A DNA stretch of 64,000 bases, from assembly GCA_038236695.1 (NCBI GenBank), contig JBBRZM010000001.1, positions 14,177-78,176 of the forward strand, read 5' to 3'. Shown here in pieces: positions 1-64,000 of the stretch. Both the position numbers and the translations under genes were made by a program. Positions within the stretch are counted from its first letter, which is position 1. The number at the start of each line of letters is the position of its first letter. Below the pieces are notes generated by a model. The model was given only the letters and a program-made list of their open reading frames with translations. It did not search any database and was not told the DNA's origin. This stretch comes from Acidimicrobiia bacterium. Its GTDB lineage: Bacteria; Actinomycetota; Acidimicrobiia; IMCC26256; JBBRZM01.

Positions 1-1421
1 CCGACTACATCCGGCGCATGATGGCGCAAGTCGAAGGGATGTCGCTTCCCGCGCTCGAGCACGGCGTCAAGTGGAACTGGGAAACCTTCGCCGAGTATCT
101 GGAGCAGCTCGAGGGCAATGTCGGCGTCAACGCCGGGTTCATGGTCGGCCACTGTGCGGTGCGCCGTTATGTGATGGGCAAAAACGCTGTCGGGAACGAA
201 GCCACGCCGCAACAGGTCGACGACATGGTGCAGGTGCTGCACGACTCGATCGACGCCGGCGGTCTCGGCTTCTCGACCACGCTCGCGTACACGCATTCGG
301 ATGGCGACGGTCAGCCGGTTCCGTCGCGGTGGGCGTCGCACGACGAGGTGCTCGCCTTGTGCGCGGCCGTGAAGGAGCACGAGGGCACGACCCTCGAGGG
401 CATCATCGACGGCTGCCTCGACAAGTTCTCCGACGACGAGATCGACCTGTTCGTCGCGATGTCGGTTGCAGCGCGCCGTCCGCTCAATTGGAACGTCCTC
501 ACCGTCGACTCGCGCGTGCCTGATCGAGTGACTCGCCAGCTCGAGGCGTCGACCCGAGCCGAGGCGTCGGGCGGTCGGATCGTGGCGCTGACGATGCCCG
601 TCCTCGTGCCGATGAACATGAGCTTCCTCACCTACTGCGCGCTGTTCATGATGCCGGGATGGAAGGACGTGCTCAGCCTCCCGGTGCCCGAGCGCATGGC
701 GAAGCTGCGGGATCCCGAGACGCGCACCTGGATGAACGACCGGGCGCACTCTGAGGAGGCCGGGGTGTTCCGCCGGCTCGCCGACTGGAAGAACTACGTC
801 ATCGGCGACACGTACTCAGCCGCGAACGATGGGCTGAAGGGCCGCACGGTGGCCGACGTCGCAGCGGAGCGGGGGACCGAGCCGTTCGACACGTTGCTCG
901 AGATCGTGCTCAGCGACGACCTGCGCACGATCCTGTGGCCGATCGCGCCCGACGGCGACGCCGCGTCGTGGGAGCTGCGCCAGCAGGTGTGGAACGATCC
1001 CCGCGCGATGCTCGGCGGCTCCGACGCGGGCGCGCATCTCGACCGCATGTGCGGCGCCCCGTACACGACACGATTCATCGGCGACATGATCCGCGGTCGC
1101 AAGCTCGTGCCGCTCGAGCGGGCGGTGCAAATGATCACCGACACGCCCGCGCAGCTGTTCGGCTTGCGGGAGCGGGGCCGGATCGCCGAGGGCTTCCATG
1201 CCGACATCGTGGTGTTCGACCCGGAGACCATCGGCGCCGAGCACGCCGCTCTCGTGCACGATCTGCCCGGCGGCAGCGCGCGCCTCACGGCCGGTTCGCA
1301 CGGGATCGTGCGTGTCCTCGTCAACGGCGTCGAAACGGTCGTCGACGGCACGCCCACGGGCGCGCTGCCCGGCACGGTGCTGCGCTCCGGCCGCGACACC
1401 GCAAGCGTCGTCACCGGCTGA
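1..1421 (+). CDS. D-aminoacylase / N-acyl-D-amino-acid deacylase family amidohydrolase, 5' end outside window
   Basis: ORF 18..1421 is open to the window edge. It shows the C-terminal amidohydrolase region with GGSDAGAHLDRMCG and HADIVVFDP motifs typical of D-aminoacylases. Confidence 0.7.
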   Translation, partial: DYIRRMMAQVEGMSLPALEHGVKWNWETFAEYLEQLEGNVGVNAGFMVGHCAVRRYVMGKNAVGNEATPQQVDDMVQVLHDSIDAGGLGFSTTLAYTHSDGDGQPVPSRWASHDEVLALCAAVKEHEGTTLEGIIDGCLDKFSDDEIDLFVAMSVAARRPLNWNVLTVDSRVPDRVTRQLEASTRAEASGGRIVALTMPVLVPMNMSFLTYCALFMMPGWKDVLSLPVPERMAKLRDPETRTWMNDRAHSEEAGVFRRLADWKNYVIGDTYSAANDGLKGRTVADVAAERGTEPFDTLLEIVLSDDLRTILWPIAPDGDAASWELRQQVWNDPRAMLGGSDAGAHLDRMCGAPYTTRFIGDMIRGRKLVPLERAVQMITDTPAQLFGLRERGRIAEGFHADIVVFDPETIGAEHAALVHDLPGGSARLTAGSHGIVRVLVNGVETVVDGTPTGALPGTVLRSGRDTASVVTG

Positions 1422-1705
1422 CCCCACCCCCGGGTTCGTTCTTGGGTCAGCAACCGGGATGTCACCCCGATGACGCAAGAACGATGCGAGCGTGTGGGTG
1501 AGACGCGAACAAGGGGGACCAGTCAGCCCGGAGCCTGGGTGGCGCAGCCCTTACGGGCGCTGCCACCGACGGCCCGAACTCACCGGTCCCCCGCTCTTCG
1601 CCAGCCGCTGAGACCCTGCAAGCAGGGTCTTCCCCCCGTTGGCCGGCGATGAGGCTGTGTGCCCACGCAGTGTGACCCACGACACACCGCGGCGCAAGGC
1701 CTGGG

Positions 1706-2797
1706 TCAGTCGGGGAGCACCACGAGGTCGTCGCGATGGATGACCTCGTGGGATACACCATCGCCGAGCTCGCTCGTGCGGCGCCCGGCGACTGCCCGCA
1801 GGCCCTCCGCCGAGTAGCGGACCAGGCCCTTGGCGAACGCCCGGCCATCGTCGCCGACCACCTCGACGGGCTGGTCGGCCGCGAAATGGCCGTCGACCTC
1901 CAGCACACCGGCAGGAAGCAGCGATCGGCCGTCGTGGCGCAGGGCACGCTGGGCGCCGGCGTCGACCACCACCCGTCCCGCGGCGCCTTGGGCGAAGGCG
2001 ATCCACAGCTTTCGACTCGGCAGCCGCTCGGCCCGAGGGCGGATCGACGTGCCGACCGGCCGGCCGTCGAGCGCGCCGACGATGACCCCCGGCATGTCGG
2101 CGCCGGCGATCACCGCGCGAACGCCCGACCACGCCGCGATCTTCGCCGCGGCCAGCTTGCTCGCCATGCCGCCACTCCCCCGCGCGCTGCCCGCCGCACC
2201 GGCAACCGACTCGAGCGCAGCGTCGACCTCCACGATCTCCTCGATGAGCGACGCTTCGGCATCGAGGCGGGGATCCGCAGTGAACAGTCCGGGCGTATCG
2301 GTCAGCAACACCAGCAGGTCGGCGGTCACGAGATGCGCGACGAGCGCTGCGAGCCGGTCGTTGTCGCCATAGCGGATCTCGTCGTCGGCGACGGTGTCGT
2401 TTTCGTTGACGATCGGCACGACGCCGAGATCGAGCAGCCGCCCGAGCGTCTCCCGTGCGTGCAGATACTGCGAGCGTTGCGAGAAGTCGTGCGGCGTGAG
2501 CAGCACCTGGCCGGCGACCAGGTCGTGACCCGCCAGAATCGCGCCCATGCGCTCCATGAGCCGCGGCTGGCCAACCGCGGCGATCGCCTGGAGCATCCCG
2601 AGGTTCGCGGGACGGGCGGTGAGCCCGAGGGCGGGGAGGCCGGCCGCAATGGCGCCCGAGCACACCAGGACGATCTGGTGGCCTTCGCTTCGGGCCTCGG
2701 CAACGTCGCTACAGAGCTTCACGAGCGCGGCTTCGTCGAGCTCGCCCGATTCGGCGGTGATCGACGAGGTGCCGACCTTGACGACGGCGACGCTCAC
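1706..2797 (-). CDS. proB: glutamate 5-kinase
   Basis: 363 aa. Amino-acid kinase domain (VVKVGTSSIT, VLVCSGAIAAG) plus a C-terminal PUA domain. The GTG start overlaps the obg stop (GTGA). Confidence 0.9.
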   Translation of the reverse strand: MSVAVVKVGTSSITAESGELDEAALVKLCSDVAEARSEGHQIVLVCSGAIAAGLPALGLTARPANLGMLQAIAAVGQPRLMERMGAILAGHDLVAGQVLLTPHDFSQRSQYLHARETLGRLLDLGVVPIVNENDTVADDEIRYGDNDRLAALVAHLVTADLLVLLTDTPGLFTADPRLDAEASLIEEIVEVDAALESVAGAAGSARGSGGMASKLAAAKIAAWSGVRAVIAGADMPGVIVGALDGRPVGTSIRPRAERLPSRKLWIAFAQGAAGRVVVDAGAQRALRHDGRSLLPAGVLEVDGHFAADQPVEVVGDDGRAFAKGLVRYSAEGLRAVAGRRTSELGDGVSHEVIHRDDLVVLPD

Positions 2798-4029
2798 GAG
2801 AAGCCCTCGACGAACTCCAGCTCGACTGGCCCGATTCGCACCGTGTCACCTTCGCGCGCACCGGCCCGGCTGAGCGCCCGTTCGACGCCCATCTTCCGAA
2901 ATCGGTCCTGAACGTACGCGATCGCCTCGGTGTTGGTGAGGTCGGCCATCGCGACCACACGCTCGGCCGCTCGGCCGCTCACCCGCCACGTGCCGTCGTC
3001 ATCGCGGTGCACGGAGAAGCCCTCCTCGAGCGGGCGGAGCACCACGAAGCCCTCGGCCTCGGGCTCCGCCGCCCGCGCCTCCTCGACCAGCGTGGCGAGC
3101 GCGCCGAGGAACGGGTCGAGCCCCAGATGCGTGACCGCCGAGATCTGCATCCCGTCGTACGGAACCGTCGCGACATCGGCCTTGCTGCCGACGACCAGCC
3201 GCGGCCGTCCCAGCAGCTCCGGGCGGTACCGACCGAGCTCGTCGAGCAGGACACGTTCCTGCTGTTGCGGACTGTGCTCCTCGACGCTCGCGAGGTCGAG
3301 CAACAACACAAGCACACGCGCCCGCTCGACATGGCGGAGGAAACGGTGACCGAGACCGCGGCCGTCGGCCGCACCCTCGATCAGGCCGGGGATGTCAGCG
3401 AGCACGAACTCGTGTTCACCGAAGCGCACCACGCCGAGATTGGGCACCAGCGTCGTGAACGGATAGTCGGCGATCTTCGGACGCGCCGCGCTCACTGCCG
3501 CGATCAGCGTCGACTTCCCGGCGTTGGGGAAACCGACGAGGGCGGCGTCAGCCATGAGCTTGAGCTCGAGCCGTAGCCAGTGCTCCTCGCCGTACTCACC
3601 CTGCTCCGCGAAGCCCGGCGCTCGCCGTGCGTTGGAAAGAAAGCGAGCGTTGCCGCGCCCACCCCGTCCACCGCGTGCCGCGAGATAGCGGTCGCTGTGA
3701 CGCACGAGGTCGGCAAGCAGTTCGCCGCCGCGGCTGTAGACGACGGTGCCTTCGGGTACCGGCACGGTCAGATCCGCGCCCGCCGAGCCGTGACGTTGGT
3801 TGCCCGAGCCGTGCGCGCCCGACTTCGCGCGCCGATGTGGATGGTCGCGAAACGCGAGCAACGACGCGGCGTTGCGATCTGCTTGCAACCACACGTCGCC
3901 ACCTTTTCCACCGTCGCCGCCGTCGGGACCGCCCTTGGGCACGTGGGCTTCGCGCCGGAACGAGATCGCGCCCGCGCCGCCATGACCCCCCCGGGCATTG
4001 AGCTGAACCTCGTCGACGAACTGGGACAC
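2794..4029 (-). CDS. obg: GTPase Obg/CgtA
   Basis: Gly-rich Obg fold (GGHGGAGAISFRRE..GGPDGGDGGKGGDV), G1 GFPNAGKST and G3 DIPGLIEGA. Start placed at GTG 4029 (SQFVDEV); the ORF stays open to 4101, so the start is uncertain. Confidence 0.9.
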   Translation of the reverse strand: MSQFVDEVQLNARGGHGGAGAISFRREAHVPKGGPDGGDGGKGGDVWLQADRNAASLLAFRDHPHRRAKSGAHGSGNQRHGSAGADLTVPVPEGTVVYSRGGELLADLVRHSDRYLAARGGRGGRGNARFLSNARRAPGFAEQGEYGEEHWLRLELKLMADAALVGFPNAGKSTLIAAVSAARPKIADYPFTTLVPNLGVVRFGEHEFVLADIPGLIEGAADGRGLGHRFLRHVERARVLVLLLDLASVEEHSPQQQERVLLDELGRYRPELLGRPRLVVGSKADVATVPYDGMQISAVTHLGLDPFLGALATLVEEARAAEPEAEGFVVLRPLEEGFSVHRDDDGTWRVSGRAAERVVAMADLTNTEAIAYVQDRFRKMGVERALSRAGAREGDTVRIGPVELEFVEGFS

Positions 4030-4112
4030 GCTGTAAGGATACGGAGCGAACGCACCCGCGCTTTGGCCCAAATCTGGAGGGGTGGCACGATCCGGCCGCA
4101 CACTCTTGGGCG

Positions 4113-4485
4113 ATGGTAAAGACAGGGACCGTCACGGTGCTCTTCACCGACCGTCGGATCGACCGAGATCGCCTCACAACTTGGCGCGGAAGCGGCCGAT
4201 GACCTGCGTCACAAGCACGACGCGCTGCTGCGCGACGCGATCGCGGGACACGGAGACAACGAGGTGAAACATCTCGGCGACGGACTCATGGCGGTGTTCT
4301 CCGGCGCGGCAGATGCCGTGGGGTGCGCGAGCCTCGTGGAAAGCGGCCTGATCCACGAGCACGACGGTCGGTGGGTCTCGGCCGTCGCCATCGACCTGCT
4401 CGAAGCGGCGCGCGGCACTGCCGACGAGATCCAGATGGACTGGCTGGCCCGGGAAGCGGCCGAGCTGCTCGCTCACCCGACGTAA
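4113..4485 (+). pseudogene. frameshifted N-terminal remnant of a class III adenylate/guanylate cyclase-domain protein
   Basis: ATG 4113 gives MVKTGTVTVLFTD. The reading then continues in the +1 frame from about 4153 as VGSTEIASQLGAEAADDLRHKHDALLRDAIAGHGDNEVKHLGDGLMAVFSGAADAVGCA. The second half of a cyclase domain is absent. Total length is 373 nt, not a multiple of 3. Confidence 0.45.
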
Positions 4486-4495
4486 ACAGCGACGC

Positions 4496-4747
4496 TCAGG
4501 CAGGTACGACGTCGACGAGCTTGCGGCCCCGGCGATGACCGAACTGCACGACACCATCGGCTTTCGCGAACAACGTGTCGTCGCTGCCGAGACCGACGTT
4601 GTCGCCGGGATGGAACTGCGTGCCGCGCTGGCGGACGATGATCGCGCCGGCACGCACCTCGGTACCGCTGGAGACCTTCACGCCGAGCCGTTGCGCGGAC
4701 GAGTCGCGTCCGTTGCGTGAGGACGCGGCGCCCTTCTTCTTCGACAT
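4496..4747 (-). CDS. rpmA: 50S ribosomal protein L27
   Basis: 83 aa: [31 protein letters not shown]. The start overlaps the rplU stop by 1 nt (TGATG). Confidence 0.95.
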
Positions 4748-5139
4748 CAGCCGTCACCTTTCTCAGCGGGCTCAACGGGCTTCGCGGTGGTCGCATCCGC
4801 AGGTGCGGACGACTTCTTCGCGGCCCGGGCCTTCTTCGGCCCGGCCGAGATCCCGGTGATCTCGATGAGCGAGTAGTGCTGACGGTGACCCCACCGCTTC
4901 CGCTGGTTGCTCTTGTTCTTGTACTTGAAGCCGGTGATCTTCGGCCCCTTCGCGTCGCCGACAACCTTGGCCTTCACGGAGACCGCGCTGAGCTCGGCCG
5001 GCGTCGCGAGCACCTTCGCGCCGTCGACGACCAGAACCGGCGTGAGCGTGAGGTCGCCGGCCCCGACGCGCTCGACCTCGAGCTGCTGGCCTTCTTCGAC
5101 CCGATACTGCTTGCCGCCGCTGCGGATGACCGCGTACAT
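4747..5139 (-). CDS. rplU: 50S ribosomal protein L21
   Basis: [17 protein letters not shown]... begins at ATG 5139, preceded by an AGGAG Shine-Dalgarno. The longer ORF (to 5241) is an upstream extension. Confidence 0.95.
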
Positions 5140-5209
5140 GACTCCTACTGACACGTCGTCGTACCAACGCGCATGACGCGCACGGAACGACCCGGGGAAC
5201 CCGGGCAGC

Positions 5210-7132
5210 TTACTCGACGTCCTCGAACATGGATTGGTCAAGCCGGAAGCCTCGGCCCTGGCACGTGGGGCAGCTCTCGCTGAACGACTCGACCAGCCCC
5301 TCGGAGATGCGTTTGCGGGTCATCTCCACGAGCCCCAACTCGGAGATGTCGAAGACCTGGGTGCGCGTCTTGTCGCGAGCGAGCGCGTCCTTGAACGCCT
5401 GCAGCACCTGGTCGCGGTTCTGGCGGATCTCCATGTCGATGAAGTCGATGACGATGATGCCACCGACATCGCGCAGCCGGAGCTGGCGGGCGATCTCGTC
5501 GGCGGCCTCGAGGTTGTTGCGGAACACCGTTTCCTCGAGGTTGGACTTCCCGACGTTCTTGCCCGTGTTGACGTCGATCACGGTGAGGGCTTCCGTGCGC
5601 TCGATGATGAGCGAGCCACCCGACGGCAGCCAGACCTTGCGGTCGAGCGCCTTGTGCAGCTGCTCGTGCACATGGAAGCGCTCGTAGAGCGGTAGCTGCT
5701 CCTCGACGACGTCGTGGAACTCGATCCGGTCGGCGAGCTCAGGCGCGATCGCGTCGACGTACGACTTCACCTGCTCGTAGAGCTCGCGGTCGTCGATCAC
5801 GACGGCGCGGTACTCCTTCGTGAACTCCTCCCGGATCACGCGCACGACCATCGGTGGCTCCTGGTAGAGCAGCTTCGCGGCCTTCGAGCTCGCGGCCAGC
5901 GCCGAGATCTGCTCCCACTGCGCCTGGAGACGTTTGACGTCGCGCTCGAGCTCGTCGGGTGTCGCACCCTCGGCTGCCGTACGCACGATGAGTCCGGCAT
6001 CCGGTGGACGCAGCCCTTCGAGCAAGCGACGTAACCGCTTCCGTTCCTCGTCGGGCAAGCGCTTCGAGATGCCGTAGGTGTCGGGCTGGCCGGGAACCAT
6101 CACGACGAACCGGCCAGCGAGGCTCACCTCCTGCGTGAGTCGCGCGCCCTTGGCGCCAATCGGGTTCTTCGTGACCTGCACCACGATCATCTGCCCGTTC
6201 TTGAGCATGGTCTCGATCTTGGGCTGACTCTCCTCGACGTCGGCCTTGTCGAACGCGACGTCGCCGCGGTACAGCACACCGTTCTTCGGCGTGCCGATGT
6301 CGATGAACGCAGCCTCCATGCCGGGCAGCACGTTCTGCACCTTGCCGAGGTAGATGTTGCCGTCGATCGACGTGGTCGCATCACTCGGCGAGCTCACGGA
6401 ATGCTCGACCAGGCTGCGGCCCTCGAGGATGGCGATGTGGGTGGTGCCGTTGGGCCGCACGTGCACACACATCGTGTACCGACCCGTGGGAAGGCCCTTG
6501 CGGGTGCGCCCGCGCCGGCGTTCCAGGGCCTCGTCGTCGAGGTCATCGAGTGACGTGCGACCGGCGTCGTCGAAACCGAGGTCGGCGCGCACCACCTCGG
6601 AGGACTGGGCCCGCGTGCTGGCACCGTTGCCACCGCGGCTCCGGCCGCGCCCACCACGGCGCCGGCGACGGCTCTTGGTCGCGCCGTCGCCGCCTTCGCC
6701 TGACGGCTGCACCGCCGGAGCGGGGCGCCTGTCGCCGATCTTGGGTTTCGACGCGCCACCGTCGACTTTCGGACTCGCCGACGTGGAGAGCCCGGCCTCG
6801 TCCTTCGCGTCGGCGGCCACATCGTCGCTGGTCAGGCCCCGGTCGGCCGCCTCGTCGCCATCCTCACCCTTGGCGTCGCGCCGGGCGCCGCCGCCAGTGC
6901 CGGCGGTTGCGGCGGACTTGTTGCGGTTGCGGCCGCCGCGCGACCCGCGTCGACGCCGCTTTCGCGGCGCGCCACTTGCGTCGCCGCGCGCTTCGGGAGT
7001 ACGGCTCGTGGTGGCGCCTTCAGCCGATCGGCCGGCGTCGGCCGGCGTCGGTGATGTGGTCTCGCCGGATGCGTCGAGACCAGTGGCAGGCTCGGGGGCC
7101 GTCGGGGCCGCCGGCATTGTGTCGTCGGACAT
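5210..7132 (-). CDS. rne: ribonuclease E/G family endoribonuclease
   Basis: S1 domain (GNIYLGKVQNVLPGMEAAFIDIG), catalytic core (VIDVNTGK) and Zn-link CPTCQGRG. The N-terminal ~230 aa are Arg/Gly/Asp-rich and disordered. An AAGGA Shine-Dalgarno lies 5 nt upstream of the ATG. Confidence 0.85.
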   Translation of the reverse strand: MSDDTMPAAPTAPEPATGLDASGETTSPTPADAGRSAEGATTSRTPEARGDASGAPRKRRRRGSRGGRNRNKSAATAGTGGGARRDAKGEDGDEAADRGLTSDDVAADAKDEAGLSTSASPKVDGGASKPKIGDRRPAPAVQPSGEGGDGATKSRRRRRGGRGRSRGGNGASTRAQSSEVVRADLGFDDAGRTSLDDLDDEALERRRGRTRKGLPTGRYTMCVHVRPNGTTHIAILEGRSLVEHSVSSPSDATTSIDGNIYLGKVQNVLPGMEAAFIDIGTPKNGVLYRGDVAFDKADVEESQPKIETMLKNGQMIVVQVTKNPIGAKGARLTQEVSLAGRFVVMVPGQPDTYGISKRLPDEERKRLRRLLEGLRPPDAGLIVRTAAEGATPDELERDVKRLQAQWEQISALAASSKAAKLLYQEPPMVVRVIREEFTKEYRAVVIDDRELYEQVKSYVDAIAPELADRIEFHDVVEEQLPLYERFHVHEQLHKALDRKVWLPSGGSLIIERTEALTVIDVNTGKNVGKSNLEETVFRNNLEAADEIARQLRLRDVGGIIVIDFIDMEIRQNRDQVLQAFKDALARDKTRTQVFDISELGLVEMTRKRISEGLVESFSESCPTCQGRGFRLDQSMFEDVE

Positions 7133-7144
7133 CGAATCCTTCTC

Positions 7145-7909
7145 TCATGACGCGCGCACGTCGTGAAGCGCACGTTCGTCTGCCCCGATGGGAGCTGACG
7201 AACGGGTATCGGCTTCGAGCGGCTCAAGCCGCGCGCCGTCGCGTTCGATCCATTGGTGGGTTCGTAGCACTCGCCACTCGACAAGCTGACCGTTACCGAT
7301 CGCGTGCAGTACCTCACTGGGACGGGTGCCACGTGGTTGCGTGGAGACTTCGAGGTCGAGGAGCACGCCGGCCGCATCGCGTCCGCACACGGTGAGGCGG
7401 CGCAACGTCGGGCGGATGTCCTCGACGACCTCTCGGCCCTTGCGGGTGCGCGCCGTCTCCAGTGACGCGCGGGCCATCGCGGCCTCGACCAAAGTCGAGA
7501 CGTCAGATTCGGTGATCGAGCGGTCGGCGGCGCCAACCGTTTCGACCCGGTAGGTGACCGCGGTGATCGCCTCTTGCAGCGCGGGCGCACGTTCGTGCAG
7601 CGCGGCGACGCCGGTCACCTCGATGCCTTCCGGCAGCGCGGCGGACAGCGACGATGGGAGTCGATCGGGCTCGACCGCATCCGCAAGCTCGAAGTCGAGG
7701 TATTCAGCGTCGCTCTCGTGACCCACCGATAACGCGAGCCCGAAGCTCACTTTCGGCCGGGGCGAGAATCCCAGCGTGAACGCGAGCGGGAGCTGCTCGA
7801 TGCGAAATGCACGCTCGAACGCGCGGGCGACGTCGCGGTGCCCGATGAACCGCACTTTGCCGCGCTTCGTGAAGCGCAACCTGACCGGGAAGCCGGTGTC
7901 GCCGCGCAT
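7145..7909 (-). CDS. radical-SAM-linked protein (TIGR03936 / DUF2344 type)
   Basis: MRGDTGFPVRLRFTKRGKVRFIGHRDVARAFERAFR... ATG 7909 overlaps the stop of the upstream radical SAM gene (ATGA). The ORF-track extension to 8167 is antisense-free overprinting. Confidence 0.75.
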   Translation of the reverse strand: MRGDTGFPVRLRFTKRGKVRFIGHRDVARAFERAFRIEQLPLAFTLGFSPRPKVSFGLALSVGHESDAEYLDFELADAVEPDRLPSSLSAALPEGIEVTGVAALHERAPALQEAITAVTYRVETVGAADRSITESDVSTLVEAAMARASLETARTRKGREVVEDIRPTLRRLTVCGRDAAGVLLDLEVSTQPRGTRPSEVLHAIGNGQLVEWRVLRTHQWIERDGARLEPLEADTRSSAPIGADERALHDVRAS

Positions 7910-9855
7910 CAGGACGCCACCCCGACCCTGGTCGGCAGCAGCCGCACCGGTACGTCGCCACCGGAGGACAGGTCTTGTCCGGTGCCCTGACTTCCGCCTG
8001 CCGGCGCGAGCGCGGACGCGACGACATGCTCGAGGGCGTAGTCGGTGCACACGCCACAGTCGTAGCAGGGCGTCCAGCGACAGTCGGGGAGGCCGTGCTC
8101 GGCCAGTGCCTCTTGCCAGTCGTGCCAGAGAAAGTCGCGGTGCAGCCCGGCCGCGATGTGATCCCACGGGAGAATCTCGTCAGCGGTGCGGTGCCGCGTG
8201 ACGTACCAGTCGGGGTCGAGGCCCTCGGCCGCCATCGCATCGAGCCACCGTGCGAGCTCGAAGCGTTCGCTCCATTCCTGGAACGTGCCGCCGCCGCGCC
8301 AGACCCGCTCGATCACGCGCCCGATCCGCCGGTCACCTCGACTGACGATGCCCTCGGCGAACGTCGCTTCGGGATCGTGCCACTTGATGTTGGCGCCGGT
8401 CTTGCGCAGCGCGTCGCGCAGCATCGAGACCTTGCGGGCCAGCTCCGGCACGCCGTTCTGGCCGAACCACTGGAACGGCGTGTGCGCCTTGGGTACGAAG
8501 CCGCCGACCGACGCGGTGCAACTCGCTTGCTTGGTGTGCTTGCGCCCGACGGCGACGACATTCTTGGCCAGCTCCGCGATGCCGAGCGTGTCGGCGTCCA
8601 TCTCGGTGGGCAGCCCGATCATGAAGTAGAGCTTCACCCGGCGCCATCCCTGGGAGTACGCGCCATCGACCGCCGCGTAGAGATCTTCCTCGGTGATCAT
8701 TTTGTTGATGACCTGGCGCATGCGCCAGGTGCCGGCCTCGGGCGCGAACGTGAGCCCGGTCCGGCGCACCTTCTGGATCTCGCTCGCGAGGCCCACCGTG
8801 AACGCGTCGACGCGCAGCGATGGGAGCGACAGGCTGACCTTGCCGCAACCCTCCTGGTCGTTGACGAGCCCGGCGACGAGGCCGTCGATGCCGGAGAAGT
8901 CGGCGCTCGACAGCGACGTCAGCGCGACTTCGTCGTAGCCGGTGCGGCGCAGGCCGTCGAGCACCATCGTGCGCGCCTGCTCTTCGGGCCGCTCCCGCAC
9001 CGGACGCGTGATCATGCCGGCCTGGCAGAACCGACACCCGCGCGTGCAGCCGCGGAAGATCTCGACGTTGAGCCGGTCGTGTACCACTTCGATCAGCGGC
9101 ACGAGCTGCTGCTTGGGGTACGGCCACTCGGCCAGGTCGGCGACCGTGCGCTTGTCGACACTCGCCGGCACGTCGTCGAACCGGGACCGCACCTCGGCGA
9201 TGAACGCGCCGTCATACGTGATGTCGTACATCGACGGTACGTAGACACCCGGCACGGTCGCCAACTCGTGCAGCAGGCCCTCGCGACTGGAGCGCCCGGC
9301 GCGTTTCCACCGGCCGATGACCTCGTTGATCTCGCCGACGGGCTCTTCGCCGTCGCCGATCACGAACGCGTCGACGAAGTCAGCCAGGGGTTCGGGGTTG
9401 AACGTGCAATGGCCCCCCGCGACCACGATCGGGTGCTCGGTGCCGCGATCCTCGCCCCGTACCGGCACGTTGGCGAGGTCGAGGCAGTTGAGCAGATTGG
9501 TCGACACCAGCTCGGCCGAGACGTTGAACGCCAGCACGTCGAACTGACCGCCGTCGCGGTGGCTATCGACGGAGAAGAGCGGCACCGACGCGGCCCGCAT
9601 CTCGGCCTCCATGTCGATCCAGGGCGCGTAGGAGCGCTCGGCGACGGCGTCGTCGCGCTCGTTGAGGATCTCGTAAAGGATCTGGAGCCCCTGGTTGGGT
9701 AGCCCGATCTCGTAAGTGTCGGGGTAGATGAGCAGCCAAGCGACGGATTCCGGCCGGTGCGCCGGCCTGACGCTGCCTCGTTCCATCCCGATGTAGCGAG
9801 CGGGCTTTTCGACCCTGGCCAGGAGCGGTTCGACCGCGGGCCAAAGGTTGGACAT
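7909..9855 (-). CDS. B12-binding-domain radical SAM protein (TIGR03960 type)
   Basis: 648 aa. CX3CX2C cluster motif in FRGCTRGCRFCQAG. N-terminal region YIGMERGS..IYPDTYEIGLPNQGLQILY is typical of this family. Confidence 0.8.
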   Translation of the reverse strand: MSNLWPAVEPLLARVEKPARYIGMERGSVRPAHRPESVAWLLIYPDTYEIGLPNQGLQILYEILNERDDAVAERSYAPWIDMEAEMRAASVPLFSVDSHRDGGQFDVLAFNVSAELVSTNLLNCLDLANVPVRGEDRGTEHPIVVAGGHCTFNPEPLADFVDAFVIGDGEEPVGEINEVIGRWKRAGRSSREGLLHELATVPGVYVPSMYDITYDGAFIAEVRSRFDDVPASVDKRTVADLAEWPYPKQQLVPLIEVVHDRLNVEIFRGCTRGCRFCQAGMITRPVRERPEEQARTMVLDGLRRTGYDEVALTSLSSADFSGIDGLVAGLVNDQEGCGKVSLSLPSLRVDAFTVGLASEIQKVRRTGLTFAPEAGTWRMRQVINKMITEEDLYAAVDGAYSQGWRRVKLYFMIGLPTEMDADTLGIAELAKNVVAVGRKHTKQASCTASVGGFVPKAHTPFQWFGQNGVPELARKVSMLRDALRKTGANIKWHDPEATFAEGIVSRGDRRIGRVIERVWRGGGTFQEWSERFELARWLDAMAAEGLDPDWYVTRHRTADEILPWDHIAAGLHRDFLWHDWQEALAEHGLPDCRWTPCYDCGVCTDYALEHVVASALAPAGGSQGTGQDLSSGGDVPVRLLPTRVGVAS

Positions 9856-9894
9856 CTGGTTCTCCAGCCTAGCCGAGGGCCCGGCGACGGGGAT

Positions 9895-11058
9895 TCAGGC
9901 GAAACGGCGCATGTGGATGCTCGCGATGAGACCGATGCACGCGAAATACGCGATGACCGACGAGCCGCCGTAGCTCATAAACGGCAACGGGAGCCCGGTG
10001 ATGGGCATGATGCCCATCGTCATACCGACGTTCTCGAAGATCTGGAACGTGAACATCGCCAGGAACCCGACGCAGACGAGTGTGCCGAAGAAGTCTCCGG
10101 CCAGCCGGGCTGTTCGCCAGGTACGCCACACGATGATGGCGAAGAGCGCGAGCAGCGTCGCACCGCCGAGGAAGCCGAGCTCCTCACCGACCACCGTGAA
10201 GATGAAGTCGGTGCGTTGCTCGGGCACGAAGCCGAGCTGGGTCTGCGTGCCGTGAAATAGGCCGCGCCCGGTGAGCTGGCCGTTGGCGACCGCGGTCTTC
10301 GACTGGTCGACGTTGTACGTGGCGCGCTTCTTGTCCCCGCCTTGGTTCAAGAAGCTGGTGAGCCGGTCGACCTGGTACTGCTTCAGCACGCCGAGATTGA
10401 CCACCGCGAAGATGCCCGTGGCAGCCAGCGCGAGCAGCACGATCATTTGCCGCCCGCGCAGGCCCGCCACTGCGAGGATCGCGATCACGATCAGCGCCAT
10501 CACCATGGCGCTCCCGAGATCGGGCTGCAGCATCACGAGCCCGATCGGCACCACCGCGAGGCTCACGGCGACCGTCAAGCGCCACGCGTCGAGATCGCCC
10601 CGATGCTGATAGCAGTAGCCGGCGACGGCGATGACCAACGCGAACTTCGCGAACTCGGAGGGCTGGAGCTGGAAGCCGCCCGGCAGCTGGAACCAGCCCT
10701 GCGTACCCTTCGAGCGCGAACCGACGGGCGACAAGACGGCCAACAAGCCGAAGATCAGGCCGCCGTAGACGAGCACCGAAAGGTCGCGCAGCTTGCGATA
10801 ATCGACGGCCATCACAGCCGCCATCAGCAGCACGCCGACGAAGACGAACACCCCTTGACGTCTGACGTAGTGCAGCGGATCGCCGCGCACCGTGTTGCGG
10901 GTCGCGGAGTAGACCATGAGCAAGCCGAGCCCGGCAGTGCCGATCACCGCCGCGATGAGCAGCACGTCGAGGTGGCGCAGCGGCGACGCCTCGATTCGCG
11001 CTCTCCGGTCGGAGAGCATCGCTCGACGGGCGCTCGGCGCGCTGCTGATCGTTGCCAT
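9895..11058 (-). CDS. rodA: SEDS-family peptidoglycan polymerase RodA
   Basis: 387-aa polytopic FtsW/RodA/SpoVE-family protein, immediately downstream of PBP2 in the mre cluster. Confidence 0.85.
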   Translation of the reverse strand: MATISSAPSARRAMLSDRRARIEASPLRHLDVLLIAAVIGTAGLGLLMVYSATRNTVRGDPLHYVRRQGVFVFVGVLLMAAVMAVDYRKLRDLSVLVYGGLIFGLLAVLSPVGSRSKGTQGWFQLPGGFQLQPSEFAKFALVIAVAGYCYQHRGDLDAWRLTVAVSLAVVPIGLVMLQPDLGSAMVMALIVIAILAVAGLRGRQMIVLLALAATGIFAVVNLGVLKQYQVDRLTSFLNQGGDKKRATYNVDQSKTAVANGQLTGRGLFHGTQTQLGFVPEQRTDFIFTVVGEELGFLGGATLLALFAIIVWRTWRTARLAGDFFGTLVCVGFLAMFTFQIFENVGMTMGIMPITGLPLPFMSYGGSSVIAYFACIGLIASIHMRRFA

Positions 11059-13016
11059 CAGTCGATCGCCTTCGGCGCCGCGACGAGAGGATTGCTCGGC
11101 GCAAGTCCGGCGAGCTTCTCGAGGATCGTCCGCACGATCGGCGCGGCAACCGCAGACCCGAAGCCGGCCTCCTCGACAACCGCGGCCACGACGTACTGCG
11201 GGTTGTCGGTGGGCATGATGCCGACGAACAGCGACGTGGTCGACTTGTTGTTGACCTCCGCCGTACCGGTCTTGCCCGCGATCGACACCTTGTCGAATGG
11301 AAATCCCTTGAACGGCTGCGCCGCGGTTCCGGTGCGCGGCACACCTTCGAGGCCGGCGAGGATCGCGCTGCGCGCCGCGGGATCGAGGTGCGTGGACGCG
11401 AGCGTGTGCGGGGCGAGATCGCGCACGACGGTGGGGCTGTCGTAGTCACGGATCTGTGAGGCGAGCCTCGGCGTCAGCAGCTCGCCGCCGTTCGCGAACG
11501 CGGCGTAGCCACGCGCGAGTTGGAGCGGGGTGACGAGCAAGTCGCCCTGTCCCACCGCGAGGTTGACGCTGTCGCCCGGAAGCCAAATCGAGTTCTCGGC
11601 CTTCACGCGCGGATTGGGCTGGTTCTTGTTGAAGTCCTTCTTGAACGCCTCGTCGGGGATCCGCCCGGCCGCCTCACCGTCGAGACCGACGTCGGTCGGC
11701 TGACCGAAGCCGTAGGTGCGCGCGCTGTTCTGGATCGCGTAACCGGTCGTGGTGTCGCCGCGGTGGAAGCGGCCCCAGAAGTCGGCGCCGAGCGTGTAGA
11801 AGTACACGTCGCTCGACACGGTGAGTGCCTTTTGCAGGCTGATCGCTCCGTTGCGCGTGCCCCCCGCGTTGTGGAACGTGAAGCCGCCGACTTTGATCGA
11901 ACCGTTGTCGTTGATCACGCGGCCGGGGCTGGTCACGCCGGCGTCGAGCGCCGCGATCGCGCTGAACGTCTTCCACGTGGATCCGGGTGCGTACTGGCCC
12001 TGAACGGCACGGTCGATCAACGGGAAGTGGTTGGCGGGGTCGTTGAGCGCCTTGAACTGGTCGGTGGGGATCCCGTTGAGGAACTCGTTCGGGTCGTACG
12101 TGGGGTTGGACGCCATCGCGACCACCGACCCGTCCTGCGCGTTGAGCACCACGACCGAACCCGCCGGTGCTGCGAACCGGCCCGACCCTGACTTGGCCGA
12201 CGCGTCGCGCAGCCCCCGCGCTTGACGCATCGCATCGGCGAGCGTCTGCTCCGCGGTCTGTTGGATGTCGAGGTCGATCGTGAGCTGTACGTCGTGGCCG
12301 GGCCCGGCCGGACGCTCGTCGACGGTGCGCAACGGTTTGCCGCGGCTATCGACCTCGATCTTGTCGATCTGCGGCTTGCCGCGAAGCTCCGACTCGAACA
12401 TCTGCTCCGCGCCCGACTTCCCTACCGTCTCGCCGAGTTGGTAATGCGCGTCGCGTTGCTGCTTGAGCTCGGCGTCACTCACTTCGCCGGTGTAACCAAG
12501 CACGTGGGCACCAAGTGAGCCTCCCGGATACGAGCGGATCGGGATCTGATCGGCTTCGACGCCGGGGAAGTCTTGCTGGTGCTCTTTGATGACTGTGATG
12601 GCGTCGATCGACACGCCGGTCGCGACCGGCACCGGACGGTACGGCGAGATCCGCTTGTCGTTGAGCCGCTTCTCGATCGACGCCGGCGGCACCTGCAGCA
12701 TGAAGGCGAGCCGCGCGACGACCAGCTTGAGATTCTGGGGCGTGATCTTGCGGTCGACCAGGATGGCGTTCTCGACGCGGTTCTGCGCGAGCACGCGTCC
12801 CTTGTCATCGAGGAGACGACCGCGCAGCCCGGGTGTTTGCACGATGCGTACGGAGTTGCGGGTCGCGACCGCGGCCAGCTTCTGGCCGGCACCCGCTTGG
12901 AGGAACCACAGCCGGGCGAGCAAGGTGCAGAAGAGCGCCATGACCACGATGCCGATGACGCTGAGACGCACGCGTGGGTTGGCCTCGGACGCGTGCCGGC
13001 GGTCGGAAGAGCTCAT
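11058..13016 (-). CDS. mrdA: penicillin-binding protein 2 (elongation transpeptidase)
   Basis: N-terminal membrane anchor, PBP dimerisation domain, and transpeptidase motifs STWK, SSD and KTGTAE. Confidence 0.85.
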   Translation of the reverse strand: MSSSDRRHASEANPRVRLSVIGIVVMALFCTLLARLWFLQAGAGQKLAAVATRNSVRIVQTPGLRGRLLDDKGRVLAQNRVENAILVDRKITPQNLKLVVARLAFMLQVPPASIEKRLNDKRISPYRPVPVATGVSIDAITVIKEHQQDFPGVEADQIPIRSYPGGSLGAHVLGYTGEVSDAELKQQRDAHYQLGETVGKSGAEQMFESELRGKPQIDKIEVDSRGKPLRTVDERPAGPGHDVQLTIDLDIQQTAEQTLADAMRQARGLRDASAKSGSGRFAAPAGSVVVLNAQDGSVVAMASNPTYDPNEFLNGIPTDQFKALNDPANHFPLIDRAVQGQYAPGSTWKTFSAIAALDAGVTSPGRVINDNGSIKVGGFTFHNAGGTRNGAISLQKALTVSSDVYFYTLGADFWGRFHRGDTTTGYAIQNSARTYGFGQPTDVGLDGEAAGRIPDEAFKKDFNKNQPNPRVKAENSIWLPGDSVNLAVGQGDLLVTPLQLARGYAAFANGGELLTPRLASQIRDYDSPTVVRDLAPHTLASTHLDPAARSAILAGLEGVPRTGTAAQPFKGFPFDKVSIAGKTGTAEVNNKSTTSLFVGIMPTDNPQYVVAAVVEEAGFGSAVAAPIVRTILEKLAGLAPSNPLVAAPKAID

Positions 13017-13082
13017 GAGTCCACCATCCTCGCGAACCCGTGCCCGAAAGTACGAGCGCGGCCCGCGATCGGGGGCGGGTCG

Positions 13083-13592
13083 TCAGTGGGCGCGGAAGGC
13101 GCCGCTGGCCAATTTTTCGTTGGTTGCCCACCGGGCCAGGGGGAAGATCAGCGGCGAGATCACCAGGTCATACGCCGCCGCGATGGCGACGACTTGTAGA
13201 TTGTGCACGGTGAGGAGGTGCTCACGACCGGCGAGCGCGCCGACCGTGACGAAGACCAGGCCCCCGAAGAGCCCGCCGACACCGCCGAGCAGCGGGGCGA
13301 CCCAGCGTGACGACCGCAGCATCCCGCCCCGGAGAACCCCGACCGCGTAGCCGGTGGCTGCGAACGCGAGGGCCGAGAGACCGAGTGGCGTCTCGCGAAA
13401 GAGGTCGATGGCGAGGCCGGCGGCGAACCCGTAGACCGCGCCGTCGTCGGCGCCGACGTTGTACGCGATCGCGATCGTCGCGACGAGCCCGACGTCGGGC
13501 ACCGCGCCGGCGATCCGCAAGTATGGGAACACCGCCGTCTGCACGAGCACGCAACTGAGCAGCAACATGAACAGGCGCGCCCGGCGGATCAT
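13083..13592 (-). CDS. mreD: rod shape-determining protein MreD
   Basis: 169-aa hydrophobic multi-TM protein located between mreC and mrdA. Confidence 0.7.
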   Translation of the reverse strand: MIRRARLFMLLLSCVLVQTAVFPYLRIAGAVPDVGLVATIAIAYNVGADDGAVYGFAAGLAIDLFRETPLGLSALAFAATGYAVGVLRGGMLRSSRWVAPLLGGVGGLFGGLVFVTVGALAGREHLLTVHNLQVVAIAAAYDLVISPLIFPLARWATNEKLASGAFRAH

Positions 13593-13607
13593 GTCACCAC
13601 CGCGCGC

Positions 13608-14450
13608 TCAGCCAACGGACGCTTTCGGCCAGTGCAAGACCTTGACGAACTCGATTTGATCGAGATCGACGAGCGGCTGCAGCGTGATCGTCTGCTCGAG
13701 CCCGTCGCGCGGCCTGGTGGCACGCGTCACCTTGGCCACCGGGATGTTGGGTGGATAGCTGCTGTTCTGCAGACCCGACGTAAACACGAGCTCGCCCTTC
13801 GCGACCGGCACGTCGGGCGCGACGAATTTCAAACTGAGTTGCGTCTTGCCCGAACGCCCCTGAGCGACCCCCGGTTGACCGCTCTTCTCGAGCCGTACGC
13901 CGACGCCGGCCGTCGGATCATCGATGAGCTCAACCGTCGCGCTGCTGCGTGCGACCTCAGTGATCCGGCCGACCAGTCCCGCGCCCGCGACGACCGGCAT
14001 GCCCACCGCGAGTCCTCGACTGCTGCCTCGGTCGATTTGGATCGTGCGCTCGAAGTTGCCGGGCGCGCCGGCGATCACGCGCGCCGCGACCGCGTCGGAG
14101 TCTTGAATGAACGGGATGTCGACCAGCTTCTTCAACTGTTCGTTTTCGCGGATCACGGCACGCGCTGCGGCTTCTCTGCCTCGCTGCGCGGCGAGCTGCT
14201 GGCGGAGCTTCCGATTGTCGGCCTTGACTGATCCGGAGTCGGTGACGCCCGAGATCCAGTCACCGACCGGCGAGAACACGTCGTGGGCCGCGGTCTCAAC
14301 CGGAGAGACCACTTCGTGGGCTGCACGGCGTGCCGTGCCGGCCACGCCCCCGCCGGAGCCTCGCTCGTCAAGCGTGATGAGCGTCACCGCCGTGAGCGCC
14401 AGCAGCACGAGCACGGAACGGCCCCGACTGCCCCGCCGATAGACGACCAC
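13608..14450 (-). CDS. mreC: rod shape-determining protein MreC
   Basis: N-terminal TM segment, a coiled-coil (NRKLRQQLAAQRGREAAARAVIRENEQLKKL), then beta-barrel repeats. It follows mreB. Confidence 0.85.
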   Translation of the reverse strand: MVVYRRGSRGRSVLVLLALTAVTLITLDERGSGGGVAGTARRAAHEVVSPVETAAHDVFSPVGDWISGVTDSGSVKADNRKLRQQLAAQRGREAAARAVIRENEQLKKLVDIPFIQDSDAVAARVIAGAPGNFERTIQIDRGSSRGLAVGMPVVAGAGLVGRITEVARSSATVELIDDPTAGVGVRLEKSGQPGVAQGRSGKTQLSLKFVAPDVPVAKGELVFTSGLQNSSYPPNIPVAKVTRATRPRDGLEQTITLQPLVDLDQIEFVKVLHWPKASVG

Positions 14451-14465
14451 GACCCGATCGGGAGC

Positions 14466-15503
14466 TCAGTGCTGCCGCGAGGAGATGAGGACCTGCTTGA
14501 GGGCGTCGAACTCCTCAAGGCACTGGCCGGAACCGAGGACTACGGAGAAAAGGGGGTTTTTGGCCACCACGATCGGCATGCCGGTCTCGTTGGCGAGCCG
14601 CTGGTCGAGGCCGTGCAGCAATGCGCCACCGCCCGTGATGACGATGCCCTTCTCCATGATGTCTGCGGCAAGCTCGGGAGGCGTCTTGTCGAGCGTGTAC
14701 TTGACCGCGTCGACAATCGCGGCGACGGGTTCCTCGATCGCCTCGCGCAACTCGCCGGTCGACACGACAATCGTCTTCGGCAATCCCGTGACGAGGTCAC
14801 GGCCACGGATCTCGGCGTACAACTCCTCCTCGAGCGGCGACGCGCTCGCGAGCTGCACCTTGATCTCTTCCGCGGTGCGCTCACCGAGTGCGAGTGAGTA
14901 CTCCTTCTTGACGAACGTGATGATCGCTTCGTCGAGCTCGTCGCCACCGATGCGGATCGACTCGCTCGCAACGATGCCGCCCAACGAGATCACCGCGACC
15001 TCGGTGGTACCGCCGCCGATGTCGACGACCATGTTGCCGGCCGGCTCGTGCACCGGCAGACCGGCTCCAATCGCGGCGGCCATCGGCTCTTCGATGATGT
15101 AGGCGGGCTTGCGGGCGCCGGCGTACTCCGCCGCCTCCTGCACGGCGCGCTGCTCGACACCGGTAATGCCCGACGGCACGCAAATCACCATGCGGGGCTT
15201 CGCCCATCTGCGGCTGTGCACCCGCTGGATGAAGTAGCGCAGCATCTTCTCGCAGATGTCGAAGTCGGCGATCACGCCGTCTTTCAACGGACGGATGGCC
15301 TGAATGTGGCCGGGTGTGCGGCCGATCATGCGCTTGGCCTCGGAGCCGACCGCGAGCGGACGACCGTCTTTCGCGTTGATCGCGACAACCGACGGTTCGT
15401 CGAGCACGATGCCGCGCCCGCGCACATACACGAGGGTGTTGGCGGTGCCGAGGTCGACCGCCATGTCGCGACCGACAATCGATGAGTACCAGGGCTCAGT
15501 CAC
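14466..15503 (-). CDS. mreB: actin-like rod shape-determining protein MreB
   Basis: [10 protein letters not shown] and [12 protein letters not shown] phosphate-binding motifs. Start set at GTG 15503, 9 nt downstream of AGGAGG. The ORF extension to 15734 is rejected. Confidence 0.9.
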
Positions 15504-15630
15504 GAGTGTGGGCCTCCTCACGTGACGAACCAGTGAGGCTAGGTGCCGAACCGACCGTGGTCCAGCCGTAGAACTTGTTCTTCTCCGCGAATCGCAACGG
15601 AAACCTGCCACCACCGGAAACCAGGGAGTG

Positions 15631-16047
15631 TCAGCCGTTCGGTGCGGCGAAGAAAAGCGCGATCTCGCGTTCGGCGGACTCGGCGCTGTCGGAGCCGTGA
15701 ACGAGGTTCTCGCCGGTTTCGAGGGCGAGGTCACCGCGAATCGTGCCCGGCGCGGCTTCGCGGGGGTTTGTCGCGCCCATCATCGTGCGCACGGTCTCCC
15801 ACGTGTCGGGCCCGCCTTCGACGATCATCGCCACGAGCGGACCGCGGGTGATGAATGCGACGACCTCGCCAAAGAACGGCTTGTCGCGATGCTCGTCGTA
15901 GTGGCGGACCGCCAGCTCCTCATCGATGCGGCGGAGCTCGATCGCCGAGATCGTGAGCCCCTTGCGCTCGAGTCGCCCGATGATCTCGCCGACGAGCCCC
16001 CGCTCGACCGCATCGGGCTTGCAGAGGACCAACGTGCGTGTGCTCAT
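15631..16047 (-). CDS. ndk: nucleoside-diphosphate kinase
   Basis: 138 aa: [10 protein letters not shown]...NLVHGSDS, which contains the active-site His. Confidence 0.95.
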
Positions 16048-16084
16048 GAGCCGGGGACGCTAGCCGTACCTGCCGTTTTGGTGC

Positions 16085-17404
16085 CTATTCGACCGGCGCG
16101 ACGAGGGTTCGGCGGGCTTCGCCGACCGTGTACAGGGAACCGGTGACGACGAGCTGACCGTCAGGCTCGGTAACCGCAAGGCCCCGGGCGACGGCTTCGG
16201 CAACGAGGTCGGCGACGTCGATGCGATCGGGATCGACGCCGAGGTCGGCCGCGGCGTCGGCGACTCGCGCCGGATCGAGCGCGCGCGGACTGGGCGGGCG
16301 GCAACAGACCACGCGATGAGCGCGCGTCACGTCGAGCGCCTCGAGCATCTCGTGGGGCTCTTTTTCGCGCAGGAGTCCCACGACCAGTGTGCGCGGCGCG
16401 GCCACGAACTCCTCCGCGAGCGCCTGACGCAACGCGTGCGCGCCGGCGACGTTGTGCGCGCCGTCGAGCAACACCAGCGGCTGGTGTCCGACGACTTCGA
16501 GGCGGCCCGGAGATCGCACCGCGGCGAACGCGTCGGCAACGACCTGCTCGGGCACCGGTCCGCCAATGAAACACTCGGCGGCCGCAAGCGCGGCAGCTGC
16601 ATTGTCGGCCTGGTGCGCGCCGTGGAGCGGCAGGAAGATCTCGTCGTACTGCGCCTCGGGCGTGAACAGACTCAACAACCGACCGCCATGTGCGATCACG
16701 TTCGTGGAGACGCCGAACCCACCGCCGCGCATGATCACCCGCTCGGCGCCCCGGTCGAGGAACAGCGGCGCGAGCGCCGGATCGGTCTCTCCGAGCACGA
16801 GGGTGCAGCCCGGCTTGACGATGCCGGCCTTCTCCGCCGCGATCGACTCCCGTGTCGGTCCCAGGTACTCGACGTGGTCGACACTCACGTTGGTCACGAC
16901 CGCGACCTCGCCGTCGACCACGTTGGTTGCGTCCCACTCGCCACCCACACCGACCTCGATGACGGCCGCCTGCGCCGCGACGTCGGCGAACCAGCGGAAG
17001 GCTGCGGCGGTGAGGATCTCGAAGTAGCTCGGCCGGTCGTCGAGGAACGCCTCGGCCCCGGCCACGACGGTCAGCAGCTCAGCGAGCGCGTCATCGGAGA
17101 TCGGTTCGGTGTCCCAGGTGATGCGCTCGTTGACGCGCTCGAGATGCGGACTCGTATACGTGCCCGTCAACAGGCCGCTGCCGACGAACAGTGCCGCGAG
17201 CATCCGCGCGACCGACGTCTTGCCGTTGGTGCCGGTGATGTGCACCGCGGGATAGTCGAGCTGTGGCGAACCGAGCAGCGTCGTGAGCGCTTCGATGCGC
17301 GCCCGGGTGGGCACGGTGCTGCGCCGGTCGGCACCGACGGGAAGGCCGACCGACTCGAGGTTGACATGCGCGTCGAGCCAGGCGCGGGCCTCGACCGGGT
17401 TCAC
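16085..17404 (-). CDS. folC: bifunctional folylpolyglutamate synthase / dihydrofolate synthase
   Basis: Mur-ligase family with P-loop HITGTNGKTS. Its position downstream of valS matches other actinobacteria. Confidence 0.85.
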   Translation of the reverse strand: MNPVEARAWLDAHVNLESVGLPVGADRRSTVPTRARIEALTTLLGSPQLDYPAVHITGTNGKTSVARMLAALFVGSGLLTGTYTSPHLERVNERITWDTEPISDDALAELLTVVAGAEAFLDDRPSYFEILTAAAFRWFADVAAQAAVIEVGVGGEWDATNVVDGEVAVVTNVSVDHVEYLGPTRESIAAEKAGIVKPGCTLVLGETDPALAPLFLDRGAERVIMRGGGFGVSTNVIAHGGRLLSLFTPEAQYDEIFLPLHGAHQADNAAAALAAAECFIGGPVPEQVVADAFAAVRSPGRLEVVGHQPLVLLDGAHNVAGAHALRQALAEEFVAAPRTLVVGLLREKEPHEMLEALDVTRAHRVVCCRPPSPRALDPARVADAAADLGVDPDRIDVADLVAEAVARGLAVTEPDGQLVVTGSLYTVGEARRTLVAPVE

Positions 17405-17407
17405 GCG

Positions 17408-19990
17408 CTACGACTCAGCCGCGTCGGCGGCGACGAGCTCGACGCGGACTGCGAGCTCGTCGCCGAGATCGGTGTCGAAGCTGCGCACGCGGCCGGCCTC
17501 GAGCACATCGGCGCGCGCCGCTTCGAGAGCGGCGACGCGGTCGCGCGTGTCGGTGACGCGCAGGTGCGCGACATCGGCGCGGAGTGACCGCTGCTCGGTT
17601 GTCTTGGCCTTGCGGATCGCGCCGAGCACGTCGGCCGCGACCAGGTACACGAGCGGGTCGGCGTCGCTGTCGACGGGGCTCGTCGCGGCGCGCGGTTCGG
17701 CGGGGTCGGGCCACGGCGCGCGGTGCACCGAGCCGCCCTGCCACCACGACCACACCTCTTCGGTGACGAAGGGCAAGTGCGGGGCAAACAAACGGAGCAG
17801 CACCGACAACGTGATCTCGAGTGTGCGCCGGGCGGACGCACCACCGGGCTCCCCCACCGTGCGGTAGGCCCGCTGCTTGACCAGCTCCAAGTAGTCGTCG
17901 CAGAAGCTCCAGAAGAAACGCTCGGCGCGCTCGAGCGCGCGGGCGTAGTCGTAGTCGTCGAACGCGGAGGTCGCGTCCTCGACGAGGACGCTGAGGTGCG
18001 CGAGGAGCGAGCGGTCGAGCGGCTCGGTCACATCGGATCCGTCGTCACTGCCGACGGATCCGTCTCCCCGCACGCCGAGCGCGAACCTCGACGCGTTGAG
18101 AATCTTGATCGCGAGGCGCCGGCCGACCTTCATCTGACCCTCGTCGAAGGCGGTGTCGGTGCCGGGCCGTCCGCTTGCCGCCCAGTACCGCACGGCGTCG
18201 GAGCCGAACTGGTCGAGGAGGTCGAGCGGCGTGACCGCGTTGCCCTTGCTCTTCGACATCTTCTTGCGGTCGGGGTCGAGGACCCACCCCGAGATAGCGG
18301 CATCGCTCCACGGCAGGCAGTCGAACTCGACGTGGGCGCGCACGATGGTCGAGAACAGCCACGTGCGGATGATCTCGTGCGCCTGGGGCCGCAGATCCAT
18401 GGGAAAGACGCGCGCGAACCGGTCGGGATCATCCTCCCAGCGCGCCGCGATCTCGGGCGTGAGCGACGACGTCGCCCACGTGTCCATCACGTCGGGGTCA
18501 CCCATGAAGCCCCCGGGCTTTCCACGCTGGTCTTCGGTGTAGCCCGTCGGGACATCGGTCGACGGGTCGATCGGCAACGCATCTTCGGCCGGCACGATCG
18601 GGTGGTCGTAGTCGGCATCGCCGCCGTCGGTCAGCGGGTACCAAAGGGGGAACGGCACGCCGAAGAAACGCTGCCGGCTGATGAGCCAGTCACCGTTGAG
18701 GCCCTCGACCCAGCTCTCGTAGCGGGCGCGCATGTACGGCGGGTGCCAGCGCAGCTCCCGGCCGCGTGCGAGCAACGCCTCACGCAACTCGGGATCGCGA
18801 CCGCCGTTGCGGAAGTACCACTGCCGGCTCGTGACGATCTCGAGCGGCCGATCACCTCTCTCGTAGAACTTCACCGAGTGCGTGATCGGCTTCGGGTCGG
18901 CCACGAGGTCGCCCGACTCCTGCAGCAGCTCCACGACCCGCTTCCGGGCCTGCTTCACCGTCTTGCCTGCGAGCTCGCCCCAGGCGTGTGTCGCCGCGTC
19001 GTCGTCAAACGTGACCGGCGGCTCGGCCTGGATGCGCCCGTCACGCCCGAGCACGTTGCGCGTCGGCAGCTGCAGCTCGCGCCACCAGACCACGTCGGTG
19101 ACATCGCCGAACGTGCAGATCATCGCGATCCCGGAACCCTTCTCGGGATCGGCGAGGGCGTGCGCGGTGACCGGTACGGCCACGCCGAACAGCGGCGTAC
19201 GCACCTCCTTGCCGAACAGCGACTGATAGCGCGTGTCGTCGGGGTGCGCGACGAGCGCGACGCACGCGGGAATGAGCTCGGGACGGGTGGTCTCGATCAC
19301 GACGTCGGCGGCGCCGTCAACGCCGGCGAAACGGATCGGATGGTACGCGCCGGTCTGTTCGCGGTCTTCGAGCTCGGCCTGCGCGACGGCGGTGCGGAAG
19401 TCGACGTCCCACAGCGTCGGCGCCTCGGCCTGGTACGCCTGGTTGCGCTGCAGCATGCGCAGGAACGCCCGCTGCGACGCGCGCTGGGCGCCGGTGCCGA
19501 TCGTGGTGTACGTCGTCGACCAGTCGACCGACAAGCCGAGGTGGCGCCACAGCCCCTCGAACTTCTGCTCGTCTTCGACGACGAGGCCCTCGCACAGCTC
19601 CACGAAATTGCGCCGCGAGGTCGGCACCGGGTGCTTTCCGGGTTTGGCCGGCGGAATGAACGCGGGGTCATAGGGCAGCGAAGGATCGCAAGCGACCCCG
19701 AAGAAGTTCTCGACGCGCCGCTCGGTGGGCAGGCCGTTGTCGTCCCAGCCCATCGGGTAGAAGATTTCCTTGCCCCGCATGCGCTGGTACCGGGCGATGG
19801 TGTCGGTGTGCGTGTAGGAAAACACGTGGCCCACGTGCAGCGACCCGCTCACCGTCGGCGGCGGCGTGTCGATCGAGTAGATCTCGGGCCTGCTTTTGGT
19901 GCGATCGAACCGGTACGTGCCGTCGGCTTCCCAGCGCCCGCTCCACTTCGCCTCGAGCCCGTCGAGCGACGGCTTGTCGGGAATGCCCAT
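17408..19990 (-). CDS. valS: valine--tRNA ligase
   Basis: 860 aa. Class I signature HVGH (SLHVGHVFSY) and KMSKS (KKMSKSKGN), with a C-terminal coiled-coil. Confidence 0.95.
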   Translation of the reverse strand: MGIPDKPSLDGLEAKWSGRWEADGTYRFDRTKSRPEIYSIDTPPPTVSGSLHVGHVFSYTHTDTIARYQRMRGKEIFYPMGWDDNGLPTERRVENFFGVACDPSLPYDPAFIPPAKPGKHPVPTSRRNFVELCEGLVVEDEQKFEGLWRHLGLSVDWSTTYTTIGTGAQRASQRAFLRMLQRNQAYQAEAPTLWDVDFRTAVAQAELEDREQTGAYHPIRFAGVDGAADVVIETTRPELIPACVALVAHPDDTRYQSLFGKEVRTPLFGVAVPVTAHALADPEKGSGIAMICTFGDVTDVVWWRELQLPTRNVLGRDGRIQAEPPVTFDDDAATHAWGELAGKTVKQARKRVVELLQESGDLVADPKPITHSVKFYERGDRPLEIVTSRQWYFRNGGRDPELREALLARGRELRWHPPYMRARYESWVEGLNGDWLISRQRFFGVPFPLWYPLTDGGDADYDHPIVPAEDALPIDPSTDVPTGYTEDQRGKPGGFMGDPDVMDTWATSSLTPEIAARWEDDPDRFARVFPMDLRPQAHEIIRTWLFSTIVRAHVEFDCLPWSDAAISGWVLDPDRKKMSKSKGNAVTPLDLLDQFGSDAVRYWAASGRPGTDTAFDEGQMKVGRRLAIKILNASRFALGVRGDGSVGSDDGSDVTEPLDRSLLAHLSVLVEDATSAFDDYDYARALERAERFFWSFCDDYLELVKQRAYRTVGEPGGASARRTLEITLSVLLRLFAPHLPFVTEEVWSWWQGGSVHRAPWPDPAEPRAATSPVDSDADPLVYLVAADVLGAIRKAKTTEQRSLRADVAHLRVTDTRDRVAALEAARADVLEAGRVRSFDTDLGDELAVRVELVAADAAES

Positions 19991-20043
19991 GAGCCGTTCA
20001 GTCTACGGACCGCCCCGTTCCATTCGGGGGCCGGAGGACGACG

Positions 20044-21300
<1,257 letters not shown>

Positions 21301-21330
21301 GACGTTTTCCCCTCGGCCGGTCGCGTGCGC

Positions 21331-21966
21331 TCAGCTGACCCCGGCCGCGACTGCGACCTGCGCCAGCTCTCGGTTCGAGATCACTTCGTCGACGATGCCG
21401 TAATCACGCGCTTCGGGCGCGCTCATGATGAAGTCGCGGTCGGTGTCGTGCGCGATCTTGTCGACGAGTTGACCGGTGTGGTGCGCGAGCAGCTCGTCGA
21501 GCAGCTCGCGCATACGGATGATCTCCTTGGCCTGGATCTCGATGTCGACGGCTTGCCCCGATGCACCGCCATGCGGCTGGTGAATCAGGATGCGCGCGTG
21601 GGGCAGCACGTAGCGCTTGCCCTTGGCGCCCGCGGCGAGGAGCACCGCCGCCGCCGACGCGGCCTGACCCACGCAGATCGTCTGCACATCGCACTTGATG
21701 AACTGCATCGTGTCGTAGATCGCGAAGAGGGCCGTGATCTCACCGCCGGGCGAGTTGATGTAGATGGAGATGTCTTTGTCGGGGTCTTCGCTCTCGAGGT
21801 GGAGCAGCTGGGCGATCATGAGGTTGGACACCGTGTCGTCGATCGGCGTGCCGAGGAAGACGATCCGTTCCTTGAGCAGCCTCGAGTAGATGTCGAAGGC
21901 GCGTTCGCCTCGGTTGGTCTGCTCGATGACAGTGGGGACCAAGTAGTTACGGATCGGCTCAGTCAC
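21331..21966 (-). CDS. clpP: ATP-dependent Clp protease proteolytic subunit
   Basis: S14 peptidase with [11 protein letters not shown] (catalytic Ser) and IHQPHGG (His). Confidence 0.95.
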
Positions 21967-23390
21967 GCCTCGGGCTCCTCTTCGGTTGCTGCATTCTCGG
22001 GTGTCGGGCTCTCGGGTGTTGGTGTCTCAGTTGTATCGGTTGTCTCGGTGTCGGCCTCGGTCTCGGGAAGTGCGAGATCGAGCTCGTTTCCAGTCTCATC
22101 GACAACTGTCGCGTGATCGACAAGAAATTTCAGTGCTTTCCCCCTTGCCAAATCAGAGCGTACCGCCTCAAGGACCCCCCGCCGCTCGAGATCTTTCCGA
22201 AGTTTCTGCGGCTTTTCCTCGAATCGCTCGGCCAGCCGCTCGATCTCGCCGTCGAGCTCCTCGTCGGTGGTCTCGATCGCCTCTTGGGCCACCACTGCAC
22301 GCAATGCGAGGTCGGCACGTACCGCCTTGGTCGCGGCCTCGCGCACTTGCGTCATGAATACGTCTTGGGGCTGTCCGGTGGCCTCGAAGTACTGCGGAAG
22401 CGTCGCGCCCTGCGCCTCGAGTTTGTGCGCCATGTCGTGCAACTGGCGCTCCATCTCCTGCGAGACGAGCGCGTCAGGCGGCTCGACGTCGACGAGGTCG
22501 CTCGCGACTTCGAGCACCTTGTCGCGCACGGCCATCTGTGCCTGCAGCTTCCCGACGAGCTCGAGTCGATTGCGGACGTCGGCGCGCAACGCGTCGAGCG
22601 CATCGAACTCGCTGACCTCTGACACCCAGTCGTCGGTCATCTCGGGGAGAACCTTGCGCTTCGCTTCTTTGACGAGCACCTGGAACGACACGTCCTCGCC
22701 CGCGCGTTCGCCGAACCGGTCGGGCAGGATGTCGTTGAACTTCAGGATGTCGCCGGGCCGCTTTCCATGGAGCTCCTCGTCGAGCTTCGCCACGACGCTC
22801 GCGGACCCCACCTCGTACAGGAAATCGGTAGCGGTGAGCCCGTCGATCGCCTCCTCGTGCACATAACCCTTGATGTCGATCTGGGCGTAGTCGCCATCGG
22901 TGAGCGGCGCCGAGGACTCCTCGAGGTCGGCGAAGCGCTCGCGCAGCGATTCGAGCTGCGCGTCGACGGCCTCTTCGGCGACGGCGGGACTGGGCAGCTC
23001 GACCTGCAACTCGTCGTAGCCGACGAGCCTGACGATGGGGCGTACCTCGACGACGGCGTCGAACTCGACGTCGCCGTTCTCCTCGCCGGCGGTGATATCG
23101 ATCTCGGGCGGCGCGATCGCGTCGAGGTGCTCGTCTTCAACGGCTTGCGCGTAGTACCGCGGCAACGCGTCGCGCAACGCCTGCTCACGCGCGACTTCAG
23201 GGCCGAAACGAGCTTCGAGCAGCTGGCGGGGCGCCTTGCCGGGGCGGAACCCCGGAATCTTCACCTCACCCGCGAGTTTGCGGAACGCCGCGTCGATCGC
23301 CTTCTCGAACTCGGGCGCAGGAATCTCGACGTGCAGCCGGACCTTGCTGCCTTCGAGAGGCTCGACGGAGATGCTGACGGGCGGCGCCAT
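21963..23390 (-). CDS. tig: trigger factor
   Basis: Ribosome-binding GFRPGKAP motif, FKBP-type middle domain and an acidic Thr/Glu/Pro C-terminal tail. There is a 4-nt overlap with clpP. Confidence 0.9.
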
Positions 23391-23429
23391 GGGGAAAGGC
23401 AGTGTACTCGCCGGCCCTCGCGATCAGGG

Positions 23430-24331
23430 ATGTTCCGCGACGACGTCCCAGCGCGCCTGGTGACGGCGGTACCGTTTCGTGCGGTGCGTGATCTCTCGTT
23501 CACGACGGTGCTCGCGGTGGCGGCGATCGCGTTGGTTGCGCCGCTGCTCGTGCTGCTCGCACCGCAACTGCGTATGCCGGCAGTCGTGCTCGAGATCCTG
23601 CTCGGACCGTCGGGCTTCGACTGGATTCGCGTCGATGTGCCGGTGAGCGTGCTCGCGCTCCTCGGCCTCGGTTTCCTGTTGTTCCTCGCCGGGCTCGAGA
23701 TCGATCCCACGCGTCTCCGTCATGGCTTCGGGCGAATCCTGATCGCGTTCGTGATCTCGCTCGGCCTCGCCGCGGTCATCGGCAGGGGCATCGACGTCTA
23801 CGGCGAGACCGACGCACCACTGTTCATCGCGATCACGCTCGCGTCGACTTCGCTCGGGCTCGTGGTGCCGGTCATGCGCGACGCCGGTGAGACCGACACC
23901 GATTTCGGGCAACTCGTGATGACCGCGAGCACCGTCGCGGAGTTCGGATCCATCGTGCTCGTCTCGCTGTTCTGGCCGGCGCGTTGCTGCGGATCGTCGA
24001 CCGCGACCAGAAGCTCGTCCACGAGCACTTCCGGGCCAAGGTCGAGGCGATCGGCTATGGGTTCCTCATCCCTGTGTTCTTCGTCGCGAGCGGCCTCCGC
24101 TTCGACGCCGACGCGCTGTTCAAGGACGGGCACCACCTGCTGCTGGTCCCGATGTTCCTCGCCGCGATCTTTGTCGTGCGCGCGCTGCCGACGTTGATCT
24201 ACCGGCCGCTCATGGGCCCGCGCCACACGGCAGTCGCGGCACTGCTCCAGGCGACGACGCTGACGTTCCCGGTCGTCGCCGCACACTTGGGCGTGCAACT
24301 CAAGGTCTTCGACACCGCGACCGCCGCTTGA
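23430..24331 (+). pseudogene. cation:proton antiporter (CPA2-like), frameshifted and probably internally deleted
   Basis: The N-terminal part (...RMPAVVLEILLGPSGFDWI...TVAEFGSIVLVSLF) runs in the frame of ORF 22767..24197. The C-terminal part (LAGALLRIVDRDQKLVHEHFRAKVEAIGYGFLIPVFFVASGLRFD...) runs in the frame of ORF 23984..24331. The switch lies near 23965-23975. The combined length of about 300 aa is short for the family. Confidence 0.55.
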
Positions 24332-24419
24332 TCGCGGCCCTCGGCACCGAACTGATTTCTCCGCATACGCCGCGTCACCCAAGCCTCCGACCGATGTCGC
24401 CTACGCTCAGAAGCTCAGC

Positions 24420-24458
24420 CGGGAAGTAGCGCAGCGTGGTAGCGCACCTGCTTTGGGA
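24420..24458 (+). repeat. orphan 5' half of tRNA-Pro (direct repeat of 25455..25493)
   Basis: 38 of 39 nt are identical to positions 1-39 of the intact tRNA-Pro, from the acceptor 5' strand through the anticodon loop. No T-arm follows. Confidence 0.75.
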
Positions 24459-24625
24459 TTCCCGAACGCCAAGCGCTGCGGCCGTAAGGCGCTGACCTGC
24501 GAGTCAACCTGCCTGCGAGCAGCGTCGCGGCCCGAATTATCTGCGCACTACGCAGCGCGAATGCGTCACGGCCACGCCGACGGGGCACAACTCAATCGAC
24601 AGCCACTCAAGCACCGGAGGCCGCG

Positions 24626-24784
24626 ATGAATTCGCCACAGCTCGAGCTCGACGCTATCGACGACGCCCTGCGAGAGATCCAAAACATGCTCGGCCGGCTC
24701 CGCGACGCGAACCTCGCGGTAAGAAGGCGCGTCGCTCGGCTCGAAATCGCGACAGCGCTCGAGAACGGTCAGACGGCCGAATAG
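24626..24784 (+). CDS. small hypothetical coiled-coil protein (52 aa)
   Basis: Below the ORF-track cutoff. GGAGG lies 5 nt upstream of ATG 24626. Translation: MNSPQLELDAIDDALREIQNMLGRLRDANLAVRRRVARLEIATALENGQTAE. It uses GTA/AGA/AGG codons that look rare in the surrounding genes. Confidence 0.3.
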   Translation: MNSPQLELDAIDDALREIQNMLGRLRDANLAVRRRVARLEIATALENGQTAE

Positions 24785-25360
24785 CGCCGACCGCGCTCCC
24801 GCGGCCCCATTCTCGAACTGTGCGCGGTCGTCTCGACGACGGAGCGAAGGTGCGCGTGTTCGCCCGACAGACGATGAACCTCGGCCCGTAGCTCGGCGTT
24901 CTGGCCCACCACGTACGCCAGCACCATTTCCGCGTCACTGCGCCTGCACAGTGTTACCGACCCCTGGCCGCGCACGCTCATGTCGCTCACGGTGACCTGC
25001 GCGACGAAACGGAGCGAGCCGGCGCGCCGGACGACTCTCTCGGCCGGCGCGGGCTTGGCCGGCGGTGGCAGTAGGTGTATGCGCGGCCGCGAGCCTTGGG
25101 CCGGCCCGCCGACCGGCACGGTGATGATGTCGGCGTCGTGCAACCTTCGTGTTGGTGGCCCAGAGCCGAAGGTCGGCGGCAGAAACGGTCGCGCCTTGAG
25201 CGATGTTTACATTGGGGAAATGGAGCCCCATGACAACGGCCGATGAGCCGGCTGTGTCATTCCTGATCGCGAAGCTCGTCTCGACGAGAGCGACCCCGCC
25301 GACGCTATTCTCTCGGGCGTCGTCGGCCCCCGCGCCGATGATGATGGACTGGTTCGCCAC
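24769..25360 (-). pseudogene. frameshifted remnant of a surface/carbohydrate-binding-like protein
   Basis: Two minus-strand frames (ORFs 24935..25513 and 24769..25143) abut near 25140-25150. The upstream frame carries LHFPNVNIAQGATVSAADLRLWA, reminiscent of DNRLRE-type domains. There is no convincing start. Confidence 0.3.
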
Positions 25361-25454
25361 GTCAGCCCCACTGCATCCGCATGACGCCGAGCGCTTGAGT
25401 AAGAGGGATTTTCGCCCCGGGCTCGCGTAAGGTGCTGGTGGGCGGGCGATTTTC

Positions 25455-25528
25455 CGGGGAGTAGCGCAGCGTGGTAGCGCACCTGCTTTGGGAGCAGGAG
25501 GTCGGGGGTTCAAGTCCCCCCTCCCCGA
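25455..25528 (+). tRNA. tRNA-Pro (anticodon TGG)
   Basis: Cloverleaf read by hand: acceptor CGGGGAG/CTCCCCG, anticodon arm CCTGC-TTTGGGA-GCAGG, T-arm GGGGG-TTCAAGT-CCCCC, discriminator A. Confidence 0.9.
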
Positions 25529-25565
25529 CTGGTACGACGAACGCGCGCGTTACCGTCGCGGCCTC

Positions 25566-25639
25566 GCGGGTGTAGCTCAATGGCAGAGTCCCAGCCTTCC
25601 AAGCTGGTCATGCGGGTTCGATTCCCGTCACCCGCTCCA
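25566..25639 (+). tRNA. tRNA-Gly (anticodon TCC), CCA encoded
   Basis: Acceptor GCGGGTG/CACCCGC, anticodon arm CCAGC-CTTCCAA-GCTGG, T-loop TTCGATT, 3' TCCA. Confidence 0.9.
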
Positions 25640-25747
25640 TGTCATCAGCGCAGGTCAACCGCTACGCAGCGCCACTGGTCGGCAATTCTGCGCGCGTCTT
25701 ACCGTCCGTCGTGGCGCGTTGCGTGATTGACACCATTGGGGGCTCCC

Positions 25748-26461
25748 CTACTTACGTGGCTTGCGAAACTGCGCTTGCGCGTCGAGCAGCTTTTTGCGGT
25801 GCAGCGTGCGTGCCGTCTCCCTGTCGAACTTCTCGTTCCCCAATAGCTTCCCCGGCTCTGGTGGTGAATTGCCTCGCGCTTCGTCGCTCGTGCCGTCGAG
25901 CGCGTTCGCGGTCGCGACGAGCTTCGATAATTCGTCGAAGTACCCCTCGAGCAACACGATTCGCTCCACGAGGTTGTTGAGTCCCTGCTCCATTTTCTCG
26001 AGTGCCTCCCGGTGCGCTCCGTCGCTCGTGCCGTCGAGCGCGTTCGCGGTCGCGACGAGCTTCGATAATTCATCGAAGTACCCCTCGAGCAACACGATTC
26101 GCTCCACGAGGTTGTTGAGTCCCTGCTCCATTTTCTCGAGTGCCTCCCGGTGCGCTCCAAGGTGTCCGTCGACCGCCGCCAGGAGCGTGCCGACACTGGC
26201 AGACTCCCCCCACTGGGTGTTCGAGAGGCAGAGGTCCGATCGGCTCTCGTCGCGATTTTCGGTGTCGGCGCCCGCGACGAGCGACGCGAACGAATCCTCG
26301 TCGAAAGGATGCGCCACCATGACCTCAGCCGGCCCGCCTGCAGTCGCGCCCAACACGATTCGCACGGCGCCCGACTCGTCGACGATCTCGAGGTAGCGGG
26401 CGCGGATCGTATCGACGACCAGTGCGCGGTCAGTGGGCACACGGTCCGTAATCTTGACCAT
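25748..26461 (-). CDS. hypothetical protein with an internal 46-aa tandem duplication
   Basis: 237 aa. AGGAGGAG lies 6 nt upstream of ATG 26461. A coiled-coil-like unit, AHREALEKMEQGLNNLVERIVLLEGYFDELSKLVATANALDGTSD, occurs twice, followed by a basic C-terminal tail. Confidence 0.6.
   Translation of the reverse strand: MVKITDRVPTDRALVVDTIRARYLEIVDESGAVRIVLGATAGGPAEVMVAHPFDEDSFASLVAGADTENRDESRSDLCLSNTQWGESASVGTLLAAVDGHLGAHREALEKMEQGLNNLVERIVLLEGYFDELSKLVATANALDGTSDGAHREALEKMEQGLNNLVERIVLLEGYFDELSKLVATANALDGTSDEARGNSPPEPGKLLGNEKFDRETARTLHRKKLLDAQAQFRKPRK
25882..26157. repeat. 138-bp perfect-phase tandem duplication (2 copies, 1 mismatch)
   Basis: 25882..26019 and 26020..26157 are identical except for one position (ttcGtcgaag versus ttcAtcgaag). 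Confidence 0.9.
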
Positions 26462-26521
26462 GTCGGCTCCTCCTAGTAGGTGCTGGCCGTCCCCCGGGCC
26501 GTTTTGCGCGGTGCCGGGGGC

Positions 26522-26923
26522 TTATTCGTTCCCTGCCCTGGAGGTCAACGTACACGCCCGGATCGCGGGCGGGGCATCGGCGACCGGCGCGACATCCCGC
26601 TGCACCTGTGCTTCGAAGCGGCGCCCATCGACTCGGAGCAGTTTCAAGCCAGTCGGGGCCGCGACCTCGACAAGCACCGGCCCGGGCTCGTCGTCGGCGA
26701 CCCCTGGTACGCCTACCACGGCACCAGCGACTCGAGGAATCTCCACGAGGAAGTCGGGCTGCTCGCGTCGCTCAGCAACCCGATTAGCGCCGCGGGTGCG
26801 TCGCTCAGGCCAACGGACACTTCGAGCTCGTGCTCGAGGTCGGTCGCGCCAATGGTGGGGATGCATGGCCGCGTGGACGCCGGCGTCCACGAGCGTCGTT
26901 CCATGGCACATTCCATGCCGCAC
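26522..26923 (-). CDS. hypothetical protein (start uncertain)
   Basis: 133-aa ORF. Only the C-terminal ~75 aa (DFLVEIPRVAGAVVGVPGVADDEPGPVLVEV...) look protein-like, with weak resemblance to the N-terminus of the 25748..26461 product. A 7-bp GC hairpin follows the stop. Confidence 0.3.
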   Translation of the reverse strand: MRHGMCHGTTLVDAGVHAAMHPHHWRDRPRARARSVRWPERRTRGANRVAERREQPDFLVEIPRVAGAVVGVPGVADDEPGPVLVEVAAPTGLKLLRVDGRRFEAQVQRDVAPVADAPPAIRACTLTSRAGNE

Positions 26924-27029
26924 GCCGCCGCGTTCGCCGACGTTCGTGACTGTTTGCTGACGACGCGATCTGTTGAGACGTCAACCATTCCGTTCGCCCG
27001 CGTTCGCCGCTGATCGGTCTAACCGTGCC

Positions 27030-27069
27030 TCCAAGCTGGTCATGCGGGTTTGATTCCCGTCACCCGCTC
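27030..27069 (+). repeat. orphan 3' half of tRNA-Gly (direct repeat of 25598..25637)
   Basis: 39 of 40 nt are identical, starting exactly at the anticodon. The single difference hits the T-loop (TTCGATT to TTTGATT). Confidence 0.8.
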
Positions 27070-27158
27070 TGCAGCACGGCGCGGCTACGCAGCCGATCTG
27101 AGCAACCAGGCTCCGGCGAACGTCGCCAACCGCAGCTCCGCGGACTTCTGCTTCGGGA

Positions 27159-27356
27159 ATGCTGCGATCGGCTTGCCCGCGCTGTCGGCATACACGTTCC
27201 AGACCGCGGACACCGTCAGATAACGACACGCTGCTGGGCCGGGGTGCCGACCCGAACGGGCTCGCATACTGGGTCGGCGCGATCAGTCGCGGACATCGCG
27301 ACGAAGAAGTGATCGCACTGATCGTCGGTTCCAGCGAATACCTGTCGCGCCTCTGA
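27159..27356 (+). pseudogene. C-terminal fragment of a DUF4214-domain protein
   Basis: The ORF ends in TLLGRGADPNGLAYWVGAISRGHRDEEVIALIVGSSEYLSRL, matching the DUF4214 pattern (LGR..D..G..yW......G.....v......S.EY). No upstream domain or credible start is present. Confidence 0.4.
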
Positions 27357-27383
27357 GTCTCACGACCCCGAACGCGCCGACGA

Positions 27384-27692
27384 TCAGTCGTCCGCCGCCG
27401 CAAAGAGATGCAGCAGCTCAAACTCCGTGCGGTCCGGCGGCGCGGCGAGGAGCGGTGCGACCGCATCGTTGAAGGCGGCGAACTCCGGGTCGCTGTTGAC
27501 CCGATCGGCGGCCGGACGGTCAGTGAAGACGCCCAGGCCCCGCACGACGCCGCTCGCCTCGTCACCAACGACCAGGACGGTTTCCAGTGCTTCGTGCGTG
27601 CTCAGGAACTCGGCCGCGAACGCAGAGTAGATACCTGCGACATCGCGGTAGTGACCTGGCTTGGCGTGCAGCGTGAACTCGGCGACGTGCAT
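27384..27692 (-). CDS. small ABM-like (ferredoxin-fold) hypothetical protein
   Basis: ATG 27692 is preceded by AAGGAG. Translation: MHVAEFTLHAKPGHYRDVAGIYSAFAAEFL... The longer ORF (to 27929) runs through tRNA-His and is rejected. Confidence 0.5.
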   Translation of the reverse strand: MHVAEFTLHAKPGHYRDVAGIYSAFAAEFLSTHEALETVLVVGDEASGVVRGLGVFTDRPAADRVNSDPEFAAFNDAVAPLLAAPPDRTEFELLHLFAAADD

Positions 27693-27849
27693 CGACGTTT
27701 CTCCTTTTCTTGTCACGACATCCCGCACCGCTCCTGCTCCCAAACTTTCCCGATGCCCTCGATCGACCGGGCTACGCGGCAGAGACATGACGTCAGTCAA
27801 CGCTTGAACAGACCACTGGACGCGCGCACCGACGAGCGGTGCGCGTGCG

Positions 27850-27927
27850 TGGGGTGACCGAGGGGTTTCGAACCCCCGACCTCCGGGACCACAACCCGGC
27901 GCTCTAGCCAACTGAGCTACGGCCACC
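27850..27927 (-). tRNA. tRNA-His (anticodon GTG), with encoded G-1 and CCA
   Basis: Reverse complement reads G-GTGGCCG..CCGGG-TTGTGGT-CCCGG..TTCGAAA..CGGTCAC-C-CCA. Confidence 0.9.
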
Positions 27928-27963
27928 ACGATTGGGACGAGCGGATCGCATCCGCCGGCCCCG

Positions 27964-28037
27964 CGCGCCCGGGAGGATTCGAACCCCCGACCCGCAGATT
28001 AGAAATCTGCTGCTCTATCCATCTGAGCTACGGGCGC
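27964..28037 (-). tRNA. tRNA-Arg (anticodon TCT)
   Basis: Reverse complement reads GCGCCCG..GCAGA-TTTCTAA-TCTGC..GGGGG-TTCGAAT-CCTCC-CGGGCGC-G. Confidence 0.9.
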
Positions 28038-28102
28038 CCGCTCGCACCGGGACGCTGCAGTGTACCGGAGCGGCCGACTGGCGAACCGTCCGCTTCGCGC
28101 GC

Positions 28103-29014
28103 TCACGCGGATGCAGGTGTCGTGAGCACCGCCCGCAGTGCGTTCTCGAACGTCGGATGCTCGAAGCGGAAATCATCCGCGAGCAGCTTCGCCGGCAACA
28201 CCCGCTGACCTTCCACGAGCACCTGGCGCACGAGCTCCTTGCCGTACCGGAGTTGCAGCGGCAACAACGGCGTCGGCAGCACGGTGGGCCGGTGCAGCAC
28301 CGCGCCCAGGGTCTTGGTGAACTCGGTGTTGGTGACGGGACTCGGACCCGTGAGGTTGACCGGGCCGGCGACGGAGTCGTGCTCGAGCACGTGCAGGATC
28401 GCGCGCACTTCATCGGGCAACGAGATCCAGCTCATGTACTGCGATCCCGAGCCGATGCGTCCGCCGAGGCCGAGCTTGAACGGCAACAGCATACGTTGCA
28501 ACGCGCCGCCACGTGACGAGAGCACGATGCCGGTGCGCACGCAAGCGACACGAATGCCGGCGTCGGCTGCCGGGGTCGTTGACGCTTCCCATGCGCGACA
28601 CACGTCAGCAAGAAATCCGTCGCCCGGCGGACTGTGCTCGTTCAGCTCTTCAGAGCCACGGTTGCCGTAGTAACCGACTGCCGATGCCGACACCAGTACG
28701 GGGGGCGGTCTCTGCAGGCGCGCCAGCGTCTCGCTCAAAAGCGTCGTGGCGCGCGTGCGACTCTCGAGAATTCGCTGCTTCTGTTCGGCAGTCCACTTGC
28801 GCCCACCAATGCTTTCGCCGGCGAGATGCACGACGGCGCCGATACCTTCGAGCCCAACGGCGTCGATCGTGCCTGCAGCGGGATCCCAGCGCAACGTGGC
28901 GCCGGTGCCGGCGGCTCCGCGCACGAGCCCGACAGTACGGTGGCCGGAACGCTCGAGCGCGGGCAGCAGCGCAGTGCCGATGAATCCTGAGGAACCGGTT
29001 ACGAGCACGTCCAT
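28103..29014 (-). CDS. TIGR01777-family NAD-dependent epimerase/dehydratase (YfcH-like)
   Basis: MDVLVTGSSGFIG Rossmann motif and a DUF1731-like C-terminus. ATG 29014 has GGAGG 7 nt upstream. Confidence 0.8.
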   Translation of the reverse strand: MDVLVTGSSGFIGTALLPALERSGHRTVGLVRGAAGTGATLRWDPAAGTIDAVGLEGIGAVVHLAGESIGGRKWTAEQKQRILESRTRATTLLSETLARLQRPPPVLVSASAVGYYGNRGSEELNEHSPPGDGFLADVCRAWEASTTPAADAGIRVACVRTGIVLSSRGGALQRMLLPFKLGLGGRIGSGSQYMSWISLPDEVRAILHVLEHDSVAGPVNLTGPSPVTNTEFTKTLGAVLHRPTVLPTPLLPLQLRYGKELVRQVLVEGQRVLPAKLLADDFRFEHPTFENALRAVLTTPASA

Positions 29015-29115
29015 CCGCGCACCTCCGAGGTTGCGCACGCGACGCTAGGTGTGTCGGCGAAGCGCGGCAGCACTCGGGGTGGCTGTCGACGCCGCGGGTA
29101 GGCTTCTGCGCTCAC

Positions 29116-29192
29116 GCGCCCCTAGCTCAACTGGTTAGAGCAAGTGACTCTTAATCACTAGGTTCGGGGTTCGAGTCCCCGGGGGCGTACCA
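29116..29192 (+). tRNA. tRNA-Lys (anticodon CTT), CCA encoded
   Basis: GCGCCCC..AGTGA-CTCTTAA-TCACT..CGGGG-TTCGAGT-CCCCG-GGGGCGT-A-CCA. Confidence 0.9.
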
Positions 29193-29250
29193 GGGCCAAC
29201 ATTTCACGGCCACGCGTCGCCGGTGGGACGCGCCTCTACACTCCCCCGCC

Positions 29251-30021
29251 GTGACCGCGCTCGATCCCATCGCCCGCTTCCCCCTCGACGGCAAGGTCGC
29301 GGTCGTGACCGGTGCGAGCTCCGGATTGGGCACACGATTCGCCCGGGTGCTCGACGCCGCGGGCGCTCGAGTCGTGCTCGCGGCGCGCCGAATCGACCGC
29401 CTCGACGCTCTGGCGAACGAGATGAACGACGCGGTGGCCGTCGAGTGCGACCTCGCGCAACCGCACGCGCCGGCCGCGATCGTCGACGCTGCGCGCGAAC
29501 GCTACGGACGCGTCGACGTGCTCGTCAACAACGCCGGCGCGAGTGACGAAGTCCCGGCGATCGACTTTCCCATCGATCGTTTCCGGGAGATCCTCGAGAT
29601 CAACCTCGTCGCTTCGTTCGCGCTCTCGCAGTCCGCGGCCCGGGCGATGATCGACACGTCGGGCGGCGGTTCCATCATCAACATCGCCTCGCAGTACGGG
29701 CTCGTCGGCGTCAACGCCGGCATCGCCGGCTACGCGGCTTCGAAGGGCGGGCTCGTGAACCTGACCCGCCAGCTGGCCGCAGAGTGGGCGCGCGTCGGTG
29801 TACGCGTCAACGCCCTCGCGCCGGGTTACTTCCGAACCGAGATGACATCCGGCCTCTTCGACAGCGACGCGTCGCTCGACTGGATCGCGCGGACGTCGCC
29901 GATGGGCCGACCGGGCGAGGAACACGAGCTCGACGGCGCGCTCCTGTTCCTTGCCGGCGACGCGAGCAGTTACGTCACCGGCTCGGTGCTCTCCGTCGAC
30001 GGCGGCTGGACGGCCGTCTGA
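29251..30021 (+). CDS. SDR-family oxidoreductase
   Basis: TGASSGLG cofactor motif, NNAG, and catalytic YAASK. Confidence 0.85.
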   Translation: MTALDPIARFPLDGKVAVVTGASSGLGTRFARVLDAAGARVVLAARRIDRLDALANEMNDAVAVECDLAQPHAPAAIVDAARERYGRVDVLVNNAGASDEVPAIDFPIDRFREILEINLVASFALSQSAARAMIDTSGGGSIINIASQYGLVGVNAGIAGYAASKGGLVNLTRQLAAEWARVGVRVNALAPGYFRTEMTSGLFDSDASLDWIARTSPMGRPGEEHELDGALLFLAGDASSYVTGSVLSVDGGWTAV

Positions 30022-30031
30022 ACACGACGGG

Positions 30032-32032
30032 TCAGAGCGTGACCGCAGCGCCGCGCGCAATTCCCCAGTTCGACCAGTACGGCGCGTCGTTGACCATGAA
30101 CGCCGGCTGGTTGTTTCCGATCGAGAATGGGTGCAGCCCCCCGAACGCGTCGAGCGTGTAGCCGCCCGTGCCGTCGGGCAGGATCACTACCGCGCGCGCG
30201 ATGTCCCAACCCTGCCAGTACGGCGCGCCGTGGGTCGCAGGCGGGGCCGGACCGTTGCCGCCGTTTCCGATCTTGAACGCGTGGAGGCCGCCCCAGCCGT
30301 CGAGCACGTAGCCGCCCGTCCCGTTGGGAAGCACTGCGATGCCGCGTGCGATGTCCCAGCCTTGCCAGTACGGCGCGCCGGACGTCGCGGGTGGGTCGGA
30401 GCCGCCCGCGACGCGGAAGGTGTGCAGCCCGCCCCAGCCGTCGAGCGTGTACCCACCCTGCGAGCCCGGGTTCGCGTTCGGCACCACCGCAATGCTGCGC
30501 GCGATGTCCCAGCCTTGCCAGTACGCCGCGCCGCTCGTGTCGGGGGGAGTTGACCCGAAGCTGCCGATCCGAAACTTGTGCAGTCCACCCCAGCCGTCGA
30601 GCGTGTAGCCGCCGGCCTGGCGTGAGATCACGCTGACACCACGGGCGATATCCCAGCCGGGCCACGTCGTGAGGTCGCGAGGATCGGCCGGCGCGAGGTT
30701 GCAGCCGACCGCGAACGAGTGCAGCACGCCCCAGCCGTCGAGCGTGTACCCGCCGGGGCTGTCGGGGAGGTCCGCGCCTCCGGGTTGATACGGGCCCATC
30801 GTCTGACCCAGCGCCGCTTGCACCGCCCGTTGCGGATTGAGGAGCGGTGCGTTGCTCAACGATGCGCCGATCGGCTGGGCAGCGTCGTCAAGCGTCGTGT
30901 ACACCGCGTTCGGTGCTGCGCCTGCTGCCCGCGTGAGTGCTGCGGCGGCCGCGACCAGCGGGGACGACAGCGACGTGCCCGACTCCGCGAGATAGCCTCC
31001 GCTTGCGTGCGCGCCGCAAATCTGCACGCCCGGCGCCGACAAGCCCTTGCCGCTCAGCCAGTTGCCGTAGTTCGAGAACCACGACCGGCTGTCGTCGGGG
31101 TTCGTCGACGTGGCTGCGATCACGCCGATGTCGTTCGCGGGATACACCGGGTCGGTCGCGAATCCCGTGTCACCGTTGTTGCCGGCCGCCGCGACCACAG
31201 TGATGCCGGCATTGATCGCCGCGGCCACGGCGCCGCTGATCATCGACGACGGCTCGTCGGGGCCACCGGAGAGCGACAGGTTGATCACCCGGGCGCCATG
31301 CGAGACCGCGTAGTAGATCGCGGCGCTGATCGAGAAGTTGCTGCCGAGTCCGTCGGCGTCCATCGCGCGCACGGAAAGAATGGGCGCGCCGGTCGCGGCG
31401 CCGGCGATGCCGAGCGCATTACCGGTGGTCGAGCCGATGACGCTCGACACGAGCGTGCCGTGACCGTTCGGGTCCGTCAGGCCATATGCGCCACCCGACA
31501 GGCATGAACCCGACAGACAGTCGGCGCCGACGCCGATCACGCGACCCACGAGATCCTCATGGGCCGCGTTCACGCCCGTGTCGACGACCGCAACGATTTG
31601 TTGTGCGAGCGCCGACGGATTGACGAGCGCGCTCGCAGCGCCGAACGACACGCGATCGAGCGCCCACTGCTGGGGCCGATACGGGTCGGGACCCGCCAAC
31701 ACGTGCATCCGGACCTTCGGCTCGGCCGCGGTGACGCCCGGCGTGCGTCGCAGCTGCGCGACCAGGGCGTCGGCGTCACCCACCGACGGAGCGCGGAACT
31801 GCTCGACTTTGACCTCGGTACCCACGCGTACCGTCGCCCCGACGTCGACCGAGCCGTCGGCGTTCGCGGTGCTTCGTGTCGTCGGAGGCACCACCGGGTG
31901 CGGGCGCGGCGCGGGAGTCGCGACGGACAGTGAAGATGTCCGGGCTGCCACCGGCCCTGCGAACCCGACACAAGCGACAAGCACCGCGGTGAGCGTGAGC
32001 AGGTGTGGTCGCCGCACACGCACCTGACGCAT
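30032..32032 (-). CDS. secreted S8 (subtilisin-like) serine peptidase with C-terminal 5x repeat domain
   Basis: Signal peptide. Catalytic triad contexts VVDTGV (Asp), HGTLVSS (His) and SGTSLSSP (Ser). The C-terminal 240 aa consist of GGYTLDGWGGLH.F...YWQGWDIAR repeats. Confidence 0.85.
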   Translation of the reverse strand: MRQVRVRRPHLLTLTAVLVACVGFAGPVAARTSSLSVATPAPRPHPVVPPTTRSTANADGSVDVGATVRVGTEVKVEQFRAPSVGDADALVAQLRRTPGVTAAEPKVRMHVLAGPDPYRPQQWALDRVSFGAASALVNPSALAQQIVAVVDTGVNAAHEDLVGRVIGVGADCLSGSCLSGGAYGLTDPNGHGTLVSSVIGSTTGNALGIAGAATGAPILSVRAMDADGLGSNFSISAAIYYAVSHGARVINLSLSGGPDEPSSMISGAVAAAINAGITVVAAAGNNGDTGFATDPVYPANDIGVIAATSTNPDDSRSWFSNYGNWLSGKGLSAPGVQICGAHASGGYLAESGTSLSSPLVAAAAALTRAAGAAPNAVYTTLDDAAQPIGASLSNAPLLNPQRAVQAALGQTMGPYQPGGADLPDSPGGYTLDGWGVLHSFAVGCNLAPADPRDLTTWPGWDIARGVSVISRQAGGYTLDGWGGLHKFRIGSFGSTPPDTSGAAYWQGWDIARSIAVVPNANPGSQGGYTLDGWGGLHTFRVAGGSDPPATSGAPYWQGWDIARGIAVLPNGTGGYVLDGWGGLHAFKIGNGGNGPAPPATHGAPYWQGWDIARAVVILPDGTGGYTLDAFGGLHPFSIGNNQPAFMVNDAPYWSNWGIARGAAVTL
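30035..30754 (-). repeat. five tandem ~45-52-aa coding repeats (GGY.LDGWGGLH.F / YW.GWDIAR)
   Basis: The repeats start at residues 427, 474, 527, 573 and 623 of the S8 peptidase. Confidence 0.75.
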
Positions 32033-32126
32033 CCCCGGGCCTCCACGGAGCGCGTTCGGCGCCCACTAATGGTGGTTACTCAGGCAATCGTAGAGGCTTT
32101 CGAGAGCCGGCCGGTGACGGTCCGGG

Positions 32127-32588
32127 TCAGCCCGTCTGGTGCTCGTGGAGATCCACGAGTACCTCGGCGGGATGCACCGGGATATCGGCGACCTCGTAGA
32201 CCTTCGCGATCCGGCCCTCAGGATCGATGAGAAAGCTCAGCCGCTTGGCGAAATGCACTTTGTCGGTGCCGGGCGCGCGCGTGCCGTACGCCACGCCGAC
32301 CTGCTCGTCCGTGTCACAGAGGAGCTTGAACGGGAAATCGAACTTCTCGCGGAACGCGCGGTTCTCCTCGGGCGTGTCGAATGAGATTCCGAGAATCTCA
32401 CAGTTCATCGCCTCGTAGTCGGCGGCCTGATCACGCAGGCCCTTCCCCTCGATCGTTCAGCCAGGGGTGTCGGCCTTCGGGTACCACCAGAGCAGCACCC
32501 AGCGGCCGCGGTAGTCGTGCAGCGAGGTCGGCACGCCGTCGTGAGCGAGGAGCGTGAAGTCGGGAGCTTGATCACCGGGTTGCAGCAT
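32127..32588 (-). CDS. bcp: Bcp/PrxQ-type peroxiredoxin with in-frame TGA at the peroxidatic Cys position (candidate selenoprotein; alternatively a nonsense pseudogene)
   Basis: ATG 32588 through TGA at 32459..32457 to the stop at 32127 gives 153 codons in one frame: ...WWYPKADTPG[TGA]TIEGKGLRDQ... This aligns with E. coli Bcp FYPKAMTPGCTVQACGLRD. There are no other lesions. Confidence 0.6.
32424..32441 (-). promoter_or_regulatory. candidate bacterial SECIS hairpin
   Basis: On the mRNA strand: GGCCUG-CGUGAU-CAGGCC (6-bp GC-rich stem, 6-nt loop with G at loop position 2). The stem starts 15 nt after the UGA and the loop starts 21 nt after it. Confidence 0.4.
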
Positions 32589-32618
32589 TACGTCAAACCT
32601 TCCCGTCGGCGACCGCGA

Positions 32619-34439
32619 CTAAACGGCGGCTGGCCGCGGTGTGGTGTTCTCGCTCGACGGCGACGGCGATGGCGACGGAGCCGGCACGGGCTCTGGCGAC
32701 CGCGATGGCGACGGAGCCGGCACGGGCTCTGGCGCCGGCGCTGCCGCCGGCAATGTGAACCAGAAGGTCGCGCCGCGACCGGGCTCGCTTGCCACCCAGA
32801 TCCGACCGCCGTGCGCCTCGACAAACCGCCGGGTGATTGAGAGTCCGATGCCGGTACCGCGGCGCGAGAGCGTCGCCTCCGGCGCTTGAAAGAACGCCTC
32901 GAACACACGCTCGTGGTCGCTGGGTGCGATTCCGATCCCCTCGTCAGCAACGCAGACGAGCACCTCTTCGGGGCGCGACACCGCCTTGAGGCGAATGGTC
33001 GACGCTCGAGGCGAGAACTTCACCGCGTTGGTGAGCAGGTTGGTGAGGATGCGGCGGAGCGCGGCGAGGTCGGCGTCGACGCGCAAGGCCGGATCGACAT
33101 CGATCTCCAACGCGTGACCCGCCAGCACCGGCGCGAGATCGGTGACCGCGTCGTCGATGCATTGGGCGAGCGAGCACGGCCGCAGGTCGATCTTCACGCG
33201 ATCGGCATCGATCCTCGCGAAGTCGAGCAACTGGTCGATCAGCCGGGCGAGTTCATCCTGGTTATGGGAGGCGCGCCCCAGGAGCTCGCGCCGTTTCTCG
33301 TCATCGAGCTTGTCCCAGTGGTTGAGCACAGTGCCGATGAAACCCTTCGAGGCGGTGAGCGGTGTCCGCAACTCATGCGACACGAGGGCGAAGAACTCGG
33401 CGCGCAGGCGTGCGATCTCTTGGAGCTGCTCTGCCGCTCGACGCTCTTGCTCGTAGGCCTGCGCGCGGGCGATCACCAGCGAGCACTGGTCGGCATAGCT
33501 CTCGAGCAGAAAACGCTCTTGATCGTCGAGTGCTCCCCGCCAGCGGTAACACGTGACGAGCGCGCCGATTGTCTCGTCACCCACGTGCAACGGCACAGTC
33601 ACGAGCGAATGCAGGCCACGCCTCGCGAGCGCGGCACCCAATCCCGCCCGCCAGCGCGGAAAACGTTGCTCGCGCTCGACATCCTCGATCATGACGGTCT
33701 CGCCCGTCGCCATCGCCAGCGACGTCGGCCCGTCGTTCTTGGTGTAATTGGCGTCGCGACCGGACCCGGCAGGTTGCTTTGAGCCGTGCTCGCCATGTGC
33801 CGCCGCGAGGGTGAACCCTTCCCCGCCCGGCAGCAGGATCGCGGCTTCGCTCGCTCCGATCGCGTCGTGCACCGAGCGCACGATCGACTCGAGCGTGGCG
33901 TCAAGGTCGGGTGTGGACGACACCGACCGCAGCGCATCGTACAACCGCTCGAAATGCGCGATCGAGTGGCGGCGCTCGCGCGTGAGCCAGTCGATGAGCA
34001 GTGCGAGCGACGCGAGGTACGGGAACATCATGATGATGATGTAGAGCGGCAGCCGCTGGTGCGGCGCGACACTCCACTGCGCGAGCGCAGCCGACACACT
34101 GCCCGCGGCCGAGAGCAGCAGCCCCGCCCGAATTCCCGAGAGCGGCGTGCGGAAAACAACAGCAAGGGCGAGCGTGAACAGCGCGGGAATGAACAAGCCC
34201 GGGATGAGCACCACGGCGCTGTACAACATGACGACGCCGGCCACGGAGTCGATCGTGTACGCCAGCGTCAGCGACTTGCGACCGATTACCAGATCAGCCA
34301 GCGTCGTGAACAGCGTGTAGCCGCCGACGAGGACCGCTGTTTCGAGCCGGGCACCGCGCGGGAAACCCGGCACGAGCGGCGTGATCACCGCGAACAAGAC
34401 CCCGAGCGCGATGCGGAGTTGGATGGAGCGCCGGTGCAC
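32619..34439 (-). CDS. membrane-bound GAF-domain sensor histidine kinase (no adjacent response regulator)
   Basis: About 5-6 N-terminal TM segments, a GAF domain, H-box FFALVSHELRTPL, an HATPase_c domain, and a Pro/Ser/Ala-rich C-terminal tail. Start set at GTG 34439 because the ORF extension to 34634 overlaps tRNA-Leu. Confidence 0.8.
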   Translation of the reverse strand: MHRRSIQLRIALGVLFAVITPLVPGFPRGARLETAVLVGGYTLFTTLADLVIGRKSLTLAYTIDSVAGVVMLYSAVVLIPGLFIPALFTLALAVVFRTPLSGIRAGLLLSAAGSVSAALAQWSVAPHQRLPLYIIIMMFPYLASLALLIDWLTRERRHSIAHFERLYDALRSVSSTPDLDATLESIVRSVHDAIGASEAAILLPGGEGFTLAAAHGEHGSKQPAGSGRDANYTKNDGPTSLAMATGETVMIEDVEREQRFPRWRAGLGAALARRGLHSLVTVPLHVGDETIGALVTCYRWRGALDDQERFLLESYADQCSLVIARAQAYEQERRAAEQLQEIARLRAEFFALVSHELRTPLTASKGFIGTVLNHWDKLDDEKRRELLGRASHNQDELARLIDQLLDFARIDADRVKIDLRPCSLAQCIDDAVTDLAPVLAGHALEIDVDPALRVDADLAALRRILTNLLTNAVKFSPRASTIRLKAVSRPEEVLVCVADEGIGIAPSDHERVFEAFFQAPEATLSRRGTGIGLSITRRFVEAHGGRIWVASEPGRGATFWFTLPAAAPAPEPVPAPSPSRSPEPVPAPSPSPSPSSENTTPRPAAV

Positions 34440-34542
34440 TCGACTGCGGGCGGGCCCCCAGGTGGGATCGCTGGACGCGCTGAACGCGCGAACCGTCCGC
34501 TGGCGAAGGGAAGCGGCGAGATCCCGATAGCGTGGTCGAGTC

Positions 34543-34624
34543 GCGAGCGTGGCGGAACTGGCAGACGCGCCGGGTTTAGGTCCCGGTGTCTTCGGACGTG
34601 GGGGTTCGAGTCCCTCCGCTCGCA
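34543..34624 (+). tRNA. tRNA-Leu (anticodon TAG)
   Basis: GCGAGCG..CCGGG-TTTAGGT-CCCGG, long variable arm TGTCTTCGGACGT, T-arm GGGGG-TTCGAGT-CCCTC, CGCTCGC-A. Confidence 0.9.
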
Positions 34625-34853
34625 CTGGATCCATAACCCCCTCATGACCTGCTGGTACCCCGGCTTATTGACCCACCGCATGCTGTTTGAAGTTGACCAT
34701 GGCGCCAACGATCAAGGTTCAACGTGCCCGCATTCGTAGCCTCCGCTGGGGTCTGAGTAGATACTGCGTATAAAGTACCCTAAAACGGGCGGCTCGTAGA
34801 ACGGGCGCGGAGCAGTAGGTGGAACCGCGACGATCGCGAGCGTGGGGGAAGCC

Positions 34854-35195
34854 TTACTTCCGCTTCTTGTTCCGCTTCCGGCGCTTCAACAGGCCCTTCT
34901 TCCGCGGCTCGAAGTCGGCCAGGATCTCGGGCGCGGCGGTGTTGACGATGTCTTCGGCTTCATCGAGCAGTGCCGCCACGTCGACGCCGCCGGGCTCCGG
35001 CTCGGGCGGCTGGCCCGACACACCGAGGCTGCCGTACTGCCAGCCGGCGTCCATGCGCCGCTTGGCGAATGCGGGGCAGTCTTCGGGACAACGCCACGGC
35101 GCCTCCGGCGCGAGATCGAGCCGGCACTTGCGCACGATCTCGCCCGACGGGTATGTACGGCTGTCGTAGTGCTTGCAGTCGATCCGCATGGGCAT
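34854..35195 (-). CDS. small conserved Cys-containing hypothetical protein with Lys/Arg tail
   Basis: MPMRIDCKHYDSRTYPSGEIVRKCRLDLAPEAPWRCPEDCPAF... contains four Cys and ends in KKGLLKRRKRNKKRK. Start taken at ATG 35195. Confidence 0.55.
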   Translation of the reverse strand: MPMRIDCKHYDSRTYPSGEIVRKCRLDLAPEAPWRCPEDCPAFAKRRMDAGWQYGSLGVSGQPPEPEPGGVDVAALLDEAEDIVNTAAPEILADFEPRKKGLLKRRKRNKKRK

Positions 35196-35275
35196 ACACC
35201 CATTGTTGCGCACCGACCGCAGTTCCCCAACGTCGGCCGGGCACGCGGCGCCAACGAGGGGGATGGGCAGGCCAG

Positions 35276-35836
35276 CTAGCCGAGCCAGTCGGTCGCGGCC
35301 GCGAGCAGGTAGCGGCTGACCGCGAGGCACTGCTCGAGCACCTCACACGAGACCGCGTCGCCGTCACGAATATGCAGGAGCGACACTCGCTGGTGGGCAA
35401 CGACTCGCAGGCTGCGCTCCGGTGCGTCGGTGACGGCCGGGATCGAGTCGATCGCCGACGTCTCGAGCGGGAGGTCGGGTCCGCCGAGTCCGGCCAGCTC
35501 GGTCGCCAGCACGAGCAGATCAGGACCCTGTGCCAGGGGCGGCAGCGCCCACGTGAAATTGAGCGGGAAGAAGAACTCGTCGGGAATGTCTTCGGCGTCG
35601 GGCGGCACGGCGATCACCACGTCTTCGAAGCCGAGCAGCACGCGCGGATCGATCTCGAGCGACAGGTACAGGTCGACGGGGCCTTCGCATCCTTCCTCGG
35701 GGTGCAGGTCGACTTCCCAGGTTTGACGCAGTGAGTAGCTCTCGACGAAGTGACGCTCGTCGTGCACGTGAAAGCCATGCTCGACGGCATGATCCTTGAG
35801 ATCGGCGACGAAACCGGCGATGTCGATGACGGCCAT
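35276..35836 (-). CDS. acidic hypothetical protein
   Basis: 186-aa ORF with protein-like composition. It starts 3 nt after the stop codon of the upstream esterase gene. No recognisable motif. Confidence 0.5.
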   Translation of the reverse strand: MAVIDIAGFVADLKDHAVEHGFHVHDERHFVESYSLRQTWEVDLHPEEGCEGPVDLYLSLEIDPRVLLGFEDVVIAVPPDAEDIPDEFFFPLNFTWALPPLAQGPDLLVLATELAGLGGPDLPLETSAIDSIPAVTDAPERSLRVVAHQRVSLLHIRDGDAVSCEVLEQCLAVSRYLLAAATDWLG

Positions 35837-35839
35837 TGC

Positions 35840-36781
35840 TCACGCCCCCCGGAACGCGCGACGCAGCGCGGCGGCGACTTGCTCGAACAGTTGCTCCGCC
35901 GGCTCGAGCATCTGTTGTAATCCGAAAAAGCCGTGGAACACGCCGGGGTACTCGGTGTGCTCGACCGCGACACCCGCGTCGCGCAAGCGCACGGCATACG
36001 CGTTGCCCTGGTCGCGCAACGGGTCGTACTCCGCAGTTACGACCAGCGCGGAAGCGACTCCCGCGTGGTCAGCCGCGCGCATGGGTGATACCCGCCAGTC
36101 GTTCCCTTCAGCCGCGCTGGTGATGTACTGGCGAAAGAACCAGCGCATGCGTTCGGTCTCGAGCAGGTAGCCAGTCGCGTTCTCGATCATCGATGGACTC
36201 GTGAACTCCTCGTCGACAACGGGATAGAGCAGTACCTGCAGTGCGAGGTCGGGCTGACCTTCGTCACGCGCCATCAACGCGATCACGGCCGCGAGATTGC
36301 CACCGGAACTGTCGCCCATGACGGCCACGCGCCGGGGGTCGCCGCCCAGCTCCGCGGCGTGGGCCACAACCCATCTCGTTGCCGTCCACGCGTCGTCGAA
36401 CGCGGCGGGAAACCGGTGCTCGGGCGCCAACCGATATTCGACCGACACCACGATCGCGCCGGTGCCATTGGCGACGGGGCGCAGGATGCCGTCGTAGTCG
36501 CCGATGCTGCCGAGCACCCACCCGCCGCCGTGCAGATAGACGATGACCGGGAGCGAGGGCTCGTCGCTCGGGCGGTAGACACGGATCGCGATGTCACCGC
36601 CGGTACCGGGGATGCTGCGGTTCTCGACGTGGTGTATCGGCTCCGGAGCGGCGCCGCCGATGATGGTGAGGAACATGCCCCACTGGGCGCGCAGCTCTTC
36701 CACCGGTGGGTCGGGATCTTGCAAGCCGCTGACGGCGGCAGCGAGGTCGATGATGCGCTTGGCCTCCGGGTGCAACGGCAT
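35840..36781 (-). CDS. alpha/beta hydrolase, hormone-sensitive-lipase-type esterase
   Basis: HGGGW oxyanion motif and GDSSGG nucleophile elbow. ATG 36781 overlaps the rdgB stop (ATGA). The ORF extension to 37219 is rejected. Confidence 0.85.
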   Translation of the reverse strand: MPLHPEAKRIIDLAAAVSGLQDPDPPVEELRAQWGMFLTIIGGAAPEPIHHVENRSIPGTGGDIAIRVYRPSDEPSLPVIVYLHGGGWVLGSIGDYDGILRPVANGTGAIVVSVEYRLAPEHRFPAAFDDAWTATRWVVAHAAELGGDPRRVAVMGDSSGGNLAAVIALMARDEGQPDLALQVLLYPVVDEEFTSPSMIENATGYLLETERMRWFFRQYITSAAEGNDWRVSPMRAADHAGVASALVVTAEYDPLRDQGNAYAVRLRDAGVAVEHTEYPGVFHGFFGLQQMLEPAEQLFEQVAAALRRAFRGA

Positions 36782-37392
36782 CACGCCCGCTCCGCGTCGA
36801 GCACCGCTCGCACGCCGCGCGCGAGAGTGCGGAACGCGCGCCCGCGATGCGAGAGCGCGTGCTTCTCCGGCGGGGCCATTTCGGCGAAAGTGCGGCCGTC
36901 GCCCTCGAGCGGCACGAACACGGGGTCGTACCCAAAGCCCTGCTGCCCACGGGGCGCGTCGGTGATCACACCCTCGACAGTGCCGAGCGCGGCGACCTCG
37001 CGCCCGTCGGGCCACCGAGCGATCGCAACCGTCGAGAAACGCGCGGCGCGGCGTTCGAGCGGCAGGCCCGCGAGCTCGCGCAAAAGCTTGGCGACATTGT
37101 CGGCGTAGGAGGCCAAGGCGCCCGCGTAGCGCGCGGAGCGGACGCCGGGCCGGCCGTCGAGGGCCTCGACTTCGAGACCGGTGTCGTCGGCGATCGCCGG
37201 CTGCTGCACGGCTGCACACAGGGCGACGGCCTTCAACCGCGCGTTGTCTTCGAGCGTGGCGCCGGTCTCGTCCACCTCTTCCACGTCATCGGGCCGCGGC
37301 GCGATCTCGACATCGGTCTGTGCTTCGCGCAGCACGTCGATGATCTCGCGCGCCTTGTCGGGGTTGGCGCTCGCCAAGACGAAGCGCGTCAC
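36781..37392 (-). CDS. rdgB: non-canonical purine NTP pyrophosphatase (RdgB/HAM1)
   Basis: Ham1 family: [29 protein letters not shown]. Confidence 0.9.
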
Positions 37393-38132
37393 GAGCGACG
37401 CGGCTCGGGCGGCTCGGCCAACGTGCGCCGCTGCACGTCGAAGATCTCGCCGATGCCTTTGTCGGCCAGCGTGAGCAGGGTGTCGAGCTCGCCGCGTGAG
37501 AACGGCACGCCCTCGGCCGTTCCCTGCACTTCCACGAAGCCGCCCGATCCGGTCATCACGACGTTCATGTCGACGTCGGCGCGGACGTCTTCGGAGTAGT
37601 CGAGATCAAGGTGCGCCAGCGCGTCGACGATGCCGACGGAGATCGCACCGCACTGGTCGGTCATCGGATGCGCGGGGAGGGTGCGCGCCGCGACCAGGCG
37701 CGTGCACGCGTCATGCAACGCGACGTAGCCCCCGCAGATCGACGCGGTGCGGGTGCCGCCGTCGGCCTGCAACACGTCACAGTCGACCGTGATCTGGACC
37801 TCGCTCATCATGGTGAGGTCGGTGACGGCGCGAAGCGAGCGACCGATCAGCCGCTGGATCTCCTGCGTGCGGCCCGACTGCTTGCCCTTGGCCGCTTCGC
37901 GCCCGGCTCGTTCGGCGGTCGAGCCGGGAAGCATGGAGTACTCCGCCGTCACCCAGCCCTTGCCGCTGCCGCGCAACCACGGTGGAATGCGCTCCTCGAC
38001 CGAAGCCGTGCACAGCACGCGGGTGCGACCGAAATCGACCAGCACCGAACCGGCAGCAAACTCGGTGAAATCACGGGTGAACAGCACCGGTCGAAGCTCG
38101 TCGGGCTCACGCCCGTCCTTGCGGATCCCCAT
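37389..38132 (-). CDS. rph: ribonuclease PH
   Basis: 247 aa: RPDGR-like N-terminus, [20 protein letters not shown]. Confidence 0.95.
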
Positions 38133-38140
38133 GGTGCTCC

Positions 38141-38869
38141 TCAGACTCGAGTGACGAGGTGCGGCGCGGCGAGTGTCACCGGCTCGCCGAACGCGTCCGA
38201 TCCTTCCTCGACGGAGGCGACCGGGTCGAGCCGCGGCCAGAGATGCGTGAGCATCAAGCGGCGCGCGCCCGCCTCACGGGCCGCCGTGCCGGCTTCGTGG
38301 GCCGAGAGGTGCAGCGGCGCGGATTTCGTCGCGTGTTGGTACGTGGCTTCCGAGAGCACGAGGTCGGCATTGCGGTCGAAGGCGCCGACTGTCCAGTTGG
38401 GGCCGGTGTCGGCGGTGTAGAGCAGCCGCTTGTCGTCGCCGGTCATCTCGACCGCGTACGTGGGCGGCGGGTGATCGGTGCGCGAGAAGCGCAGCGCGAG
38501 ATCGCCGATCGTGACGCGGTCGTTGTCGCCGACGACGTTCCAGTCGAACGTGCCCCCCCAGTCGCCGACGAGCGCGCCGAGCCGCGTTTCGAGGCCTTCG
38601 GGCGCGAACACGGGCAAGCCGGTGCGCTCGAGGCCGTAGCGCATGAGGACGTGCAAGCCGTAGATGTCGACGCAGTGATCGGGGTGCTCGTGGGTGAGTA
38701 CAACGGCGGTGAGATCGTCGATCGGAAGATGCTGTTGCAGGTTGGGGAACGTACCGTTGCCGCAGTCGAGCCAGATCGTGCTGCCTCCAGCGCGCACCAG
38801 ATAGCCACTGCACGCACCGCCGGCCGGTGCGCCGTACGAGCCGGAGCAGCCGAGCACGATGAGGTCCAT
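38141..38869 (-). CDS. MBL-fold metallo-hydrolase
   Basis: HxHxDH motif ([11 protein letters not shown]). Its position between murI and rph matches mycobacterial Rv1339. Confidence 0.8.
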
Positions 38870-38876
38870 CAGCGCG

Positions 38877-39698
38877 TCACCATTGCCACTCCGTCACCGT
38901 CTCGACTTCAGGACCGAGGAACCGGGCGCCGAGCGTGCGGAACATGTCGCGGTCGCCGCTCGTGAGAAACGTGTGGGCGGGCACTGCGGCGCGGTCGGGC
39001 CCGGCCGGGAGCACGCCCGGCTGGAGCATCGCCCGGACCTCGAACGCGGTCTCATCCGCACTCGACACCAACACCACGTCTCGGCCCATCACGTCACTGA
39101 TGGTACGGGCGAGCAGGGGGTAGTGCGTACAGCCCAGCACCAGTGTGTCGACACGCGCCTCGTGGACCGGTGCGAGGAGCCGTTCTGCGAGCACGTGCAC
39201 CTGATCGGACTCGATGTCGCCCGACTCGACCAACTCGACGAATCCGGGACAGGCCGCACACGTGAGCTCGAGGCCGGCACCGTTCTCGCGCGCGACCCTC
39301 TGGTACGCGCCCGATGCGATCGTACCGACGGTACCAATGACACCGACCCGTCCCGACCGCGTGACCTTCGCCGCCGCGCGCACGCCGGGCTCGATCACTC
39401 CGACCACCGGCACGTCGGCGTGCGCGCGCAGCACCTCGAGCCCCGCTGCTGTCGCGCTGTTGCACGCGACCACCAGCATCTTGGCGTCGTAGCGATGCAC
39501 CAGGAGGTCGGCGATCTCGACCGAGTACTTCAGTACGTCGTCTCGCGGCTTCGAACCGTACGGGAAGCGACCGGTGTCACCGAAATATACGACCGGCTCC
39601 CCGGGTAGGAGATCGAGCAGCGCGCGCAGCACGGTGAGGCCACCGAGCCCGGAATCGAAAACACCGATCGGCCGCGGCGTCGCGCCGGACGCCGTCAT
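38877..39698 (-). CDS. murI: glutamate racemase
   Basis: Both catalytic Cys motifs are present: VVACNSATA and LGCTHYPL. Confidence 0.9.
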   Translation of the reverse strand: MTASGATPRPIGVFDSGLGGLTVLRALLDLLPGEPVVYFGDTGRFPYGSKPRDDVLKYSVEIADLLVHRYDAKMLVVACNSATAAGLEVLRAHADVPVVGVIEPGVRAAAKVTRSGRVGVIGTVGTIASGAYQRVARENGAGLELTCAACPGFVELVESGDIESDQVHVLAERLLAPVHEARVDTLVLGCTHYPLLARTISDVMGRDVVLVSSADETAFEVRAMLQPGVLPAGPDRAAVPAHTFLTSGDRDMFRTLGARFLGPEVETVTEWQW

Positions 39699-40693
39699 CG
39701 CACCGCCGCGCGGGTCGCGGCGCGCTGGAGTCGGTCGACAACCGCGGCGCCGATGCCGACGGCAGACGGCGCCACCGCGAGCAAGACGTCGAGCGCTCTC
39801 GCGTCGGCCTCCCGGAGGCGCGCGTACAACACGCGCGCGTACTCCTCCGCATCTGCCGGCGCGTCGAGTACGACGACACCAGCCGGAAGCTCACAAGGCG
39901 GCTTCTCTGCAAGCAAGCCGACACGAAGACCGGTGGCGACCTGTGAGGCCGCACGCGGCACGACTTCGGTCGCGTCGACGACCTCGACCCGAGCACTCGG
40001 CGCGTAGTGCGTCGCAAGCGTGCCGGGCGCAGTCCCCGCGGTGTCGCCGGTCGCAACGGCAATCGGATGCGCGACGATGGCTTCGAGGCGCTCGCGTGCC
40101 ACGCCGCCTTCGCGCAGGATCACCGACTCGGCCCTCGAACAGTCGACGATCGTGGATTCGACACCCAGCGCGCACGGGCCGCCGTCGAGGATCATGTCGA
40201 CCGCGTCGCCGAGGTCGTTGCGGACGTGATCGGCCGTGGTCGGGCTCACACAACCGAACCGGTTCGCCGACGGTGCCGCGATGGCGCCGCCGAACGCCCT
40301 GAGGAGCGAGAGCGCCACCGGCTGGTCGGGCACACGCATTCCCACTGTGTCGCGCCCGCCGGTGACCTCGTCGGGGACGCGGCCGGCTCGACGACGCAGC
40401 ACGACGGTCAGCGGCCCCGGCCAGCACGCCGCGACCAGCAGCCGCGCCTCGTCTCGCACGTCGACTGCCCACTCGTCGAGCGAATCAGGATCGCCGAGGT
40501 GCACGATCACCGGATGAGTCGCGGGGCGCCGCTTCACCTCGTAGAGCCGCCGCAACGCGAGCGGGTTCGCAGCGTCGGCGCCGAGGCCGTAGACCGTTTC
40601 GGTCGGGAACGCGACGAGCCTGCCACCGCGCAGCACGGCCGCGGCGCGTTCGATCTCGCCATCGTCGACGACAACGCCGTCGGGTCGCGTCAT
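39695..40693 (-). CDS. L-threonylcarbamoyladenylate synthase (Sua5/TsaC long form)
   Basis: YrdC domain (VAFPTETVYGLGADA, KRRPATHPVIVH) plus a Sua5 C-terminal domain. Start at ATG 40693. Confidence 0.85.
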   Translation of the reverse strand: MTRPDGVVVDDGEIERAAAVLRGGRLVAFPTETVYGLGADAANPLALRRLYEVKRRPATHPVIVHLGDPDSLDEWAVDVRDEARLLVAACWPGPLTVVLRRRAGRVPDEVTGGRDTVGMRVPDQPVALSLLRAFGGAIAAPSANRFGCVSPTTADHVRNDLGDAVDMILDGGPCALGVESTIVDCSRAESVILREGGVARERLEAIVAHPIAVATGDTAGTAPGTLATHYAPSARVEVVDATEVVPRAASQVATGLRVGLLAEKPPCELPAGVVVLDAPADAEEYARVLYARLREADARALDVLLAVAPSAVGIGAAVVDRLQRAATRAAVR

Positions 40694-40788
40694 CCGACAA
40701 TCTTCGCCGACAGATGACCGCGACCACCGACTGCCGTTCTGGTGACTCCCATGGTCGCCATGACGACCGTCACCAGAACGCCGGCCCG

Positions 40789-41727
40789 CTACCAGTAGTT
40801 GATGCGGGTGGCGCGTTCTTCGACCACATCGAGGTCGTCGGTCCACGCGCCGGACGACAGGTACTTCCAGCCCGCGTCGGGAAGCAGCGCGACGACGGTG
40901 CCCGACTCCATCGTCTCGGCCATCTTTGTGGCGCCGGCGATCGCCGCGCCCGACGAGATGCCGGCGAACACACCGCAGTCGTGCAACAGCCGCCGCAGCC
41001 ACTCAATCGACTCCCGCGGCCGGACGATCATCTTCCGGTCGAGCAACGCGGCGTCGAAGATCGGCGGCACGAAACCGTCGTCGAGATTGCGCAAGCCCTG
41101 CACGAGCTCACCCGACGGCGGCTCGACTGCGACGACCTGCACATCGGGCTTGTGCTCTTTGAGGTAACGGCCGGCGCCCATGAGCGTGCCGCTGGTGCCG
41201 AGTCCCGCGACGAACACGTCGATCTCGGGGCAGTCACGCAAAATCTCCGGCCCCGTGCCTTCGTAATGCGCGAGCGGGTTGGCGGGATTGCCGTACTGAA
41301 ACAGCATCACGAGCGTGGGGTCATCGGCCAAGAGCTTCTCCGCGAGTCGGATCGCGCCGTTGCTGCCTTCTTCGCCGGGTGAGAGCGTGACGTCGTCACC
41401 AAAGATCTCGAGCAGCTGCCGTCGCTCGATCGACACGTTTTCCGGCATCACCACGCGCAGGCCGTACCCGCGGAGGCCCGCGATCATCGCCAGCCCGATT
41501 CCGGTGTTTCCCGAGGACGGCTCGAGGATCGTGTCGCCGGGGTGCAGCAGCCCGTCGCGCTCGGCCAGCTCGACCATCTTCAACGCGATGCGGTCTTTCG
41601 ACGAGCCGCCCGGGTTCTGGCCTTCGAGCTTGGCGTAGATCTTGACCTCGGGATTGGGTGACAGCGCGTGCACACCGACGAGCGGCGTGTCGCCGATCAC
41701 TCCGAGGATGCTCTCGTGACGGGCCAT
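40789..41727 (-). CDS. cysM: PLP-dependent cysteine synthase (CysM type)
   Basis: Lys motif NPGGSSKDR and the GNTGIGLA loop. Adjacent to cysO and mec. Confidence 0.85.
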   Translation of the reverse strand: MARHESILGVIGDTPLVGVHALSPNPEVKIYAKLEGQNPGGSSKDRIALKMVELAERDGLLHPGDTILEPSSGNTGIGLAMIAGLRGYGLRVVMPENVSIERRQLLEIFGDDVTLSPGEEGSNGAIRLAEKLLADDPTLVMLFQYGNPANPLAHYEGTGPEILRDCPEIDVFVAGLGTSGTLMGAGRYLKEHKPDVQVVAVEPPSGELVQGLRNLDDGFVPPIFDAALLDRKMIVRPRESIEWLRRLLHDCGVFAGISSGAAIAGATKMAETMESGTVVALLPDAGWKYLSSGAWTDDLDVVEERATRINYW

Positions 41728-41749
41728 GTGCCGGCGCTTCGCCGCGCGT

Positions 41750-42025
41750 TCAGCCGCCGGCGACGGCGGGCAGGATCGAGACGACGTCGCCGTCGCTCAG
41801 CTTCGTGTCGAGCTGATCGAGATACCGGATGTCGTCGTCGTTGCGGTACACGTTCACGAATTTGTGGAGCGTGCCGTCGTCGTCGACGACCTGGCCTGCG
41901 AGCCCCGGATACCGGCCGGTGAGATCGTGAAAGACGTCACCCACGGTTGCGCCTTCGGCTGTCACCGACGCCGCGCCACCCGCATGGGTGCGCAGCAACG
42001 TGGGAAGACGAACTTCGACGGACAC
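41750..42025 (-). CDS. cysO: MoaD/ThiS-family sulfur carrier protein (CysO-like)
   Basis: 91-aa beta-grasp protein ending in ...LPAVAGG. GTG start with GGAAGG 7 nt upstream. Confidence 0.8.
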   Translation of the reverse strand: MSVEVRLPTLLRTHAGGAASVTAEGATVGDVFHDLTGRYPGLAGQVVDDDGTLHKFVNVYRNDDDIRYLDQLDTKLSDGDVVSILPAVAGG

Positions 42026-42087
42026 AACGGACCTTCCGGTAAGACGACGTGCTCAGCTTACAAGCCCGACCTCAGAGGTCGACATTT

Positions 42088-42139
42088 CGTTCACTCGAGG
42101 AATCTGACCGGTATTTGCCGGGAATGCCTCGAGTAAACG
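42088..42139 (-). repeat. 52-nt conserved hairpin element, copy A
   Basis: 13-bp stem (CGUUUACUCGAGG / CCUCGAGUGAACG on the minus strand) around a 26-nt loop that starts CATTCCCGGCAAAT. It is homologous to 46120..46171. Confidence 0.8.
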
Positions 42140-42143
42140 ATGT

Positions 42144-42584
42144 TTAGAGACCGGGGACGGCGATCGCGACATCCGCGATCTCGCCATCGCGGATGCGATA
42201 GGCGCGCATGACCGGCGTTTCGTCCCTGAGGCTGACGAGCGCGTAGATCCACCCCGGCTCCATCGCTTGGCGCACGTCGGTGGCGGACGGATAGGCCTCA
42301 GTATGCGTGTGGGAGTGCCACACGCCGACGAGCTCTCCACCATCGGCTTCGGCGGCGCGCATCGCCTTGATGAGATCGCGCGAGTCGACGGTGTACGTGC
42401 GGGTCGACTCGTCGGCATTGCGGCACGGGAACACAGCCGTCACCTCGCCCGTCGGCTCGCCGCCGTCGGAGACCGGCCCGCCGAAGAGCCCGCATGCTTC
42501 TTCCGGAAAACCCTCGTAGCAATGCGCGACGATCTGCTCGTACTGCTCGCGCGTGAGTCGCAACGTCGGTGTTGCAAAGCTCAT
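42144..42584 (-). CDS. mec: JAMM/MPN+ metalloprotease (Mec-like, CysO-processing)
   Basis: JAMM motif HSHTHTEAYPSATD and upstream EACG. Start at ATG 42584. Confidence 0.8.
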   Translation of the reverse strand: MSFATPTLRLTREQYEQIVAHCYEGFPEEACGLFGGPVSDGGEPTGEVTAVFPCRNADESTRTYTVDSRDLIKAMRAAEADGGELVGVWHSHTHTEAYPSATDVRQAMEPGWIYALVSLRDETPVMRAYRIRDGEIADVAIAVPGL

Positions 42585-42592
42585 CGGCGCGC

Positions 42593-44896
42593 TCAGCTCG
42601 ACTCCCCGGCGTCGTGGATCGCGCGCCACACCCGTTCTGCAGTGAGCGGCATGTCGACGTGGCGCACGCCGTACGCCGACAATGCGTCGATCACCGCGTT
42701 TTGCACCGCGGGCGTCGATCCGATGGTGCCGGCCTCCCCCACACCTTTCGCCCCGAGCGGGTTGAGTGGCGTGGGCGTCTCGGTGGTGCCGACCGTGAAG
42801 CTCGGCAGCTCGGCTGCGCTCGGCACCGCGTAGTCGAGCAACGTGGTAGTGAGCGGGTTGCCGTCATCGTCATAGACCACGCCTTCAAACAAGGCCTGCG
42901 CCGCGCCTTGCGCGATCCCACCGTGTTGCTGGCCCGCGAACAGCATCGGGTTGAGCACTCGACCCGCGTCGTCGACGCCGATATGACGTATGAGCTCCAC
43001 CTTGCCGGTCTCGGTATCGACCTCGACCACGGCGATGTGCGCGCCAAACGGGAAGCTCGACGCGCCCTGGTCGAAGTCGAGCGCGTGCGCGAGGCCGGGC
43101 TCCATGCCCTCGGGCAGCTTCGCCGGATCGCTCGCCGCAAGTGCCAGCTCACCCCAGCTGAAGGCACGCGCCGGAACGCCGGCCACGCCGACCGTGCCGC
43201 CGTCGTGCACGACGATGTCGTCGGCGCTCGCTTCGAGCAGGTGCGCCGCAAGCTCCTTCGCCTTCTCGAGCACACCTTCACTGGCGCGGTACAGCGCGCT
43301 GCCACCGATCTGCAGCGAACGGGAACCGCCGGTGCCGCTCCCGCGTGCGACGAGCGCGGTATCGGATTGCACGATGCGCACCGACTCCATCGGCACGCCG
43401 AGCCGGTCGGAGATGATCATCGCGAACGCCGTCTCATGACCCTGGCCGTGCGCCGACGTGCCGACAGTCGCGGTGACGCTGCCGTCTTGTTCGATCTCGA
43501 CCTTGCCGTACTCCTGGTACTGACCGCCCGCGGTGATCTCCACGTAGCACGACACACCGATACCGAGCTGCTTCACGTCGCTGCGCGCGCGACGCTCGGC
43601 CTGGTCGGCACGCAGCTGGTCGTAGCCGGCCAGTCTCACCGCTTCGTCGAGCGCCTTGGCGTACTCGCCGACGTCATAGGTCGCGCCGGTGAGCGTCTTG
43701 ATCGGAAAGGCTTCGGGCGGGATGAAGTTACGCCGGCGGATCTCGACCGGGTCGATGTCGAGCTCGTCGGCAGCCATATCGACGATGCGTTCGAGCAACG
43801 CGGCCGCCTCCGGACGGCCCGCGCCGCGATACGCGCCCACGGGCACCGTGTTGGTCACCGCGCTGATCGTGTTGAACTCGATTTTGGGAATCACGTACAC
43901 GCCTTGACCCATCAAGCGCGTGAGGAAGGGCAGGAAGGCGCCGATGCCCGGGTAGGCCCCGCCGTCCTGCACGACTCGGGCGCGCAACCCCGTGAACGTG
44001 CCGTCGCGGCGCAGGCCGAGCTCGACGTGTTGCACCTGAGCGCGCCCGTGCACGAGGGCGAGCATGCTCTCCGACCGCGTCTCGGCCCACTTGACCGGGC
44101 GGCCGAGGTCGCGCGCGAGCCGCGCCGTGATCACGAACTCGGGATAGAGACCGGCCTTCGCGCCGAAGCCGCCGCCAACGGTGACCGCGCGCACCCGAAT
44201 CTTGTCGGGCGCCATGCCGAGCAGTGGCGCGAGGTCGTCGCGCACACCGAACGGCCCCTGCGTGGGCACCGTCAGGGTGAGGCCGCCGCCCTCGGCGTCG
44301 GGCTCGGCGAGCATGCCGTTGGGCTCCATCGGCACCGGCGCGAGCCGCTGGTTGACGAACCGGCCGCGCACCACGACCTCGGCCTCGTCGAGGACCGTGG
44401 GATCCTCGCCGAACGCGAACTCGATCGCGACGTTGCTGCCGTGGTCGGGATGGAGCACGAGCGCGCCGTCGGCGAGCGCGGCTTCGGGATCGAGGATCGT
44501 CGGCAACGGGTCATAGTCGACGACGACGAGCTCGGCCGCGTCGACCGCCTGCGCGCGCGTCTCGGCAACGACGGCCGCGACCATGTCGCCGACGAACCGC
44601 ACGACGTCGTGCGCCAGCGCCGGGCGGGTGAGCGTGGGAGGCAGCATCGAGAAGCCAGGCACCGGCGGCAAATCGAGATCCGCCGCGGTGTAGGCGCCCA
44701 CGACGCCGGGCATCGCCGCGGCCTCCGAGGTGTCGACTGATTCGATCCGCGCGTGCGCGATGGTGGACCGAACGAAGACGACGTGGAGGAGGCCGTCGAC
44801 TTTGAGGTCGTCGAAGTACTGCGCTTCGCCCCGCAGCACGGCCGGGTCTTCGACCCGTCGAACCGGATTGCCGAGAATCGATCCCGACGCGACCAT
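42593..44896 (-). CDS. xanthine dehydrogenase-family molybdopterin-binding large subunit (CoxL form-II-like)
   Basis: 767 aa. N-terminus GNPVRRVEDPAVLRGEAQY and active-site loop VGAYRGAGRPEAA. Confidence 0.85.
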   Translation of the reverse strand: MVASGSILGNPVRRVEDPAVLRGEAQYFDDLKVDGLLHVVFVRSTIAHARIESVDTSEAAAMPGVVGAYTAADLDLPPVPGFSMLPPTLTRPALAHDVVRFVGDMVAAVVAETRAQAVDAAELVVVDYDPLPTILDPEAALADGALVLHPDHGSNVAIEFAFGEDPTVLDEAEVVVRGRFVNQRLAPVPMEPNGMLAEPDAEGGGLTLTVPTQGPFGVRDDLAPLLGMAPDKIRVRAVTVGGGFGAKAGLYPEFVITARLARDLGRPVKWAETRSESMLALVHGRAQVQHVELGLRRDGTFTGLRARVVQDGGAYPGIGAFLPFLTRLMGQGVYVIPKIEFNTISAVTNTVPVGAYRGAGRPEAAALLERIVDMAADELDIDPVEIRRRNFIPPEAFPIKTLTGATYDVGEYAKALDEAVRLAGYDQLRADQAERRARSDVKQLGIGVSCYVEITAGGQYQEYGKVEIEQDGSVTATVGTSAHGQGHETAFAMIISDRLGVPMESVRIVQSDTALVARGSGTGGSRSLQIGGSALYRASEGVLEKAKELAAHLLEASADDIVVHDGGTVGVAGVPARAFSWGELALAASDPAKLPEGMEPGLAHALDFDQGASSFPFGAHIAVVEVDTETGKVELIRHIGVDDAGRVLNPMLFAGQQHGGIAQGAAQALFEGVVYDDDGNPLTTTLLDYAVPSAAELPSFTVGTTETPTPLNPLGAKGVGEAGTIGSTPAVQNAVIDALSAYGVRHVDMPLTAERVWRAIHDAGESS

Positions 44897-45012
44897 CGAC
44901 TACTCCTCGCACTTGGTGGCGGCAATCTACCGGAGTGCTCCGCCCGGGTCTCCGGTGAGGACGTCAGCCCGCGACAACGGTCGCCGTCGAGGGCGCCTCC
45001 GGTAGCGTCGTC

Positions 45013-45480
45013 GTGATGTCCCGGCGCGGTGACCAGCAGGTGATCACGAACCGCAAGGCCCGCTACGACTACCTCGTGCTCGACACGTTCGAGTGCGGCA
45101 TCGTGCTCGAAGGCGCCGAGGTGAAGTCGATTCGACAGGGGCGGGCCAACTTGCGGGACGCGTATGCACGGGTCGACGACGGCGAGATCTGGCTGTTCGG
45201 GATGCACGTGTCGCCCTACGAGTTCTCGCGCGGCGATCTCGATCCCGTCCGGCGTCGCAAGTTGCTGCTCCACGCCAAGGAGATCGTCGAGCTGGCGAGC
45301 ACGGTGGGCGAACAGGGCGTCGCCCTCGTGCCGTTACGCGTGTACTTCAAGGACGGACGGGTGAAAGTCGAGCTCGCGATCGCCAAAGGCAAGCGCGCCT
45401 ACGACAAGCGCCAAGCGATCGCGGAGCGCGACGCGAAGCGCGAAGCCGAGCGCGCGATGAAGGGCGATCGTCGCGACTGA
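45013..45480 (+). CDS. smpB: SsrA-binding protein
   Basis: 155 aa: NRKARYDY..ECGIVLEGAEVKSIR..., with a basic C-terminal tail. Confidence 0.95.
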   Translation: MMSRRGDQQVITNRKARYDYLVLDTFECGIVLEGAEVKSIRQGRANLRDAYARVDDGEIWLFGMHVSPYEFSRGDLDPVRRRKLLLHAKEIVELASTVGEQGVALVPLRVYFKDGRVKVELAIAKGKRAYDKRQAIAERDAKREAERAMKGDRRD

Positions 45481-45571
45481 CGCTGACTGCGCGTCCTGCA
45501 TCGACTCGCCCGCCTGGGCCTGGGCCTGGGCCTGGGCCATCGCGGCCAGCCCGCGGCCGCTGCTCGCGGCG

Positions 45572-45601
45572 TTGGGTGCTCGACGGGTGGTCCGGTACAA
45601 T
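45572..45601 (+). promoter_or_regulatory. candidate sigma-70-type promoter for ssrA
   Basis: TTGGGT-N18-TACAAT, ending about 40 nt upstream of the mature tmRNA 5' end. Confidence 0.3.
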
Positions 45602-45643
45602 TGCCTCGTCGCGTTCGTACACGCACCACGCGACATTTGACAT

Positions 45644-46001
<358 letters not shown>

Positions 46002-46119
46002 AATGGTTGTTAGTCGAAAGATCCGCCGCGTCATGGTGCGGCAGACGCGATTGCCGCCTGCCGGCATGCAGGGATCCGAGTCGCCATGGTCACCGGCGAT
46101 CACCCTGCGACCGCTCCCG

Positions 46120-46171
46120 CGTTTACTCGAGGTATTCCCGGCAAATGCATGGCCAGATCCTCGAGTAAACG
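46120..46171 (+). repeat. 52-nt conserved hairpin element, copy B
   Basis: Perfect 13-bp stem CGTTTACTCGAGG / CCTCGAGTAAACG around a 26-nt loop that starts TATTCCCGGCAAAT. It sits between the convergent ssrA and VOC genes. Confidence 0.8.
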
Positions 46172-46193
46172 AGTCCCTTGGCACCCAGGCGCG

Positions 46194-46640
46194 TCAGGTT
46201 GAGTCGTACGCCTGCTGCTGCATCTCGTCGGGGCTGACGTCGCGCACGTGCTGGGCGAAGCTCCACTGGTGCCCTTCGAGGTCCGCGGCCATGTAGGAAC
46301 GGTCGCCGTAGAACTTGTCCTCCGGCTCCGAGATGATCTCCGCACCCGCGCCCTTGGCCTGCGCGAAGTGTTGATCGACGTCGTCGACGTAGACGCTCAC
46401 GAGCACGCTGACCTTGCCGTGTCGCTTCGGGCTCTCGTATGACTCGCCCGGTGTCCCCATCATGATGACGCCGTCGGCAAGGTCCATCTCCGCGTGCGAC
46501 ACCTTGCCCTTCGGTTCTGTGATTCGCATGCGCTCCTGAAAGCCGAACGCGTTCGTCAGCCACTTCAACGCGCCGACCACGTCCTCGTACAACAGGTACG
46601 GCGTGATCCGGGGATAGCCGTCGGGCGGGTTCTGCGCCAT
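46194..46640 (-). CDS. VOC-family (glyoxalase/PhnB-like) protein
   Basis: ATG 46640 with GAGGAGG upstream. ITPYLLYEDVVGALKWLTNAFGF...DKFYGDRSYMAADLEGHQWSF is typical of PhnB-like VOC proteins. Confidence 0.75.
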   Translation of the reverse strand: MAQNPPDGYPRITPYLLYEDVVGALKWLTNAFGFQERMRITEPKGKVSHAEMDLADGVIMMGTPGESYESPKRHGKVSVLVSVYVDDVDQHFAQAKGAGAEIISEPEDKFYGDRSYMAADLEGHQWSFAQHVRDVSPDEMQQQAYDST

Positions 46641-46767
46641 GAAGAGCCTCCTCGTGGACCGAAGTGACTGATGTCTACCCGAAGTGGGCGCGCCGTGCGA
46701 CGCTGCGCGAGACGCATTTCCCCCGCCATTAAGGTTTCCCCAGCGTTGCGCGAGGCAGGGAGACGCG

Positions 46768-47424
46768 ATGAGCAACGGTGGAATGCAGCCTGCGGGCTGG
46801 CACCCGGACCCGACCGGCCGCAACGAGTTGCGCTACTGGGACGGCGCGGCGTGGACCGACAACGCGTCGACGGCCGGACAGCAACGCACGGACCCAGTCG
46901 CGGGACCTCCAGGCTCAATGGCCTCTGGTGCTCCGACTCCCGCGACGAACGTCGCGACCGCGACCGCACCGATCACGCCGTACAAGATGTGCCCACACTG
47001 TCGCGCCCAGAGCCAGACCGCGGCGGCGAGTTGCCCGCACTGCGGGAAGAGCTACGCCGTATACAAGAAATGGCCGTGGGTGGTCGGCGCGATCGCGCTC
47101 GTAATGGTCGTCGGGTTCGTGGGCTGCATCGCGCTCGTCGGCTCCGCAATCAACGACGTGAGCAAGAATCTCTCCGCCGAACAGGCCCGCCACGCGATCT
47201 CGAAGGAGCAGTTCGACGCGGTGACCATCGGCGCGTCGCGTGCCGACGTCATCAACCAACTCGGCAAGCAGCCACAGAACTCCCAGGAGTTCGAGAACAA
47301 GGGCGTGCTCCAGGACGAGATCACGTCGGGATGCATGTACTACAACCGCAGGGGCGGCGGATTCGGCGACGCGTACCAGTTCTGCTTCACCAACGGTGCG
47401 CTCTCGAGCAAGGCGTCGTATTGA
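46768..47424 (+). CDS. DUF2510-domain membrane protein with zinc-ribbon
   Basis: GWHPDPTGRNELRYWDGAAWTD (DUF2510), CPHC..CPHCG ribbon, one TM segment, and a C-terminal BamE-like lipoprotein-type domain. Confidence 0.65.
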   Translation: MSNGGMQPAGWHPDPTGRNELRYWDGAAWTDNASTAGQQRTDPVAGPPGSMASGAPTPATNVATATAPITPYKMCPHCRAQSQTAAASCPHCGKSYAVYKKWPWVVGAIALVMVVGFVGCIALVGSAINDVSKNLSAEQARHAISKEQFDAVTIGASRADVINQLGKQPQNSQEFENKGVLQDEITSGCMYYNRRGGGFGDAYQFCFTNGALSSKASY

Positions 47425-47469
47425 CGGTGCCGCCGGGCACCTCGTAGCACCGCGGTTACCGTCACCGAT

Positions 47470-48312
47470 ATGGCAGTGCTCCTGGGTCTGCTCGTGGCCG
47501 TGTCCTACGGGTCGGCCGACTTCCTCGGCGGCTTCGCGTCGAAATCGTCGCCGGCCGGAGCCACCGTGCTGGGTTCACAAACCATCAGCCTCGTGATCGC
47601 GTTCGGATACCTCCTCGCGTTCGGCGGTGGGGCGGTCACGAGCGCGGACGTCGGGCTCAGCGCGCTGGCGGGTGTTGCCGGCGTCACCGGCGTCACCTGC
47701 CTCTTTCGCGGCCTCGCCGTCGGACGGATGAGCGTGGTCGCACCGGTGAGCGCGGTCGGCTCCGCGCTCCTCGAAGTGATCTGGGGACTGGCGCGCGGCG
47801 AGCGGCCCGCTGCACTTGCGCTCGTCGGCGTCGCGCTCGCGCTGATTGCAATCGCGGTCGTCGCAGGGTCGGCCACCGAACACCCGATGCGGGCCGTGTC
47901 CGCCCGCTCGGAGCTCGCGTTGGGCCTCGGTGCCGCGATCGGTTTCGGAGGCGTGCTGATCTGTCTGTCGGAGACAAGCACCGGATCCGGGATGTGGCCG
48001 ATTGTGATCGGACGTCTCGTGCCGCTGCCACTCCTCGCGCTGATGCTGGTCGCCGCGAGGCGTCCGCTCCTCGTGCGCCGTGCCGACAGAGGCCTCATGG
48101 CCGGCGCGGGGACGCTGGACGCGACCGCCAACGTGCTGTTGCTTCTGGCCGTCCGCCATGACCTTCTGTCGCTCGTCGCGCCGGTGGCGGCGCTGTATCC
48201 GGCGACGACGGTCCTGCTCGCCAAGCTCGTCGTGCACGAGCAGATCGGACGGGCGCGCGTCGCGGGACTCGTCGTCGCCATCGGCGGGCTTGCGTTGATC
48301 GCGGTGCGATAG
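47470..48312 (+). CDS. EamA/DMT-superfamily transporter
   Basis: 280 aa, about 10 TM segments; N-terminus LLVAVSYGSADFLGG. Confidence 0.7.
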   Translation: MAVLLGLLVAVSYGSADFLGGFASKSSPAGATVLGSQTISLVIAFGYLLAFGGGAVTSADVGLSALAGVAGVTGVTCLFRGLAVGRMSVVAPVSAVGSALLEVIWGLARGERPAALALVGVALALIAIAVVAGSATEHPMRAVSARSELALGLGAAIGFGGVLICLSETSTGSGMWPIVIGRLVPLPLLALMLVAARRPLLVRRADRGLMAGAGTLDATANVLLLLAVRHDLLSLVAPVAALYPATTVLLAKLVVHEQIGRARVAGLVVAIGGLALIAVR

Positions 48313-48384
48313 GCGAGAACGTTCCAACCTGCGCCGATCTGCTGCGCCCCGGTCCGGAGCGCGTTCCGCCGCTCGGCCCATCTC

Positions 48385-48633
48385 GTGCGCCCCCACTTCT
48401 GGCTCGTGGCGGTGTTGGTAACCCTGCCGATCGCCATCGAGGAGGAGGTCGTGTCGGCCATCGAAGCGTCGATCCATGGCCAAGCCCTGCTCGGGGTCTT
48501 CCTCACGATGGGGATCACCGGCGCGGTCGTCGGTTCGGTGGTGGGCCTCATCGAGGTCGTGCTCGCGTACGCGCTCGTGGCCCGCGACCACGCGCAGGCG
48601 GTGGCGCGCGCCAGTGACATTGACGACGATTAG
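48385..48633 (+). CDS. hypothetical small membrane protein
   Basis: 82-aa ORF with two hydrophobic segments. Weak support only. Confidence 0.3.
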   Translation: MRPHFWLVAVLVTLPIAIEEEVVSAIEASIHGQALLGVFLTMGITGAVVGSVVGLIEVVLAYALVARDHAQAVARASDIDDD

Positions 48634-48642
48634 GCTCGTCGC

Positions 48643-48864
48643 ATGGGTTCATCGGGAATGAAGCGCAACAAGAACCGCTCGCATCTCCCGAAGGTGGGTA
48701 CCGCGACCGAAGAGCACTACGAGCTCGAGCACGCGCGCGACGCGGTTGTCGAAAATTTCGGGATTCGCCCGTCGAGCCGCACCGCACGCCTGTGGGCCGT
48801 GGTCGGGGTCGTGATCGTGCTGTTGGCAGTTCTCGCGATCGTCGGCTGGGTCGTGATGACCTGA
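48643..48864 (+). CDS. hypothetical small membrane protein
   Basis: 73-aa ORF with a polar N-terminus and a C-terminal TM segment (LWAVVGVVIVLLAVLAIVGWVV). Confidence 0.35.
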   Translation: MGSSGMKRNKNRSHLPKVGTATEEHYELEHARDAVVENFGIRPSSRTARLWAVVGVVIVLLAVLAIVGWVVMT

Positions 48865-48879
48865 CCGACGCGGTCGGTC

Positions 48880-50730
48880 CTACCAGGATCCGCCACCACC
48901 ACCGCCCATCCCGCCGCCACTGAACCCGCTGGAGCCGCCGAAGCCGCTCGACGAGCCTGCCGGCGTTGACGTGAGCGTCCCCGAGGTCATCAGGCTGAAG
49001 CTGGATACGGCACTGCTGAGGGCCATGTAGTCGAACGGGGTCGCGCCGACGTACCACGACGTGTCGGGCGGCTGGTTTGCGAGACCGGCGAACGCCTTGG
49101 CCCACTTCACGGTCGCGCCGAACACGATGGCGTACGGCAGGTACTCAGTGAAGAGATTCTGCTTCTCGGCGAACTGGGCTCGAGACTTTTCCGATTCCAC
49201 GATGAAACGACGGAAACCGAGCGCACGGCGCACGACACCCGTGCCCTTCGCAGTGCGACGGGGCATCCACTTCGACGCGAACACGAACAGGATGCCGCCG
49301 ATCACGAGTGGAACGGGTACCAGCCCGGCGTGGGAGCCGGTCGCTATGAAGTAGACGCAGAGGACGCCGAGGGCGGCGACCCCGACGCCGATCCCGTGCC
49401 ATTTCGATCGGGTCGTGTCGGGGCGCCGCGAGAACCATCCCTGCTGCACCGCGTCGTCGTACAGCGCGTTCTGCACGTCGTGCATGCGCGTGGCGAAGCT
49501 GTTGCGGATGGCCGACAGCTGCACCTCGTCGCCGTCTCTGAACAGCGCGCCGAGCAAAGTGCGCTCATAGGCCTTGAGATCGGCGCCGTCCTTCTTCTTG
49601 GTGAGCGTCCAATCGGTCTTGTCGAACATGCCGTGCTTCGGGATCTCGGTGATGGTGAGGTAGCCGCGGACCGCGAGATCAACGATGGTCGCGCTCACGT
49701 CGAGCGGATTCGCGACTTGATCGACGAGCGTGCCCAGCTCACCGGGACGCAGGTTGTCGGGAGGCACGTACTCGACGGGGATCGGGTCGCCGCGGAAGAA
49801 CGGCACCGGCTCCTCGTGGCCGTCGACGTTGCCAAACGTGATGTCGGTCGGCGCGCCGGCGTATTGCTGATCGCGTCCGTAGCGCCGGAAGAGCCAGACA
49901 AATCCGATGATCGTGAGGCCAAGCCCGATCGCCGACAAGGAGACGTACAACGGCGTCGCCGCAAACGCTCCGGTCGAGACAAACGGGTTGTCGATCTTGA
50001 TGACGTTGCCGGGAGTCGACGGGTTGGTGAAATGATCGACGAGCGTCGGCGCAGCAACCGCCACCGCGGCCTTCGGCAAGGCGATCGTGGCCGTGACCCC
50101 GGAGCCCGGGGCGACCGGCGCCTGCGCGAACGTCGCCCGGCTGCCGTTGAACTGCGCCTCGGCGCACGGCTGGTTGGAGCCGACGGGCCCCGTAGTGCAT
50201 TGCGCCCTGGTGATCGCGGCGGGCGCGTCGACGGTGGCGCTCACGCTGTCGACGGGTACGGGCCAGCCGGCACCCATCAAGTTCCAGACGAGCTCCTCGT
50301 GGTCGGCAAAGTCATTGAGCGCACCGGTGACGCGATAGGTGATGTCGTAGGTGCGGCGCCCGGAGATGGTGCGGTCAGGATCGCCGATGCGAATCCGCTC
50401 GTCGTTGCCGTAGTTGGAGACCGTGTACGCGTTCGGCGCGCCGTCCGACGCGGTGATCGAGACCACCTCGAGGTGCGCAAGCCGGTCGCGACTGGCGTCG
50501 TACGGATATCGCACGGGCACGTCGCGATAAATGCCGTGATGCTCGGCGCCGCCGAAGTCATAGACGATCGACTCCTTGACGAGCAGCACACCCGACTTCT
50601 CGATCCGGAGCGCGACCTGATACCGCGCGATGTGTTCGTCTCCGGTCTGCGCGCCCGCGGGAGCAGCAGGCGACAAGACGAGCGGCGCGGCGACGAGCGC
50701 CAGCATGATGAACGCACGCCGCTGAGACAT
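48880..50730 (-). CDS. DUF2207-domain membrane protein
   Basis: Signal peptide, a large extracytoplasmic domain, three TM segments, and a Gly/Ser-rich tail (SSGFGGSSGFSGGGMGGGGGGSW). Confidence 0.75.
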   Translation of the reverse strand: MSQRRAFIMLALVAAPLVLSPAAPAGAQTGDEHIARYQVALRIEKSGVLLVKESIVYDFGGAEHHGIYRDVPVRYPYDASRDRLAHLEVVSITASDGAPNAYTVSNYGNDERIRIGDPDRTISGRRTYDITYRVTGALNDFADHEELVWNLMGAGWPVPVDSVSATVDAPAAITRAQCTTGPVGSNQPCAEAQFNGSRATFAQAPVAPGSGVTATIALPKAAVAVAAPTLVDHFTNPSTPGNVIKIDNPFVSTGAFAATPLYVSLSAIGLGLTIIGFVWLFRRYGRDQQYAGAPTDITFGNVDGHEEPVPFFRGDPIPVEYVPPDNLRPGELGTLVDQVANPLDVSATIVDLAVRGYLTITEIPKHGMFDKTDWTLTKKKDGADLKAYERTLLGALFRDGDEVQLSAIRNSFATRMHDVQNALYDDAVQQGWFSRRPDTTRSKWHGIGVGVAALGVLCVYFIATGSHAGLVPVPLVIGGILFVFASKWMPRRTAKGTGVVRRALGFRRFIVESEKSRAQFAEKQNLFTEYLPYAIVFGATVKWAKAFAGLANQPPDTSWYVGATPFDYMALSSAVSSFSLMTSGTLTSTPAGSSSGFGGSSGFSGGGMGGGGGGSW

Positions 50731-50907
50731 CCCTACTCACCTGCCGATCATCGTGGCGTGAGCCGGTTGCGTGGTGGTGGTAGAAGCACCAGCACTGCTC
50801 GACAGCTTGGTCCACCCGGTCGAACGGGGCACGTCTTGGCCCCGCCACACGGCTCGACACGGCGACGCTCGGCGCATTGCCGTCCCGTCGCCTGCTGTAC
50901 TGACGCG

Positions 50908-51885
50908 ATGGACCTCGCCGCCGCCGTCGAACAGGGCGACCTCGACGAGCTCGTGCGGTTGGTCGACGGCTTGTGCGCGACGCGCGAATGGGACGCGCTC
51001 AGCGAGCTTCGTGAGCGCTGCCAGCGCGCGTTCGAGCGGGGGCGACAGCTGTGGCCGGTGGCCGCCCATGCCGAGTACCGTCTCGCGCTCGAGGCCCCCG
51101 GACCGTGGGCCGCGTCGGTGTTGGTCGAAGGTACGGGGCGCTTCGCGCTCGGGCCGCTGCCGGAAGTCGCTGCGTCGACCCACGAGTGGGCCGAGCTCGA
51201 GCCGGACCTGCTCCCCGGACCGTCAGCGGTGCTCACAGCCCACGAACGCGTGGTACGCGGCGAAGACCTCACCGACATCGAATTGCCGGGCCCGCCGGTG
51301 CTCGAGCTTCCGCTGCGGCTCCAGCCGTGGGAACCGCAGTACCCGCTCGCCGAGTACCGACACGACAAGGCCGACTTCCCCGCGCCGCCCGGGCCGCGCT
51401 TCGAGGTGGCGGAGCTCCCGGCAGTGTCGCCGGCTCCGCGTCGCGACGGCGACGCGGTCCGAGCATTGCTCGACCTCGCTCGCGCCTGGACGAGCGGCTC
51501 CGACGGCCGAGCCGATGCGATCGCGGTCGAGGGCAATGCGCTCGACGCGATCGCGGCGCTCGGACTCGATCGGGCGCGCATCGCCGAGCTCACACCCGCC
51601 GCCGCGCTGGCGACGATGGCGTGGACCGCGGCCAGCGGCGGCGCCCACGGCCGCCGGCCAGGCGCAGCCGCGGGGCGTTTCGGCGCGTGGTGGGCCGCAG
51701 CCGCGCTCACCGACTCGCTCGAGCAGTGGCCCGCCGATCCCGACGCACTCGGCGACGCGGTCAGCCGGCTTCGCTGGTTCGCGTTCGACGCCCATGAGCC
51801 AGAGACCGGTTGGTCGCTGCACCTCGCGGCCACCGACACAGATCGAGGCTGTGCGTGGGCGGTCGCAGCGATCGATTCGACGTAG
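50908..51885 (+). CDS. conserved hypothetical protein
   Basis: Protein-like reading starts at ATG 50908 (MDLAAAVEQGDLDELVRLVDGL...). The 5' 1.5 kb of ORF 49330..51885 is antisense to the DUF2207 gene and is rejected. Confidence 0.5.
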   Translation: MDLAAAVEQGDLDELVRLVDGLCATREWDALSELRERCQRAFERGRQLWPVAAHAEYRLALEAPGPWAASVLVEGTGRFALGPLPEVAASTHEWAELEPDLLPGPSAVLTAHERVVRGEDLTDIELPGPPVLELPLRLQPWEPQYPLAEYRHDKADFPAPPGPRFEVAELPAVSPAPRRDGDAVRALLDLARAWTSGSDGRADAIAVEGNALDAIAALGLDRARIAELTPAAALATMAWTAASGGAHGRRPGAAAGRFGAWWAAAALTDSLEQWPADPDALGDAVSRLRWFAFDAHEPETGWSLHLAATDTDRGCAWAVAAIDST

Positions 51886-52055
51886 CCAACCCGCAGGGTT
51901 CCCTGAGTCGGGACACGAATCGGTCGAATCGTGGGGTATGCCACAGAGGGGTTCCGCGGCGCCGGACCGGCAGGCGGCACCGGCTTGATCCAGGGCGGCT
52001 GCTGGTGACGAACGTCATGAAACAGACAGTCGCAACCCGGAACCAGGAGTAGGCC

Positions 52056-52718
52056 ATGGCTACGAGCACGACCACCACGCACGACTATGACACGCTCGTG
52101 CGCGAGGAGCTCGCCGACCTGCGCGCGTTTCTTGCGACGCTCACCGACGCGCAGTGGGACGCCGAGACGCTGTGCGAGGGCTGGCGCGTGCGCGACGTCG
52201 TCGGCCACATGTGCGTCGGCTACTCGATCAACCTGCTCAAGTTCCCGTTCACCCTCGCGACCTTCGGCTTCAACGTGCCCAAGGGCTCCCACGTGCTCTC
52301 AGTGCGCTACGGCGACGAGCACACGCCGGCCGAGATCAAGGAGAACTTCGCCAGCCTGACGACCAAGGAGAAGCCGGGTGGTCTCGCCCGGGTCATCAAG
52401 ACCCATGAGCGCTTCACCGACCACCTGATCCACCAGCAGGACATCCGTCGCCCGATGAACAAGCCGCGCGAGATCCCGCGCGAGCGTCTCGTCGCCGCGC
52501 TCGACGCGCTGCCGCGCATCGGCGGGTTCCTCAAGTCGAACCAGAAGGCCAAAGGCCTGCGCTTCGTCGCAACCGACATCGAGTACACGCTCGGCGACGG
52601 CCCAGAGGTGCGCGGGCCGGCCGAAGCGTTGATCCTGGCGATCTCGGGACGACCGGTCGCGCTGCCCGAGCTCGACGGCGAGGGCCTCGCGACCTTGCGG
52701 CAGCGCATCGGCGCCTGA
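52056..52718 (+). CDS. TIGR03083-family (maleylpyruvate isomerase N-terminal / DinB-like, mycothiol-dependent-type) protein
   Basis: Contains WDAETLCEGWRVRDVVGHM, the family motif. Confidence 0.7.
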   Translation: MATSTTTTHDYDTLVREELADLRAFLATLTDAQWDAETLCEGWRVRDVVGHMCVGYSINLLKFPFTLATFGFNVPKGSHVLSVRYGDEHTPAEIKENFASLTTKEKPGGLARVIKTHERFTDHLIHQQDIRRPMNKPREIPRERLVAALDALPRIGGFLKSNQKAKGLRFVATDIEYTLGDGPEVRGPAEALILAISGRPVALPELDGEGLATLRQRIGA

Positions 52719-52761
52719 TTCGCTCGCCGCTTCGCGGCTGCCACCAGTAGCGTCCCGCTCC

Positions 52762-53559
52762 TTGGACCCGCTCGCGTTCTTCGGCCTGGAGGAGACTGCC
52801 GATCCCCGGCGCTGGCGCCTGCCGGTCGTCCCTGAACTGTGTTCCGGGATTGGCGCGCTGTTCGGCGGCGCGGGCTTGGGCGCGTGCATCGAGGCGCTCG
52901 AGCGCACGACCGGCCGGCCGCTTGTGTGGGCGACCGCGCAGTACCTGTCATATGCGCGTCCGCCGGCGCTCGTCGACATCGCCGTCACCGGCCTCGTGCG
53001 CGGCCACCACTCGTCGCAAGCACGTGCGGTCGCGACCGTCGACGGTGAGGAGATCTTCACCGTCAACGCCGCGCTCGGCCGTCGACCAACACCGTGGCAA
53101 GGCCAGTGGGCGGCGCGAACCGCAGTGCCGACGCCCGACGACAGTCCGCGGCGCGAAGAGATCGAACGCCACCGGGGCACGTTGATGGAGCGGCTCGAGA
53201 TGCGCGTCGCCAAGGCGCGCACACCCGACGAGCTGCCCGGCACACCCGGTGACGGCTGCAGCGCCCTCTGGGTACGATTGCCCGACCTCGAGATGTCGGC
53301 CCCGGCGTTGGCAATCGTCGGCGACTTCGTGCCCTTCGGTGTCAGAGAGGCCCTCGGTCAGCCCGCCGGCGGGAACAGCCTCGACAATACGCTGCGCGTC
53401 ATGCATCACCACCATGCCACCGAGTGGATACTCGCCGACGTACGCGTGCACGCGGTTGCCAACGGCTTCGGGCACGGTCTGGTGCATCTCTGGGCCGACG
53501 ACGGCACACTGCTCGCGACCGCCAGCCAGTCGACGATCGTGCGGGAATGGCGCGACTGA
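52762..53559 (+). CDS. acyl-CoA thioesterase (TesB-like double hotdog)
   Basis: 265 aa with two hotdog-like halves. FGGAGLGACIEAL and the SQARAV...EIFTVNAALG pattern are present. Confidence 0.65.
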   Translation: MDPLAFFGLEETADPRRWRLPVVPELCSGIGALFGGAGLGACIEALERTTGRPLVWATAQYLSYARPPALVDIAVTGLVRGHHSSQARAVATVDGEEIFTVNAALGRRPTPWQGQWAARTAVPTPDDSPRREEIERHRGTLMERLEMRVAKARTPDELPGTPGDGCSALWVRLPDLEMSAPALAIVGDFVPFGVREALGQPAGGNSLDNTLRVMHHHHATEWILADVRVHAVANGFGHGLVHLWADDGTLLATASQSTIVREWRD

Positions 53560-53584
53560 ACGCTCGAGCCGAGGAGGCGTCCAC

Positions 53585-54553
53585 ATGACCCAGCCGCGCT
53601 ACGGGATCACCGTGCCCTTCGAAGGCATCCCGCTGCACGCGCACGAAGACTGGTTCCGCGAGGTCGCGGACCTCGGCTACACCGACGTGTGGTCGGCCGA
53701 GTCCGGTGGCCCGGATGCCTTCACCCCACTCACGCTCGCGGCGGCATGGGAGCCGCGCCTCCGGCTGGGCACCGCGATCGTGCCCGCGTACACGCGCGGC
53801 GCGGCGACGCTCGCGGAATGTGTCGCCAGCCTCGCGCAGGCCGCGCCGGGTCGGTTCGCATTCGGCATCGGCACATCTTCCGACGTGATCGTCGAACGCT
53901 GGAACGCCATGTCGTTCGACAAGCCCTACCAGCGCGTGCGCGACACCGTCCGCTTCCTGAAGGACGCGTTGCGGGGCGAGAAGATCAGCCACGACTACGA
54001 AACGTTCTCGGTGAAAGGGTTCCGTCTCGGCATCCGACTCGAAGAGCACGAGATCCCGCCGATCCTCATTGCTGCGCTCCGGCCGGGAATGTTGCGACTG
54101 GCGGGGCGCGAGGCCGACGGCGCCATCATCAACTGGCTGTCCGCCGACGACGTGAAGCAGGTCGTGCCCCACGTCGGCGAAGGCAAGGAGATCGCAGCTC
54201 GCATCTTCGTGTGCCCATCCGACGACGCGAAGACGGTGCGCCCACTCGCGCGCCGCCTGATCGCGTCGTATCTCAATGTGCCGGTGTACCGCGCGTTTCA
54301 CGAGTGGCTTGGTCGTGGTCCGGTACTGCAGGACATGTGGGACGCGTGGGCCGAAGGCGATCGCGAACGTGCGGTCGCCGCGATCCCCGACGACGTCGTC
54401 GATGATCTCGTGGTGCACGGCTCGCCCGAGCAGTGTCGGGCGAGGCTCGCGCGCTACGTGGAGAACGGCGTGACCACCCCTGCGCCGGCGGTCATCCCGA
54501 TCGGCGTCGATCTCCGGGAAGCGATCCGGGGTCTCGCTCCGTCGGCCGGCTAG
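53585..54553 (+). CDS. LLM-class F420-dependent oxidoreductase
   Basis: YGITVPFEGIPLHAHEDWFREVADLGYTDVWSAE... matches the luciferase-like monooxygenase family. GAGGAGG lies upstream of ATG 53585. Confidence 0.8.
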   Translation: MTQPRYGITVPFEGIPLHAHEDWFREVADLGYTDVWSAESGGPDAFTPLTLAAAWEPRLRLGTAIVPAYTRGAATLAECVASLAQAAPGRFAFGIGTSSDVIVERWNAMSFDKPYQRVRDTVRFLKDALRGEKISHDYETFSVKGFRLGIRLEEHEIPPILIAALRPGMLRLAGREADGAIINWLSADDVKQVVPHVGEGKEIAARIFVCPSDDAKTVRPLARRLIASYLNVPVYRAFHEWLGRGPVLQDMWDAWAEGDRERAVAAIPDDVVDDLVVHGSPEQCRARLARYVENGVTTPAPAVIPIGVDLREAIRGLAPSAG

Positions 54554-54614
54554 TAGCGCACACGGCTATCTCCTGTTCTAGCGAGGATTGTGGCGCGCCG
54601 GGTGCGGCGGGGGG

Positions 54615-55406
54615 TCAGGCAACCTGCTTGAGCTTCACCTCGTGGTGACGGATGGTCGCGAGCCGGCACCGCATGAGTACGCGCACGAGCCACCAACCGG
54701 GGTCGATCTGGCCGGCGGTGAAGGAGAAGCGCGCCGACGTCGGTGCGGCGTGATGGTTGTTGTGCAGGCCCTCGCCCGCGCAGATCAGCGCGAGTGCGTT
54801 GCTGTTGGTCCCGGAGTTCTCGTGCGGACGCCCGCCGAGTGTGTGGCCGACGGCGTTGACCGCGCCCGCGAGCAGCAGATAGCTGACTGCGTGGATTGCA
54901 GCAGCCAGCAGACCGGTCTTCCACCCGAGCGTGACACAGAAAATCCCGATCCCGATGCCGAGCCCGAAGAACGCGTGGTCGAAGAACAATTGATCGATGC
55001 GGTCGCTCGGCAGGTCGCGCGCGTAGCGCTGCACAGTCATCCGGTCACGCGCCACCTTTCGGTACAGACCGGCGTTAGTGAGCTGCACTCGCCAAAAGCC
55101 CATGACCGCGGGACTGTGTGGATCGTCGATCGTGTCGGTGGTGGCGTGATGGCGGCGATGCACCGCGACCCACTGGCGCGGTCGCATCCCGGTTGTCATC
55201 CAGATCGCCAACCGGAAGAACAGCGCGGCGCGTCCGTCGACACTGAGCGCTCGATGCGTCAGGCCCCGGTGCAAGTAGACGCTCGTCACGAACAACGAAA
55301 ACTGCGTGACCGCGAGGCCGGCGACAACGGCGACGAGAATGTGCACGAGCGGCTCCCCTGCCGAGCGATGGGGTCGAGCGACCGGACGCCCGAGATCTTC
55401 GGGCAC
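54615..55406 (-). CDS. membrane fatty-acid (acyl-CoA/acyl-lipid delta-9-type) desaturase
   Basis: Three His boxes: HRGLTH, HRRHH and HNNHH. Confidence 0.85.
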   Translation of the reverse strand: MPEDLGRPVARPHRSAGEPLVHILVAVVAGLAVTQFSLFVTSVYLHRGLTHRALSVDGRAALFFRLAIWMTTGMRPRQWVAVHRRHHATTDTIDDPHSPAVMGFWRVQLTNAGLYRKVARDRMTVQRYARDLPSDRIDQLFFDHAFFGLGIGIGIFCVTLGWKTGLLAAAIHAVSYLLLAGAVNAVGHTLGGRPHENSGTNSNALALICAGEGLHNNHHAAPTSARFSFTAGQIDPGWWLVRVLMRCRLATIRHHEVKLKQVA

Positions 55407-55504
55407 TGTACGCGATCGCGGGGTAGGTAGGCTCCTGAGGCGGCCGGATCCGGTCGCGCTGTTCCGTGCCCGCCGCGCGGGCTCGGCCCGACGTCGGGAC
55501 GGCT

Positions 55505-56107
55505 ATGGACAACGGCCACGGCACGAAGGACCAGATCCTCGCGGTCTCGCTCCGTCGTTTCGCCGACCACGGGTACGCAGGTACGAGCCTCAACGAGATC
55601 GCCGACGAGGTCGGCATCCGGCGCCCGAGTCTGTTCCATCACTTCGCATCGAAGGAAGCGCTCTACCGCGCGGTGCTGCTCGACTCGTTCGGCGACTGGT
55701 TCGCGCTCGTGGAGGCAGCGGTAGAGGGGCCGCGCGAAGGGTGGCCGCAGGTGGAGCGGGTGCTGCGCGCCGCGTTCACGTTTTTCGAGACGCATCCCGA
55801 CTTCGTACGCCTCGCCCGCCGCGAGGCACTGGAGGACAGCTCGATCCTCACGGAGGAGCTGGGATCGGCGCTGCGCGGGCCATTCGACCGGGCGGTGACG
55901 TTTTTCGAGCGGGAGATGGCGGCCGGACGGCTCCGCTCCTATGACGGCCGGCAGCTCCTGCTCACGGGTTACGGCGCGGTGCTGTCGTACTTCTCCGACG
56001 CGCCGCTCGTCACGTCGCTGCTCGACGAAGACCCGATGAGTCCCGCGGCGTTGAAGGAGCGCAGGGAGCACATCATCGATGTGCTCCGCAACGCGCTCGA
56101 ACCGTAA
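55505..56107 (+). CDS. TetR-family transcriptional regulator
   Basis: N-terminal [32 protein letters not shown]. Divergent from the desaturase gene. Confidence 0.85.
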
Positions 56108-56143
56108 CTGCGACCCGTCAGATCGTAGGGCACGAACGATGCG

Positions 56144-56872
56144 TCACAAGGTGGCGACCTGCTGCCAGCGCTCGACGAGTGCTCCGTCGCCGTGCACGTC
56201 GACGGTCCCGGGCACGACGCGACCGTAGAGCACGAGCAGGAGATCGGACGCCGGTCCGCGCGCTGCGACGTCGCCTTTCGCGTGTTCGCGGGTCACGACA
56301 AGCCCGTCGGCGTCGAAATCGACGAGCCACTCGCCGTCGGCGTCGGTGCTGTGGACGTGCATCGTTCCGCTCGTGCCCTCGAACTTTGGGGCCATGAACG
56401 CCGGGACGAAATCGAGGAACTCGTCGATGCCGTCAACCGCGAGCGGCGCGTCGATTGGCTGAGCGATGCCGACGGCGTTCTCACCGTCCCATCGGTGCAC
56501 CGCAACCTCGAGCGCCGCGCGCCGCGCCCAAAACCCTGCGACCGGCGCGCCACGGAACGTCCACGTGGGCGCTTCGGGACCGGTGTCTCGCAACGTGGAC
56601 ACGAGCTCCGACGTGGTGGTCGCGAACGCATCGATGACGGCCGGCCCCGTGGGCGCGTCACCCACTTCGTCGAACGGCACGTGCGCAGCGGGCGTGGCGC
56701 GTTGCACGTTGAGCATCGCCCACCGCTGGGTGCCGCGTACGTGGCCGACGAGCTCGCCCAGTGTCCACTCGGGGCAGGTGGGAACAACCGCGTCGAGCGG
56801 CCCACGTGTCGCCGCGCTCCGCAGCGCCGCCGACTCGCGCTCGACTGCGTCGAGGTACGCGTCGAACTCCAT
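56144..56872 (-). CDS. TIGR03083-family (DinB-like, mycothiol-dependent-type) protein
   Basis: VVPTCPEWTLGELVGHV motif. Start at ATG 56872. Confidence 0.7.
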   Translation of the reverse strand: MEFDAYLDAVERESAALRSAATRGPLDAVVPTCPEWTLGELVGHVRGTQRWAMLNVQRATPAAHVPFDEVGDAPTGPAVIDAFATTTSELVSTLRDTGPEAPTWTFRGAPVAGFWARRAALEVAVHRWDGENAVGIAQPIDAPLAVDGIDEFLDFVPAFMAPKFEGTSGTMHVHSTDADGEWLVDFDADGLVVTREHAKGDVAARGPASDLLLVLYGRVVPGTVDVHGDGALVERWQQVATL

Positions 56873-56882
56873 GGCCGGCACC

Positions 56883-57611
56883 CTACTGCGGGGACGCGTC
56901 AAACAGCGTGGGCGTCTGCTCCTCGGTGACGCGCTCGACGAGCGCGGGGCCGTCGGCGTCAGGAGTGTTGACGAGCGTGCTCACCGGATAGATCTCGAGC
57001 ACCTCGTCGGGCACCGGCACCAGGAGTCGGCCGAGTGTCTCGACGTCACGGTTCTCAGGATCGAGCCACGGTACCCACGCGTCTTCCGGCAGTACCACTG
57101 GCATGCGATCGTGAATCGGCGCGAGCGACGTGTTCGCGTCGGTGGTCACGATCGCGCACGAGCGTACGAGCGGCGCGTCAGGGTCCGACGGATCGCGCCA
57201 CGCCTCCCACAGGCCCGCGAACGCGAGTGGCTCTCCATCGCGGCGGTGCACGAACACCGGCTGCTTCTGCCGGCCGCCTCCCGGCGGCGGACCCCACTCG
57301 TAGAAGCCGTCAGCGGGAATCAAGCACCGTCGGCGCTCGAACGCGTTGCGGTAGGCGGGCTTGTCGACAAGCGACTCGGCACGGGCGTTGATGAGCCGGT
57401 CACCGATGCGCTCGTCGTCGGCCCACGACGGGATCAGTCCCCATCGCAAGAGGCGGAGCTGACGCGAACCCTGGCGTTCACGGACCGCATAGACCTCGGC
57501 GCGAGGCGTCACGTTGTAGTCGGGTTCGTGTCTGTCGATCGCGACCTCATCGACACCGAAATACTCGGCCACCAACGCCGGCGATGACACCGAGACGAAC
57601 CGCCCGCACAC
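56883..57611 (-). CDS. SOS response-associated peptidase (SRAP/YedK)
   Basis: N-terminal MCGRF catalytic Cys2; 242 aa. Confidence 0.85.
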   Translation of the reverse strand: MCGRFVSVSSPALVAEYFGVDEVAIDRHEPDYNVTPRAEVYAVRERQGSRQLRLLRWGLIPSWADDERIGDRLINARAESLVDKPAYRNAFERRRCLIPADGFYEWGPPPGGGRQKQPVFVHRRDGEPLAFAGLWEAWRDPSDPDAPLVRSCAIVTTDANTSLAPIHDRMPVVLPEDAWVPWLDPENRDVETLGRLLVPVPDEVLEIYPVSTLVNTPDADGPALVERVTEEQTPTLFDASPQ

Positions 57612-57613
57612 GG

Positions 57614-58096
57614 CTAGCGGCGGGCGGGCTGGCCGCCGCGGCGCCGGGTACGGCGGCGCGGACGGTCGCCGACCCGATACACGAAACGCAATCCCGACCA
57701 GGTGTCGTCGACCGCGCAGACCTTGTTGTCGACGAGGCCCGCGTCAAGGCCGATCTGTTGTACGGGAGCGAAACCGAGATCGGTCGCGACGCCGGACGCC
57801 TTCTTCGGCCACGCCACCCATAGACCGCCGTCAGGCTCGAGCGCGCGCGCCAACGCGGGGAAACGACGCGCGAGCTCCGCCTCGCGCGTGACGAAGAACA
57901 CGACCACATCGAGACGGCCGCGTGCTTGACGGCGGAGCTCGACACCGTCGGGAAGCGCGCCGAGCTTCGCGTCGAATCCGTTGGGAGCGGCGACGAGTGC
58001 AACACGCGCCCTTTCGCTGATGCCGAGCTTCTTCGCGAGCGCGGTGCCGGAGCCAGCCACGAGGTTGAGCATTCCCGCGCGATGAGCACCAGTCAA
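57614..58096 (-). CDS. DUF3052-domain protein
   Basis: SGTALAKKLGISERARVALVAAPNGF...LWVAWPKKASG. The ATG overlaps the MFS stop (ATGA). Confidence 0.65.
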   Translation of the reverse strand: MTGAHRAGMLNLVAGSGTALAKKLGISERARVALVAAPNGFDAKLGALPDGVELRRQARGRLDVVVFFVTREAELARRFPALARALEPDGGLWVAWPKKASGVATDLGFAPVQQIGLDAGLVDNKVCAVDDTWSGLRFVYRVGDRPRRRTRRRGGQPARR

Positions 58097-59412
58097 CCGG
58101 TGACTTCATGTCGGGCAATGGGCGTGCGGTACCGGGCGAACTCGGGCACGGCCAGCGCGAGCACGCCCACCCCGACGATGCACGCAAGGCCCCCGGACAC
58201 CACCGAAATTGTCGGCGTGAAGAGGGACGCAACAACACCGGCCTCGAAGTCGCCGAGGCGCGGGCCGCCCGTCACGACGAGGATATGGACCGCCGAGATG
58301 CGGCCCCGGAGATCGTCGGGTACCGAGAGCTGCAGGATCGTGCTGCGGAACACCGCCGAGATGACATCGGCGGCGCCTGCGACCGCGAGACAGCTGAACG
58401 CGAGCCACAACTGTGGACCCGTCAAGCCGAAAGCCGCGATGCCGAGGCCCCACACGCTGACTGCCACCAGCACCGCGAGGCCTTGGCGGCGGACCCGCTG
58501 GACCCAGCCGGTGCTGAGCGCGCCGAGGAGGGCGCCAACCGCGGCAGCAGAGAACAGCGCCCCGACGACCTCGTCACCCTGGTGGAACTGGGTCAGCGCC
58601 AGGATCGGAAAGAGCGCCCTGGGCATCCCGAAGATCATCGCGATCAAGTCGACGATGAACGTCGACTGCAGCACGCGCCGGCCGCGGAGGTACCGGAAAC
58701 CCTCGAGCAGCCGTTGCCAGTTGCTCGCCGGACCCGGGTCATCCACGACGAGTTCGCGCCGCGGTGGCGCCGGGTTCATCAGCATCGCGGCGACGATCGT
58801 TGCGCCGAAGCTGGCCGCGTCGATGCCGTAGGCCCACGGCAGTCCCGCCTGGGCCACGATCACCCCGCCGACGGCCGGTCCCGCGATCAGACAGGTGTTC
58901 CACATCACCTGGTTGATCGCGAGCGCGTTCGGCAGCTGCGCAGCGGGCACCAACGCCGGCGTCATCGCGGAGCGGGTCGACAGGGAGAAGCCGGCCAAAC
59001 CTGCCGCGAGCGCACCAGCGGTGTACACGAGCACGAGCGGTGGATGTTTCGCAACCGCCGCCCCGAGCAGCACCAGCGACGTCGTGGCCTGCACGCACTG
59101 ACTGATGATCAAGAGCCGGCGGCGATCGACATGGTCGATCAGCGGACTGGCGAAGAAGGTCGTCAGGATCAGCGCCGCGAGCTGCACCAGACCGATCGCG
59201 CCGACGGCAACAGCGGAGCCGGTGAGCCGAAAAACCTGGATATAGAGCGCGACCAGTGTGATCTGCGAGCCGGTCTCCGACACGAGCTCGCCCGTCATCA
59301 ACAGCCGGAAATCGCGGGCCGTGCGCAGTGGCGTGATATCGACGGCCAGGCGGCCGAACGCGCGGCGCACTCGCGCGGCGCGCCGGCGCGGCGGGGCATC
59401 TTCGGGCGGCAT
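58093..59412 (-). CDS. MFS transporter (EntS-like)
   Basis: About 12 TM segments. Start taken at ATG 59412, just after the P450 stop. Confidence 0.8.
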   Translation of the reverse strand: MPPEDAPPRRRAARVRRAFGRLAVDITPLRTARDFRLLMTGELVSETGSQITLVALYIQVFRLTGSAVAVGAIGLVQLAALILTTFFASPLIDHVDRRRLLIISQCVQATTSLVLLGAAVAKHPPLVLVYTAGALAAGLAGFSLSTRSAMTPALVPAAQLPNALAINQVMWNTCLIAGPAVGGVIVAQAGLPWAYGIDAASFGATIVAAMLMNPAPPRRELVVDDPGPASNWQRLLEGFRYLRGRRVLQSTFIVDLIAMIFGMPRALFPILALTQFHQGDEVVGALFSAAAVGALLGALSTGWVQRVRRQGLAVLVAVSVWGLGIAAFGLTGPQLWLAFSCLAVAGAADVISAVFRSTILQLSVPDDLRGRISAVHILVVTGGPRLGDFEAGVVASLFTPTISVVSGGLACIVGVGVLALAVPEFARYRTPIARHEVTG

Positions 59413-59417
59413 TGTGG

Positions 59418-60623
59418 CTAGAAGCTGACCGGCAGCGCCGTGAGCCCCCGCAGCACAACGTGCTCCCGCCACTCGGGCTCGTCGACCGTGACCAAAAGGT
59501 TCGGAAACCGGCGAATGAGCCGCGGGATCGCGAGCTGACCCTCGAGCCGAGCGAGCGCGGCCCCGAGGCAGTAGTGGATCCCAACGCCAAACGCGAGGTG
59601 ATGGAGGTTGGCGCGCTCGAGGTCGAGGCGGTCAGGTTCGTCGAACACGTCGGGATCACGGTTCGCCGCGCCCAAGCTCACGATGGCGGCCTCGCCGGCG
59701 CGCACAGTCACCCCGGCCAGCTCGACATCTTCGAGCGCGGTGCGCCCGTCGTATTGCACGGGACTGTCGTATCGGAGCAGCTCCTCGACTGCGACGCGGT
59801 CGAGCGCAGGGTCTTCGCGAAGGTGTGTCAGCTGGTCGGGATGGCGCAGAAGGGCGAGCGTGCCGTTGCCGATGAGATTGGCGGTGGTCTCGTGACCGGC
59901 GAGGAGCAGCAGCACACACGTCGACATGAGCTCCTCGATGCTCAGTCGATCGCCTGCTTCCTCGACCGCCAGCAGCTCGCTCACGAGATCATCGTCGGGC
60001 TCGCGCCGGTGCCGCTCGAAGAACGCGGCAAAGTACTCCATGAACCACGCACCGGCGACCAGCCCGCGCTCGAGCACCTCGGGATCGGTGATCGGGTCGA
60101 GCAGCCGGGTGGCATCAGCCGACCATCGGTGGAACTCGTCGCGATCGGCCTCGGGGATTCCGAGCATCTCGCAGATCACCGCGACCGGCAACGGGTACGC
60201 GAAATCCGCGATCAGATCCATCGATCCCGTGTCGGCCGCACGTTCGAGCAGCGCGTCGACCAGCGTGACGATCCGGGGGCGCAGATGTTCCACGACCTTC
60301 GGCGTGAACGCCCGGCTCACGAGCGCACGGAGCCGCGTGTGATCCGGCGGGTCCAGAAAGAGAAGCGTTTGGCCCTTCGTGCCCTCCATCGCCTGACGCT
60401 GGTCGCGTCCGGTGGCGTCGTCCGGGTTGCGATGACTCGGATCGCTCGAGAACCGCGCTGCGTCGCGCAGCACCGCCATGACGTCCGCGTGGCGGGTGAA
60501 GAGCCATTGGCCGGTGCGGTTGCGATGTGCGGGCTCGTGTTCCCGCAGCCACCGAAACGTGGGGAACGGATCAGCCCGGACCGCCGGATCGGCGGGATCG
60601 AAGTGGAACGTCACGGACGCCAT
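59418..60623 (-). CDS. cytochrome P450
   Basis: Heme-binding FGVGIHYCLGAALA, ExxR (EELLR) and I-helix LLLAGHETT. Start at ATG 60623. Confidence 0.85.
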   Translation of the reverse strand: MASVTFHFDPADPAVRADPFPTFRWLREHEPAHRNRTGQWLFTRHADVMAVLRDAARFSSDPSHRNPDDATGRDQRQAMEGTKGQTLLFLDPPDHTRLRALVSRAFTPKVVEHLRPRIVTLVDALLERAADTGSMDLIADFAYPLPVAVICEMLGIPEADRDEFHRWSADATRLLDPITDPEVLERGLVAGAWFMEYFAAFFERHRREPDDDLVSELLAVEEAGDRLSIEELMSTCVLLLLAGHETTANLIGNGTLALLRHPDQLTHLREDPALDRVAVEELLRYDSPVQYDGRTALEDVELAGVTVRAGEAAIVSLGAANRDPDVFDEPDRLDLERANLHHLAFGVGIHYCLGAALARLEGQLAIPRLIRRFPNLLVTVDEPEWREHVVLRGLTALPVSF

Positions 60624-60783
60624 TGTGTCCGCTCGGTGCCGCGGGTCGCTGTTCGAATGCACGCTGATGACCTCGTGCCAACCCGCCGGCCGCGCTCGAT
60701 ATTCCGACCGTTTCGCTGGCATTTTCGAGGAGGCGTCGGTAATCTCGTAATCCCTACACAACGATGACGAAAGAGGCGACGAG

Positions 60784-61419
60784 ATGGCTGTACGACTTGG
60801 CGACGATGCCCCCGACTTCACCGCCGAGACGACGGAGGGCACGGTCAACTTCTACGACTACCTCGGCGACAGCTGGGGGATGCTGTTCTCCCACCCGAAA
60901 GACTTCACTCCGGTGTGCACCACCGAGCTCGGAGCATTCGCGAAGCGCAAGGGCGAGTTCGACAAGCGCAACGTGAAGCTCATCGGCATCAGCGTCGACC
61001 CGCTCGAGTCGCACGAGGGTTGGACCGCCGACATCGAGGAGACCCAGGGCGCGGCGCTCAACTACCCGTTGATCGCCGACCCCGACCGCAAGGTCGCGGA
61101 CCTCTACGACATGATCCACCCCAACGCGAACGACACGATGACCGTGCGGTCGGTGTTCATCATCGGGCCCGACAAGAAGGTGAAGCTCATCATCACCTAC
61201 CCGGCGAGCACGGGACGCAACGTCGATGAGCTGCTCCGCGTGATCGATTCGCTCCAGCTCACCGCGAAATACAGCGTCGCGACGCCGGTCAACTGGACCG
61301 ACGGTGACGACGTGATCATCGTGCCGGCCGTGTCCGACGATGACGCGAAGGCGAAGTTCCCGAAGGGTTGGAAGGCGCTGAAGCCGTACCTGCGAATCAC
61401 ACCGCAGCCCAACAAGTAA
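60784..61419 (+). CDS. 1-Cys peroxiredoxin (Prx6-like)
   Basis: 211 aa. Peroxidatic motif HPKDFTPVCTTE with an ordinary Cys codon. Confidence 0.9.
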   Translation: MAVRLGDDAPDFTAETTEGTVNFYDYLGDSWGMLFSHPKDFTPVCTTELGAFAKRKGEFDKRNVKLIGISVDPLESHEGWTADIEETQGAALNYPLIADPDRKVADLYDMIHPNANDTMTVRSVFIIGPDKKVKLIITYPASTGRNVDELLRVIDSLQLTAKYSVATPVNWTDGDDVIIVPAVSDDDAKAKFPKGWKALKPYLRITPQPNK

Positions 61420-61447
61420 CGCACAGCACGAACGACGCGTCGTGAGG

Positions 61448-61473
61448 GAGCCGGTCGCCTGCGCGGCCGGCTT
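61448..61473. terminator. GC-rich hairpin between convergent prx and M23 genes
   Basis: 10-11-bp stem (AGCCGGUCGC / GCGGCCGGCU, with one G-U pair) and a CUGC loop. It lies about 30 nt after the prx stop and about 40 nt after the M23 stop, and has only a short T run. Confidence 0.4.
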
Positions 61474-61512
61474 CCGCGCGTGACGACCGGCCGATACGGA
61501 ACCAGCCGACGG

Positions 61513-62715
61513 TCAGAGATAGCCCATCGGATCGACGGGCGTGCCGTTGACGCGCACCTCGAAGTGCAGGTGCGGGCCGGTCGAGAAGCCGGTCGAGCCT
61601 ACGTACCCGATGACCTGGCCGACGGTCACATGCTGGCCGGCCGACACCGCGACCCGCGATTGGTGCCCGTACAAGGTCGCGAGGCCGCCGCCGTGGTCGA
61701 TCAGCACCACGTTGCCGTATCCGCCCATCGGCCCGGCGCTCACGACCACGCCATCGCCGGCGGCGTGGATCGGTGTGCCGTACGGCGGGCCGAAATCGAT
61801 GCCGGTGTGCATGCGGAGGACGTGAAGGATCGGGTGCATCCGCATGCCGAAGGGGCTGGTGATCGGCCCGTCGACGGGATGCTTGAACCGACCATTGCCC
61901 GCGCGCACCGTGCTCGGGCGGCCTCGGAGCTGGCTGGCGATCGCGTCGGACTCTGCTTTGAGCGCGTCGAGTTGACGCGTGAACTCGCCCTTCCGAGCTT
62001 GGATGGACGCAACGACGGCCTTCTCACGCGCCTCTTGGTCGACGAGAGCGAAGCGCGCTGGCTCCTGCTGCGCGCGCAGGGCGCTTACTTGACTGCGTTC
62101 ATGATCGGCTTCGGCTTGAATGGTCTCGGCCTTGACGCGCTGGTCGTCGAGCTGCGCCCGCTGCGTCGTGAGTTGATCGCGCAGCTTTCCGACTGCGCCG
62201 AGCGCGTGCTGGTTGTGGTCGGAGACAACCTCGATGTACTGACGGCCGCTGGCGTAATCGCTCGTGCCCGACGCGTCCGCGAGCAGCTGGAGGTCGCTCC
62301 CGTCCGCCGCGGTCTGATACAGCGCGGCTGCTGCCTCGTGGAACTGGCGGCGCGCGACCTTCAGCTGCGCTTCCGTCTTGCTGACGGCGGCAGCGACCGC
62401 GAGGTACTCCCCCGCCACCCGCTGGCGTTCGGCCTCCGCCTGATCGGCCCGTGCCGACGCGGCCGCGATCTTCCCGTCGAGCGAATGTAACAAGCCGTCG
62501 AGCTCGGTGCGCTTTGTGCGCACTGCTTGCAAGTCGGTCAGCGCGGCGCTCTCCTCGCGCGACGCCTCGCCGACGGCAGCTTGGAGCTCGCCCTCGCGAC
62601 CACCGTTGGGGTTGGTGCGCGCGGAAGCGGGCGCGGTCGGGACAAGGAGCAGCCCGCCCGCGGCGAGCACGGACAGCGCTTTTCGCAAGGGCATCTTTTG
62701 CATCATAAGCAACAC
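61513..62715 (-). CDS. coiled-coil M23 (LytM) peptidoglycan metalloendopeptidase
   Basis: Signal peptide, about 230 aa of coiled-coil, and an M23 domain with intact HTGIDF (HxxxD) and HLHFE (HxH). The exact start among the N-terminal Met codons is uncertain. Confidence 0.8.
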
Positions 62716-62834
62716 AGGTCACGCCAGCAACGCCAGTCACGCATGCATTGGCGGGAACTCAACACCCCTTGAAGCAGAAAGGATTTGACCTGTCCGTGGC
62801 GGCTCACCGCGCCTTGTGGTCAGGGTGGCGCTGA

Positions 62835-63725
62835 TCAGGTGCGCAGGAAGCGGCGCAGACCGATGCCCGAGCCGGCACCGCCGATGATCACCCCGAGCAG
62901 CAGCACGACGAAGGCGATTTGCACCGCGTCGCCGGTCGTGACGAAGAACCCGCCGAAGATCCCGTTGGGCTTGTTGAACCAGCGGTCGAAGCCGAGTTTC
63001 AACAGCAGCACCAGGCCGGCGGCAAACCCCGCGCCGAGCAAGCCCTGCACGAGCCCTTCGAGGATGAACGGCACCCGCACGAACCAGTTGGAGGCCCCGA
63101 CGAGCTTCATCACCTCGATCTCACGCCGGCGGGCATACGTCGCCAGGCGGATCGTGTTCACGATGAGGAAGAGCGAGGAAAGCAGCAAGACGCCCGACAG
63201 CACGAAGAAGATCACCCTGGTGGTCTTGGTCGCGGTGAGCAAGCCCTTGAGCGCGTCGGCGGGCGTCGCCACGCTCTTGACACCGGGACTTGACACGAAC
63301 TGGCGTTGGACGACCGGGGTGAGCTCCGCTTTCGCGGGCGCAACACGGAACGACTCGGGAAGATCTTTGGCCTGCACCGAACTGGTGAGGTCGGAGTTGT
63401 TGCGGTACAGCCGCTTGAACTCCTTGAGGGCGGCGTCGTGATTGAGATAGGTGAACGACTTGACCTGGCGCGGTTTCAGCCGTTCGAGCTGCTTGCGCAC
63501 GTCGGCGACCTGCTGGGGCGTCGCCTTCACGGTCATGAAGATCTCGAGGGTGACGCCACCCTTGATCTTGGCGGTGCCGTGGTCGACGAATCGCGAGAGC
63601 ACGAGGATGCCGCCGAACAGCGCCAGCGACACCGTGACCGTGAGGATGCCGGCCAGCGTCATCAGGAGGTTGCGCCGAAGCGAGATCAGCGTTTCCCGAG
63701 CGAAGTACCCCGCCTTCGAAAGCAC
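62835..63725 (-). CDS. ftsX: cell-division ABC transporter permease-like protein FtsX
   Basis: 296 aa. TM1, a large extracytoplasmic loop, then 3 TM segments. It follows ftsE. Confidence 0.9.
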   Translation of the reverse strand: MLSKAGYFARETLISLRRNLLMTLAGILTVTVSLALFGGILVLSRFVDHGTAKIKGGVTLEIFMTVKATPQQVADVRKQLERLKPRQVKSFTYLNHDAALKEFKRLYRNNSDLTSSVQAKDLPESFRVAPAKAELTPVVQRQFVSSPGVKSVATPADALKGLLTATKTTRVIFFVLSGVLLLSSLFLIVNTIRLATYARRREIEVMKLVGASNWFVRVPFILEGLVQGLLGAGFAAGLVLLLKLGFDRWFNKPNGIFGGFFVTTGDAVQIAFVVLLLGVIIGGAGSGIGLRRFLRT

Positions 63726-63728
63726 CGC

Positions 63729-64000
63729 TCAGCTCCCGACGCCGTAGACGCCACGGGCCTGGTCACGAACGAGCGAGCCGTGATCGAGCTCGACGACGCG
63801 CCGGCGCATGGCGTCGACGATGCGCTGGTCGTGGGTCGCCATGACGACAGTGGTGCCGGTGCGGTTGATGCGATCGAGGATGCGCATGATCCCGACGGTC
63901 GTGGCCGGGTCGAGGTTGCCGGTGGGCTCGTCGGCGAGCACGATGAGCGGCCGGTTGACGAAAGCCCGTGCCATCGACACGCGCTGCTGCTCACCACCGG
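63729..64000 (-). CDS. ftsE: cell-division ATP-binding protein FtsE (C-terminal part; 5' end outside window)
   Basis: Walker B/D-loop region [21 protein letters not shown] and H-loop MATHD. The frame is open to the window edge. Confidence 0.9.

Follow-up and report, generated by a model that had tools for sequence, protein, structure and literature searches.

A displaced tRNA-Pro(UGG) 5' half and a decaying 1-kb insert upstream of the tRNA-Pro/tRNA-Gly pair in an uncultured Acidimicrobiia lineage

The locus and its insert

The DNA analysed here, referred to as the window, is a stretch of 64,000 nucleotides whose trigger factor relatives place it in uncultured Acidimicrobiia. The minus-strand genes clpX, clpP and tig lie on the left side of the locus and are followed by a Na+/H+ antiporter pseudogene (23400-24331), which is frameshifted and from which about 90 profile positions are absent. 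A tRNA-Pro/tRNA-Gly pair upstream of tig recurs in Acidimicrobiia relatives. Genomes and contigs used for comparison are designated by L numbers, and the features of the window locus are the following.

24375-24418, plus strand: native upstream flank of tRNA-Pro (B arm of attL), homologous to the flanks in L034, L012 and L009
24419-24458, plus strand: displaced original 5' half of tRNA-Pro(UGG), positions -1 to 39, attL identity block (39/40 repeat)
24459-24550, plus strand: element-derived left arm (P' arm) of Family A, detected by nhmmer, including CTGACCTGC (24492-24500) and CCCGAATTATCTGCGC (24533-24548)
24626-24784, plus strand: 52-aa ORF, a cargo gene without family match (GC3 frame signal)
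24769-25360, minus strand: decaying cargo gene with a GTG start at 25360 (GC3 frame switch, frame translations)
25361-25453, plus strand: element-derived right arm (P arm), now upstream of the tRNA operon, non-homologous to the native flanks
25455-25529, plus strand: intact tRNA-Pro(UGG), attR (ARAGORN; Rfam, 70 bits)
25566-25639, plus strand: tRNA-Gly(UCC), 36 nt downstream of tRNA-Pro (ARAGORN, Rfam)
25640-27069, plus strand: integrase-less 1.4-kb tRNA-Gly island, ending in a displaced tRNA-Gly 3' half (27030-27069, detected as a repeat)

A first reading of this DNA, made from the sequence only, had reported that the first 39 nucleotides of tRNA-Pro are duplicated upstream of the gene with 38 identical positions. 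A repeat search confirmed the duplication and lengthened it by one base, as position -1 is included: the direct repeat measures 40 nt (24419-24458 versus 25454-25493) and is identical at 39 of them. The sole mismatch is a G5 to A change in the upstream copy, which would break an acceptor-stem pair. The fragment is on the same strand as the intact gene, upstream of it. Both copies match to the very end of the 7-nt anticodon loop, TTTGGGA (24452-24458 in the fragment), after which the upstream copy continues with TTCCC and the gene with GCAGG (TTCCCGAACGCC versus GCAGGAGGTCGG over a longer stretch); the upstream copy indeed carries nothing 3' of the loop, as had been stated. At its other side the fragment extends as far as the gene does, and its stop at the anticodon loop coincides with a recognised crossover subsite. 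Upstream of position -1, the two copies have nothing in common.

The 1-kb interval between the copies had been described as carrying a 52-aa ORF with a Shine-Dalgarno sequence and a broken minus-strand ORF, and both are present. GC3 frame analysis supported two convergent coding regions. The 52-aa ORF has a GGAGG Shine-Dalgarno sequence 6 nt before its ATG, its protein is identical in five assemblies with one synonymous change in the gene, and it has no match in Pfam, PHROGs or NCBIfam. The minus-strand gene shows a frame change and, relative to L043, an internal deletion of about 305 bp near 25126-25143. The L043 version gave a weak, below-cutoff match to the DNRLRE domain (E=4.6e-4), and homologue searches with the minus-strand gene returned, besides the window's own P0001, only P0003 (33% identical). 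Exact-protein look-ups of P0001 and of the window ClpP gave no match. None of the insert ORFs scored above cutoff against Pfam, PHROGs or NCBIfam, and the type of the element cannot be read from its cargo. Neither integrase nor excisionase genes were found in the insert, and no integrase-like ORF was detected in the 64-kb window with Pfam or, even at E<=10, with an iterated HMM. A similarity search detected no resemblance of the insert to other loci or to the rest of the window, and promoter and terminator scans returned nothing useful. Profiling of GC content had been proposed as a check, but neither GC content nor skew separates the insert from its flanks; since its composition is like theirs, this check is uninformative here.

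A second scar lies next door. The tRNA-Gly 3'-half repeat (25598-25637 versus 27030-27069) is real, with 39 of 40 positions identical, and starts inside the anticodon loop. The relatives L039 and L037 have scars of this kind at tRNA-Gly, in islands that carry an integrase. The two scars differ in polarity and in sequence, in agreement with the claim that the Pro-Gly pair is flanked by independent remnants.

Native flank, empty site and decay between strains

The approximately 45 nt preceding the fragment can be aligned with the sequence that immediately precedes the intact tRNA-Pro gene of L034. They include a conserved -10-like TACGCT box (24402-24407, within TCGCCTACGCT), which recurs upstream of tRNA-Pro in L012 and L009. 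In contrast, no homology to the native flanks of these three loci was seen in the sequence before the window's intact tRNA-Pro. L034 is the closest genome locus (about 92% identical over 12 kb), and in it the flank, tRNA-Pro and tRNA-Gly follow each other uninterrupted, with no 5' fragment. When position 24458 of the window was joined in silico to 25494, the product was colinear with L034 through the flank, tRNA-Pro, the spacer and tRNA-Gly. From the intact tRNA-Pro through the spacer to tRNA-Gly, the window is 95% identical to L034. The upstream fragment is therefore the 5' half that was there first, still preceded by its native upstream sequence, and the inserted DNA comprises 995 bp plus the second 5' half. 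L034 differs elsewhere at the locus, by an extra beta-helix gene and by the lack of synteny beyond tRNA-Gly; it is the empty site of a related species and not of the same strain. The presence of the native flank on the fragment only, and the restoration of the L034 empty site by excision, support the earlier proposal of an insertion as opposed to a local segmental duplication.

The layout of fragment, insert and tRNA was found in five assemblies from different samples; the source samples are ERZ1700618, SRR34294543, ERR5029656, SRR19962014 and ERR14841212. These include L043, an ENA contig of 332 kb that is about 97.5% identical, and the Logan contigs L044, L045 and L046. As independent assemblies share this layout, an assembly artefact is excluded. 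One of these contigs, L045 (1061 bp), corresponds to window positions 24429-25489; both of its ends lie inside the repeat copies, with a 30-nt overlap, as would be seen both with a de Bruijn graph broken at the repeat and with an excised circle.

The fragment varies between these strains whereas the intact tRNA-Pro is constant. In L044 it is identical to the gene, the window has the G5A change, L043 reads CCTCCTATGGGA, and L046 carries further substitutions; the changes in L043 and L046 fall in the anticodon stem and loop. The minus-strand cargo gene differs as well, as L044 has an in-frame 201-aa version, L043 keeps the approximately 305 bp that are absent from the window but is frameshifted further on, and the window combines the deletion with the frame change. 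Such strain differences are typical of decay. The insert had been called decayed, and the missing integrase, the deleted and frameshifted gene and the substitutions in the fragment bear this out. We read the window insert as a fixed, decaying attL/attR scar of about 1 kb without integrase. A dead scar is favoured because the sister strains mutate the att core.

The same variation bears on whether the fragment might be part of a functional RNA, namely a leader or regulatory RNA that derives from a tRNA half and starts at the native tRNA promoter. The fragment has kept the native TACGCT box, and no terminator is predicted before the 52-aa ORF, which makes read-through into the insert plausible. 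However, stem and loop positions of the fragment vary between strains, the predicted folding of 24420-24630 is no better than that of shuffled sequences (z=0.25), and an Rfam search over the window at E<=1 returned tRNAs only. On these grounds a functional tRNA-half RNA was rejected as scarcely credible.

Relatives of the 5' half and of its arms

The break at the end of the anticodon loop is not peculiar to this locus. In the genomes L007 and L030, tRNA-Pro 5' halves stop at the same nucleotide and are followed by window-like sequence. Metagenomes were scanned for the 3' part of the 5' half in cases where the next base is unable to complete the anticodon stem. At least 120 stretches were recovered, nearly all of them full 5' halves ending at the loop, a number that is not a frequency estimate, as the scan excluded intact genes by design. 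Among the matches listed, more than 100 metagenome fragments are cut at the same nucleotide and continue into conserved arms, and the arms next to the truncated 5' half form at least four conserved families.

One of them, Family A, is associated with an actinobacterial-type tRNA and has an arm of about 90 nt, directly 3' of the truncated loop, with the consensus CTAGCGNACGCTGAACGCTGTGCTGACCTGC ... CGCCGAGTTATGTGCGC. Its members are L007, L030 and about 15 metagenome contigs (at least 17 besides the window). When the 64-kb window was searched by nhmmer with a profile of 12 Family A arms, all of them from other loci, a single hit was obtained, at 24463-24550 (E=3.2e-5), and by this match the left arm of the window is assigned to Family A. 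Different members have different cargo beside the arm, as would be expected of elements that have their att sites in common but vary in content. A conserved first gene, which might have been an excisionase, was sought by comparing the members, and none exists.

A complete Family A unit was found in L088, which contains the fragment, 4.2 kb of DNA and an intact tRNA-Pro, and the left end of the same element is covered by a second contig, L177. This is the only complete integrase-bearing Family A element that was recovered. Its recombinase of 311 aa (PF00589, 1.9e-25) has SAM-like N-terminal domains and is Xer-like according to NCBIfam; the gene (L088 3251-4186) lies between the fragment and the intact tRNA-Pro and starts about 90 bp from the latter. 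A search of IMG/VR for relatives of this integrase found none. The cargo includes a Doc/Fic-type gene with, just upstream, a small ORF without family match, which we read as its antitoxin. The identity block of L088 begins 2-3 nt before position 1. In the arms of L088 and L085, a CTGACCTGCAG-type motif is present on both sides of the core. The right arm of the window contains a similar AAGGTGCTGGT, which resembles AAGGTGCAGGT of the L085 arm and also the L088 arm, a likeness that extends over a short motif only. These repeated motifs are putative arm-type binding sites. Integrase genes also abut the fragment in L076, L087, L095, L107, L136, L141 and L163.

The recurrence of the boundary also bears on the possibility that the repeat arose by local rearrangement that was not site-specific, either by tandem duplication of tRNA-Pro and deletion of the 3' half or by illegitimate recombination. 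The neighbourhood is rich in deletions, and the antiporter pseudogene, the tandem duplication of 138 bp and the indels between strains speak for such a rearrangement. However, the two copies share nothing upstream of position -1, the break falls at the same nucleotide in L007, L030 and the metagenome fragments, and what follows the break shows homology to a conserved arm that occurs at unrelated loci. This combination would not be expected from a deletion that ended at random, and a local rearrangement is highly improbable. Segmental duplication was likewise rejected, in view of the native flank on the fragment only, the recurring boundary and the arm homology.

Twenty-two of the 24 complete units in metagenome contigs are without a detectable integrase, and many measure 0.8-1.3 kb; L088 and L099 are the two in which an integrase was found. 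The abundance of short integrase-less units is in part an assembly bias, as only short units fit short contigs. With this limit, these units agree with an alternative in which the window insert is a still-mobile cassette without integrase, CIME- or satellite-like, whose functional att sites are served by an integrase encoded elsewhere in the genome or by an incoming one. Tandem arrays with conserved arms and differing single-gene cargo in L133, L100 and L101 point in the same direction, as do the TTTGGGA overlap region, identical in the window's attL and attR, and the conservation of the 52-aa ORF. On the other side, the stem and loop substitutions in the fragments of L043 and L046 speak against recombination competence being under selection, each strain shows its own decay of the cargo gene, the 64 kb contain no integrase, and an excised or empty form was not seen in the same population. 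We consider continued mobility of the window insert unlikely. Equally doubtful is the more general proposal that the insert is a unit of an unrecognised cassette system on the 5' side of tRNA-Pro(UGG), with arms of about 60-90 nt, one or two genes per unit, capture in trans, tandem stacking and a distribution over several phyla. If true, it would amount to an integron-like gene-capture array that is based on a tRNA gene and comprises at least four arm families.

The arrays themselves are made of units that begin with a tRNA-Pro 5' half and a conserved arm. L133 (1-3139) contains integrase-less units of 825, 1189 and 1039 bp in tandem, which end with a conserved arm and each carry a different single gene; L100 (7300-12650) contains tandem integrase-less units of 965, 983 and 3320 bp, and L101 (6500-9950) a tandem array of short integrase-less units. 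Their layout is cassette-like, and the many short integrase-less units in metagenomes, of which some form such tandem arrays, deserve more attention than the window scar.

Other relatives differ in arrangement. Family B, from marine contigs with a proteobacterial-type tRNA, has three GCGTCGG repeats in its arm. In four Family B copies (L078, L081, L131 and L150) the match to the tRNA starts only from GGTAGCGC onward, and these copies resemble attP sites in which the identity block is shorter. In L094, L148, L155 and L180 the 5' half lies only about 163 bp upstream of an intact tRNA-Pro, which makes these units too small for any gene; in L148, an integrase is located downstream of tRNA-Pro.

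Elements carrying a 5' tRNA-Pro segment in their attP, for which a database search had been suggested, were found among phage contigs. IMGVR_UViG_3300036798_000599 (L057) and IMGVR_UViG_3300036846_001033 (L060) contain a tRNA-Pro(UGG) 5' half ending at the anticodon loop, as in the window, with a tyrosine integrase about 350 bp from the 5' half and phage regulatory genes on the other side. Unlike the window, they have a proteobacterial-type tRNA and unrelated arm sequences, and their integrase is on the P' side of the site and not on the P side. A tblastn comparison of their integrase with that of L088 gave no significant match. No integrase of the phage collection is more than 37% identical to that of L060, and no named phage with a 5'-half tRNA-Pro att type was identified there. 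The suggestion of an att identity block that extends over the tRNA 5' half is sustained by the arm family on truncations at the same position, by the L088 integrase and by these phage contigs.

Integration model, known systems and surroundings

Taken with good confidence, a Family A element recombined with tRNA-Pro(UGG) through an attP carrying the tRNA 5' half, and its copy at this locus is now a decaying 1-kb scar. The attP would have consisted of an arm, tRNA-Pro positions -1 to 39 and a second arm, and an Xer-like tyrosine recombinase would have exchanged strands with the chromosomal tRNA-Pro inside the 40-nt identity block. The crossover most probably took place in the 7-nt anticodon loop, which is flanked by the inverted repeat of the stem. 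As the insert has neither integrase nor excisionase, the role of the recombinase at the window locus is argued from its relatives. The integrase may since have been lost from the window copy, or may never have been present in it.

Because the attP carries the 5' and not the 3' half, integration would move the host promoter and the original 5' half to the left end, giving attL (24375-24458). In attR (25455-25529), the 5' half of the element and the native 3' half would form a chimeric but intact gene. The need to rebuild a working gene would account for an identity block that starts at the first base of the tRNA. The rebuilt tRNA-Pro would now stand behind upstream sequence of the element, in which a -10-like TAAGGT is present at 25428-25433. 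A promoter scan found no sigma-70 consensus match on either arm; conservation of the TANNNT hexamer is what suggests that the native flank acts as promoter, and the right arm may fill this role for the rebuilt gene. The effect of the 5' polarity is that the host tRNA promoter is stranded before foreign DNA, and the tRNA-Pro/tRNA-Gly pair, if co-transcribed, would depend on sequence brought by the element.

Islands with 5' tRNA fragments are a known but rare kind, of which the window is a degenerate, integrase-less example. The Islander database contains 159 islands with 5' tDNA fragments versus 3760 with 3' fragments, and its 'A' subsite class denotes a crossover in the anticodon loop (PMC4383910); recombination of the 5'-distal type has been called 'considerably less frequent' (PMC6563490). 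The sequence-only reading had called the arrangement unusual, which holds against curated islands, 4% of which have 5' fragments (PMC4383910), but tRNA-Pro(UGG) 5' fragments are easily found in metagenomes. As in the known 5'-fragment islands, the 5' tRNA repeat lies upstream of an intact gene with its boundary at the anticodon loop ('A' subsite), complete members have a tyrosine integrase, and the 5' half together with the upstream sequence must come from the element. Unlike those of Islander, the window copy has no integrase and would therefore be rejected by the Islander filter. More generally, scars like this one are missed by island finders that require an integrase or seek only 3' fragments. 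The host of the present scar is an uncultured Acidimicrobiia lineage, in which the locus documents reversed, 5'-half integration into a tRNA gene.

CIMEs are cis-mobilizable elements that remain when an ICE has lost its recombination and transfer modules, as described for ICESt1 and ICESt3. The window insert is like them a short segment bounded by attL and attR, with cargo only and with no integrase, recombination or transfer genes. It differs from them in its reversed att polarity and in the decay of the att core in sister strains, where the substitutions argue against ongoing mobilisation of the insert. With the actinomycete ICEs pSAM2, SLP1 and pMEA300, which have a tyrosine integrase, the window insert shares an actinobacterial host and a tRNA gene as target; unlike in these elements, the identity block is the 5' half, and replication or transfer genes are lacking. 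On the Pro side, the locus is neither an AICE nor a classical 3'-end island, whereas the scar on the Gly side is of the classical type. The Pro scar had been described as the mirror image of the usual 3'-half scar, and the comparison of its 5'-half identity block with the classical 3' half next door agrees with this description.

The surroundings of the tRNA pair vary between strains as well. The antiporter gene beside the fragment shows stepwise loss, with different deletions per strain: it appears full-length in L034 (8698-9500), the window copy combines an internal deletion of about 243 bp with a frameshift and a truncated C-terminus, L043 (9470-9613) has further deletions, and L044 (12-479) has kept a longer C-terminus. 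In L034 a frameshifted gene for a secreted beta-helix-repeat protein (7485-8616) lies between the antiporter gene and tRNA-Pro; since it is absent from the window, this intergenic hotspot varies on the native side too. In L001 (7804-8676), the two tRNAs are about 725 bp apart and the orientation of tRNA-Pro is reversed with respect to tRNA-Gly and tig, which suggests an inversion at the same hotspot.

On the tRNA-Gly side, the window contains a perfect-register tandem duplication of 138 bp (25876-26151, 99% identical) inside a 237-aa minus-strand ORF of the tRNA-Gly island (25748-26461), which doubles a 46-aa coiled-coil-like segment. Directly after tRNA-Gly, window positions 25640-25662 share GCGCAGGTCAA with L034 (7205-7235). 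In L043, the 13 nt after the intact tRNA-Gly (11344-11356) match the post-scar flank of the window (27070-27082), a match that may reflect gene conversion between the Gly repeats or a longer att block. A short way past the tRNA-Gly scar lies an isolated 65-aa ORF (27159-27356) with a fragment of a DUF4214 domain (Pfam, 2.3e-6), probably another gene remnant in a decaying stretch.

Follow-up and report, generated by a model that had tools for sequence, protein, structure and literature searches.

Probable Remnant of an Integrative Element at a tRNA-Gly Gene in a Soil Acidimicrobiia Genome

Overview

The 1.39-kb interval between an intact tRNA-Gly(TCC) gene and a displaced copy of its 3' half, referred to here as Y, is a real and ordinary integration scar, of a type already known, which is non-autonomous and has shrunk to a size too small for independent movement. 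It represents, with a probability of roughly 85%, what decay has left of an integrative element that was most likely a prophage or small integrase cassette and is now immobile. It lies in a 64-kb stretch of DNA (hereafter the window) from the genome of a high-G+C member of the Acidimicrobiia whose origin is soil metagenomes. An earlier note on this DNA had described an attL/attR scar left by a tyrosine-integrase element at the anticodon loop, a description now supported by an integrase relic in the sister strain L043 and by integrases at the same tRNA-Gly in other relatives; of the two origins that it had offered, a decayed island and a small non-autonomous cargo module, the decayed island fits best, given that relic and a 217-nt loss at the same place.

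The course of events would have been as follows. The element would have entered tRNA-Gly(TCC) at the anticodon loop, through site-specific recombination by a tyrosine integrase, and the geometry suggests that its attP carried the tRNA-Gly sequence from the anticodon to the 3' end together with about 35 nt of flank. With an attP bearing the 3' part of the tRNA, integration would have rebuilt a working gene (attL) and pushed the host 3' half downstream (attR). Deletions, as the comparison with the sister strain shows, then removed the integrase and nearly all else, and Y now consists of a single intact small gene (ORF-A) and some 570 bp of DNA that drifts neutrally. Since it holds no recombinase, Y is unable to excise by itself.

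The locus thereby offers a clean worked example of a tRNA-borne island decayed to near nothing, with its integrase erased in one strain and preserved as a relic in a sister, and it flags ORF-A as a small gene family that survives decay; the current understanding of integration is unchanged.

Genomic Setting and Comparison Genomes

Relatives of the source genome were located through the trigger-factor gene (Tig). The sister strain L043 (ENA ERZ1700618) shares about 97% identity and the same gene order with the window, and the closest other relative is L034 (Tig 92%, with about 92% DNA identity in the flanking genes); L037 and L039 (Tig about 74%) and L030 (Tig 67%) are more distant. Contigs from the Logan collection (run SRR19962014, the same strain) match 24429-25489 and 26129-27878 of the window at 99.9% identity, and since the second of these runs through the tRNA-Gly half copy, the layout is not an assembly artefact. 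The neighbourhood is rich in deletions and pseudogenes, and its G+C content drops to 0.61-0.62 at 25600-26200 from 0.65-0.68 in the surroundings. Promoter and terminator scans gave nothing informative, and no island was found at the tmRNA gene, the neighbours of which are ordinary genes. The features discussed below, including a second remnant designated X, are collected in Table 1.

Table 1. Features of the tRNA-Pro/tRNA-Gly locus, in window coordinates.
Feature	Position	Strand	Evidence or remark
Displaced tRNA-Pro 5' half, 39/40 identical	24419-24458	+	Repeat versus 25454-25493
X, second remnant, 995 bp, 5'-fragment geometry	24459-25453		Absent from L034
Small ORF of X, 52 aa	24626-24784	+	Identical in five assemblies
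Frameshifted ORF of X, weak DNRLRE-like domain	about 24769-25440	-	Sub-threshold domain match
Intact tRNA-Pro(TGG), 36 nt upstream of tRNA-Gly	25455-25529	+	ARAGORN; Rfam
Intact tRNA-Gly(TCC), read as attL: host 5' half with element-supplied 3' half	25566-25639	+	ARAGORN; Rfam tRNA, 67 bits
Repeat copy 1, att core in intact tRNA-Gly, anticodon to 3' end	25598-25637	+	Repeat search
Site of erased integrase gene	25640-25747	-	Two-piece integrase relic at L043 10703-11005; tblastn, BLASTP
ORF-A, 237 aa, only credible cargo gene of Y	25748-26461	-	GGAGGAG Shine-Dalgarno; no indels versus L043
138-bp tandem duplication (46 codons) within ORF-A	25876-26151	-	Copies 25876-26013 and 26014-26151, 99%
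Decayed right part of Y, non-coding (second ORF of the earlier note)	26462-27029		L043 comparison
Repeat copy 2, read as attR: displaced tRNA-Gly 3' half, 39/40 identical	27030-27069	+	Repeat search
attR flank, homologous to attL flank 25640-25672	27070-27093	+	Alignment, shared GCGC...GCTACGCAGC
Native host gene, 102 aa, no family match, chromosomal side of attR	27384-27692	-	L033 orthologue

The tRNA-Gly Direct Repeat

The 40 nt that begin with the first base of the anticodon and end 2 nt short of the encoded CCA (tRNA positions 33-72) recur in direct orientation downstream of the intact gene, with a start-to-start spacing of 1432 bp and one mismatch, as the earlier note had reported and as both the repeat search and the DNA search recovered. 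The 64 kb hold no further copy of the repeat beyond these two, and a second match arose in 0 of 100 shuffled sequences. Neither ARAGORN nor Rfam called a tRNA at the half copy, the single change of which is a C-to-T substitution in the T-loop (GTTCGA to GTTTGA). This substitution had been held responsible for the copy being non-functional, an explanation that fails because a half tRNA is non-functional either way and the half copy of L043 is without the mismatch. Crossover sublocations recognised in the Islander paper are the anticodon loop, the T loop and the 3' junction, and a repeat that starts at the anticodon loop is what that paper leads one to expect of anticodon-loop att sites; in L043 the stretch of identity opens with the first of the 7 nt of the anticodon loop, and the tRNA-Gly crossover boundary falls at this recognised sublocation.

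Similarity between the two flanks extends about 35 nt beyond the tRNA-Gly 3' end, with an 8-nt indel, and GCTACGCAGC occurs in the window at 25661 and 27084 only. This homology exceeds functional need and counts against the preferred reading; alone, it would fit a local segmental duplication without any integrase, in which illegitimate or homologous recombination duplicated the tRNA-Gly 3' half and its flank (about 80 bp), with unrelated DNA then coming to lie between the copies. A duplication of this sort would also accord with CACGGCGC, a motif carried by both flanks and found beside tRNA-Gly in the relatives L004, L006 and L009, and with a neighbourhood so full of deletions and pseudogenes. 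It is nevertheless highly improbable, given that the edge of the repeat falls at the anticodon loop in tRNA-Gly and tRNA-Pro alike, that L037 and L039 combine the same geometry with integrases that look live, and that an integrase relic lies inside the L043 interval, which by itself already disfavours the duplication.

The tRNA-Gly Locus in Relatives

The sister strain L043 carries the same tRNA-Gly scar as the window. L037 and L039 have half copies of their own tRNA-Gly (40/40 identical) 3.0 and 2.3 kb downstream, respectively, and in both a Phage_integrase gene, frameshifted in these assemblies, adjoins the intact tRNA-Gly inside the element. L026, whose tRNA-Gly is identical to that of the window, encodes an integrase with Phage_integrase and Phage_int_SAM_3 domains 0.9 kb from the gene; the far end of this element falls outside the stored locus. 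Together with the tRNA-Pro scar described below, tRNA-Gly(TCC) and tRNA-Pro(TGG) thus appear to be recurrent insertion points in this uncultured soil lineage of Acidimicrobiia.

None of the close relatives offered a clean empty site. L034 shows no half copy within 7.2 kb downstream of its tRNA-Gly, so that the half tRNA does not occur there in a conserved core context, and no tandem series of decaying tRNA genes is present, these being the two circumstances that the earlier note had named as contrary to integration. The L034 DNA downstream of tRNA-Gly is rearranged relative to the window and holds ordinary genes, which, by eye from the translations, we take to code for a methyltransferase-like protein, a DinB-like polymerase and an acyl-CoA ligase-like protein. 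Its tRNA-Gly flank shares the 11-mer GCGCAGGTCAA with the attL flank of the window and not with the attR flank, so that a related element may once have resided in L034, too; this genome does not provide a clean empty site. Neither a flank pattern nor a spacer pattern, each run against metagenomes in search of an empty site or further strains, returned a match, and an exact look-up of ClpP for other strains gave no yield. On the far side of the scar, the distant genome L033 has an orthologue of the 102-aa gene between its tRNA-Gly and tRNA-Arg (tblastn E 1.6e-29), an order that places the tRNA-Gly half copy at the border with native DNA.

The Lost Integrase Gene

The distance from the stop of ORF-A to tRNA-Gly is about 217 nt longer in L043 than in the window, from which 32+74+111 nt are missing at this site. 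This L043 interval, translated on the strand of ORF-A, matches residues 33-87 of the L039 integrase (tblastn E 6e-9; a protein with a Phage_integrase domain), and a second piece matches about 100 residues further into the same integrase (tblastn E 5e-8); against the L026 integrase, the relic aligns with residues 49-87 and 150-191 (BLASTP E 1e-11). On its own, the relic is below the length needed for a Pfam match. Searches of the 64-kb window by tblastn with the L039, L037 and L048 integrases and by Pfam revealed no integrase-like sequence, in keeping with the earlier note's statement that Y holds no recombinase. The lack of an integrase remnant in the window itself counts against the preferred reading. 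With a relic in L043 and no trace in the window, the two strains show successive stages in the erosion of one gene.

Contents of the Interval

ORF-A consists of a beta-rich N-terminal domain followed by a coiled coil, and its Shine-Dalgarno sequence, the strength of which had been pointed out before, stands 6 nt before the ATG. Relative to L043, it has accumulated 0 indels, 7 synonymous changes and 9 non-synonymous changes (dN/dS about 0.41). The internal duplication has the same boundaries in L043, where its copies differ at 4 nt, versus 1-2 nt in the window. The duplication that the earlier note had called fresh is thus real, though, being common to both strains, it is older than their split.

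Of the two minus-strand cargo ORFs proposed in that note, ORF-A alone is credible, and the remainder of Y evolves like non-coding DNA. Over these 568 bp, 21 substitutions (3.7%) separate the window from L043, along with three indels (2, 1 and 1 nt), with no third-position bias in any frame; the segment has no Pfam or PHROG match, and no gene is called at its L043 counterpart. The neutral-looking substitutions, the frame-breaking indels and the lack of either a family match or a gene call in L043 leave the second ORF unsupported.

The single close homologue of ORF-A among 5.8 billion proteins is the L043 copy; IMG/VR and the GenBank phages contain none, and across all three collections no second genomic context appears outside its own lineage. 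Function searches with Pfam, PHROGs, PADLOC and NCBIfam returned coiled-coil noise only, and the AlphaFold model (pLDDT 61) found no Foldseek match in BFVD at E <= 0.001. A handful of weak homologues match the N-terminal domain of about 100 aa. Two of these adjoin tape-measure genes (Pfam PhageMin_Tail) on prophage-like contigs, in one case with an integrase about 3 kb away, and a third (P0005) is arranged likewise, next to a long truncated gene that has no annotation. These neighbourhoods weakly fit a phage origin, the case for which comes from a few weak homologues because ORF-A and the genes of X are near-orphans.

Drift of the Half Sites

Between the window and L043, the tRNA-Gly half copy differs at 1/40 nt and at the base immediately 5' of it, and the tRNA-Pro half copy differs at 3/40 nt. 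This divergence is at or above the genome-wide level of 2-3%, and the half sites drift at a roughly neutral rate or faster. In L043, the two tRNA-Gly copies show no difference over about 52 nt, of which 9-13 nt belong to the flank, and the intact tRNA-Gly is without the encoded CCA that L034 and L026 read at this position, a pattern that looks like RecA-type gene conversion of attR into attL rather than selection on the att sites.

These observations bear on the possibility that Y is not a dead remnant but a hitch-hiker comparable to the cis-mobilisable elements termed CIMEs, a recognised class (ICEberg 2.0 paper): having lost its own recombinase and kept usable attL and attR sites, it could be excised or moved by a related element at tRNA-Gly, either in trans or by accretion. 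The near-identity of the tRNA-Gly cores in the window and their perfect identity in L043 would suit such a module, as would the use of this tRNA-Gly by same-family integrase elements in relatives and the persistence of an intact ORF-A, strong Shine-Dalgarno included, amid decaying surroundings. The possibility seems improbable all the same. From strain to strain, the half sites diverge at roughly the neutral rate or faster; in L043, the perfect identity reaches into the flank and removes the encoded CCA, resembling gene conversion and not att selection; attL borders on large strain-specific deletions, at the position expected for arm-type sites; ORF-A has no second genomic context in the collections searched; and no integrase lies within the 64-kb window.

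The Mirror-Image tRNA-Pro Scar

The earlier note had missed a mirror-image scar at tRNA-Pro(TGG), where a 5' half lies 1 kb upstream of the intact gene in direct orientation. The repeated unit (25454-25493) comprises one base upstream of the gene plus its 5' half up to and including the final base of the anticodon loop. The 23 nt before the fragment (24396-24418) are homologous to the tRNA-Pro flank of L034, and the sequence upstream of the window's intact tRNA-Pro has no homology to that flank. Because the native flank has stayed with the fragment and L034 is without X, the 1035 bp at 24459-25493 constitute an insertion relative to L034. By this comparison, the insertion appears to have supplied a new tRNA-Pro 5' half and a new upstream region, and the promoter of the tRNA-Pro/tRNA-Gly pair would now lie in element-derived sequence.

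The minus-strand ORF of X is open in other strains, and frameshifted and shortened in the window. X together with the half tRNA is found on three further Logan contigs, and in every contig with readable DNA the half tRNA adjoins the 52-aa ORF. No recombinase trace was detected in X, either by Pfam on the X ORFs of L043 or by tblastn, which counts against reading X as an element. L030 has a tRNA-Pro 5' half with the identical breakpoint; the DNA beyond it is unrelated as far as the end of the contig, 1.5 kb past the fragment, so that a tRNA-Gly scar there is possible. Homology of the L030 DNA past the breakpoint to the left end of X was considered and rejected (p about 0.1). Likewise rejected was CTACGCAGCGC as a motif linking X and Y, since several 11-mers match by chance.

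The absence of X-Y similarity beyond chance, coupled with tRNA-Gly insertions without a tRNA-Pro scar in L037 and L039, leads us to treat X and Y as separate events. It can scarcely be credited that X, tRNA-Pro, tRNA-Gly and Y arrived instead as a single element with its own tRNA pair, which replaced the middle of the host pair and left the host tRNA-Pro 5' half and tRNA-Gly 3' half outside. The 40-nt half copies are indeed mirror-symmetric around the tRNA pair, and phages with tRNAs that compensate for disrupted host tRNAs exist in the literature; nevertheless, reasoning from the layout, no single site-specific crossover yields the observed order. The tRNA-Pro to tRNA-Gly spacer and the tRNA genes, moreover, are 95% identical to those of L034, match the flanking genes in this and look native, and the two insertion types occur apart, with tRNA-Gly insertions in L037 and L039 and a tRNA-Pro-type fragment in L030 (the possible tRNA-Gly scar there notwithstanding). 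The 11-mers that X and Y share are chance matches only.

X occurs with an intact 52-aa gene in at least five assemblies, and the breakpoint recurs in the distant L030. These observations support a broader reading that we regard as unlikely, in which X would stand for a family of small elements, hitherto undescribed, of soil Acidimicrobiia. Such elements would enter the anticodon loop of tRNA-Pro from the 5' side and thereby exchange the promoter of the tRNA pair, and X could, like Y, have been retained as a CIME-like module that L026/L039-type integrases are still able to move.

Comparison With Known Systems

Actinobacterial elements that use tRNA 3' halves include pSAM2, which integrates in tRNA-Pro, and mycobacteriophage L5, which integrates in tRNA-Gly. 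Y resembles elements of this type in its host phylum, in an att identity block that runs from the anticodon loop to the 3' end and, as far as the window's relatives are concerned, in integrase domain architecture (a SAM-like N-domain plus a catalytic domain), whereas it has none of their replication, transfer or phage structural genes. Like the CIMEs of Streptococcus ICE families, Y is flanked by attL and attR and is without integration and transfer genes; unlike them, its half sites drift neutrally, and deletions reach attL.

The 5'-fragment geometry of X is known but uncommon, as the Islander paper counts 159 islands with 5' fragments (159/3919) against 3760 with 3' fragments. The tRNA-Pro scar agrees with these islands in having an upstream 5' half in direct orientation and in keeping the native flank, and X departs from them in having neither a recombinase nor a relic of one, in its size of 1.0 kb and in its orphan cargo genes.

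A further parallel to Y is provided by the tRNA-targeting islands and prophages of tyrosine integrases, anticodon-loop class, in Islander, with which it shares an intact tDNA and a cognate terminal fragment in direct orientation on the expected side, as well as Phage_integrase-family integrases at the same tRNA-Gly in relatives of the window. The Y interval (1.43 kb) nonetheless falls under the 2-kb limit of the Islander length filter (2 to 200 kb), and no integrase stands between the tDNA and the fragment in the window; for both reasons, Y is a remnant and not an island that such software would call, and island finders that depend on an integrase would miss such scars. tRNA-anchored scars of this sort are common and well understood in bacterial genomes, and the present locus is mildly unusual only in that a single tRNA pair has a 3'-type scar on one side and a 5'-type scar on the other.

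Deletions, a Possible Older Residue and Proposed Repeat Exchange around attR

The DNA bordering attR, the half copy of tRNA-Gly at the right end of the decayed integration remnant, is no less prone to deletion than the remnant. The sister strain L043 has lost 446 bp here, including the native 102-aa host gene, which the more distant relative L033 conserves. Between the half tRNA-Gly and this gene lies a C-terminal piece of a DUF4214-domain protein (positions 30-69 of the 72 in the Pfam profile, E 2.3e-6), the upstream part of which is absent; this piece may be left over from an older insertion. Eight nucleotides from the right edge of the L043 deletion, the window also carries an inverted, perfect 14-nt copy of the tRNA-Pro anticodon loop and 3' stem (TTTGGGAGCAGGAG), and because its E value is 0.013, this match may be coincidental or may represent a secondary att-like site.

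In L043, the intact tRNA-Gly (11041-11112 in that locus) lacks the encoded CCA that is present in the window, L034 (the closest other relative) and L026, and its 3' flank is that of attR; together, these two sequence features suggest gene conversion between the two tRNA-Gly repeat copies.

Variation in and Upstream of the Second Remnant

Upstream of X, the second remnant, which abuts the intact tRNA-Pro, the Na+/H+ exchanger gene is a pseudogene that lacks Pfam positions about 157-248 through a 243-bp deletion relative to L034 accompanied by a frame change. The deletion in L043 is larger, and the 3' end of the gene is still intact in the Logan contig L050; the gene is undergoing independent decay in the sister strains. 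Within X itself, a minus-strand ORF contains a stretch of variable length, with an additional 312 bp in L043 (encoding a DVVRDVVRDVV repeat) and about 90 bp in L052, and with no extra length in the window, L050 or L051.

tRNA Orientation and Other Genes

The tRNA-His/tRNA-Arg pair lies in the opposite orientation to tRNA-Pro/Gly/Lys. All five tRNAs share one strand in four relatives (L013, L023, L029 and L033), as do 4/4 of those inside the L037 locus (Pro, Gly, Arg and His), and the arrangement in L004 and L009 is similar to that of the window; this comparison of strands among relatives points to an old local inversion.

Farther along, the C-terminal part of an S8 peptidase contains internal repeats of about 150 nt with a recurring GGYTLDGWGGLH motif, which cross-match between the window and L043 at about 69% identity. 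An AhpC/TSA-family ORF covers profile positions 44-123 only, and gene calling splits its L043 counterpart into two pieces of 43 and 93 aa; a frameshifted or truncated peroxiredoxin gene is possible.

Window coordinates of the features discussed
Feature	Position	Strand
Na+/H+ exchanger pseudogene	23400-24331	+
Variable stretch of X ORF	about 25125	-
DUF4214 fragment	27159-27356	+
Segment deleted in L043	27278-27723	
Native 102-aa gene	27384-27692	-
Inverted tRNA-Pro 14-mer	27731-27744	-
tRNA-His/tRNA-Arg pair	27850-28037	-
S8 peptidase (666 aa), C-terminal repeats	30100-30770	-
AhpC/TSA-family ORF	32127-32456	-

Follow-up and report, generated by a model that had tools for sequence, protein, structure and literature searches.

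Introduction

Selenocysteine (Sec)-containing peroxiredoxins with a TxxU motif are a known kind of gene, with descriptions going back to 2005. That year's Sargasso Sea survey placed 43 such sequences in COG1225, the Bcp COG (PMC1088965). Subsequently, 12 were reported in the genomes surveyed in 2006 (PMC1794560), and 91 proteins from 78 organisms in 2016 (PMC5029168). A 2026 review lists Sec-Prx with PF00578, TxxU and the motif PxxxTxxU (PMC13188914). The bacterial SECIS (bSECIS) model given there has a loop of 3-9 nt, a stem of 4-16 bp, a UGA-to-loop distance of 16-37 nt and an MFE of -7.5 kcal/mol or lower, with a G at loop position 1 or 2 and G or U directly after it (PMC13188914).

Two other described systems are relevant. 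PrxU of Eubacterium acidaminophilum is an experimentally verified peroxiredoxin with Sec at the peroxidatic position. The SECIS elements of Escherichia coli fdhF and fdnG are hairpins that follow the UGA closely on its 3′ side, within the ORF, and the G-U of their apical loop is set at a fixed distance from the UGA.

Full-text searching for literature that pairs Acidimicrobiia or Acidimicrobiales with selenocysteine brought up no more than a preprint on Actinomarina and one incidental paper. The preprint records selA, selB, selC and selD in all 84 complete Actinomarina genomes, Actinomarinales being another order of the class (bioRxiv 10.64898/2026.04.03.716425). No specific Acidimicrobiia member of the Sec-Prx family was found in the literature searched, and the extent of a Sec-peroxiredoxin clade in this class appears to be undocumented.

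The locus described here lies in a 64,000-nt stretch of DNA from an Acidimicrobiia bacterium, referred to as the window. By published description it resembles the Sec-Prx family (PMC1088965; PMC1794560; PMC5029168; PMC13188914) in having UGA at the peroxidatic Cys position of PxxxTxxU, an AhpC/TSA fold, assignment to a Bcp-type COG and a predicted bSECIS just downstream, inside the coding region. Cys-containing homologues are widespread in both cases. The clade to which the window gene belongs differs from those descriptions in being large, in occurring in Acidimicrobiia and in lacking uniformly the resolving Cys at +5.

Results

One reading frame continues across a single internal TGA

Direct reading of the minus strand from 32588 to 32127 gave one open AhpC/TSA (Bcp/PrxQ-like) frame of 153 sense codons, as had been claimed in an earlier note made from the letters alone. 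Its sole internal in-frame stop is the TGA at 32459..32457, in the context YPKADTPG-[TGA]-TIEGKGLRD. Features of the locus are collected in Table 1.

Table 1. Coordinates of features at the peroxiredoxin locus and of the AhpD-like gene in sister genomes.
Feature	Position	Strand	Details and basis
Predicted Sec-peroxiredoxin gene, complete, Bcp/PrxQ-like	32127..32588	-	153 sense codons + terminal TGA 32129..32127; AhpC-TSA match; Bcp alignment; nearest structures
Start codon ATG	32588..32586	-	read from sequence
Shine-Dalgarno-like GGGAAGG, 9 nt 5′ of ATG	32598..32604	-	read from sequence
Stop TAG of upstream kinase ORF	32621..32619	-	read from sequence
Active-site motif P37-K-A-D-T41-P-G-U44 (PxxxTxxU)	32457..32480	-	translation, alignment
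In-frame TGA, predicted Sec codon, residue 44, peroxidatic position	32457..32459	-	TGA in 73/80 related loci; same in Logan assembly
Predicted bacterial SECIS hairpin	32424..32441	-	5′ arm GGCCUG 32441..32436; loop CGUGAU 32435..32430; 3′ arm CAGGCC 32429..32424
Arg116 codon, conserved catalytic arginine of peroxiredoxins	32241..32243	-	invariant alignment column
93-aa 'truncated gene' of standard callers, start at internal Met61	32127..32408	-	ORF list; public gene calls
AhpD-like CxxU gene (candidate selenoprotein gene)	L003:9386-9991, TGA 9632; TGA also at L004 9629, L007 9627, L013 3019, L018 9629		

The list of open reading frames covers just the last 93 aa, as the same note had remarked. 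Its expectation that standard callers would report a truncated gene also proved right, since public gene calls on an identical contig break the gene into 43-aa and 93-aa AhpC-TSA pieces. Fragments of 93-103 aa made up 32 of the 120 best protein-database matches and were 67-98% identical to the window protein. Most of these 32 begin at the same internal Met, and three of 103 aa begin ten residues earlier. Also among the 120 best matches were 79 Cys forms and seven full-length JGI proteins with 'TPGW' at the active site. The DNA behind one of these JGI entries has TGA at the catalytic codon; the 'TPGW' entries are therefore a gene-calling artefact, arising from the use of a code in which UGA is read as Trp. 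The JGI calls concerned (L084:171-635, contig Ga0633492_1072449; proteins P0001-P0004, P0007, P0008 and P0032) are full-length but wrong, and the same gene appears as 93-aa fragments in the NCBI, ENA and Logan calls.

The TGA occupies the peroxidatic position of a Bcp/PrxQ-type protein

For protein searches, Cys was put in place of the TGA. The substituted protein matched Pfam AhpC-TSA (PF00578) over residues 4-129, a span that includes the TGA, with E=1.1e-32 and 113 bits against a cutoff of 26; it also matched Pfam Redoxin. All 14 matches among solved structures were of the Bcp/PrxQ type. Alignment with E. coli Bcp was end to end with 40% identity, and in it the TGA aligns with the peroxidatic Cys of TPGC. 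This agrees with the position claimed earlier, and the E. coli segment quoted in support of that claim was correct. The best NCBIfam model was NF006960 (thioredoxin-dependent thiol peroxidase) with 111 bits, below its cutoff of 140. On these profile scores the predicted protein is a diverged branch of Bcp/PrxQ and not a strict equivalog.

The features by which a peroxiredoxin is recognised, the PxxxTxxC(U) motif and the catalytic Arg, were all found (P37, T41 and U44, with R116 invariant). E. coli Bcp and the solved Bcp/PrxQ structures 5ENU, 3DRN and 5IIZ have the active-site Pro, Thr and Arg in common with the window protein. The conserved PxxxTxxU together with the invariant Arg116 indicates a normal peroxiredoxin active site, in which the nucleophile would be a selenolate.

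Compared with E. coli Bcp, the window protein would have Sec in place of the peroxidatic Cys, and it has Lys in place of the resolving Cys, Lys49 being the residue at +5 from the catalytic one. The resolving Cys at +5 that marks an atypical 2-Cys Bcp/PrxQ is consequently not present in the window protein. Among 74 Sec forms the +5 residue was Lys in 46, Gln in 21 and another residue, including Asp, in the rest; Cys was found there in none, as against six of the seven Cys forms of the locus set. The '1-Sec' type proposed earlier from the Lys at this position thus holds for every Sec form compared. At least 37 Cys homologues among the 120 best protein-database matches are also without a +5 Cys. 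Cys63 was found in just 50 of the 74 Sec forms. Since no Sec form has the +5 Cys, the protein is most likely a 1-Sec peroxiredoxin that would be reduced directly by an external thiol protein.

The parallel drawn earlier with PrxU was upheld in part. Both would have Sec at the peroxidatic position of a peroxiredoxin, and the principle is the same. PrxU, however, is not an orthologue and belongs to a different peroxiredoxin subfamily: against its model NF040737, of 233 positions, the window protein scored 52.3 bits where the cutoff is 270.

The TGA is conserved among related loci and both halves are under selection

Scanning GTDB with a single genome for each species turned up 189 related stretches, and the 80 best were taken further. 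The majority of these 80 loci were from Acidimicrobiia or Actinomycetota MAGs, and a few were from Gammaproteobacteria, including Thioalkalivibrio sp. HK1. At 46-77% identity, the catalytic codon was TGA in 73 of the best 80 loci, TGC in six and TGT in one. No second in-frame stop or frameshift was found in the 80 related loci, so that the additional lesions which the earlier note had named as a sign of a pseudogene did not appear. The ORFs were 144-156 codons long, save for one 190-codon frame in L010.

Codon-position differences were compared on the two sides of the TGA among the 74 Sec forms. Averaged over sequence pairs, the differences at codon positions 1, 2 and 3 were 0.257, 0.209 and 0.515 in codons 2-43, 5′ of the TGA, and 0.312, 0.304 and 0.475 in codons 58-150, 3′ of it. 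The impression that the two halves are equally conserved was borne out by these values. As the periodicity is the same on either side, both halves are translated in frame under purifying selection.

The base itself was confirmed in an independently built assembly. Over the 521 nt compared, a 3.2-kb contig in the Logan assembly of SRR19962014 had the window's sequence without a difference, the TGA included.

TGA is also the terminal stop in 53 of the 74 Sec-form genes, the window gene among them, and the RNase PH gene in the window ends in TGA, which makes UGA an ordinary terminator in this genome. Because TGA serves as a terminator, the internal UGA must be recoded by its local context.

A neighbour-joining tree with parsimony gave at least 14 switches between Sec and Cys; it was considered unreliable on sequences of 150 residues. 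One orthologue from Acidimicrobiales (L057:3715-3786) has a catalytic TGC (Cys), Gln at +5 and a hairpin-compatible sequence with 6/6 pairs, two of them G-U. From these features, it may have reverted from Sec to Cys recently, with its SECIS left as a relic.

A hairpin downstream of the TGA is conserved as a structure

The predicted hairpin follows the UGA after a spacer of 15 nt (32456..32442). It has a 6-bp stem, the distance from the UGA to the loop is 21 nt, and the loop consensus of the family is CGUGAY. The 26-nt segment round the window hairpin gave -10.9 kcal/mol. With a loop of 6 nt, a stem of 6 bp, C-G-U in the loop, a distance of 21 nt and this energy, it lies within every constraint of the bSECIS model. 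It would share with the fdhF and fdnG elements a place in the ORF close behind the UGA and an apical loop containing G-U. It differs from them in its unrelated sequence, in its simple 6-bp stem and CGUGAY loop, and in having no bulged U evident.

The earlier note had claimed a suitably placed hairpin at this point. Folding of the single sequence did not bear this out: the 73 nt after the UGA, folded alone, were no better than shuffles (z=+0.73), and the MFE fold differed from the hairpin. Comparison across genomes did, and it was decisive. An ungapped alignment of 74 sequences was counted in a register-aware manner, with three registers 1 nt apart. A perfect 6-bp stem was present in 70 of the 74 Sec forms, in 21 distinct stem/loop variants. 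Compensatory changes included G-C to A-U at the base, C-G to U-A in mid-stem and G-C to C-G at the loop-closing pair. In the gammaproteobacterial copies the arms are wholly different (GGGUUC/GAAUCC). When a fixed register was used, 88.5% of cells were paired, and four of the six pairs had changed on both sides. None of 500 column shuffles matched the observed covariation, and controls slid along the alignment were 6-59% paired.

Pairing was also compared with that expected from the coding sequence. With protein sequences kept fixed, codons were redrawn at the frequencies used in the family. A perfect stem was observed in 95% of sequences vs 14% after this synonymous randomisation, and the mean hairpin energy was -11.4 kcal/mol vs -7.0. 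The loop nucleotides double as codons of the Arg-Asp conserved in Bcp, and 72 of the 74 Sec forms use CGU for this Arg. As the loop also encodes this conserved Arg-Asp, part of its conservation is at the level of the protein. RNAalifold on the ungapped alignment, in which the hairpin is spread over three registers, recovered four of the six hairpin pairs with weak energy. An Rfam scan of 32100..32700 returned no matching family, only a lone chance match to sucA (E=4); Rfam contains no suitable model for a bacterial SECIS.

The hairpin goes with the TGA, the association that the earlier note had proposed to look for. In six of the seven Cys forms, just 3-4 of the six stem positions are paired, in contrast to the perfect stem of nearly all Sec forms. 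Thus, the structure accompanies the codon across genomes.

Alternative readings of the internal TGA

Read-through of the UGA with an amino acid other than Sec could result from lineage-wide reassignment to Trp or Gly (codes 4 or 25) or from near-cognate suppression. Trp stands at this codon in the seven JGI database entries; their 'W' is a gene-calling artefact over TGA in the DNA. TGA terminates the window gene, 53 of the 74 orthologues and neighbouring genes such as RNase PH (37391). Catalysis would be lost with Trp or Gly as the peroxidatic residue, but PxxxT and Arg116 are conserved, and a SECIS-type hairpin lies at the canonical distance. Such read-through is very unlikely. An extremely unlikely reading is that of a plain nonsense pseudogene, a Cys-type Bcp gene hit by a TGC-to-TGA mutation. 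The truncated or split gene given by gene callers and the lack of Sec machinery within the window are what a pseudogene would show. The same TGA, however, recurs in 73 related loci down to 46% identity without secondary lesions, codon-position periodicity is intact 5′ of the stop, and the downstream hairpin has been kept through compensatory changes.

By the automatic annotation in the NCBI, JGI and Logan records, the locus would hold two separate small genes (43 aa, 93 aa) or else a functional protein of 93 aa, truncated at its N-terminus to begin at Met61. Neither fragment is a complete thioredoxin-fold peroxiredoxin domain, and the Pfam match to residues 4-129 crosses the TGA. The 16 codons from the TGA to Met61 are kept in frame in all orthologues, several of which (e.g. 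L020-L022) are without Met at that place; the two-gene reading is scarcely credible. An assembly or sequencing error, with TGC as the true base, has in its favour the general prior for a single-base difference and nothing specific to this site. Given that the independently built Logan contig carries the same TGA and that TGA occurs in 73 other assemblies from many projects, the probability of such an error is practically nil. The conserved TGA, the periodicity on both sides of it, the identical Logan contig and the TGA terminators together exclude, for practical purposes, pseudogene, error, two genes and code reassignment.

Probable decoding of the UGA as selenocysteine and a proposed mechanism

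From comparative sequence evidence, it is highly probable that the locus is one gene for a 153-residue peroxiredoxin of the Bcp/PrxQ branch, in which UGA44 would be decoded as selenocysteine at the peroxidatic position. The earlier designation as a candidate selenoprotein is supported by the conservation of the TGA, its co-occurrence with the hairpin, the lack of other lesions and the confirmed base.

We infer the insertion of Sec, its dependence on SelB and the kind of reductant as follows. A SelB-type elongation factor with Sec-tRNA(Sec) would bind the conserved hairpin, which has G-U at loop positions 2-3, and Sec would be inserted in place of termination while the ribosome is on the UGA. 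In the enzyme, the selenolate would attack peroxide and be converted to a selenenic acid. Recycling would probably be carried out directly by an external thiol reductant, e.g. a thioredoxin-type protein.

Sec machinery and other candidate selenoprotein genes

ARAGORN found six tRNAs and a tmRNA in the 64-kb window and no tRNA-Sec, either there or in ~1.3 Mb of related loci. When E. coli and Tsukamurella proteins were used in tblastn, no selA, selB or selD was found in the window or in the ~1.3 Mb of related loci; a SelB match in L079 was a generic GTPase with 26% identity and was rejected.

A second candidate selenoprotein gene was found next to the peroxiredoxin in relatives. In five sister genomes (L003, L004, L007, L013 and L018), an AhpD-like gene (Pfam CMD, E=2.4e-13) lies directly upstream of the Sec-peroxiredoxin gene. 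Its motif is N-E-C-H-Y-[TGA]-V-P-T-H (CxxU), with TGA in all five genomes, and it has a hairpin of its own, of 8 bp with apical loop GGUCG, 21 nt after the UGA. CxxU is a known motif of AhpD-like selenoproteins. From its sequence, the pair of AhpD-like and peroxiredoxin genes looks like a two-selenoprotein cassette. With two independent genes carrying UGA at a redox Cys position, each followed by a hairpin at equal spacing, it can be argued that the lineage decodes Sec. The Sec machinery reported from Actinomarinales lends this further indirect support. The AhpD-like selenoprotein gene is absent from the window. In another locus (L008:2563-2973), the upstream AhpD-like gene matches in two pieces, residues 1-49 and 104-201, and the Sec-containing middle is missing; the arrangement suggests a deletion remnant.

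Tandem second Sec-peroxiredoxin genes are predicted in two gammaproteobacterial loci (TGA at L044:10736 and L048:6759), ~500-600 nt after the first. These paralogues read WWYPKAGTYG-U-S[VM]EGRGFRD and have an identical hairpin, GGGUUC-CGUGAUC-GAAUCC.

Screens for further candidates were carried out on the window and the fetched loci. A scan for TGA with a hairpin behind it whose loop contains GUGA gave no in-frame match beyond the peroxiredoxin genes and the tandem paralogues, and a GC3-based screen of the window gave no second convincing selenoprotein gene. Most of what a screen of the fetched loci for conservation flanking TGA gave was noise, produced by ORFs out of frame in high-GC DNA; manual inspection left one real candidate, the AhpD-like gene. 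Of the other candidates inspected, some were stop/start overlaps of the ATGA kind (RNase PH with the gene after it), some were ordinary ends of genes (esterase, thiolase) and the rest lay out of frame (L068).

Implications for the clade and its annotation

The current understanding of selenoproteins is unchanged by this locus. It indicates that an uncultured lineage would decode selenocysteine and rely on selenium for part of its defence against oxidative stress. We hold it to be an evenly balanced possibility that these genes form a previously undescribed, class-wide '1-Sec' Bcp clade. Such a clade would comprise ~70 species-level lineages, mostly uncultured Acidimicrobiia, and some Gammaproteobacteria would have copies related to it laterally. 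Within the clade, gain of Sec would go with loss of the +5 Cys, the apical loop of the SECIS would be drawn from the Arg-Asp codons of the Bcp motif, and one subclade would have the two-selenoprotein cassette with the AhpD-like CxxU protein. If this is true, Sec use would be common in a class for which the literature found reports it in one order only.

In every public record examined, the gene is either split (43 aa/93 aa) or given Trp at the catalytic site. Owing to this mis-annotation, databases do not show the residue chiefly responsible for peroxide scavenging in a widespread Acidimicrobiia enzyme. The 74 natural variants of a compact predicted SECIS hairpin overlapping conserved codons should be useful for training predictors of bacterial SECIS elements and selenoproteins.

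Genomic context

In the window, the peroxiredoxin gene is flanked by a GAF-HisKA-HATPase sensor kinase gene (32619..34535) and a gene for a secreted S8 peptidase (30032..32032). Synteny of the flanking histidine kinase and S8 peptidase was not kept in the other loci. A wider gene order, RNase PH, Ham1-like, esterase, peroxiredoxin and epimerase/DUF1731, is common to the window and an Acidimicrobiia-type MAG contig, and this supports orthology. RNase PH ends in TGA at 37391, and this stop shares an ATGA with the start of the following gene (37388-37394, minus strand); the same overlap occurs in related loci. The gene after RNase PH has a Pfam Ham1p_like domain in the syntenic MAG locus L085.

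Minor features were observed in and around the sensor kinase gene. Its 3′ end (32622-32760, minus strand) encodes a Pro/Ser/Ala-rich tail with a near-perfect tandem duplication of ~36 nt (cagagcccgtgccggctccgtcgccatcgc...). At its 5′ end, the long minus-strand ORF 32619..34634 overlaps with a plus-strand tRNA-Leu(UAG) at 34543-34625, so that the start of the kinase must lie downstream of 34543. The segment made up of this tRNA and the kinase stands where relatives have the thiolase and AhpD-like genes.

Follow-up and report, generated by a model that had tools for sequence, protein, structure and literature searches.

The SECIS element of Escherichia coli fdhF is a minimal 17-nt upper stem-loop located 11 nt after the UGA, in which the loop residues G23-U24 and the bulged U17 are contacted by SelB. 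According to the bacterial SECIS (bSECIS) consensus, the upper stem comprises 4–16 bp and the apical loop 3–9 nt (bSECISearch, Zhang and Gladyshev 2005; PMC13188914, Fig. 2A), at least one G occupies the first two loop positions and is usually followed by G or U (PMC13188914), and the loop lies 16–37 nt from the UGA, with a free energy of −7.5 kcal/mol or lower (PMC13188914, Fig. 2A). Among the proteins encoded in this way, the Sec-Prx family (TxxU, PF00578/COG1225) is characterized by the AhpC/TSA fold, the motif PxxxTxxU with a peroxidatic Sec, widespread Cys homologues, and a SECIS directly downstream (PMC1088965, PMC5029168, PMC13188914).

We analysed a 64,000-nt stretch of genomic DNA from an Acidimicrobiia bacterium, referred to below as the window, which carries a gene with these same family characters. 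It differs from the described family members in its origin, the clade coming from soil and freshwater Acidimicrobiia MAGs, and we found no paper naming this soil and freshwater peroxiredoxin clade. The hairpin at 32441..32424 very probably forms the upper stem-loop of a bacterial SECIS in the mRNA of a PrxQ/BCP peroxiredoxin, and probably makes up the entire functional core of that SECIS, as the first-pass annotation had proposed; this reading is supported by the geometry of the hairpin, its covariation, its loss in most Cys forms, and the hairpin of an AhpD-like gene in relatives. The features of the locus are the following:

32127..32588, minus strand: PrxQ/BCP-type peroxiredoxin gene, predicted to be read through its internal UGA (from the translation)
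32459..32457, minus strand: in-frame UGA, putative Sec codon at the peroxidatic-Cys position (from the alignment with Cys homologues)
32442..32456, minus strand: 15-nt spacer from the UGA to the stem, ACGAUCGAGGGGAAG, codons T-I-E-G-K (from the sequence)
32436..32441, minus strand: 5′ arm of the putative SECIS upper stem, GGCCUG, codons Gly GGC and Leu CUG
32430..32435, minus strand: apical loop CGUGAU, codons Arg CGU and Asp GAU
32424..32429, minus strand: 3′ arm of the putative SECIS upper stem, CAGGCC, codons Gln CAG and Ala GCC
32400..32402, minus strand: Cys codon UGU, residue 63, nearly invariant in the clade (alignment column at least 90% conserved)

The gene extends on the minus strand from an ATG at 32588..32586 over 153 codons to a final stop at 32129..32127, and residues 4–129 of its product match the Pfam family AhpC-TSA (PF00578) with an E-value of 1.1e-32. 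The active-site stretch P-KAD-T-PG-U fits the PxxxTxxU motif of the Sec-containing peroxiredoxins of the TxxU type. The UGA, at residue 44, aligns with the Cys of TPGCT in Cys homologues and is kept as UGA in orthologues: TGA stands at the same codon in 77 of the 80 species-level relatives, which include genomes of Acidimicrobiia, Gamma- and Alphaproteobacteria, Acidobacteriota, and Binataceae. The clade is not captured by any NCBIfam model, the best being NF006960 (111 bits against a cutoff of 140). The model of the Eubacterium acidaminophilum-type PrxU, NF040737, gave 52 bits against a cutoff of 270; PrxU belongs to a different peroxiredoxin subfamily from the window protein, which is of the PrxQ/BCP kind. 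At CP+5, where BCP usually has its resolving Cys, this clade has Lys or Gln; the Cys form P0005 has Cys there. The codon of residue 63 is TGC or TGT in 34 of 35 close orthologues, making C63 a candidate resolving cysteine for a putative selenenyl-sulfide.

On the minus strand, the TGA is followed by 15 nt, ACGATCGAGGGGAAG (32456..32442), and then by the stem; GCC comes directly after the 3′ arm. Six perfect pairs, five of them G–C, close a 6-nt loop with G at position 2, the stem starting 15 nt and the loop 21 nt after the UGA. Renewed reading of the sequence confirmed every detail of the stem-loop GGCCUG-CGUGAU-CAGGCC and its two distances as first annotated, together with its position wholly inside the coding sequence, where it corresponds to the codons G-L-R-D-Q-A. 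With a 6-nt loop on a 6-bp stem, G2-U3 in the loop, a distance of 21 nt, and a free energy of −9.3 kcal/mol for the 18-nt hairpin alone, the element lies within the bSECIS consensus on all four counts. It departs from the consensus in that the window loop CGUGAU does not fit the commonest sub-pattern, which pairs N1 and N2, and in that the element has no conserved lower stem. Its likeness to the fdhF SECIS resides in a short GC-rich hairpin of the coding sequence that carries an apical-loop G-U at a fixed distance from the UGA, and in recognition, presumed here, by the C-terminal domain of SelB at the mRNA entrance of the ribosome. In contrast to fdhF, the stem starts at nt 15 rather than 11 and the G-U is found at nt 26–27 rather than 23–24, one codon further; the stem is perfect, without a bulged U, and the two elements share no sequence similarity. 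The proposed SelB contact in the window is the loop G-U at 32434..32433.

The hairpin folds with a pair probability of 0.9–1.0 in local contexts; if folding is restricted to the mRNA that lies downstream of a ribosome placed at the UGA, the value is 0.98 or higher. It is part of the minimum-free-energy (MFE) structure of a 141-nt context, is absent from that of a 63-nt context, and has a probability of 0.13 in a 574-nt global fold. The expectation that it should be the favoured fold was thus borne out in the local contexts, either as the MFE structure or with a probability of at least 0.9, except in the one truncated 63-nt segment. A helix between an upstream CCCCU and a downstream AGGGG in the 141-nt MFE structure was set aside because the ribosome occupies that stretch when decoding the UGA. 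A stronger hairpin (32401..32381, −9.4 kcal/mol), 58–78 nt downstream, was rejected as a by-product of the peptide E-I-L-G-I-S: it occurs only where the peptide has this sequence and is not kept in other Sec forms.

Taken by itself, the hairpin in this one sequence is not beyond chance. The z-score of the 63-nt fold is −0.08, and the same 6-bp stem arises in 10.8% of synonymous-codon resamplings with fixed amino acids and the codon usage of the window; 21% of them contain some hairpin of 6 bp or more within the SECIS range, and 1.5% have the 6-bp stem together with the CGU codon. We also scanned the window for TGAs followed by a hairpin that obeys the SECIS rules and has a free energy of −7.5 kcal/mol or lower. 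Among 36 TGAs with open, high-GC3 frames on both sides, the peroxiredoxin TGA is the one with such a hairpin; the other 35 are gene junctions or shadow frames lacking a SECIS-like hairpin, and no other selenoprotein gene was found in the window. The evidence that the hairpin is more than a chance structure is comparative.

In an alignment of 56 orthologues, RNAalifold predicts the hairpin as the sole structure, without any other downstream of the UGA, and the consensus fold contains no conserved lower helix. The core stem is paired in 335 of 336 cells, with C–G replaced by U–A in eight sequences and G–C by A–U in one; the arms covary, CUG/CAG changing to UUG/CAA in eight genomes. A seventh pair (G–C) is found in 36 of the 56 orthologues and is absent from the window. 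Where the loop starts at the same position as in the window (70 hairpins), all six stem positions pair in 64 and five in the other six. The Sec forms together have 14 distinct stem variants, which show compensatory changes at five of the six pairs; with the register (a loop of 5, 6, or 7 nt) picked by the analyst for each sequence, 96% of the cells are paired, as compared with 78% in shuffles, and sliding the partners by one or two columns leaves 32–57% paired. Pairing is kept through amino-acid replacements as well, as in GCCCUG/CAGGGC, GCGUUG/CAACGC, GGGCUC/GAGCCC, GGGUUC/GAAUCC, and AGCCUG/CAGGCU. Much of this covariation signal comes from the more distant relatives, and from the register picked for each sequence, because most stem positions are invariant in the close clade. 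The first-pass annotation had called for compensatory changes in orthologues, and they are present.

Codon choice is constrained as well. The synonymous diversity of the stem and loop codons is 0–0.11, against about 0.4–0.7 for most of the remaining Gly, Leu, and Arg codons in the gene; the 35 close orthologues use GGC (33), CUG (35), CAG (35), and GCC (34), and in the window CUG accounts for 30% of Leu codons, GCC for 36% of Ala codons, and CGU for 13% of Arg codons. The first codon of the spacer is ACG in 35/35 close orthologues, and the window uses ACG and ACC about equally. In the loop, CGUGA is near-invariant in the Sec forms whose loop starts at the position found in the window; every Sec form with this type of hairpin has the G, and 63/65 have the U. 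The loop Arg codon is CGU in 63 of 65 Sec forms versus 2 of the 20 Cys forms that have Arg (Fisher p = 3e-14). Of the Sec forms, 82% pass a simple bSECIS test, versus 17% of the Cys forms (p = 3e-8); in 60 of the 64 passing Sec forms the loop starts at the same offset. The Sec forms display three hairpin registers, with loops of 5, 6, and 7 nt around CGUGA, and Acidobacteriota and Binataceae carry a fourth, shifted design, GUCGCGG-GUU-CCGCGAC.

The Cys homologues show the converse pattern, with exceptions. The hairpin is absent from 21 of 24 distinct Cys forms, which have drifted to other peptides; this suggests that the conservation of the peptide in Sec forms is itself driven by the RNA. The remaining three (L081, L082, and L101) keep the stem, share the GLRDQA peptide, and are most closely related to Sec forms; two of them have lost the loop U and L101 retains CGU. 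The concern, raised in the first-pass annotation, that the hairpin might recur in Cys orthologues was therefore justified for these three and unfounded for the others. Covariation in Sec forms and decay in Cys forms are those of a structure under selection, with the three Cys forms that keep the stem nested among Sec forms; they indicate that amino acids and GC-rich codons can produce or preserve the hairpin for some time. The stem alone is thus partly what GLRDQA in GC-rich codons would give. Conservation of the amino acids does not explain the freezing of synonymous sites, the fixed rare CGU, or the replacements that maintain pairing.

A comparison with the SECIS of other selenoprotein genes, also recommended at the outset, was possible in relatives. 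In five of them (L003, L004, L006, L012, and L017), the peroxiredoxin gene is adjoined by an AhpD-like CxxU gene (Pfam CMD), which is absent from the window. The AhpD-like gene carries a perfect GC-rich 8-bp stem closing a 5-nt loop, GGUCG, which starts 21 nt after the UGA and places the G-U at nt 26–27 counted from the U of the UGA. Its loop offset and the two positions of the G-U are identical to those of the window hairpin, whereas the stem and loop lengths differ and sequence and peptide are unrelated.

Explanations that dispense with Sec at the UGA fare poorly. The automatic annotation, in which public gene calls split the gene into ORFs of 43 and 93 aa, is what a pseudogene or an assembly error would give, the TGA then being a true stop and the hairpin irrelevant. 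This is effectively refuted by the same-codon TGA in species-level genomes of several phyla and by near-identical copies of the gene with the same TGA and hairpin on three independent metagenome contigs, two of which span the whole gene and differ from it at 8–9 of 462 nt; moreover, both halves of the gene have a high GC3 and family-wide amino-acid conservation, and the orthologues are free of frameshifts and scattered stops. It is also very improbable that the UGA is read without SelB, either by a reassigned code (UGA = Trp or Gly, an assumption made in some JGI gene calls) or by near-cognate read-through aided by a hairpin that slows the ribosome. Several JGI protein records (P0001–P0004, P0007, and P0008) do give W at this site, and the Sec machinery was not found: no tRNA-Sec, selA, selB, or selD was found within the 64-kb window, ARAGORN detected no tRNA-Sec either there or in the flanking DNA of 60 relatives, and tblastn with approximate query sequences of E. 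coli SelD and SelA gave no match in 1.38 Mb of window, flanks, and other contigs, which is a weak negative. Sec machinery has been reported in another order of Acidimicrobiia (bioRxiv 10.64898/2026.04.03.716425). Against a reading without SelB, 19 of the 28 Pfam-supported ORFs of the window terminate at TGA, which is thus the usual stop codon here, and a catalytic-Cys site works only with Cys or Sec, so that Trp or Gly would inactivate the enzyme (established chemistry; PMC13188914). A small loop with a conserved G-U, held at a constant distance and common to this gene and an unrelated neighbour, is the mark of recognition by SelB, not of a generic roadblock.

Two further explanations concern the hairpin itself. 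One regards it as a by-product without RNA function, G-L-R-D-Q-A being self-complementary when written in preferred GC-rich codons (GGC, CUG, CAG, GCC), and lets Sec insertion, if any, depend on something else. The resampling frequency and z-score given above agree with this, as do the three Cys homologues with GLRDQA and the same stem, and the downstream E-I-L-G-I-S hairpin is clearly such a case. We nevertheless consider it improbable: CUG, GCC, and above all CGU are not preferred codons of the genome, yet they are fixed in 33–35 of the 35 close orthologues, whose other synonymous sites are well mixed, paired changes keep the stem where amino acids change in Sec forms, most Cys forms have lost both peptide and hairpin, and RNAalifold over the 56 orthologues offers no alternative SECIS candidate downstream of the UGA. 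Still less probable is a functional SECIS that extends beyond the 6-bp hairpin or is displaced from it, such as a two-helix element in which UCGAGG of the spacer pairs with CU(A/U)CGA downstream and the hairpin forms the tip. The MFE folds of the window and of several close relatives add such a lower helix, and in gamma- and alphaproteobacterial relatives the upper stem is weak (−4.6 kcal/mol) and is flanked by longer lower helices, but the consensus fold keeps the 6-bp hairpin alone, and the seventh pair seen in 36/56 orthologues is not shared by the window. A Tyr codon, UAC, in place of Phe UUC breaks up the lower helix in the window. The UCGAGG/CU(A/U)CGA helix was rejected as a conserved part of the element, appearing in single-sequence folds only and not in the 56-orthologue consensus. 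Finally, the Rfam SECIS models gave no match, either at gathering thresholds over the whole window or at E ≤ 10 over 32300..32600, a negative that is uninformative because Rfam barely represents bacterial SECIS.

With the hairpin as a SECIS, decoding would follow the published bacterial model. When the UGA at 32459..32457 occupies the A site, approximately the first 13–15 downstream nt would lie inside the mRNA channel, and the 18-nt hairpin, starting 15 nt past the UGA, would be folded at the channel entrance. Loaded with Sec-tRNA(Sec) and GTP, SelB would bind the top of the stem and the apical loop C-G-U-G-A-U, with its G-U at 32434..32433, and would bring Sec-tRNA to the UGA, competing there with release factor 2. 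The ribosome would then unwind the hairpin while reading G-L-R-D-Q-A, and the product would be a 153-residue peroxiredoxin with Sec as its peroxidatic residue. From the established bacterial pathway we infer SelB binding, Sec insertion, and the existence of selA, selB, selC, and selD in this genome. The element fits the published bacterial SECIS model and the Sec-containing peroxiredoxins (TxxU) are already known; no new mechanism is claimed.

The loop is near-identical across Acidimicrobiia, Gammaproteobacteria, and Alphaproteobacteria. A broader scenario, which we put forward as a fair possibility rather than as probable, is that the SECIS rather than the enzyme dictates the six codons, that the signal was perhaps rebuilt several times, that fossil hairpins persist after a recent Sec-to-Cys switch, and that the gene was transferred jointly with its signal among phyla in which SelB accepts one common loop. 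If the SECIS does dictate the codons and did move with the gene, the family would be a natural data set for the rules of SelB–SECIS specificity; its many natural variants could allow recognition rules to be inferred.

For annotation, the present reading corrects a systematic error: public collections list the gene either in two pieces, of 43 and 93 aa, or translated with code 4, which puts Trp at the active site. Its sequence points to a selenoenzyme of 153 residues that is widespread in Acidimicrobiia of soil and freshwater and in several other phyla, and the family offers a clean case of a coding-region RNA signal that constrains both codon choice and protein sequence. The implied use of selenium by these organisms bears on their redox physiology and trace-element needs.

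The peroxiredoxin gene lies on the minus strand and is interrupted by a single in-frame TGA.

Peroxiredoxin gene and hairpin, all on the minus strand
Start ATG at 32588, stop codon at 32129..32127: peroxiredoxin open reading frame
32459..32457: in-frame TGA
32441..32436: 5′ arm of the hairpin, GGCCUG
32435..32430: loop, CGUGAU
32429..32424: 3′ arm, CAGGCC

Read through the TGA, the frame encodes a 153-residue PrxQ/BCP thiol peroxidase-like protein, which matches the Pfam families AhpC-TSA (1.1e-32) and Redoxin and falls below every NCBIfam cutoff. The TGA occupies the position of the peroxidatic cysteine (WWYPKADTPG-U-TIEG), in agreement with the PxxxTxxU motif. Sec-peroxiredoxins of the TxxU type (PF00578/COG1225) were already recognised as a selenoprotein family in the earliest selenoproteome surveys of prokaryotes (PMC1088965, PMC5029168, PMC13188914); they ranked second in abundance among selenoprotein families in Sargasso Sea data (PMC1088965), and a 2016 count put them in 78 sequenced organisms (PMC5029168). 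In a protein search, we obtained dozens of clusters, 93-94 residues long, that span the post-TGA part only, together with JGI records showing an active-site Trp, the TGA having been translated under genetic code 4. Public gene calls for the family are systematically wrong, giving either two frames of 43 and 93 residues or a full-length protein with an active-site Trp (protein records P0001-P0004, P0007, P0008 and P0009; relatives' loci L106:692-1153 and L108:207-668).

In a species-level scan with one genome per species, the same codon is TGA at 77 of 80 loci and TGC at 3. The carriers are mostly Acidimicrobiia MAGs, with protein identities of up to 77% and the same tRNA-Leu and tRNA-Lys neighbourhood, the remainder being Gamma- and Alphaproteobacteria, Acidobacteriota and Binataceae. 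Three independent samples contain almost identical copies that share the TGA and the hairpin; the two covering the full gene have 8-9 differences from the window in 462 nt. This recurrence of the TGA in relatives and in independent samples therefore excludes a pseudogene and a sequencing error. With 19 of 28 Pfam-supported open reading frames in the window terminating at TGA, a reassigned code is excluded too.

The order tRNA-Leu(UAG), kinase, peroxiredoxin, tRNA-Lys/Arg/His is syntenic among Acidimicrobiia relatives; around the locus, at 25455..29192, 34543..34625 and 45644..46001, lie tRNA genes (Pro, Gly, His, Arg, Lys, Leu) and a tmRNA whose tag is ADHNMAIAA. The upstream GAF histidine kinase (32619..34634) ends in a duplicated Pro/Ser-rich stretch (32640..32760, minus strand), PEPVPAPSPS(R/P)SPEPVPAPSPSPSPS, encoded by a tandem direct repeat of ~36 nt. 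The downstream neighbour (30032..32032, minus strand) is a subtilase (Peptidase_S8) of 666 residues, whose C-terminal half carries about five repeats of the motif GGYTLDGWGGLH...W(Q/P)GWDIAR; the close relative at locus L107 has the same subtilase neighbour.

The hairpin sequence and the 15-nt spacer between TGA and stem, as proposed for a SECIS in the first-pass annotation, agree exactly with the minus-strand sequence, and the isolated hairpin has a free energy of -9.3 kcal/mol. The bacterial SECIS (bSECIS) consensus comprises a 3-9-nt loop atop a 4-16-bp stem, a G at loop position 1 or 2, with G or U as the usual next base, a UGA-to-loop distance of 16-37 nt and a free energy of at most -7.5 kcal/mol (PMC13188914; PMC10778597). 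The window hairpin agrees with all four published bSECIS criteria. The SECIS of E. coli fdhF has a stem beginning 11 nt past the UGA and a bulged U; the window stem, in contrast, begins at 15 nt, places the G-U one codon farther and lacks the bulged U.

The expectation that the hairpin would be the minimum-free-energy structure in context was borne out in part: it forms inside a 141-nt fold, but a 63-nt fold, only as stable as its shuffles (z = -0.08), favours another structure. In partition functions, the six pairs have probabilities of 0.9-1.0 for local contexts and of 0.98 or higher if folding is restricted to the mRNA that a ribosome positioned at the UGA leaves free; the hairpin has 0.13 in a 574-nt global fold. 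When the peptide was fixed and synonymous codons were redrawn according to the window's own usage, the same stem arose in 10.8% of trials, the stem with the CGU codon in 1.5%, and a hairpin of at least 6 bp anywhere in the SECIS range in 21%. From the window sequence alone, the hairpin is not beyond chance, and the single-sequence case is suggestive only. The window has 36 TGAs flanked on either side by open, high-GC3 frames, and this one alone is followed by a hairpin obeying the SECIS rules.

A 9-bp hairpin also lies at 32381..32401 (minus strand), 58-78 nt past the UGA (UGAGAUUCU-CGG-AAUCUCA, -9.4 kcal/mol); it encodes C-E-I-L-G-I-S and includes AUU, GGA and UCA, which are rare codons. This hairpin is probably a by-product of a palindromic peptide, since it is weaker in close relatives and missing from other Sec forms (homologues with TGA at the peroxidatic-Cys codon).

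Comparison among orthologues carries the argument. In 56 orthologues that share the window's register, the 6-bp hairpin is the sole structure predicted by RNAalifold, with 335 of 336 core stem cells paired. These include eight C-G to U-A double changes, in which Leu CUG becomes UUG together with Gln CAG becoming CAA, both synonymously, as well as one G-C to A-U change and seven wobble changes. In all Sec forms, the 5′ arm and the loop start lie at constant nucleotides, while the 3′ arm occupies three registers (loops of 5, 6 and 7 nt). With the register picked for each sequence, which biases the count towards pairing, 64 of 70 such Sec sequences pair at 6/6 positions and 6 at 5/6; Cys forms, which have a Cys codon at the site and were treated identically, range from 1 to 6. 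The 14 distinct stem variants, with both-side changes at five of the six pairs, are 96% paired, against 78% for shuffles and 32-57% with the partners slid by 1-2 columns. The hairpin is thus kept and its changes are compensatory, as a functional element had been expected to show, and several changes swap amino acids yet preserve the helix.

Stem variants (peptide: 5′ arm / 3′ arm)
A-L-R-D-R-A: GCCCUG / CAGGGC
A-L-R-D-N-A: GCGUUG / CAACGC
G-L-R-D-R-A: GGGCUC / GAGCCC
G-F-R-D-R-I: GGGUUC / GAAUCC
S-L-R-D-Q-A: AGCCUG / CAGGCU

Synonymous sites within the hairpin are nearly frozen, whereas the gene's other Gly, Leu and Arg codons mostly have diversities of 0.4-0.7.

Codon use in the hairpin of 35 close Sec orthologues (per-codon pairwise synonymous diversity)
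Gly, stem: GGC in 33/35, diversity 0.11
Leu, stem: CUG in 35/35, diversity 0
Arg, loop: CGU in 33/35, diversity 0.11
Gln, stem: CAG in 35/35, diversity 0
Ala, stem: GCC in 34/35, diversity 0.06

The loop Arg codon is the most telling of these sites. CGU makes up 13% of the window's Arg codons, and the gene's other Arg codons are CGC or CGG; in the loop, 63 of 65 Sec forms with this hairpin type use CGU, compared with 2 of the 20 Cys forms that have Arg at this codon (Fisher p = 3e-14). The U of CGU supplies the second base of the loop G-U.

The Thr codon directly after the UGA (32454..32456, minus strand) is ACG in 35/35 close Sec orthologues, at a window usage of 0.46 for ACG and 0.44 for ACC; in more distant Sec forms, ACC, ACU or ACA takes its place. 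For this codon, no conserved pairing partner emerged, and its invariance may reflect an influence of local context on decoding of, or termination at, the UGA.

Retention of the hairpin in Cys orthologues would point to mere amino-acid conservation. Among 24 distinct Cys forms, 21 lack the hairpin and encode different peptides here (GLRDLA, SIRDRA, ELSSRI, TFRDHY and others), but three (loci L081, L082 and L101) encode GLRDQA and retain the stem, so the stem alone is not diagnostic. When a simple bSECIS test was applied, 82% of the Sec forms passed, as opposed to 17% of the Cys forms (Mann-Whitney p = 3e-8). The loops of the three are CGCGAC, CGGGAC and CGUGAC, respectively; two have lost the loop U, L101 still has CGU, and their nearest relatives are Sec forms with 67-79% identity. 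They look like recent Sec-to-Cys switches whose fossil hairpin has yet to decay. The comparison suggests that the Sec-form peptide is conserved because the RNA is, and not vice versa.

A second selenoprotein gene, CMD/AhpD-like (Pfam CMD, 7e-14), lies directly upstream of the Sec-peroxiredoxin in five close relatives (L003:9311-9988, L004:9308-9988, L006:9381-9989, L012:2770-3318 and L017:9371-9988), ending ~13 nt ahead of its start, with an in-frame TGA inside a C-H-Y-U (CxxU) motif. Its UGA is followed by UCGCGCUC-GGUCG-GAGCG(U/C)GG, an 8-bp stem whose loop starts 21 nt past the UGA and has G-U at the same two nucleotides as the peroxiredoxin hairpin, so the suggested comparison with another selenoprotein gene gave a match. 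A G-U in a small loop at equal UGA distance in two unrelated coding sequences of the same genomes is what a common SelB would require. Operons with peroxiredoxin-type and AhpD-like selenoprotein genes are already on record (PMC13188914). Only fragments of the gene occur at L007, and the window lacks it, having the kinase in the upstream position instead. In Acidobacteriota and Binataceae Sec forms (L049, L055, L057, L063, L069, L070, L072 and L074), a shifted hairpin, GUCGCGG-GUU-CCGCGAC, spans 12-30 nt past the UGA (stem at ~10-11 nt, loop at 17 nt), with a compensatory G-C to C-G change in L070 and L074. A shifted design of this kind points to rebuilding of the SECIS inside a single protein family.

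Genes for tRNA-Sec, selA, selB and selD were not found in the 64-kb window or the relatives' flanks, and selD and selA gave no tblastn match in 1.38 Mb (window, flanks and other contigs) with E. coli queries, which are approximate. A preprint (bioRxiv 10.64898/2026.04.03.716425) reports Sec machinery in every one of 84 complete genomes from another order of Acidimicrobiia, and the trait therefore exists in the class. From the established pathway, we infer that SelB would bind the hairpin and selenium would be incorporated.

The agreement with the bSECIS model, the covariation, the frozen synonymous sites and the loss of the hairpin in most Cys forms support the SECIS interpretation, and the hairpin is very probably a genuine bacterial SECIS in a Sec-peroxiredoxin. 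The finding puts right a widespread mis-annotation and provides a clean natural case of an RNA signal constraining protein sequence, in one family that displays several alternative hairpin designs together with fossil hairpins.
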